Of a DNA stretch of 24,944 bases, positions 1 through 24,944 are shown piece after piece. This stretch comes from Candidatus Thalassarchaeaceae archaeon (GTDB lineage Archaea; Thermoplasmatota; Poseidoniia; Poseidoniales; Thalassarchaeaceae), in the NCBI GenBank assembly GCA_030747675.1, contig JASLKH010000043.1:1-24944 (forward strand), given 5' to 3'. The notes beneath the pieces were generated by a model. The model was not told the origin of the DNA and did not search any database. It worked only from the letters and a program-made list of their open reading frames with translations. A program made the translations under genes and the position numbers. Every line of letters starts with the position of its first letter. Position 1 is the stretch's first letter.

Positions 1-211
1 TTCCAGCGCCACCATATTCTTCTGGTACTGTTATCCCCAAAAGCCCATATTCACCTAAATTTCTGAATAAATCGATATTGAATTTCTCATCTCTGTCATA
101 CTCAAGAGCTTGGGGTTCAACTTCCGCTCGCACAAAGTCACGAATCATCTCACGAATCATGGCATGTTCCTCTGTAGGATTTGCAATGTCCAGTGTTCGC
201 CAGCCTTCCAT
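1..211 (-). CDS. Acyl-CoA dehydrogenase, N-terminal part only (runs off the window start)
   Basis: Manual minus-strand translation from ATG 211: MEGWRTLDIANPTEEHAMIREMIRDFVRAEVEPQALEYDRDEKFNIDLFRNLGEYGLLGITVPEEYGGAG. This is the typical ACAD N-terminal helical domain with the GLLGITVPEEYGG motif. TTCAT lies 25 nt upstream. Confidence 0.9.
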   Translation of the reverse strand, partial: MEGWRTLDIANPTEEHAMIREMIRDFVRAEVEPQALEYDRDEKFNIDLFRNLGEYGLLGITVPEEYGGAG

Positions 212-277
212 GGACTTGCCCACTAGAGTCATACGCATGAATGTTCTCTGAATATCCACTCATCTGAAAGGAGAAAG

Positions 278-350
278 TGCTCGTACCGGAATTCGAATCC
301 GGGTCGATGGATTGAGAGTCCACCATGATGGGCCGCTACACCATACGAGC
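278..350 (-). tRNA. trnE: tRNA-Glu (anticodon CUC)
   Basis: Reverse complement GCTCGTATGGTGTAGCGGCCCATCATGGTGGACTCTCAATCCATCGACCCGGATTCGAATTCCGGTACGAGCA. Acceptor stem GCTCGTA/TACGAGC; anticodon arm GTGGA-CT-CTC-AA-TCCAT; T-arm CCGGA-TTCGAAT-TCCGG. CCA is not encoded. Confidence 0.95.
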
Positions 351-415
351 GTGTATTTGGGCGACCTAGGGCCGGTATATCAACGGAACGCACACCAAGA
401 TGCTAGGTTGGAATC

Positions 416-431
416 AGTTTCAGATGAAACT
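416..431. promoter_or_regulatory. Perfect 7-bp inverted repeat AGTTTCA-GA-TGAAACT, candidate operator
   Basis: Seen directly in the intergenic region between the divergent tRNA-Glu and the small-ORF/wHTH unit. A further half-site AGTTTCA is at 472-478 and a palindrome TCATATATGA at 457-466. Function is inferred only. Confidence 0.3.
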
Positions 432-528
432 AAATGTGAAAAACAGGGGACTGCGCTCATATATGACTTTCAGTTTCAGTTACTCTCACATGTGGTTCTT
501 CATAGGCACCCCCACACTGGAACCATTC

Positions 529-726
529 ATGCAACGCAAAGAATCGATGCAAAAAAATGAGACGACCAAATTCGCCAGCTTAGTAGCTACTCGAAAACCA
601 CGTCGTATGCGAGACGGGGCCTTGGTCCACGCAAGTGGAAATGCAAGCAATGGTACATGGAAACCATTGGCCCGCCAGCAAATATGGAACCATCTACAAC
701 AAAGAAGTCGTGAGGCGATGGCATGA
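529..726 (+). CDS. Small basic hypothetical protein (65 aa; start moved from 400 to 529)
   Basis: MQRKESMQKNETTKFASLVATRKPRRMRDGALVHASGNASNGTWKPLARQQIWNHLQQRSREAMA. TTCAT (499-503) lies 25 nt before ATG 529, and there is an ATGA overlap with the next gene. Confidence 0.6.
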   Translation: MQRKESMQKNETTKFASLVATRKPRRMRDGALVHASGNASNGTWKPLARQQIWNHLQQRSREAMA

Positions 727-998
727 GTCGAACAAAGAGACTTCGTAAAGCAGTGCATACCTTCTTACAAAAAGAAGGTAAAGCCAATACAGTTGAAGTG
801 TTTGATTATCTGAATGAACGATTTAGTTGGGGTGCAACAATGAATCAAGTTGGAAACATTTTATCTAAAGATCGACGATTTTCAAAAATCGGCACTGTTA
901 GGGGCCTATTTCGTGGGGCTCGTTACAGTGTTTGCGTTTGGACACTCACTGACAAAAATCGTGGATTTGATGATGCACCTGTCGGTGCAACAGCGTAG
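723..998 (+). CDS. DUF3860-like winged-helix putative nucleic-acid-binding protein (91 aa)
   Basis: Pattern RLRKAVHTFL...NTVEVFDYLN...GATMNQVGNILSKD..F.KIG...Y.VCVW matches my recollection of the marine-metagenome wHTH family DUF3860. Translationally coupled to the upstream ORF. Confidence 0.7.
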   Translation: MSRTKRLRKAVHTFLQKEGKANTVEVFDYLNERFSWGATMNQVGNILSKDRRFSKIGTVRGLFRGARYSVCVWTLTDKNRGFDDAPVGATA

Positions 999-1031
999 GC
1001 ATCAAAAAGTGTCAGTGCTGCCAAGGGGTCA

Positions 1032-1922
1032 ATGAATGGAGCATACTGGCGGCTAATCCGAGGTGGGAACACTCTCGTAGGTGCTTCTACTGTAATTGTC
1101 GGTGCACTATTGGTTCGCACCGAACTGAGCATAGTTGAAATTATTTTGATTCTAATGCATGCCTTTTGTGTTGCGTTTTTCATGGCTGCATGGAATGCAT
1201 TCAACGACATACAAGATGCTGGAATTGATGCAATAAATCACCCAGAAAGACCAATCCCAAATGGTGACTTGACAGAAATCCAGGCTAAAGCAATGGGCCG
1301 AGCGATGTTTCTACTTTCTATCATCACTTTACTCGGCGCAATGACTACAGCTGCCCTTAAGACAACTTACATTGTAGACTGGCTACCCAGTATAGGGATT
1401 TGGTTCATCGCATTTTTACTAATGTTCCACTATGAAATGGTTATCCCTGCCTCATTTATGCTCAAGCACAAAGGACTTGCTGGAAATATCGCTGTTTCGG
1501 CCTTAGTTGGAATCGTGATAGTATTCGGTGCAGCAGCAATCGGGTCATGGAATAACCCACTTGTTTGGATGGTGGCAACTGTTGCTATGTTAGTTAATTC
1601 GGCTCGAGAAATTATCAAGGATATAGAAGACGAAGAGGGCGACTCTGATAGAGAAACATTACCAAAAAAAATTGGACCTGAAATGTCAAGAAGTATTGCT
1701 CAATTATTAGTTGTGATCTCTCTAATCCCCTTGGTGGCACCCTATGCCAGAGGATATCTAGAACAAGGACTGATTATTCTCCAAATTCCAGCGATTTTAA
1801 CATTGATTTCAGTCAAGCCTAAACTCTATAGAGGAGAAGACCATAGTTCACAAAGGTCTCTTCGAGTTGCAATGATTTTAGGAGTATCAGGGTTCCTGAT
1901 AAGTGCTATTATTGGACATTAA
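1032..1922 (+). CDS. Digeranylgeranylglyceryl phosphate synthase (DGGGPS, UbiA prenyltransferase family)
   Basis: Multi-TM protein with both Asp-rich motifs: NAFNDIQDAGIDAINHPERPIPNG and REIIKDIEDEEGD. GGGGT RBS upstream. Confidence 0.9.
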   Translation: MNGAYWRLIRGGNTLVGASTVIVGALLVRTELSIVEIILILMHAFCVAFFMAAWNAFNDIQDAGIDAINHPERPIPNGDLTEIQAKAMGRAMFLLSIITLLGAMTTAALKTTYIVDWLPSIGIWFIAFLLMFHYEMVIPASFMLKHKGLAGNIAVSALVGIVIVFGAAAIGSWNNPLVWMVATVAMLVNSAREIIKDIEDEEGDSDRETLPKKIGPEMSRSIAQLLVVISLIPLVAPYARGYLEQGLIILQIPAILTLISVKPKLYRGEDHSSQRSLRVAMILGVSGFLISAIIGH

Positions 1923-2875
1923 TACAAGTCCAAATAGGCATCAAAAGCAGCAGGATTACAAAGGTATACCAATAATCCAATTTGTGCCCACATCCTGTTT
2001 TCAGCCTGATCAAATACGACACTGTTTTCACTATCCATTACACCGTCAGTAACTTCGTCACCTCGGTGCGCCGGAAGGCAATGCATGAATACATAATCAT
2101 CACGTGCAAAGGAAACTAAATCTTCGTTCACTTGAAACCCTTCGAAAGCTTTGATTTTGTCCTTCAAGTGATCTTCGCCCATGCTGATGAAAACATCAGT
2201 GTATATCGCCGAAGCGCCAGATACCGCCTCAATTGGATTATTAGTTTCAGTGAGTTTTGACCCTGACTTCTTAGCTAATTCTTCTGCTCGCTTGACGATG
2301 TCAGCATCGGGTTCATATCCAGCCGGAACTGCCCATGTGCAATCTACACCAAGAATCGCACATGCTAGCATCAAATCGTGAAGTACATTGTTCCCATCAC
2401 CAACCCATGCCATTTTTTCACCCTCAAGTGACGGGTTTCGCTCCAATATCGTCATTAAATCCGCAGCAGCCTGACAAGGGTGATGTTTGGCAGAAAGAGC
2501 GTTGATTACAGGAACTGTCGAATTATTGGCGAGTTCCTCCACCATTTCATGCCCAAAGCAACGATACGTAATTCCATCCAAGAAACGCGATAGTACTGCA
2601 GCTGTATCTGAAATTGTTTCAGATTTACCCATTTGAATATCATTTTTCAATAGTGTCAATGGTTGACCTCCCAGTTTGTGAATACCAACTTCAAATGACA
2701 CCCTTGTTCGTGTACTGGGCTTTTCATAAATACAGCCGATGCTCATTTCATCGAGCGGTTTGAAATCGTAATCAGGTTCAGGATCTTGTTTGTAGCGAAT
2801 TGCCCATTCTAGAATACCTCTGAAATCATCAGCAATATCATCAATTGCCAGCAAATTTTTCACTTCATCCGCCAT
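1919..2875 (-). CDS. argF: Ornithine carbamoyltransferase
   Basis: Motifs KPSTRTRVSFE, HPCQ, DVFISMG and HCLP. ATG 2875 preferred; GTG 2884 is an alternative start. Confidence 0.95.
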   Translation of the reverse strand: MADEVKNLLAIDDIADDFRGILEWAIRYKQDPEPDYDFKPLDEMSIGCIYEKPSTRTRVSFEVGIHKLGGQPLTLLKNDIQMGKSETISDTAAVLSRFLDGITYRCFGHEMVEELANNSTVPVINALSAKHHPCQAAADLMTILERNPSLEGEKMAWVGDGNNVLHDLMLACAILGVDCTWAVPAGYEPDADIVKRAEELAKKSGSKLTETNNPIEAVSGASAIYTDVFISMGEDHLKDKIKAFEGFQVNEDLVSFARDDYVFMHCLPAHRGDEVTDGVMDSENSVVFDQAENRMWAQIGLLVYLCNPAAFDAYLDLY

Positions 2876-2884
2876 GTAAACCAC

Positions 2885-3703
2885 TCAATTCCGTTCGTCT
2901 TCTATATCAGAAGCGAATCCATCGCGTGTATCGGCCATCCCCCCGAAAATATTCTGGGCGAAAGAGAGAATATCCGCTAACCCTTCTTCGTGCTCGCTAG
3001 AAAGTGGAATTAAGCCTGGTTGAATCTGGGCATTTTGCATCATTCTCAATTGGCCTATAGCAAACTCAGTTCGTTGACCTCCTGCTTCCTCGAAAAGCGC
3101 ACTTTCAAGCATTGCTAAATCCTCACCCCAGCCCAAAACACGTTCCAAATCTTCAGGCGGTAATAAATCGGCTTTTGAGAGGAAGTTTGCAGTTGGCAAA
3201 CCTAGCCGAAAGTGGACGATGTTTGACAATAGCATTTGGGATACAAATCCTGACGGGGTCTGACTCAACATTGGATCGAATAAGAAAATTAGGGCCGCTT
3301 GGCCCTTACCCAAAACTTCGACCAAATGTGTGCTAGCCTCTCTAAATGCAAAAAGTTCAACCTGCCCAGGTGTATCAACGACTAGCAAATCTCCTGCAAG
3401 TCCTTCCAATTCCTCCTGGATATCAAATGATTGAGCTGCGACCAAATCTGCAGCCAATATTTGGGCACCATTCGGGCCCAAATCATATTCATCCATCACT
3501 TCGTGTAAAGAGATGAGATCACGTACATCGAACTCTGGGTCGTAATGCACTCTTTCCGCCCCAGGGTCGAGATTGATTGTGAGGGCTTCTACTTCTAAAA
3601 AACGAGACCAGCGCTGAAACGCGGTTACCAAAGTGCTCTTTCCCGCACCTGCTGTTCCGACTACGAATAATACTGGAGGGCTGCTACTATCACTGACTGT
3701 CAC
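2885..3703 (-). CDS. GPN-loop GTPase (archaeal GPN family)
   Basis: P-loop GTAGAGKST, NLDPG, signature LGPNG, DTPGQVELF and G4-like LSKAD. TTGAA lies 25 nt before the GTG start. Confidence 0.93.
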   Translation of the reverse strand: MTVSDSSSPPVLFVVGTAGAGKSTLVTAFQRWSRFLEVEALTINLDPGAERVHYDPEFDVRDLISLHEVMDEYDLGPNGAQILAADLVAAQSFDIQEELEGLAGDLLVVDTPGQVELFAFREASTHLVEVLGKGQAALIFLFDPMLSQTPSGFVSQMLLSNIVHFRLGLPTANFLSKADLLPPEDLERVLGWGEDLAMLESALFEEAGGQRTEFAIGQLRMMQNAQIQPGLIPLSSEHEEGLADILSFAQNIFGGMADTRDGFASDIEDERN

Positions 3704-3801
3704 AATTCACAGCCATAGAACTTGGTTCTTCAACCCTCCGACGTAGAATAATCAGATAGTTAGCCATTCACGGTCCATAGGACCGCTAGAGTTTGTGTGG
3801 C

Positions 3802-3813
3802 AATGGTTATACC
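3802..3813 (+). promoter_or_regulatory. Candidate BRE/TATA element AATGGTTATACC; SD GGAGG at 3850-3854
   Basis: TTATA at 3807-3811. GGAGG lies 7 nt before ATG 3862. The identical 12-mer occurs on the minus strand at 10033-10044. Confidence 0.5.
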
Positions 3814-3861
3814 GCTTTCATTACTGTCATCAAGATACCGATGCCCAGTGGAGGCCTTACT

Positions 3862-6573
3862 ATGAATGATGAAAATGATGATGGAAGTTTACCACTACCC
3901 CCGCCCGGAATGCCACCTATGCCACCCACGCCACCAGGAATGGACGAGGCGCCACCTGCACCGCCCGGCCTAGATATGGCCCCACCTGCTCCACCTGGAA
4001 TGGACGAGGCACCACTCGCACCGCCGGCTCCACCTGGAATGGACGAGGCACCACCTGCACCTCCGGCTCCACCTGGAATGGACGAGGCACCACTTGCACC
4101 GCCGGCTCCACCAGGAATGGACGAGGCACCACCTGCACCTCCTGAAATGGATGACTTAGGTGATCCGATGGATTTGCTAGCAGAAATGACCCCTACAGAA
4201 TCCGACGCCGATGAATCTGAAGATGGTGTTGAAAATGTAGAAATTGAAGATAATGACTCTTCTTTGGAACTAATAATGCCAGTTGATGACTCTGAAGAAG
4301 AACCAGTTGTTGAAGAAGTAACACCTTCTCCTGAAATCGCAGCACCTTTACTGGAAGGAACAAGAGTACGGGCGTATTCTGAAGTCGACACAATCCATGG
4401 TGACAAATTAGTTGCCACACTTTCAGAAGTTGAAAATTCAACCCTTGACCCATCCGGGAATGTCGTCAAGCAAGAGGTAAATGGTGTCCTAAAATTACAC
4501 AACCCAAGTGGAAAGGACCGCCTATGGGATATCGAAGTAGAACTCTATTCTGCGGATTATTCCGATATTAGTGCAGACTTACCTTTCGCAGAACTAGAGG
4601 CTGATTCTGACCAAAGTGTTGAATATTCAGTTGAAGGCCCACGAATGCTTTGTTTAATGGAACGTATAGATACTAACCCATCTCGAAATCAAGAGCGTAG
4701 TCTTTCGGTTGTAAGAGATAGTGAAGCGCAAGACATTCATCTTGAAATTGAGGTTCAAAATGTAGGCCCCGTGACTCTAAACAATATTGCCGTGACTCGT
4801 ACATTCCCTGTTGAAATTCAAGTCGGAGAAAGTGAGGATTATGATAAACAAGGCGACACATTGACATGGAATGTTGGCCGATTAGGATCCGGTGAAAGCC
4901 GTACACTAAATGTACCAACTGCTGTCACTGCTGAAGCCATTGATTCCATTAACGCAGGTTCAGCTAATGCAACTTATTCTGCTGAAGCTACATTGTCAGG
5001 AATGGGTGTTCAAGGAATTGATGCCTTATGCCGAGGATTTTCTTACATGGTGGTTGATGAAGATGAACGCCCTGACAATTATCGATGTCAAGCTGTTTTT
5101 GAAAATAGGTCTTCATTCGCGGTTGATTTGACTAACCTTCTTGTTCAGCAAACAGGGGCAGATGAACCCTTGTTCGCCGTAGAGGATGTGCCAGATGATG
5201 TTCTACCAGATGGACGTTGGGAAAGTGATGTAAAAGTTGTTCATTCAACAGACAAACCTACTTTTAGTCAAGAATTACTTTACTCTGTAATACCAAGAGT
5301 TAGTTTAGCCACAGAAGGAAGTATTGACCTTAACTCGCATGTTATTGAAGTCCTAGAGGCAGAAATCTCGAAAAGTTACTCCATAGATGTTCTGCGGCAT
5401 TATCGTGAAACAGAATTAATGGCAACAATGGAAATTTCAAATACAGGATCGGCAACAATTAATTTACTAAGAATTACTGATGATGTCCCAGGTATTTTCA
5501 CTGCACCTACTGCTGATTCAGTTAAAGCCAGTATCGATGGAAATGAACTTGTGCGGGACCAATTCAGAATTGAAATGAAAGATGGTATTTCACTAGAAGA
5601 AAATCGAGTATCACCCGACGGCCCTGGGAATACAATGCTAATCACTGTTGGCACAAAGGGCCCAATTGGTTTGGCACCAGGTCGTAAAATGACAATCTCA
5701 TATCCGCTAGTCGCTCCAGACCCCAGCCCTGCAAACGATGTGGTCGCTGCACCTGCAAGAATTGATTTCAGTGCTGAACGATTTGGACCTGTTGCAACAA
5801 GAGGTTTGAATGTCGTACCGGCAGTCAGAGTTACCCACAGGAAAGTCAATTATGACTCTGGTAAGGAAGTGTTCCCAGCAGGTGGCGCAGGACGCTATGA
5901 AGCCATGATTATGTTCAACAACCGCGCAGACTCCGCTTTGCAAGATGTTGTCATTCACGACGTTATACCTGGCGCTTTTGAGTTGACAGAGTGGAATGTT
6001 GTATCATCCACAGGCTCAAAAATAAAAGCCAAGATGACTGAATCAAAGCACAAAGATGGCAAGAAAATGTCATGGAAAATTGGAACTGTTTCACAGGGTG
6101 AAAGAATAGAAGTTTGTTATGAATTCAAAGGTGATCCTGAAACCGGTTTCAAAGTTAGCGATGCGCAAGAAGTGCATGGAATCGATGTCGGTGCCGAAGT
6201 TGAAGAAAAATTACCACCACTTGAGGATATAGTAACTGAAGAAGAAGCTGTTGAAGAAGAAGCTGCTGAAGAAGAGGCTGTGGAAGAAGAAGCTGCTGAA
6301 GAAGAGGCTGTGGAAGAAGAGGCTGCTGAAGAAGAGGCTGTGGAAGAAGAAGCTGCTGAAGAAGAGGCTGTGGAAGAAGAAGCTGCTGAAGAAGAAGCAG
6401 AAGGAGAAGATGCACTCATGAATGATGCACTTGCAAAGATCACCGGGGCTACAGAATCTAGTGATTCTGGAAATCAAGTCGGGAGCAATGATTCATGGGG
6501 GTGCCCAATCTGCGAACACCAAAACGCTGCCGGAATAACAGAGTGTACTATTTGTAAATTCACCAATGCTTGA
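3862..6573 (+). CDS. Large cytosolic multidomain protein (903 aa): Pro/acidic repeats, mu-homology-like domain, DUF11/Ig-like modules, acidic repeats, RanBP2-type Zn finger
   Basis: Long ORF with no signal peptide or TM segment. Start moved from 3793 to ATG 3862 because of the SD GGAGG. Ig-like modules carry [VI]xNxG...xxDxxP...W motifs. C-terminus is WGCPICEHQNAAGITECTIC. The CDS itself is certain; the domain calls are by eye. Confidence 0.85.
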   Translation: MNDENDDGSLPLPPPGMPPMPPTPPGMDEAPPAPPGLDMAPPAPPGMDEAPLAPPAPPGMDEAPPAPPAPPGMDEAPLAPPAPPGMDEAPPAPPEMDDLGDPMDLLAEMTPTESDADESEDGVENVEIEDNDSSLELIMPVDDSEEEPVVEEVTPSPEIAAPLLEGTRVRAYSEVDTIHGDKLVATLSEVENSTLDPSGNVVKQEVNGVLKLHNPSGKDRLWDIEVELYSADYSDISADLPFAELEADSDQSVEYSVEGPRMLCLMERIDTNPSRNQERSLSVVRDSEAQDIHLEIEVQNVGPVTLNNIAVTRTFPVEIQVGESEDYDKQGDTLTWNVGRLGSGESRTLNVPTAVTAEAIDSINAGSANATYSAEATLSGMGVQGIDALCRGFSYMVVDEDERPDNYRCQAVFENRSSFAVDLTNLLVQQTGADEPLFAVEDVPDDVLPDGRWESDVKVVHSTDKPTFSQELLYSVIPRVSLATEGSIDLNSHVIEVLEAEISKSYSIDVLRHYRETELMATMEISNTGSATINLLRITDDVPGIFTAPTADSVKASIDGNELVRDQFRIEMKDGISLEENRVSPDGPGNTMLITVGTKGPIGLAPGRKMTISYPLVAPDPSPANDVVAAPARIDFSAERFGPVATRGLNVVPAVRVTHRKVNYDSGKEVFPAGGAGRYEAMIMFNNRADSALQDVVIHDVIPGAFELTEWNVVSSTGSKIKAKMTESKHKDGKKMSWKIGTVSQGERIEVCYEFKGDPETGFKVSDAQEVHGIDVGAEVEEKLPPLEDIVTEEEAVEEEAAEEEAVEEEAAEEEAVEEEAAEEEAVEEEAAEEEAVEEEAAEEEAEGEDALMNDALAKITGATESSDSGNQVGSNDSWGCPICEHQNAAGITECTICKFTNA
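3931..4152 (+). repeat. Coding tandem repeat, 39-bp unit (APPGMDEAP[L/P]APP) x4 at 3988-4143 plus degenerate flanking copies
   Basis: Near-identical units such as gctccacctggaatggacgaggcaccactcgcaccgccg are visible in the DNA. Confidence 0.9.
6238..6399 (+). repeat. Coding tandem repeat, 30-bp unit (EEEAVEEEAA) x5 plus a partial unit
   Basis: The unit gaagaagaggctgtggaagaagaagctgct repeats with minor synonymous changes. Confidence 0.92.
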
Positions 6574-6576
6574 TTG

Positions 6577-7347
6577 TCAAAAGTCTAGTATGTCGTCAGG
6601 TATTTCGACTTCATTAGATCCATCTTTGGAATGCGATTTACCCCTCACCATACTCAAGTCTATAGATTTGGATTTGGTCTCTTCGACACCTAATAATTCT
6701 GAGAAATCAGAAATACTTGGTGTGCTGGTATCATCTAATTGGATCCCAGCCATCGACTCCACGGAATCGGACCCAAAATTGGCACTCACAAGTTTAGAAC
6801 CAGTTCGCACATCGGAACCACGGTTGGATTCGTCTGCACCGAAAGAGGCCGTGTCGAACTGATCTAATTCAGGTACAGAAGTACCTATTATCGGTGAACA
6901 CTCAAGCAGAAAATTATGCAGGATTTTGCTGCTTCTCCCATTCTGAATGAATGATTGTAAAGCCTGACTCCAAGCATCTTCCTTTCTCCCACGTGCCCAA
7001 ATGGCCTTGCATAAACCAACAGTAGCAACATCATTTGGTGCGCCTACTGCCAATGCTCGACCCCAAAGCGCCTCTGCAAGTCTATTCTTCCCCAAATCCT
7101 GAGCCAGTTCTGCAGATGATTGGGCGGCATCAGACCTTTGTGGGTGGTTTTTCAACACACTCCTGAAAACCTTCAGGGCTTTTTTATTACGGCCAAGTTT
7201 CCGTAACACCCGCCCATGCCTCATTTTGAATTCTGGCTCCCTTTTCCACCTCTTACTTGCAGATTTAAGAGTTGATTCAGCCAAAATAAGGTCTCCCTCT
7301 GTTTCCGCAGCATGCGCGATACGAAGGGCATCCTCAGGCGATTCCAT
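6577..7347 (-). CDS. Tetratricopeptide-repeat protein with acidic disordered C-terminus (256 aa; start moved to 7347)
   Basis: Helical repeats with a TPR pattern (KMRHGRVLRKLGRNKKALKVFRSVLKNHP; SSAELAQDLGKNRLAEALWGRALAVGA; GLCKAIWARGRKEDA). TTCAA lies 23 nt before ATG 7347. Confidence 0.75.
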   Translation of the reverse strand: MESPEDALRIAHAAETEGDLILAESTLKSASKRWKREPEFKMRHGRVLRKLGRNKKALKVFRSVLKNHPQRSDAAQSSAELAQDLGKNRLAEALWGRALAVGAPNDVATVGLCKAIWARGRKEDAWSQALQSFIQNGRSSKILHNFLLECSPIIGTSVPELDQFDTASFGADESNRGSDVRTGSKLVSANFGSDSVESMAGIQLDDTSTPSISDFSELLGVEETKSKSIDLSMVRGKSHSKDGSNEVEIPDDILDF

Positions 7348-7427
7348 GTCCGACCATCGACCACTATGAATTGAATCCTTCGCATCAGAGTATTGCATTG
7401 AATCTCAAGTTACAACCCGAAGGGTTG

Positions 7428-8369
7428 ATGGCGCGTCTGCCTCGCCCAGAAAACATGACAGAGGAAATTCCAGAGGATCCGGAGTTGCCGGTCGGACAAT
7501 TATTGATGCCGATAGTTATGCTAATTTTCATGTCATTTATCCTTCTAAACCCTGGTCTTCGCGATGGCATGGCTTCAATCGCTGGAGGATTTTTAGAACC
7601 TGCCCTACCCCATCATGACCGATATTTCGTCCCCACTGTACTTCTTCTCGGTTCGTCAATAATGATTGTGAATACATTGTTCAGATCGTTCTTCATGGAT
7701 CCCCTTGCACAGGCGCATCTCAATCACAGAAATCGGCAATTGAGAAAATTGATGAATGAAGCGAGGTTGTCCCGTGATCATGTGCGACTTGAAAAAATAA
7801 GTAAAATGCAATTGCATTTAATGCCCGAAACAACAAAATTACAGATGTCTATGATGAAACCAATGATGTTCACAATGATTTTTATTATTGGCATATTTTC
7901 TTGGATGTATATCATGGTTGATGATTTCAGAGTAGGTTATGTTAGTTTACCATGGTCGCCACAATGGTCATTCAATGAAAGAGTAATTATTTTCCCAGCA
8001 TGGATTGCTGCATATATCACCCTCAGTGCCCCACTGGGTCGTATTGTTGACCGCCACATTCGATTATTCAGGTACAAATCTCACCCATTAGTGACTTCTG
8101 GTGAAAAACTAGAGGAGCCTTTGTTGGTCCTTCTAAAGGAAAAGAAAACGAAGAAACAAGGTAGCCGAAGAACTCAACGTAGTCAACGAAGGATGCGAGG
8201 GAGCAAAGACAGCGGTGAGGAAGAAACTACAGAAGTGGCCCCAAAGGGCAGAAATCGAAGTCAAGCTATCTCGGGGGAAAATTGCCCCAGTTGTATCGGC
8301 GAAGATGTTGTAAGGACAAGCAATGGACGCTTGCGCTGTCAAATTTGCTTTGAGGAGTGGAGGCGATGA
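7428..8369 (+). CDS. EMC3/TMCO1 (DUF106, Oxa1-superfamily) membrane insertase with C-terminal basic region and Zn ribbon
   Basis: TM, coiled coil, then Met-rich MMKPMMFTMIFIIGIFSWMY and a last TM WIAAYITLS. It occupies the canonical archaeal position upstream of cmk and cbf5. TTGAA lies 25 nt before ATG 7428. Confidence 0.85.
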   Translation: MARLPRPENMTEEIPEDPELPVGQLLMPIVMLIFMSFILLNPGLRDGMASIAGGFLEPALPHHDRYFVPTVLLLGSSIMIVNTLFRSFFMDPLAQAHLNHRNRQLRKLMNEARLSRDHVRLEKISKMQLHLMPETTKLQMSMMKPMMFTMIFIIGIFSWMYIMVDDFRVGYVSLPWSPQWSFNERVIIFPAWIAAYITLSAPLGRIVDRHIRLFRYKSHPLVTSGEKLEEPLLVLLKEKKTKKQGSRRTQRSQRRMRGSKDSGEEETTEVAPKGRNRSQAISGENCPSCIGEDVVRTSNGRLRCQICFEEWRR

Positions 8370-8370
8370 A

Positions 8371-8901
8371 TTGGTTCATCTCACAGTAAGCGGGCACCCA
8401 GGTTCCGGGACTACTACGCTTGTTTCCAATCTTTGTCGTAGAAACGGTTGGACTAGTGTTAATGGTGGTGAAATATTTCGCGAAGAAGCGGCGCGGCGCG
8501 GAATGAATCTTGAAGAGTTCAGTATTCTTTGCGTCAATGACGAAGAGGTTGATCGTAACCTAGACCTAGAATTAAAACGTAGAATGTCCTTAGATAATGG
8601 CCCAGATATTGTTGAAAGCAGACTTGCTGGATGGTGGGCATATCGACTTAATATTGACTGCATTCGTGTTTGGTTATCTGTTAGTGAAAATGAGCGTGCG
8701 CTCCGAGTAGTTAACCGTGAAGGGGGGTCTGTTGATTACCAACAAGAAAAAATTGTCCAACGGATGGAGGCTGATGCTTCTCGATATGCAAAATTGTATG
8801 ATATCAATATTGAATCTATGGAGCCGTACAATTGCATCATCGAAGGAGACGAAATAGGAGCTGAAAAAGTACTCGAACAAGTATTGGCTCACATGGGGTG
8901 A
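8371..8901 (+). CDS. cmk: Archaeal cytidylate kinase (start moved to TTG 8371)
   Basis: TVSGHPGSGTTT P-loop, GGEIFREEA and IVESRLAGW. GGAGG at 8359-8363 lies 7 nt before the TTG. Conserved DUF106-cmk-cbf5 order. Confidence 0.92.
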   Translation: MVHLTVSGHPGSGTTTLVSNLCRRNGWTSVNGGEIFREEAARRGMNLEEFSILCVNDEEVDRNLDLELKRRMSLDNGPDIVESRLAGWWAYRLNIDCIRVWLSVSENERALRVVNREGGSVDYQQEKIVQRMEADASRYAKLYDINIESMEPYNCIIEGDEIGAEKVLEQVLAHMG

Positions 8902-8905
8902 AAAT

Positions 8906-9874
8906 ATGGTGCGAATTATTACTGACTCAGATGCTTCGACTTCAAGTGGCCATGGTTGTCCGCCTTCAGAACGCTCTATCGAAGAATTGATTGATGCTGG
9001 AATGATTGTGATAGATAAACCAAAGGGGCCGAATAGTCACCAAGTATCTGCTTGGGCTCGTGATTTGCTAGGTATCGAAAAATTAGGCCACGGTGGAACT
9101 CTTGATCCATTTGCAACAGGAGTATTGGTTTTACTGGCTGGTAAATCCATGAGGTTGACAAAAAAAGTTCTAGGGCACGACAAAACGTATGTCTGTGTTT
9201 TGCATTCCAAAACGAATTTCGATGAAGGTGCACTGGACCGTGCATTGCAGCAATTATCGGGAGAAGTATACAATGTCCCGCCTGAAATTTCAGCAGTTAA
9301 AGTCCAAGTTCGTAGCCGTAGAATAAGAAGTAAATTGACGGATGTAATTGGAGGTGATGCTGTGATTCATGTCAATTGCGAGTCGGGGACATACATTCGA
9401 ACCCTCGCCAGAGATTTAGGTTTGCTACTTGGTTTCCCTGTGGAATTGAAAGAGTTGAGACGAACTAAATCCGGTAGATTTAATGAAAAATCATCCATTA
9501 GTTTACATGAATTGACTGACGCAATATGGTTGTGGCAAGAAAAAGGGGATGAATCTGCAATTCGTAAAATAATTCAACCCATCGAATCAGTTGTGCAAGA
9601 TTTGCCCTCGATTTTGATCAAAGATGGTGCTGCAAGTGCAATTGCACACGGGGCCTCATTGCTAAGACCTGGGGTTGTTTCTATTGATGCTGATTTAGCA
9701 CGAGGTGATCGAGTTCAGATTCTTACACTGAAAAATGAGCTCGTTGCCGTTGCAACTATGCTAGTGAGATCTGAAATGATTGAAAGCATGACTGAGGGGG
9801 AAATAGCAAAACCGGAAGCTGTTTTCCTCGGTTCAGAGGTATACCCTCGAGCGTGGAAAAAGTCAACTTCATAA
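8906..9874 (+). CDS. cbf5: H/ACA RNA-guided / tRNA pseudouridine synthase Cbf5 (TruB family, PUA domain)
   Basis: IDKPKGPNSHQV, GHGGTLDP (catalytic Asp), CESGTYIRTL, ELRRTKSG and a C-terminal PUA domain. GGGGTGA RBS. Confidence 0.95.
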   Translation: MVRIITDSDASTSSGHGCPPSERSIEELIDAGMIVIDKPKGPNSHQVSAWARDLLGIEKLGHGGTLDPFATGVLVLLAGKSMRLTKKVLGHDKTYVCVLHSKTNFDEGALDRALQQLSGEVYNVPPEISAVKVQVRSRRIRSKLTDVIGGDAVIHVNCESGTYIRTLARDLGLLLGFPVELKELRRTKSGRFNEKSSISLHELTDAIWLWQEKGDESAIRKIIQPIESVVQDLPSILIKDGAASAIAHGASLLRPGVVSIDADLARGDRVQILTLKNELVAVATMLVRSEMIESMTEGEIAKPEAVFLGSEVYPRAWKKSTS

Positions 9875-9891
9875 GTTACTTTCTTCAACCA

Positions 9892-9966
9892 TCATGCTTG
9901 TTCATATTCTTCGTAAACCCACGTCTCACTTTCAAGACGGATTTTCAATTTCGTCATACCGTACAT
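9892..9966 (-). CDS. Possible 24-aa small protein MYGMTKLKIRLESETWVYEEYEQA
   Basis: The only apparent unit in the 224-bp gap between convergent genes. Preceded by G-rich GGGGTGGGGATAGGGG, a hairpin (9985-10000) and AATGGTTATACC (10033-10044). No family recognised. Confidence 0.3.
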   Translation of the reverse strand: MYGMTKLKIRLESETWVYEEYEQA

Positions 9967-10098
9967 CCCCTATCCCCACCCCCTGGTCGGAGCACCAACC
10001 ATTGCAGGAACGTCTTGAAGATGAACCGATATGGTATAACCATTAAGGCAGAATTGGGGATTATCAGCCCATACTACACTTTTCCAGTAGAAGAATCA

Positions 10099-12546
10099 TC
10101 ATTCTATCTTCCGAATTCGATTTGGTCCAATCTGAATGAATATAATAGCAAGTAGGAATACTAAAGTTGCAATGAACCAAATTATCTCCACGGTAAAGCC
10201 GTCGTCATCCGACGAAGATGTTTCAGACACTTCATTATAATCATCGGCAAATATTTCAATCGATGTCGACCAATGATTGTTGATTTCATTTGTTTCTTCA
10301 ATGTCAGAGGTCCAATCAATTTCAATTTCTAAATCGACCATGCCTGCTGCCTCGGAAACAACCCAGTCACAACTTGCGGATTCTAATGTACCTGCCTCAA
10401 CCACAGCAATTGTTGTAGTGTCAACGCTTCTACCATCGATATTGCAGCGGATAGTCACTGGTTGAGCGAGACTTCCCCCACTATTCCTAACAAATATGTC
10501 AATCGCGTATATATCTCCAGTCGAAATACCGCTCCCTTCGGTTATCAAATTCCTAATGTCAACGGATTGGACCCATAAATCAGGTAATTCTGTAGCGATT
10601 ACTGTCATTGTCTGATTGATTTCGCTAGTTCCATCAGAAACTACTACTTGGACATTGAAGGTTCCTGATGCAATAGGTGACACAAGCAGTTGTCCTGCAT
10701 AGTATGACACCCATTCATGGTTGAATGAGATTAGGATGTTCTGCGAGTTTGTATCAATATCAGAATAGTAAAAATCTATTTCAGCGGTTTGCCCTACTTC
10801 CACTGTTACTGTCAAAGGTAACGATTCCATAGTCGGGGCGTCATCATCTTCACTAATTGTAAATGCGATAGAGTCTGTCCAAGTATTCCCTGTTTGATCT
10901 TCCACTGTGATCTGTACTGCGCCAGCACCGTATGCATTAGGTTGGGGTTGCATTCGTATTTGCCCGTTCACAAAATTACCCTCTAAGAGATGTGGTGAAT
11001 CGCTCACTACAGTCACAGAAAGTGCATCGTTGGATGTATAATCATCTCCACAAGTATACAAGAAATCAAGAAGACGGCCGCCACCATCTTCAACAAAATA
11101 TTGATCCGACAGGCTTGTGCATGAGGGGTCAAGATCCCATTCAACAACATAACCGCCAGAAATTACCATTTCATCGACATTAACAACAATTGATTCAGGA
11201 CTCCCATCGCTAGACCAAAAGAATCTAGTTGAAACGCCAATATCAATCAAACCTCCTGATTCTGGTATTAAATGTCCCACTGGAATTGTAAATGTAAATG
11301 GTCCAGAAGTAATATCAAAACTCGCAATTTCTTCACCATTCATCGCGAATTTTACGAATCCAGCGCCACCCACCATCGAATTTATTGCCCCACTTATTGA
11401 ACCATTGATAGTAATGGTTGGGTCATTTATATCCACCCTTATCTCCTCAATACAACCATCTATCACTGTACCCTGAAATTTGAGGTATTTACCACTTGGG
11501 AGTATATCTTGAGGGGAGATGGAATTAAATTCCGACCAAAAAGTACCATCAGTAGACTCGGAAACTTTCCAACTTGCGTTGCCTGCAACGGTCGTATGGA
11601 ATCGTCCCCATTCTTGTTCAAACGGTTTTTCGATCGGGTCGGTTGTCCACGTACCTGAATTCGCACCAGTATTTTCAAGCCCACAAGAAGAAATTGTTAA
11701 CCCATTTACTGTACCTGTTGTAACAGCAATTGGGAAAATTGGACTTTCATCAACAACAGTAGAATGAGTAGCTTTGGCCATTTCAAAAGTGCTCCAAGGT
11801 TGCATATACCGAACCCATATCCCAATGGCATCTACTTGAACTTCAGAATCGTCTGTTCCACCCACCGAGACATAATCGACAATGGCATTGATTTGAGACA
11901 ACTCATTCCACGACCATGATTTCACTTCATCAAGGGGAAATTCCTTGGCATTATTCTGCATGTAATTGACTGCATTCATTGTGTGTGAATACGTTTTGAG
12001 GTGATGTGATGCCCCATTTGATTCAACTAATATATCGACACTGTCAGTTTGCAAACTCTCAGGTATACGGAATGCCACAATGAGGGAGGCATTTACAATA
12101 ATATTAGTTCCACCTTCTGAAATATCAAAATTTTCAACTTCTATTGTGGGGCCCTTTGACCATGCAAAACCGCCATCCGAATCGCCATCACCATCTGCGT
12201 CACAAACAGGTATTGACGATGGATTTAAACAATCAGGTGCTCCCAAACTCAAATTGTCACCTGTCCCTGAATATGACCCCCATGCAGTGAACTCTCCGTA
12301 ATTAGTTGGCCTAGAATGTGTGAATGAAAGGTGATTATCAGCAACCATAGCCACTGTGTAATCTGCAACCACCTCACTGTATGCTTTATGGGTTACAAGC
12401 GACCACTGTGATGGATTATCGAAATGTCCAGCAGGTAGCATGTCGACTTCTTCTGAGCGAATGACTGTGTCAGCACTAACACTGCAAGACAGTAACGAAC
12501 TAAGCAACAGAATTGTCAGAATCGTTGGCACTGAGTGGTTGCGCAT
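10099..12546 (-). CDS. Secreted, C-terminally anchored surface protein (815 aa) with cadherin/Ig-like repeats and a CARDB domain
   Basis: Signal peptide ending VSA-DT and Ca-binding-like DADGDGDSDG. Cadherin-like segments DDAPTMESLPLTVTVEVGQ and QPQPNAYG..QITVED. CARDB PDLWVQSVDI...VRNSG...IEETNEINN. C-terminal TM followed by the basic tail RIRK. Confidence 0.85.
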   Translation of the reverse strand: MRNHSVPTILTILLLSSLLSCSVSADTVIRSEEVDMLPAGHFDNPSQWSLVTHKAYSEVVADYTVAMVADNHLSFTHSRPTNYGEFTAWGSYSGTGDNLSLGAPDCLNPSSIPVCDADGDGDSDGGFAWSKGPTIEVENFDISEGGTNIIVNASLIVAFRIPESLQTDSVDILVESNGASHHLKTYSHTMNAVNYMQNNAKEFPLDEVKSWSWNELSQINAIVDYVSVGGTDDSEVQVDAIGIWVRYMQPWSTFEMAKATHSTVVDESPIFPIAVTTGTVNGLTISSCGLENTGANSGTWTTDPIEKPFEQEWGRFHTTVAGNASWKVSESTDGTFWSEFNSISPQDILPSGKYLKFQGTVIDGCIEEIRVDINDPTITINGSISGAINSMVGGAGFVKFAMNGEEIASFDITSGPFTFTIPVGHLIPESGGLIDIGVSTRFFWSSDGSPESIVVNVDEMVISGGYVVEWDLDPSCTSLSDQYFVEDGGGRLLDFLYTCGDDYTSNDALSVTVVSDSPHLLEGNFVNGQIRMQPQPNAYGAGAVQITVEDQTGNTWTDSIAFTISEDDDAPTMESLPLTVTVEVGQTAEIDFYYSDIDTNSQNILISFNHEWVSYYAGQLLVSPIASGTFNVQVVVSDGTSEINQTMTVIATELPDLWVQSVDIRNLITEGSGISTGDIYAIDIFVRNSGGSLAQPVTIRCNIDGRSVDTTTIAVVEAGTLESASCDWVVSEAAGMVDLEIEIDWTSDIEETNEINNHWSTSIEIFADDYNEVSETSSSDDDGFTVEIIWFIATLVFLLAIIFIQIGPNRIRKIE

Positions 12547-12660
12547 GAATATGGGGCAGTGTAGCGGCTCTTTGAAACCGTCGGGTACACGCGTCTTCTG
12601 AATGTACCATATATTGGCGCGGGTTGAAATACCGAGCGCAGGTGGCCAAGATTACATCGT

Positions 12661-12736
12661 GGCTGCGGTGGTCTAGTGGTTAGGACGGTAGATTGTGGCT
12701 CTGCCACCCCGGGTTCAACTCCCGGTCGCGGCCCCA
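12661..12736 (+). tRNA. trnH: tRNA-His (anticodon GUG), with G-1 and CCA genomically encoded
   Basis: G-GCTGCGG.../TCGCGGC-C-CCA acceptor; anticodon arm GTAGA-TT-GTG-GC-TCTGC; T-arm CCGGG-TTCAACT-CCCGG. Confidence 0.96.
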
Positions 12737-12823
12737 TTTACTATTCAAATGTCATATTCTTTGATATCAAGACAGTGAAAGGAGTACTCGGGGTCTAAAT
12801 AGAGACCGCTGCCGGGACCCGAC

Positions 12824-14296
12824 ATGGACGCAGCGAGTTTTCTTGATCTCGGTATTGACAAATACCTAACTCGTGCTCTTTCAAAGCAAGGGATTGATAC
12901 TCCTTTTGAAGTTCAAATCGAAGCCATCCCTCCTGCCATGAAAGGGAAAGATGTCTGTTGCAGAGCACCTACTGGGTCGGGGAAAACACTTGCATTTGGG
13001 CTTCCATTACTTGCTCGATGTCGGCGCGCAGAAGCATATCTTCCTACTGCATTAATTCTCACACCTACTCGTGAATTAGCCGAGCAAATTTGTACCGTTC
13101 TAACACCACTTGCAAATGAAATTAATTTGGAAGTATTAGCAATTTATGGAGGTACGCCGTACTCAAAACAAAGGCGTGCATTGGAAAGAGGGGTTGACAT
13201 CATTGTTGCTTGTCCAGGAAGGCTTCTTGATTTATTCGAACATGAAGCACTCGGCCTAGAAGATGTTGACATCGTAGTACTCGACGAAGCTGACAGAATG
13301 GCAGACATGGGTTTTATGGAACCTGTTTGCGAAATTCTAGATGCATGTGCTTCAGAGCGACAAACTGTATTGTTTAGTGCAACACTCGACGATGATGTAG
13401 CGGATTTAGTTTCCAAATACCAACAACAGCCCGAAGTCATTGAAGTTGGTCCGAAAGAAGTTAGCATGGACAGCATGCAGCACTTTTTCTGGTTGATGCC
13501 GAATTCAAAGAAAGCTGAAATTGCAGCAGAATCTGTCAGAAAGATGGGTCGAAGTGTGATTTTTTGTAGAACGCGCGCTGGTGTAGACCGAATCGGGGAT
13601 GAATTAGAGGACCAGGGTTTACAAGTAACTACAATCCATGGTGGATTGACTCAGAAACAAAGAGACCGTGCGATGCGTAATTTCGCAGATGGAGAATACA
13701 TTGCTCTTATTGCAACAGATGTTGCTGCACGGGGAATTGACATTCAGGGGATCCAGTGCGTAATACACTTCGATCCACCCGAAAATGGGAAGGCGTACAA
13801 ACATCGTAGTGGTCGAACAGCCAGGGCAGGTACAAATGGTGTAGTTATTTCACTAGTTCAAAAACCACAGAAGAGGTCTTTTAGTCGGATTCAACGAGAT
13901 GTGGGAATTAGAGTTCAATTCACACCTCCTGACTTCACAGAATTACCTCACTCTGATTTCAAATATACAGGGAAGCCTCGAAAAAATAGGGTTAATGTTG
14001 CAAATTCACATCGTCGCAATGACCGGCAACGCAGGAATGACCATCAGCGAAATAAATCGCAGTACGGAAGAGGGAGAGGGAGGCAACGGGGACCCCGGGA
14101 TAACGAGCAGAGGGATGGTAAATCAACTTCAAAAAAAGCACGACGTGGTGAACGACACAAGAGGCAGAAACAACATCCCACTGCTGCGAAGAACACTAAC
14201 AATGCTTCTCGAAGAGTAAACCGAAAAAAATCTGCAAAGAGAAGGGTTAACTCACCTACTGCAAAACCTTCTTTCAAAAAATACTCTAAAAAGTAA
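12824..14296 (+). CDS. DEAD-box RNA helicase with long basic C-terminal tail
   Basis: Q motif PFEVQ, APTGSGKT, PTRELA, VLDEAD, SAT, ATDVAARGID and HRSGRTAR. R/K/N/Q-rich tail. Confidence 0.96.
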   Translation: MDAASFLDLGIDKYLTRALSKQGIDTPFEVQIEAIPPAMKGKDVCCRAPTGSGKTLAFGLPLLARCRRAEAYLPTALILTPTRELAEQICTVLTPLANEINLEVLAIYGGTPYSKQRRALERGVDIIVACPGRLLDLFEHEALGLEDVDIVVLDEADRMADMGFMEPVCEILDACASERQTVLFSATLDDDVADLVSKYQQQPEVIEVGPKEVSMDSMQHFFWLMPNSKKAEIAAESVRKMGRSVIFCRTRAGVDRIGDELEDQGLQVTTIHGGLTQKQRDRAMRNFADGEYIALIATDVAARGIDIQGIQCVIHFDPPENGKAYKHRSGRTARAGTNGVVISLVQKPQKRSFSRIQRDVGIRVQFTPPDFTELPHSDFKYTGKPRKNRVNVANSHRRNDRQRRNDHQRNKSQYGRGRGRQRGPRDNEQRDGKSTSKKARRGERHKRQKQHPTAAKNTNNASRRVNRKKSAKRRVNSPTAKPSFKKYSKK

Positions 14297-16423
14297 CTAT
14301 TCTAGAATTCCTTTATTTTCGCCTAGCGATAAGTTTCCTGGAGGCAAGGTAGCCAATATGTCATCCTGTAGGAGGCCTGTTGATTTCGCAATTTTATTCG
14401 CTACAATTTCCTTTTTCTGATGCCCAGGGGTTATTTTCACCCAATGGTTACAAATTGTCGAAATTACACGATGTGGACCAATTATGGGCAGAGGGATACC
14501 ATTGATTGCAACAGTCCCCAATGTTAGTTCTAATGGAACATCACGATACCACTTCCGGGTCCCTCGCACAACAAATGAGCCCCTCCCAAGACTTTCACCA
14601 GTTTCAGTGGTTTTTGAAACCTGGCCGGGTTTCGCATGGAAAGCTGTTGCACCACCGCCACCGGAACCCCATGCACGCGACCAACAAACTGCCATTTGGG
14701 CAGCACATTCCAGTGATGCTTCATCAAAATCTTCCAAATCTAAATTTTGTGAAATTCGATAAGCCGGTAAATCATCTGGAAGAAGAGGGTTTGGATTAGG
14801 ATCTTGTTCAAAACCGTCGCGCAACTTCAATGCGCAAGAGGGAGCCCCGTGCAAATCTGCATGGAAGTAGAGGTCAATTGTCGAAAGATGCTTTTTGACT
14901 ACTTGGTCATTACCTTTGGCATCACGGCCACCAATCAAAAGTTGTCCACTTGACAACATTGTCCATCGATTTCTTTCAAACCAGAACTTCTTGCTCCTTT
15001 TCGTCACACTTACTCGTCCTGCTGCTTGATCTTTAACACGTTTTTTCTCAACTTTCTTTTGCTTTTCTTGTGTTTCCAAAAGAGCCTTCTTCGCTCCTTC
15101 AGCGCGATGCTTGTCCTTCCTACCCTTGTTGAAATATCTCTGTGCATTTTGATGGACTGTCTCATCCAAGAATAACTCCACGGATTGACCAGGATTGCCA
15201 TCCTCATCCGGTAATTTAGCACGAATGGTTCTATTGCGAGGGTCGGCTGATTCAATCCAATCAATTTCTTTTATTGCTGCACGAGTTGAATCCCACCCAC
15301 TCAATTCGATTGACTGCCGTACTTGCTCCAGCAATTGTTCTACATGACTCCAATTTTCTTGGACTGATTTGCCAATATGCTGCTGTTTAGCGCCTTTAAC
15401 TGCTAATTTTTCAACAGCAGACTCCTGCTGCTTTTCTCTTCTTTCCAACTTTTCTTTTTCCGCATCAGATTGACCAGGTGCGGTGATTGCTGCTATTTTC
15501 TCAGCCTCTCGCCTTGCAAGCGCACTTGAATCATGCAAGCCTTTCCAACCATCAACTGCTGCTGAAAGTGATGTGAATTCTATTGTTTCATATTCAGGTG
15601 TTTCAAGTAATTGGATTGGCCTAACTTCCTTACAATGTTCAGACAGAATTACATCTTTTTCTGCACCTATTTTAACAGAATTGTATTGTGAAGCAGCATC
15701 GAGATTCAAAACTGCAATAGCTTTTGTTGATGACTCTATTTCCTCAAAAAGGGATTGTAAAACAGAAAACAATGAAGAGGCATCACTAACTTCTGCGGCA
15801 GGCACGGAAGGGTCCATGTTCGCTGCAGAGCAAATTGACTTGGCGTAAATTGAACCGAGGTTCATTTTGCCAGCTAATGTATGCAGCAAATCGCGATCCG
15901 ATGTTTGCAAAACCTCCAGCAAATCATTTGAGGTAAGGTTACGAGGGTCCATTGGTTCAGGGGGCGCAATATATTCCTCGCCCTTTTTGATTGTACGATA
16001 TTCGTATTTCACATGTGTCAATGGTTGAATAATAATATTACTTTCATCGACCAATATGACGTTTCCATTTCGGAACATCTCAATTATCAATTCTCTTTTA
16101 CCCACTTTTGTATCGAATTCAAGAACTAAAATTCGGTCAAACCCTAATTGGCGCGCGCTGATTAATCGTGCATTCCCCAAGTGTTTTCGTAATAACATTG
16201 CAAATTGTGGAGGTTGTAGCGGCATTGGTCTGTCTCTCTGACTAAAGTAAACTCGTTGCCCTCGAACGATGACTAAATCCTGATTTGGGTTATTTTTGGG
16301 ATTTATTCTCAAAACAATTTGCTCATAATGAGGTTGGTACATTTTTTTGCATCGAGCCCCGGAAAAAGCATCGATTTCTAATGCCATTCGGGCAATATCG
16401 AATGCTGACATCTGTTCTCGCAT
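14297..16423 (-). CDS. rqcH: Ribosome quality-control factor Rqc2/RqcH (NFACT family; start moved to 16423)
   Basis: MSAFDI start, FAMLLRKHL, QLGFDRIL (DR motif), IEMFRNGNVILVD, QNAQRYF coiled coil, NFACT-R segment WFERNRW...GGRDAKGND...YFHADLHGAPS, and C-terminal LPPG. Confidence 0.93.
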   Translation of the reverse strand: MREQMSAFDIARMALEIDAFSGARCKKMYQPHYEQIVLRINPKNNPNQDLVIVRGQRVYFSQRDRPMPLQPPQFAMLLRKHLGNARLISARQLGFDRILVLEFDTKVGKRELIIEMFRNGNVILVDESNIIIQPLTHVKYEYRTIKKGEEYIAPPEPMDPRNLTSNDLLEVLQTSDRDLLHTLAGKMNLGSIYAKSICSAANMDPSVPAAEVSDASSLFSVLQSLFEEIESSTKAIAVLNLDAASQYNSVKIGAEKDVILSEHCKEVRPIQLLETPEYETIEFTSLSAAVDGWKGLHDSSALARREAEKIAAITAPGQSDAEKEKLERREKQQESAVEKLAVKGAKQQHIGKSVQENWSHVEQLLEQVRQSIELSGWDSTRAAIKEIDWIESADPRNRTIRAKLPDEDGNPGQSVELFLDETVHQNAQRYFNKGRKDKHRAEGAKKALLETQEKQKKVEKKRVKDQAAGRVSVTKRSKKFWFERNRWTMLSSGQLLIGGRDAKGNDQVVKKHLSTIDLYFHADLHGAPSCALKLRDGFEQDPNPNPLLPDDLPAYRISQNLDLEDFDEASLECAAQMAVCWSRAWGSGGGGATAFHAKPGQVSKTTETGESLGRGSFVVRGTRKWYRDVPLELTLGTVAINGIPLPIIGPHRVISTICNHWVKITPGHQKKEIVANKIAKSTGLLQDDILATLPPGNLSLGENKGILE

Positions 16424-16499
16424 CAAACGGCCCCATTGGGGGGTGCACAATCCCCTTCATCAGCCAATCGCTTATGACGGGCGGACGTTTCCAGCAATC

Positions 16500-17558
16500 G
16501 TGGACCTTGAAATCGCCGAGAATATTGGACTGGGGCAAGCCCGACGTCCTGAACGAACTCCACCCCCCGGAACAGAAACAAATGGTGAGATGGATGAAGC
16601 GTTGTCCATGTTTTGGTATCGTGATTTATTAAGGTTCAAATATGGTACAAAGGAGCCTGAATATGATCCATTGTGGGGCATACATGTAAATGCAGATACA
16701 CTTGTAGAGTGGACTGCGGGAATCGCAACTGCAATGGAAAGGGATGGCGTTCCTAATGCTCCCGATTTAGCCCTTGATTTAGCATTTATTTTTGGATTCG
16801 ACCACTGCTTTTTCCATCATTGTGTCGATGCCCAAATCAGTCAGCACATGCTGCGATTACATGCTATTGGGGTAGAAATGCCGCCTTTGCGACAAGAATA
16901 CAGTATTGCTTGTGAACGATTGCATCTATCAAAAAATAAACCACAATGGTGGCTCATTGTTGAGGAAGCATTGGCAAATGCGCATGTTGCTCGAGACCCC
17001 ACCAGGTTAGGTGGCCTTAGAGAGGCCTTCATTCGATATGGGATCTTGCCGCAACCCAATGATGTAACTCGAGGGCCTTGGGCACTATGGGAGCAAGTTG
17101 CAATGGATGATGACGCATTTGACTCATTGTCCCACATGGTCTGGTTACAACATTTAACCGGTGATTTAGACCCCCTTGGAATTTTACCTTTACTCGAAAT
17201 AATGATCGAAGAACGTGGTATAGATCACACCTTCAATGAATTTATTGAATCCATAAAAATGGCAACTGAAGTCGGAAACGCATGTACTGAAATTGATTGG
17301 GTCGGAAATAATTTAGGGGTTCCAAAAATGCATGCATTGGGAGGTTTTAAAGAAGGTATTTTTCGCAGATTAGATGTCCCTATTTGGTTCCATGGTGGGC
17401 ATGGCCCCGAATTGGAAAAACGGTATGACACCTCGAATGGTGAATGGCCATATGGAACGATAGAGAGGCTCTACAGTCACTTCAGAGTAAGTGAGATTGA
17501 TGATGGTTCTGATGATCCTTTTGAATCGAATGATGATGATTTTGAATTATCACCATAG
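16500..17558 (+). CDS. Hypothetical protein with degenerate zincin-like motif (HCFFH ... EEALANAH), 352 aa
   Basis: The track start at 16347 overlaps rqcH head-to-head. GTG 16500 has TTATG 23 nt upstream. The exact start is uncertain. Confidence 0.7.
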   Translation: MDLEIAENIGLGQARRPERTPPPGTETNGEMDEALSMFWYRDLLRFKYGTKEPEYDPLWGIHVNADTLVEWTAGIATAMERDGVPNAPDLALDLAFIFGFDHCFFHHCVDAQISQHMLRLHAIGVEMPPLRQEYSIACERLHLSKNKPQWWLIVEEALANAHVARDPTRLGGLREAFIRYGILPQPNDVTRGPWALWEQVAMDDDAFDSLSHMVWLQHLTGDLDPLGILPLLEIMIEERGIDHTFNEFIESIKMATEVGNACTEIDWVGNNLGVPKMHALGGFKEGIFRRLDVPIWFHGGHGPELEKRYDTSNGEWPYGTIERLYSHFRVSEIDDGSDDPFESNDDDFELSP

Positions 17559-17592
17559 GTGATGTTCAAGGCTTACCGATATATCGGGAACC

Positions 17593-19089
17593 ATGCCCGA
17601 CTGTGATGGACCCCAATGCGATCCTGAGGCTGAGAAACCGTTGCTACCTAAGTGGCTCGCTTGGACTTGGCCAACCCATTGGGGGTGGTGGATACTGTGG
17701 GGGATTGGTTTCTTCGTCGCCGGATATGGTGCATTTTTATTACTTACAGATATGGCTACTAGCTTCTTAACTATCGGTTTAGGGCTCTTTCTCATCGGTT
17801 ATTGCCATCCAAACCCATTTGGTCAAATGATGAAAAACCAATTTAGTTTTGGAACCGATAAAGAAGGATGGAGTACACCCCCATTGCCACCAATGGATCC
17901 TGATGACTGGCACTTGGACCGGAAACTTTGGAATGAAGATGTCGGGGCTTGGCTGCCAAACCCCTTAGCTCGATTTTCCCAAGATGTGCCAAATGTCTAT
18001 GTCGAAGAAGATGGTGGAGAATGGGTTGCTTTTTTTGAGGGGAATGAACCAAAGCGGTTCACCACACCTAAAGAAGCGGCAGAATACATGGAAAAAGAAA
18101 TCAAAAATGGTGAAAAAATTGATGCTCAAGAATTACTTTTTGGGGAGCATCCGCGACATAATCGCTACAGGGCTTTGTACAATGCGACGCCTCCACAATT
18201 CACTTCACGGTTTATATTTCATACATTCTCAGTTTTTTTTATCATTGGATTCTATTTAGCAATCCCTCACTCGGCGAGGGAAAACACACCTGTGTTAAGT
18301 TATCTTCCAATCGGGCTAATGGTGTTAGGTGCACTCGCAGCAATTGGTAGTCATTACGCGTATAGATCCAGTGTTGAAGCATGGGACACCATTACTTCAA
18401 TCATCAAGTATGTCGATGGTGGGCATGGTGAATTAGTCGGCCAAATTAGACCGATCTCAAGTTTGGAACAAGGTGTGCTACATGTTGATGGATGTAAGGC
18501 AGCATCTTGGACATTTGACGACCTTGTCGCTTGGTCTTGGGCCTACACTTGTACCGAAACTTGGACTGAAAGGTATTACGATGAACAAAGCAAGTCTTGG
18601 AAAACAAGAACCCGATCTGAAACCCGAACTATTCGTAGTGCCAGTCACACCTCTGATTTCATGATTCATGATGGCACCGGTGGGATGGCTGTCAAATTGC
18701 CCACGTTTGATCGAATCAACATGGGGGGTCCAATATGGTCTAGGGAGAGGCGTCCTCAGCAAGGTGGTGACAAATTAGCTGAGTCGAGGCATGGTGGTTC
18801 ACTAAAGCACGCATGGACCCTTTCTGCACTGAGATTAGGAGATCCCATTTACATGATGGCGAGAATAAAATCACGTCCACAGGACGATATTCCACGTGGT
18901 ACTGTGGGTTTCAATGCCACCCGCGTGCACCAAACATTGGAAGCCGTTGGTGAAGATGCACCAAGAAGAAGAGCGAAGATTACCAAAGGTAATGAATTCT
19001 CAGTTTTATCCGCAAAGAATTCTATCACCAGTAGACTAGGGCCCCTAATGTTACTAATTATGGGTGCTCTAGTGATGATGGTACTTTGA
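17593..19089 (+). CDS. Multi-TM membrane protein with GIDE/BAM-like (MUL1-type) domain
   Basis: Two pairs of N-terminal TMs and a C-terminal TM. Motifs GELVGQIRP, DFMIHDGTGGMAV and LRLGDPIYMMA are typical of GIDE-domain proteins. Adjacent to lemA. TTCAA lies 23 nt upstream. Confidence 0.7.
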   Translation: MPDCDGPQCDPEAEKPLLPKWLAWTWPTHWGWWILWGIGFFVAGYGAFLLLTDMATSFLTIGLGLFLIGYCHPNPFGQMMKNQFSFGTDKEGWSTPPLPPMDPDDWHLDRKLWNEDVGAWLPNPLARFSQDVPNVYVEEDGGEWVAFFEGNEPKRFTTPKEAAEYMEKEIKNGEKIDAQELLFGEHPRHNRYRALYNATPPQFTSRFIFHTFSVFFIIGFYLAIPHSARENTPVLSYLPIGLMVLGALAAIGSHYAYRSSVEAWDTITSIIKYVDGGHGELVGQIRPISSLEQGVLHVDGCKAASWTFDDLVAWSWAYTCTETWTERYYDEQSKSWKTRTRSETRTIRSASHTSDFMIHDGTGGMAVKLPTFDRINMGGPIWSRERRPQQGGDKLAESRHGGSLKHAWTLSALRLGDPIYMMARIKSRPQDDIPRGTVGFNATRVHQTLEAVGEDAPRRRAKITKGNEFSVLSAKNSITSRLGPLMLLIMGALVMMVL

Positions 19090-19818
19090 TTACTCATTCA
19101 TCTGTTCTTTGAGGGCTGCAAGTCGGGCTTTTGCCTCAAGCAACTCCGCCTCTGCCTCAATTGCCTCAATTTCATCCTTGAACTTCTCAGTCTTGACATC
19201 TGCTTCGGAGCGTTTTGATTCAACGAAACTACCCAAATCAGCACGACGATCAAACATGTGTGCAACTTGTTCATCGGAATACTGATCGAACAGGTCTGCC
19301 CGGTCGAATCCAAACATTCGTGCAACAATTATTGAGGGGAACATTTCAATGTAAGTGTTGTAATTTTTTGCTGATTGGTTATATTCCTCCACTTCGCTAG
19401 CCATCTTTGCAATTGCATGGACACCTTCTTCTAACCCTGCAACTAGAACATTATGAGAGGTGAGTTGAGGATTGCTTTCTGCGAAAGCCAATGCCGAGGG
19501 GATGACTGAATCCATCATCCCGGATGCCTTACTCAACGCACTTCTGTCACCTGAACTCTTAGCTTGAGCAAACATCTTTCGAGCCTCTACAATCTTATCG
19601 TAAACTTCACTCTCAAGGCCTAGTTGCGCTAAATCTGTCTGTTCGACTAAGGCAACTTTTTGATCTTTTACGCCAACTTGAGTTTCAAGATTCTGGTATT
19701 GATTTTCAACCTCATTACGCAAATCAACCATTCGGTTGTAGGTACTCATAATCCAAAGAAGAATCATCAGAAGTACGATTCCGCCAGCAACAAGTAATAC
19801 CAATGTGGTAGCATCCAT
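19090..19818 (-). CDS. lemA: LemA family protein with C-terminal coiled-coil extension
   Basis: N-terminal TM followed by YNRMVDLRNEVENQYQNLE, AFAESNPQL and YNQSAKNYNTYIEMFPSIIVARMFGF. Confidence 0.9.
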   Translation of the reverse strand: MDATTLVLLVAGGIVLLMILLWIMSTYNRMVDLRNEVENQYQNLETQVGVKDQKVALVEQTDLAQLGLESEVYDKIVEARKMFAQAKSSGDRSALSKASGMMDSVIPSALAFAESNPQLTSHNVLVAGLEEGVHAIAKMASEVEEYNQSAKNYNTYIEMFPSIIVARMFGFDRADLFDQYSDEQVAHMFDRRADLGSFVESKRSEADVKTEKFKDEIEAIEAEAELLEAKARLAALKEQMNE

Positions 19819-19847
19819 ACGTCCCGGACAGGGGAGTGGCTCTTATC

Positions 19848-20723
19848 CTAATCGCAGTGTAGTTTTTCCCAATTATCAATATCTTTGATTAAATCAGCCT
19901 CATGCGCGTATTGATTACTCGGTACATTGACTATTACCCCGTTACCTAAGTTATTCGCGATACGATGTGCAGCACCATCTTCATGTAGAGTATCGGATTC
20001 AGCGGCACAAATTGCTACTGGAAAAGAAATTTTATCTAAGTCCATCGTTAATTTGTATTTTCTATTTGCTTGTAAACTTCGTTTTAGACGAAGTAAGTGT
20101 GCTTGAGTCAGAGTTCGTTTGTATCTAACGTATTGGGCTGGTTCATTAAGCCTCCATTTGAGATAAATCAATCCAACTCTGATGAGGGGGGCGTAGCACC
20201 ACCAAGGAGCCATGGTCAAGGGAACCATCCATGTTGGGAACTTGAATTTCGCATTAGGTGCAATCAGAAAGGCCCCTTTACCAGCAATTTTTTCGTCAAG
20301 GAACCCCTCCAGTATTGCCGTAGCACCCAATGAAGACCCAAACCACAGTATTTCTTCTTCCTTCCCGATATGCTTTGCAATGCATTCTAAATCGTTAGTA
20401 TGGCAGACCATTGAGAAGTCGCGTGGGCGTAATGATTTGGATACTTGAGCAGATCTCTTTTCACGTGTTTCAACGTAATGAATTGTACGACATTCAACCC
20501 ATTTGGATAACAATGGAGCCCATCCATCCATCACACTTGCCCAGCCTGCTACAAAAATCACTGGAGATTTGGAAGATTTCTTTTTTGGAGTAAATGTGTA
20601 TACTTGTAGGGAGAATTCACCTGATGCTCGGATATTTTGAGATTGGATGTCACAATCGGGACTTCCAAGAAGATTTCTCACATATTCGATATCCATTATT
20701 CTCCCCTCCTTATCGAAACTCAT
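19848..20723 (-). CDS. Alpha/beta hydrolase
   Basis: Oxyanion segment IFVAGW, nucleophile elbow GSSLG, acid residue in AESD and His in YAHE. ATGA overlap with the upstream Nudix-MBL gene. Confidence 0.85.
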   Translation of the reverse strand: MSFDKEGRIMDIEYVRNLLGSPDCDIQSQNIRASGEFSLQVYTFTPKKKSSKSPVIFVAGWASVMDGWAPLLSKWVECRTIHYVETREKRSAQVSKSLRPRDFSMVCHTNDLECIAKHIGKEEEILWFGSSLGATAILEGFLDEKIAGKGAFLIAPNAKFKFPTWMVPLTMAPWWCYAPLIRVGLIYLKWRLNEPAQYVRYKRTLTQAHLLRLKRSLQANRKYKLTMDLDKISFPVAICAAESDTLHEDGAAHRIANNLGNGVIVNVPSNQYAHEADLIKDIDNWEKLHCD

Positions 20724-22183
20724 TGAATCCTTCCTTCTTTACGTAATGCATCCAAGTGACTTTTTGTTTGATCTAATTTGAGGGCTGGGTGTGCATCAGG
20801 TGTATCCCCATAGGCTTCATCACTAATTTCGTTAATATCACGTAGACCTCTTTTCCAAGCACTAAATACGGATTCATGACGCTTCTCCCGGTGTTTGATA
20901 TAATGACTCAATAAGCGATTAGGATTTGTAACTACAGGCCCATGCCCTGGAAATAACAAATTAGCATCAATTTCTCTAAGTCTATGCAGTCCTTGAATGT
21001 AAGTAGTCATATCACCTTCATTGCTAGGGACAAGGATTGTACCAATTTGAGCCACATTATCTGCTGATATGATTCCTGCCTGAGAAATAAGGCAAATTTG
21101 TCCAGGGCAATGCCCTGGTGTTTCGATTATATCCCATTTTACTTGCCCATTAACTCCACTCAAGGTGAAGGATTCTCCTTCTGAAATTATAGAACTTAAC
21201 TCGCAATGGGGGATTGATGCAAGTGTTTCTTGGGTAGCCCAAATTGGTGCAACATATATCTCTGAAATTTCATCCAAATTGCCAACATGGTCCTTATGGC
21301 GATGAGTAAATATCGTAGCTATAATTTCAGAGCCCGATTCCAGTACCTGCTTAATTTTCTCCTTCAGCATTGATAGCCCATCTTCATCTCTGGCTGCAGG
21401 ATCAACAATAACTCGCTGCCCACCGGGTTCTCCAAGAATATAGCAATTAGTATGAGTTGAAGGCGGCAGTGTTGCTGTTGGAATAGGAAGACATTCAACG
21501 CCAGGCGCAAATTCAATGCGAACATTCTCTCTCTGAGGGGATTTGGCCATATTCTTGATTGAAGATTCAATGGGGCCCTCGCAAAGTTCACGGAGTATCA
21601 TTATCAGAGGAGGGGGAATTCGAATAAGATGAGAATTCCATTCATCCAATAACTGCTGAGGTGTTGCCCACCGATATTCATCAAACTCAGGTCTTTCACC
21701 GAATTCAAGTATAGGTTCAGCTTCGCATTCAACAGTAAAAAAATGATTTCTAAATCTTAAGGGAGCTAAAGGAGGGGTTGTCCTTTCACTGAACAAAATG
21801 AAATCTCCTGCATCAATGCCAATTTCCGCACTTTCCACGGCATTGAGCCAATTTTTCTTATCACTCAAAATACGTAGACGTAAGTCCGAATCGACTTGTA
21901 CAAATCCCTGACTAACTGGCGCAAGTCCAACTTCCTCAACAATCTCACGCAAGAGGGCAACAAGAGCAACTCTCTCATCATCATCTCTCTCTGTGAACCA
22001 TTCGGGGTGAGCAGCAAGTGCTGCGCGATCTACGCGGCTAACTCCACCTCCAGGGAAAGCCCAGTAATCCGGGAAAGATGGGACTGTGGATACACGGCGG
22101 CAGATGAGGATTTCATCACCTCTTCGCAGCATTACAGAAGCGGATGGGCGGGGGGGGTGCGGTGTGGCACTCTCGACCCTCAT
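20720..22183 (-). CDS. Nudix hydrolase - MBL-fold (LACTB2-like) fusion protein (487 aa; start moved to 22183)
   Basis: PRPSASVML, WAFPGGGV...LLREIVEEVGL (Nudix box with insertion) and ERTTP..RF. MBL motifs THRHKDH, TPGH, SAD and PGHGP. TTCAA lies 23 nt before ATG 22183. Confidence 0.9.
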   Translation of the reverse strand: MRVESATPHPPRPSASVMLRRGDEILICRRVSTVPSFPDYWAFPGGGVSRVDRAALAAHPEWFTERDDDERVALVALLREIVEEVGLAPVSQGFVQVDSDLRLRILSDKKNWLNAVESAEIGIDAGDFILFSERTTPPLAPLRFRNHFFTVECEAEPILEFGERPEFDEYRWATPQQLLDEWNSHLIRIPPPLIMILRELCEGPIESSIKNMAKSPQRENVRIEFAPGVECLPIPTATLPPSTHTNCYILGEPGGQRVIVDPAARDEDGLSMLKEKIKQVLESGSEIIATIFTHRHKDHVGNLDEISEIYVAPIWATQETLASIPHCELSSIISEGESFTLSGVNGQVKWDIIETPGHCPGQICLISQAGIISADNVAQIGTILVPSNEGDMTTYIQGLHRLREIDANLLFPGHGPVVTNPNRLLSHYIKHREKRHESVFSAWKRGLRDINEISDEAYGDTPDAHPALKLDQTKSHLDALRKEGRIQ

Positions 22184-22206
22184 GGGTGTGCGAGCATGCG
22201 ACGGAC

Positions 22207-22211
22207 TTGAA
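22207..22211. promoter_or_regulatory. Candidate bidirectional core promoter TTGAA/TTCAA
   Basis: Exactly 23 nt from ATG 22183 (minus) and 23 nt from ATG 22235 (plus). Confidence 0.55.
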
Positions 22212-22234
22212 GCCTGTCGTCCCTTCGCAGTAGC

Positions 22235-22396
22235 ATGGAGCCATGGGGAATAGAACCGCTTTCGGAAGAAGAAGCGCTTGCTTACGAGATGCGTAGTGAG
22301 AAGATGCGGCGGTTGGCAAAGGTGACATTTGCAATAATGATGACCTGTATGATGGTTACTTGGGTGGGGAAAAATTTCTTCATCGCTCTCCTTTAA
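22235..22396 (+). CDS. Small single-TM membrane protein (53 aa), not in the ORF track
   Basis: MEPWGIEPLSEEEALAYEMRSEKMRRLAKVTFAIMMTCMMVTWVGKNFFIALL. It fills the gap between genes, has a promoter-like element 23 nt upstream, and shows an acidic helix, basic flank and hydrophobic segment. Confidence 0.7.
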   Translation: MEPWGIEPLSEEEALAYEMRSEKMRRLAKVTFAIMMTCMMVTWVGKNFFIALL

Positions 22397-22427
22397 TTTC
22401 ATCAGTCTCCGACACTTCCGCGACCAT

Positions 22428-23261
22428 ATGCGCATCAGTCATAGCACTACAAATGGAGAAGCCTACGTACATGAAATTCCTCAATTCGGCTTGGGCGTAT
22501 TCCTCATGTCAGAAGAGGGGGAATGTAAATCTGCATGTTTGGCTGCACTTGAGGCAGGTTACACACATATAGACACAGCTAGAGCATATAGTAATGAGCA
22601 TGAAGTCGGTGAAGCACTCAAGGAATCTGGTACTAGTCGTGAAGATGTATTCCTCACTACAAAGTTGCGGAGAATGCATGCTATCGGATATGATGAAGTG
22701 TTAGAACATTGCCAAAAGTCACTTGAGTATCTAGATACAGATTACATCGATCTCTATCTTGTTCATGCTCCACCGGAAGATGAAGCACATAGGGAGCCGG
22801 TTTGGAGGGGGATGGAATATTGTCTGGAACAAGGTTGGGTCAAAGCAATTGGAGTTTCTAATTTTGGTGCACACCACCTCGACATGATGCGTTCTTATGC
22901 GAGATATTTACCTGCAGTAAACCAAATCGAAATGAATCCTTGGTTACAGCGACCCGCCCTTAGGGCGGCTACAGAAGCGATTGGAGCCAAGGTCATGGCA
23001 TATTCACCTCTGGCTCGTGGACATAAGTTGGACGACCCAGCCCTACAAGTTATCGCGGAAAGATTAGGTTGCACTCCTGCACAAGTTGCCATAAAATTTT
23101 GTCACGAGATGGGCTGTATCACTATACCGAAATCAAGTAAACCCGAACGAATCTCAGAGAATCTGGCCTCACTAGATGTTGACATATCCAGTGAAATGCA
23201 AGCTATTTCAGCGCTTGAATGTGGATATATATCGGGTTGGGATCCAACTTCCGAACCATAA
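22428..23261 (+). CDS. Aldo/keto reductase (2,5-DKG reductase-like)
   Basis: IDTARAYSNE (catalytic Asp and Tyr), FLTTKL (Lys), YIDLYLVH (His), IGVSNF, NQIEMNP and IPKS. Confidence 0.95.
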   Translation: MRISHSTTNGEAYVHEIPQFGLGVFLMSEEGECKSACLAALEAGYTHIDTARAYSNEHEVGEALKESGTSREDVFLTTKLRRMHAIGYDEVLEHCQKSLEYLDTDYIDLYLVHAPPEDEAHREPVWRGMEYCLEQGWVKAIGVSNFGAHHLDMMRSYARYLPAVNQIEMNPWLQRPALRAATEAIGAKVMAYSPLARGHKLDDPALQVIAERLGCTPAQVAIKFCHEMGCITIPKSSKPERISENLASLDVDISSEMQAISALECGYISGWDPTSEP

Positions 23262-23267
23262 TTTAGG

Positions 23268-23894
23268 TTATTCCAAATCAGAATCCTCAATTTGGTGACC
23301 CATTCTCTCTGCCTTGGTAGACAGATAACCCCTGTTTTCATCTCCAACTCCAACAACAAGGGAGTTTCTATCAGAGACTGCAATACCATGGTTTCGCAGT
23401 TGCTCAACCTTGTCTGGGTTATTTGTGAGAAGATTAACATCAGTTATACCGACTGCTAGTAGCATATCTGCTGCGATTCTGTAGTCTCTCGCATCTGCGG
23501 GATGTCCGAGCATAACATTAGCATCAAGTGTGTCAACACCTTGATCCTGCAAGTTGTATGCCTGAATCTTTGCATGTAGGCCTATACCTCGGCCCTCTTG
23601 GCGTAAATAAATCAGACAACCCCAGCCCTGCTTACTAATTGCATCAAGCGCGGAATCTAATTGTGGCCCACAGTCGCATCGAAGTGAACCTAATGCATCT
23701 CCTGTGAGGCATTCCGAGTGAATACGAACCAATACAGGATCAGGACCTGACATTTCCCCTAAAGTCAGAGCCACATGGTCCAATCCACTTTCTTCATCAT
23801 GGAAAACCCGAATTCTAAATTCGCCATGACTTGTAGGCAATTTTGCGTCAGCAGGGACATCGTCGACTTCTATTAGTGGTGTCATTAAAATCAC
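23268..23894 (-). CDS. ribA: GTP cyclohydrolase II (stand-alone)
   Basis: VRIHSECLTGDALGSLRCDCG (three Zn Cys), YLRQEGRGIGL, LLTNNPDK and YLSTKAERMGH. ATG 23885 is an alternative start. Confidence 0.95.
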   Translation of the reverse strand: MILMTPLIEVDDVPADAKLPTSHGEFRIRVFHDEESGLDHVALTLGEMSGPDPVLVRIHSECLTGDALGSLRCDCGPQLDSALDAISKQGWGCLIYLRQEGRGIGLHAKIQAYNLQDQGVDTLDANVMLGHPADARDYRIAADMLLAVGITDVNLLTNNPDKVEQLRNHGIAVSDRNSLVVGVGDENRGYLSTKAERMGHQIEDSDLE

Positions 23895-24127
23895 TCCTTC
23901 TGTATACGATAATGAAATTCACCGGCTTCTTCATTAAAACTGATCAATGTGTCCCCAGTACGATTCAGTAATGCAGGTATATCTGCTTGAGTTTCCGGGT
24001 CATCGGCCATTACAAATATGATTTCACCTTGCTTCATTGATTGAAGTACACGCTTTGTCTCATGCACTGGGACAGGGCAATGAAACCCAAGCACATCAAG
24101 AGTGATATCGGCTAGAGCAGACACCAT
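23891..24127 (-). CDS. tusA: Sulfurtransferase TusA/SirA family (78 aa; start moved to 24127)
   Basis: LDVLGFHCPVPV (CPxP), ADDP...DIP and HYRIQK. TTGAA lies 25 nt before ATG 24127. ATGA overlap with ribA. Confidence 0.9.
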   Translation of the reverse strand: MVSALADITLDVLGFHCPVPVHETKRVLQSMKQGEIIFVMADDPETQADIPALLNRTGDTLISFNEEAGEFHYRIQKE

Positions 24128-24213
24128 TGGCATGCCCTGAAGGCCTATCTTTTTCAATGCGACGGGGTGAAGTGAAGGGATGTCTTGAAGGACATGGATG
24201 TTGTGGATAGCCC

Positions 24214-24915
24214 GTGCGGGCAAAGCGTAAGACACCAACTCCCAAGGATGATTTGTCTTGGAATGAAGTTGGAGAAATGGCGTATGGATACCTGCGAATC
24301 CCATTCGCCCTCATATTTGTAGAACTGATATACTGGTGGGCTACGGATACGACGAATTCCTTCGAGCCATACCAGGCTGGAGTGGCAGTATTATGGGAAT
24401 CTATTGGAAATCTTATTTGGCCTAATTCGTTTGATTTAGTGTGGCACGACACCAGTGCGCTTACTCAAATTAACATGCACAATAAGTTATTTCCTGGTGG
24501 CGAAGTAAGTGTATTCGTCTCTGATGAATGCGTAGGAATGCATGAAATTGTATTCCTTGGAGTATTGATGATGTTGACACCAGGAGTGTCAAATAAAATC
24601 AGAATTCGATCAATTGCTGGAATGGTAATCATTGTTCAAGCACTGAACTTTATTCGGCTGATGGTGCTCTATCCGCTAGCAGTATCTGGATGTGAGGGTG
24701 ATATGGCCAATATGAAGGGGTGTGAAGCGCCTATGCATGAGTTTCACGAATTCATCCTAAGTTCGGGCTTTTTGGCAGTATTAGTATTCATTTGGCTTGG
24801 TTGGTATTATGTCTTAATGCGGAAAGGATTAGTCGATCGAAGCAAACAACCATCTCTAGCCGATTTAGAACAATTCAAGCATCTAAGGTTGCGAGAAAAG
24901 TTGTTAAACAGGTAG
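24214..24915 (+). CDS. Archaeosortase/exosortase family protein
   Basis: Multi-TM protein with Cys in SDECVGMHE, Arg in LNFIRL and His in HEFHEF, in the expected order. TTGAA lies 24 nt before the GTG. Confidence 0.85.
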   Translation: MRAKRKTPTPKDDLSWNEVGEMAYGYLRIPFALIFVELIYWWATDTTNSFEPYQAGVAVLWESIGNLIWPNSFDLVWHDTSALTQINMHNKLFPGGEVSVFVSDECVGMHEIVFLGVLMMLTPGVSNKIRIRSIAGMVIIVQALNFIRLMVLYPLAVSGCEGDMANMKGCEAPMHEFHEFILSSGFLAVLVFIWLGWYYVLMRKGLVDRSKQPSLADLEQFKHLRLREKLLNR

Positions 24916-24920
24916 TCAAT

Positions 24921-24944
24921 AAAGAAAAAGAAAAAGTAAAAGTA
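24921..24944 (-). terminator. Possible oligo-U terminator of a convergent gene lying beyond the window
   Basis: A-rich run aaagaaaaagaaaaagtaaaagta reads as T-rich on the minus strand. The upstream gene is not visible. Confidence 0.2.

Follow-up and report, generated by a model that had tools for sequence, protein, structure and literature searches.

A near-universal single-copy protein of Poseidoniales archaea with a predicted mu-homology domain, related to Asgard Adap_comp_sub proteins

The window, the whole stretch of DNA analysed here, comprises 24,944 nucleotides (contig JASLKH010000043.1, assembly GCA_030747675.1) of a Candidatus Thalassarchaeaceae archaeon of the order Poseidoniales (Marine Group II), and carries the gene for a large multidomain protein, called the scaffold protein below, convergent with a gene for a TPR protein. 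In the ORF list and its translation the reading frame (3793-6573, + strand) is already open at 3793, and residues are numbered from there, not from the ATG at 3862; this ATG is the likely start on the basis of the N-termini of homologues (MxDE..PPxPP), and a GGAGG at 3850-3854 lies 7 nt upstream of it. The features are:

3862-6573, + strand: scaffold protein gene, 903 aa from the likely ATG at 3862
3862-4155, + strand: Pro-rich acidic disordered arm, residues 24-121
4156-4392, + strand: acidic linker, residues 122-200 (net charge -24, pI 4.05)
4393-5337, + strand: predicted mu-homology domain (muHD) of archaeal type, residues 201-515
4729-4956, + strand: DUF11/CLIPPER-type sandwich, equated with muHD subdomain B, residues 313-388
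5020-5292, + strand: family-specific insert with invariant columns in the alignment, residues 410-500
5350-5838, + strand: third beta-sandwich, like Ig-type domains of pilins and adhesins, residues 520-682
5842-6192, + strand: fourth beta-sandwich, DUF11-like, all-beta in the model, residues 684-800
6193-6417, + strand: Glu/Ala repeat spacer, residues 801-875 (net charge -40)
6496-6555, + strand: C-terminal RanBP2/NZF-type zinc finger, W902-x-C-x2-C-x3-N-x6-C-x2-C921
6577-7398, - strand: TPR protein, the convergent neighbour (TPR_16, E 3e-9)

Proline accounts for 38 of the 98 residues of the N-terminal arm (net charge -18). Five PPxPPGMD repeats occur in it, and a 39-nt DNA tandem repeat (3988-4142, 93% matches) accounts for part of their coding sequence; the Glu/Ala spacer is encoded by a 30-nt tandem repeat (6236-6398, 96% matches), and confidence is low where the model of the core begins, in the acidic linker. 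Trp359 (TLTW) in the DUF11/CLIPPER-type sandwich is invariant across the family, and the fourth sandwich holds a second, weaker DUF11 copy, a TIGR01451 repeat at residues 706-737 (E 5e-4). The Cys/Trp/Asn pattern of the zinc finger is exact at residues 902-921, with a Pfam Zn_ribbon_RanBP match (E 0.041) of 13.6 bits against a cut-off of 27; among relatives the finger is confined to the Poseidoniales clade, within which CxxC...CxxC is almost invariant. A TF dipeptide follows the second Cys of ubiquitin-binding NZF fingers, and because this position is EH here, canonical ubiquitin binding is not expected. Single-stranded RNA is bound by some RanBP2 fingers.

As the earlier note on this DNA had read it, the scaffold protein has no signal peptide or TM helix: there is no such hydrophobic stretch, the top 19-residue Kyte-Doolittle mean being 0.94, and the C-terminal zinc ribbon counts for a cytosolic location. 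Among about 110 full-length relatives, all except 2 are without a TM segment or signal; in relative P0233 a hydrophobic anchor lies at the N-terminus, which means that the core module is not strictly cytosolic. The gene was found in single copy in 133 of 151 Poseidoniales genomes and in 53 of the 58 of high quality, and the family is also present in a second Thermoplasmatota family. In relatives, the core is fused to HEAT repeats, NACHT or coiled coils.

Eukaryotic vesicle-coat adaptors dock partners via the muHD, in which subdomain A is interrupted by subdomain B and the last strands rejoin the first sandwich. Such a domain had been proposed for the scaffold protein from four peptide blocks matched to AP-2 mu sequence. 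The blocks are present in the + strand ORF at residues 204-235 (DKLVATLSEV...GVLKL, 4402-4497), 315-374 (IHLEIEVQN...TLNV), 402-406 (SGMGV, 4996-5010) and 502-513 (RVSLATEGSIDL, 5296-5331), the AP-2 mu fragment used for comparison is exact (mu2 residues 171-202), and HMMER and hhalign both reproduce the block-to-block alignment with AP mu. Searched directly, the scaffold protein matches neither PF00928 nor PF10291 in Pfam at E<=10 and no muHD in NCBIfam; a six-frame genome search with PF00928 and a phmmer search of the protein against PDB gave no match. A profile built from the Poseidoniales clade alone found nothing but low-complexity matches, and no muHD, among PDB sequences, and reached an hhalign probability of 0.6% against AP-4 mu.

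Full-length relatives, many of them Asgard, are 22-31% identical to the scaffold protein, and 22 of 67 family members match PF00928 (best E 1.9e-10), with two matching PF10291; the profile check suggested in the earlier note therefore holds for relatives but not for the scaffold protein itself. Relative P0160 is the sole member above the PF00928 cut-off (35.2 bits against 31.6), P0147 reaches 30.6 bits over profile positions 18-233 of 259, and the PF00928-matching relatives align with the scaffold protein at E 1e-36 to 1e-48 along the entire core. An hhalign comparison of the family profile with the AP-4 mu muHD gave a probability of 75.8% (E 2.3e-5, scaffold residues 196-409) and paired ATYSAEATL-SGMGVQGI with the mu strand. 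Each of the 26 top matches of the family HMM among PDB sequences is to a muHD protein (E 0.0095-0.17), and the alignments fall into two colinear segments (family profile 11-71 with mu4 157-217, and 150-254 with mu2 303-407). The muHD match reaches significance for the whole family and for the fold, but not for the single sequence alone; as neither the scaffold protein nor its own clade shows a direct signal in sequence, the case for homology is transitive and depends on predicted structure.

The predicted model of residues 195-520 (pLDDT 96.8, pTM 0.88) is all-beta and elongated, with two sandwich subdomains, and can be superposed on muHDs over the whole domain. In a Foldseek search with this domain model, a check that the earlier note had proposed, muHD proteins make up the entire top 50 (best E 7.7e-10, highest TM by target 0.69); the full core model also gives the muHD match, and the closest ESM Atlas neighbours outside the family are eukaryotic AP-3 mu and muHD clusters. 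On the interleaved topology the evidence is indirect: both ends of the domain align in a single rigid-body superposition, and single-sandwich matches span residues 20-326 with only about 110 of them aligned.

One alternative is a generic DUF11/Ig-type beta-sandwich array, a structural or spacer protein without adaptor-like docking whose muHD likeness is convergent. PF01345, on residues 313-388 (42.1 bits against a cut-off of 24.6), is indeed the sole Pfam family above cut-off and is matched by 64 of 67 family members, adhesin and integrin Ig arrays head the list in one whole-core Foldseek search, a signal anchor is present in one relative, and the clade-only profile finds no muHD. However, the hhalign alignment spans 209 columns, and P0160 exceeds the PF00928 cut-off, with subdomain A included in some PF00928 alignments of relatives. 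Domain-level searches place only muHDs at the top, at an aligned length twice that of any single-sandwich match, and the pTM of the model argues for residues 201-515 forming one rigid unit, so that we regard such an array as unlikely. The earlier note had named independent tandem Ig domains, with no profile or structure match, as the contrary case; what was found instead is this pTM and muHD proteins on top in three independent structure searches.

Set against known DUF11/CLIPPER surface repeats (PF01345, TIGR01451), the scaffold protein shares the sandwich matches at residues 313-388 and, weaker, 706-737, but those repeats are extracellular beads, whereas here the sandwich corresponds to muHD subdomain B (residues 313-388 also align with mu2 303-407 and mu4 312-373) in a protein without export signal. 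It likewise differs from the Ig-like (CnaB/DEv-IgG type) domains of Gram-positive pilins and AgI/II adhesins in having no sortase signal and a cytosolic setting. It counts against the muHD reading that the PF00928 match of relatives overlaps the DUF11 match in subdomain B, a generic sandwich.

The inserted module described in the earlier note is also present, as an extra ~85-90 residues before the last strands. The hhalign alignment ends at residue 409, and structure alignments resume after the insert and end at residue 515, against mu2 435. Eukaryotic muHDs have nothing that corresponds to this insert, in which conservation is highest (residues 410-500, CRGFSY..DEDERPDN.RCQAVFENRSSFAVD); its motif recurs in one of the Asgard candidates of Eme et al.

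Supplementary Table 3 of that study (Eme et al., 2023, Nature 618:992, PMC10307638) lists 44 Asgard Adap_comp_sub (PF00928) candidates, and these and the scaffold protein are one protein family. The ~600-residue core is similar full-length to Njord-, Hel-, Thor-, Borr- and Promethearchaeota proteins, the first listed candidate has NxSxKxRxW and WxCxxxFxNxSxF motifs in common with the scaffold protein, and in both groups the muHD is without a longin fusion. They differ in that the host here is non-Asgard (Poseidoniales, Thermoplasmatota), with the gene near-universal and single-copy, and in that the Poseidoniales clade adds the Pro-rich repeat arm, Glu/Ala spacer and RanBP2/NZF-type finger and has lost detectable PF00928 signal. 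A full-text literature search found no main-text report of an archaeal muHD, the Asgard listing standing in the supplement (PMC10307638). The earlier claim of a muHD protein in a non-Asgard archaeon thus stands as to its host, but its novelty is smaller than it suggested, Asgard members of the family having been listed in 2023.

On profile alignments and modelled fold, the muHD of the scaffold protein is homologous, via the archaeal (mainly Asgard) Adap_comp_sub family, to those of AP mu, delta-COP and muniscins. We favour, with a probability of about 0.6, a soluble cytosolic multivalent scaffold whose core (residues 201-800) starts with a genuine muHD, bearing the conserved archaeal insert and followed by two Ig-like sandwiches. 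The muHD would serve, as in eukaryotes, as a rigid platform to which a partner protein or short linear motif docks, and the Pro-rich arm, Glu/Ala spacer and terminal zinc finger may recruit or tether further partners. Such a scaffold would not be a subunit of an AP/COPI-like coat, would not read YxxPhi signals canonically, and would not bind acidic lipids via basic patches.

The earlier note had gone further and suggested a membrane-trafficking or coat-adaptor role, which is not supported. A working adaptor or coat component, with a muHD that picks out membrane cargo and contributes to deforming or sorting Marine Group II membranes, would account for the fold, which is that of cargo-binding muHDs, for the disordered arm ahead of it, as in muniscins and stonins, and for an EMC3/YidC-like insertase gene nearby. 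The search for coat partners covered five Poseidoniales genomes, of which four are at least 91% complete. Clat_adaptor_s (PF01217) was not found in the five, the control genomes being silent too; for Adaptin_N the five genomes gave a single sub-threshold HEAT-like match of 17.6 bits and for Arf nothing above cut-off, divergent homologues of both being possible. Partner subunits of AP/COPI-type coats were thus not found in the genomes searched, and Pfam gives no longin or F-BAR/FCH match in the scaffold protein itself. Unlike AP mu and delta-COP, whose medium subunits have a longin domain at the N-terminus, the protein begins with the Pro-rich disordered arm; its resemblance to muniscins (FCHo/Syp1/SGIP1) and stonins, also raised earlier, extends to this disordered linker before the muHD but not to an F-BAR domain, nor to a C-terminal muHD, since two more domains come after it.

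The muHD itself is 8-15% identical to those of eukaryotic AP-1 to AP-4 mu, delta-COP and muniscins (SGIP1, Syp1). The Asp of the YxxPhi pocket that binds Tyr in AP mu (mu2 Asp176, mu4 Asp190) aligns with Thr209 by both HMMER and hhalign, in agreement with the earlier reading, and the Poseidoniales consensus has Thr there too. Eukaryotic muHDs have basic lipid-binding patches, whereas this one is strongly acidic (net charge -35, pI 4.2) and therefore without a PIP2-type basic surface. A working coat adaptor is accordingly very unlikely.

Eukaryotic signature proteins link Asgard archaea to the origin of vesicle coats, and the muHD is counted as one of them. In planktonic Marine Group II archaea, however, the family is a near-universal single-copy core gene; it also occurs in a second Thermoplasmatota family, and the search of five Poseidoniales genomes turned up no longin, adaptin or Arf partners. 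Taken together, this indicates a module that is not restricted to Asgard archaea and is able to function without a coat, which makes the muHD weaker as evidence of trafficking in archaea. Marine Group II offers an abundant and simple system for asking what the ancestral muHD bound.

The surroundings of the gene admit a further reading, an RNA- or protein-assembly scaffold whose finger binds RNA and which works with the divergent GPN-loop GTPase or with Cbf5 and CMP kinase, its other housekeeping neighbours. The GPN-loop GTPase gene adjoins the scaffold gene throughout the order, and the RNA binding of some RanBP2 fingers and the EH dipeptide fit such a role. However, the ~12 kb block around the scaffold gene is syntenic as a whole in the order, so the GPN adjacency is not specific, the GPN gene is absent from the neighbourhood both in Asgard loci and in the second Thermoplasmatota family, and the finger is limited to the Poseidoniales clade, all of which leaves this reading improbable. 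No gene neighbour common to Poseidoniales, the second Thermoplasmatota family and Asgard loci was found, and the two downstream genes of P0160 and P0150 are unrelated.

To return to the favoured docking scaffold, the convergent TPR protein may be put forward, as a hypothesis only, as a candidate ligand. It ends in an acidic disordered tail (C-terminal ..EIPDDILDF), whose acidic-aromatic C-terminal motif is kept across the order while the tails diverge. That the muHD, or the two sandwiches that follow, docks this motif is doubtful; complex prediction pairing core residues 185-800 with the C-terminal 50 residues of the TPR protein (score 0.02, mark 0.32) speaks neither for nor against it. If true, such docking would place recognition of DPF/WxxF-type adaptor-accessory motifs in non-Asgard archaea, before or independently of vesicle coats, and the muHD would be older than the Asgard-eukaryote lineage or have been exchanged between Asgard and Thermoplasmatota archaea. 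Across Poseidoniales clades, the tail motif takes the forms ..IPDD[IL][LF]DF, ..DDPFxD[WF]PD[ILM] and ..EEWPQWKLPF.

The scaffold gene and its convergent neighbour comprise the following features (residues counted from position 3793):

3793-6573, + strand: scaffold ORF, open frame throughout
Residues 24-121: Pro-rich acidic arm with five PPxPPGMD repeats, arising partly from a 39-nt DNA tandem repeat
Residues 122-200: acidic linker
Residues 201-800: conserved all-beta core
Residues 801-875: Glu/Ala repeat, from a 30-nt DNA tandem repeat
Residues 902-921: zinc finger, an exact fit to W-x-C-x2-C-x3-N-x6-C-x2-C
6577-7398, - strand: TPR gene, convergent downstream of the scaffold gene, encoding a basic TPR domain and an acidic disordered tail ending EIPDDILDF

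Because GGAGG (3850-3854) stands ahead of the ATG at 3862 and homologue N-termini read MxDE..PPxPP, the product likely has 903 residues, starting at this ATG. Hydropathy averaged over 19 residues peaks at 0.94, and the protein thus has no signal peptide or membrane helix, as the earlier note had it. DUF11 (PF01345; residues 313-388, 42.1 bits) is the sole Pfam family over its cut-off. The zinc finger scores under Pfam's cut-off, and the TF dipeptide of ubiquitin-binding NZF fingers is replaced in it by EH. Near-perfect DNA tandem repeats underlie the two disordered arms (39-nt units, 3988-4142; 30-nt units, 6236-6398). Orthologue ORFs range from ~760 to 1,210 aa, and of the 80 related loci (L002-L081), roughly half start just 60-620 nt ahead of the core, which suggests that many MAG contigs break within the Pro-rich repeat.

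Predicted structure agrees with the mu-homology domain (muHD) fold proposed in the earlier note. Residues 195-520 modelled alone (67 sequences; pLDDT 96.8, pTM 0.88) retrieved muHD proteins as all of the top 50 Foldseek matches (E from 7.7e-10), and the ESM Atlas clusters nearest to this model outside the scaffold family are those of eukaryotic AP-3 mu and muHD proteins. As both ends of the domain superpose as one body, we tentatively infer an interleaved muHD topology for the model. Approximately 100 of the 326 modelled residues have no eukaryotic counterpart, mostly in an insert (410-500) that is the most highly conserved part of the scaffold family.

The Adap_comp_sub (PF00928) and muHD (PF10291) Pfam profiles do not match the scaffold protein itself at E<=10. 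Its close relatives within Poseidoniales number more than 1,000, and a library of 1.84 billion representatives contains 397 relatives, many of them 575-740 residues long with 22-31% identity across the whole core; named sources are Njord-, Hel-, Thor-, Borr- and Promethearchaeota, with one labelled Korarchaeota. PF00928 is matched by 22 of 67 aligned family members (best E 1.9e-10) and PF10291 by two; relative P0160 exceeds the curated PF00928 cut-off (35.2 vs 31.6 bits), and relative P0147 spans profile positions 18-233 of 259. When the 67-sequence profile was searched against all PDB sequences, the 26 best matches were muHD proteins (E 0.0095-0.17). The four peptide blocks on which the fold was first proposed are each found where they were placed, and correspond to two colinear segments matched by this profile in the PDB muHD proteins; the AP-2 mu fragment used there for comparison is exactly mu2 residues 171-202. 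With the 67-sequence alignment, the scaffold protein as its master, as query and 12 vertebrate AP-4 mu muHDs as target, hhalign gave a probability of 75.8% (E 2.3e-5, 209 columns), the match stopping at residue 409, directly ahead of the insert. A profile or alignment of the Poseidoniales clade alone gave no muHD match in the PDB-sequence search or in hhalign against AP-4 mu, and homology of the scaffold protein itself to muHDs is therefore proposed from transitivity and predicted structure.

Asgard archaea have been reported to possess every functional domain of the adaptor and COPI subunits, the mu subunit C-terminal domain among them, "albeit sparsely distributed" and unfused to one another; Supplementary Table 3 of that study lists 44 PF00928 candidates (Eme et al. 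2023, PMC10307638). The first sequence of that list bears the motifs of the scaffold family. Within Poseidoniales, the muHD region is present in 133 of 151 genomes, 53 of 58 high-quality genomes and 20 of 22 genera, almost always in single copy; the scaffold gene is single-copy in its source genome (78% complete). Among 80 Thermoplasmatota genomes sampled, full-length matches were found in 12/12 Poseidoniales, 8/8 genomes of a second family and one further family, with none in ~30 other families. The second-family version (G164, G172, G179, G184, G189, G194, G199 and G203; 2.7-3.5 Mb; loci L089-L096) is 660-710 aa without disordered arms, and its gene context is unlike that of Poseidoniales: it is flanked by a divergent gene of ~700 aa and by a convergent one (345-392 aa) whose product terminates in a basic, Pro-rich tail.

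The coat-adaptor-like role suggested earlier is not supported by anything found: five Poseidoniales genomes yielded no PF01217 (Clat_adaptor_s), an Adaptin_N match of only 17.6 bits and no Arf over cut-off, Thr209 occupies the Tyr-binding Asp position, and the muHD has a net charge of -35 (pI 4.2). Relatives carry the core fused to N-terminal HEAT repeats (HEAT_2, E 6e-16), a C-terminal NACHT NTPase or long coiled coils (P0232 and P0309, Thorarchaeota; P0237 and P0299, Borrarchaeum; P0198; P0226), as expected for an interaction module. Taking these together, we read the scaffold protein as a putative cytosolic docking scaffold for a partner. One full-length relative (P0233, 663 aa; 23% identity over the muHD region, E 2e-17) has an N-terminal hydrophobic signal or anchor (residues 10-28); this version of the module may be exported or tethered to the membrane.

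A candidate ligand, suggested by adjacency and resemblance, is the C-terminal motif of the TPR neighbour. Tails of this protein diverge over Poseidoniales, yet the C-terminus retains an acidic-aromatic motif (..IPDD[IL][LF]DF(D), ..DDPFxD[WF]PD[ILM] or ..DILDFEL; loci L003-L081); in Poseidoniaceae, the protein in its place is shorter (139-164 aa) and ends ..EEWPQWKLPF or ..HPFPPWEFPL. These endings resemble the DPF/DPW and WxxF-type motifs bound by eukaryotic muHDs and appendages. The endings include ..DDPFDDWPDI, and in close relatives a further motif, [DE]xxELL[GD], lies upstream.

The order UbiA / OTCase / GPN GTPase <- -> scaffold -> <- TPR / EMC3-like / CMP kinase / Cbf5 is kept as one block across Poseidoniales and is absent from Asgard loci and the second Thermoplasmatota family. 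The EMC3/TMCO1-like (DUF106) insertase gene (7371-8369, + strand), divergent from the TPR gene and overlapping its start, is conserved beside the scaffold gene in every locus with sufficient flank, and the same syntenic block includes a gene for an 815-aa CARDB-domain protein (10099-12546, - strand; E 5e-12). The block also occurs on contigs deposited as bacterial, namely as a Deltaproteobacteria bacterium SAG, a Rhodobiaceae MAG and a Salipiger bermudensis MAG (L046, L054 and L070), names that probably reflect binning or sorting contamination.
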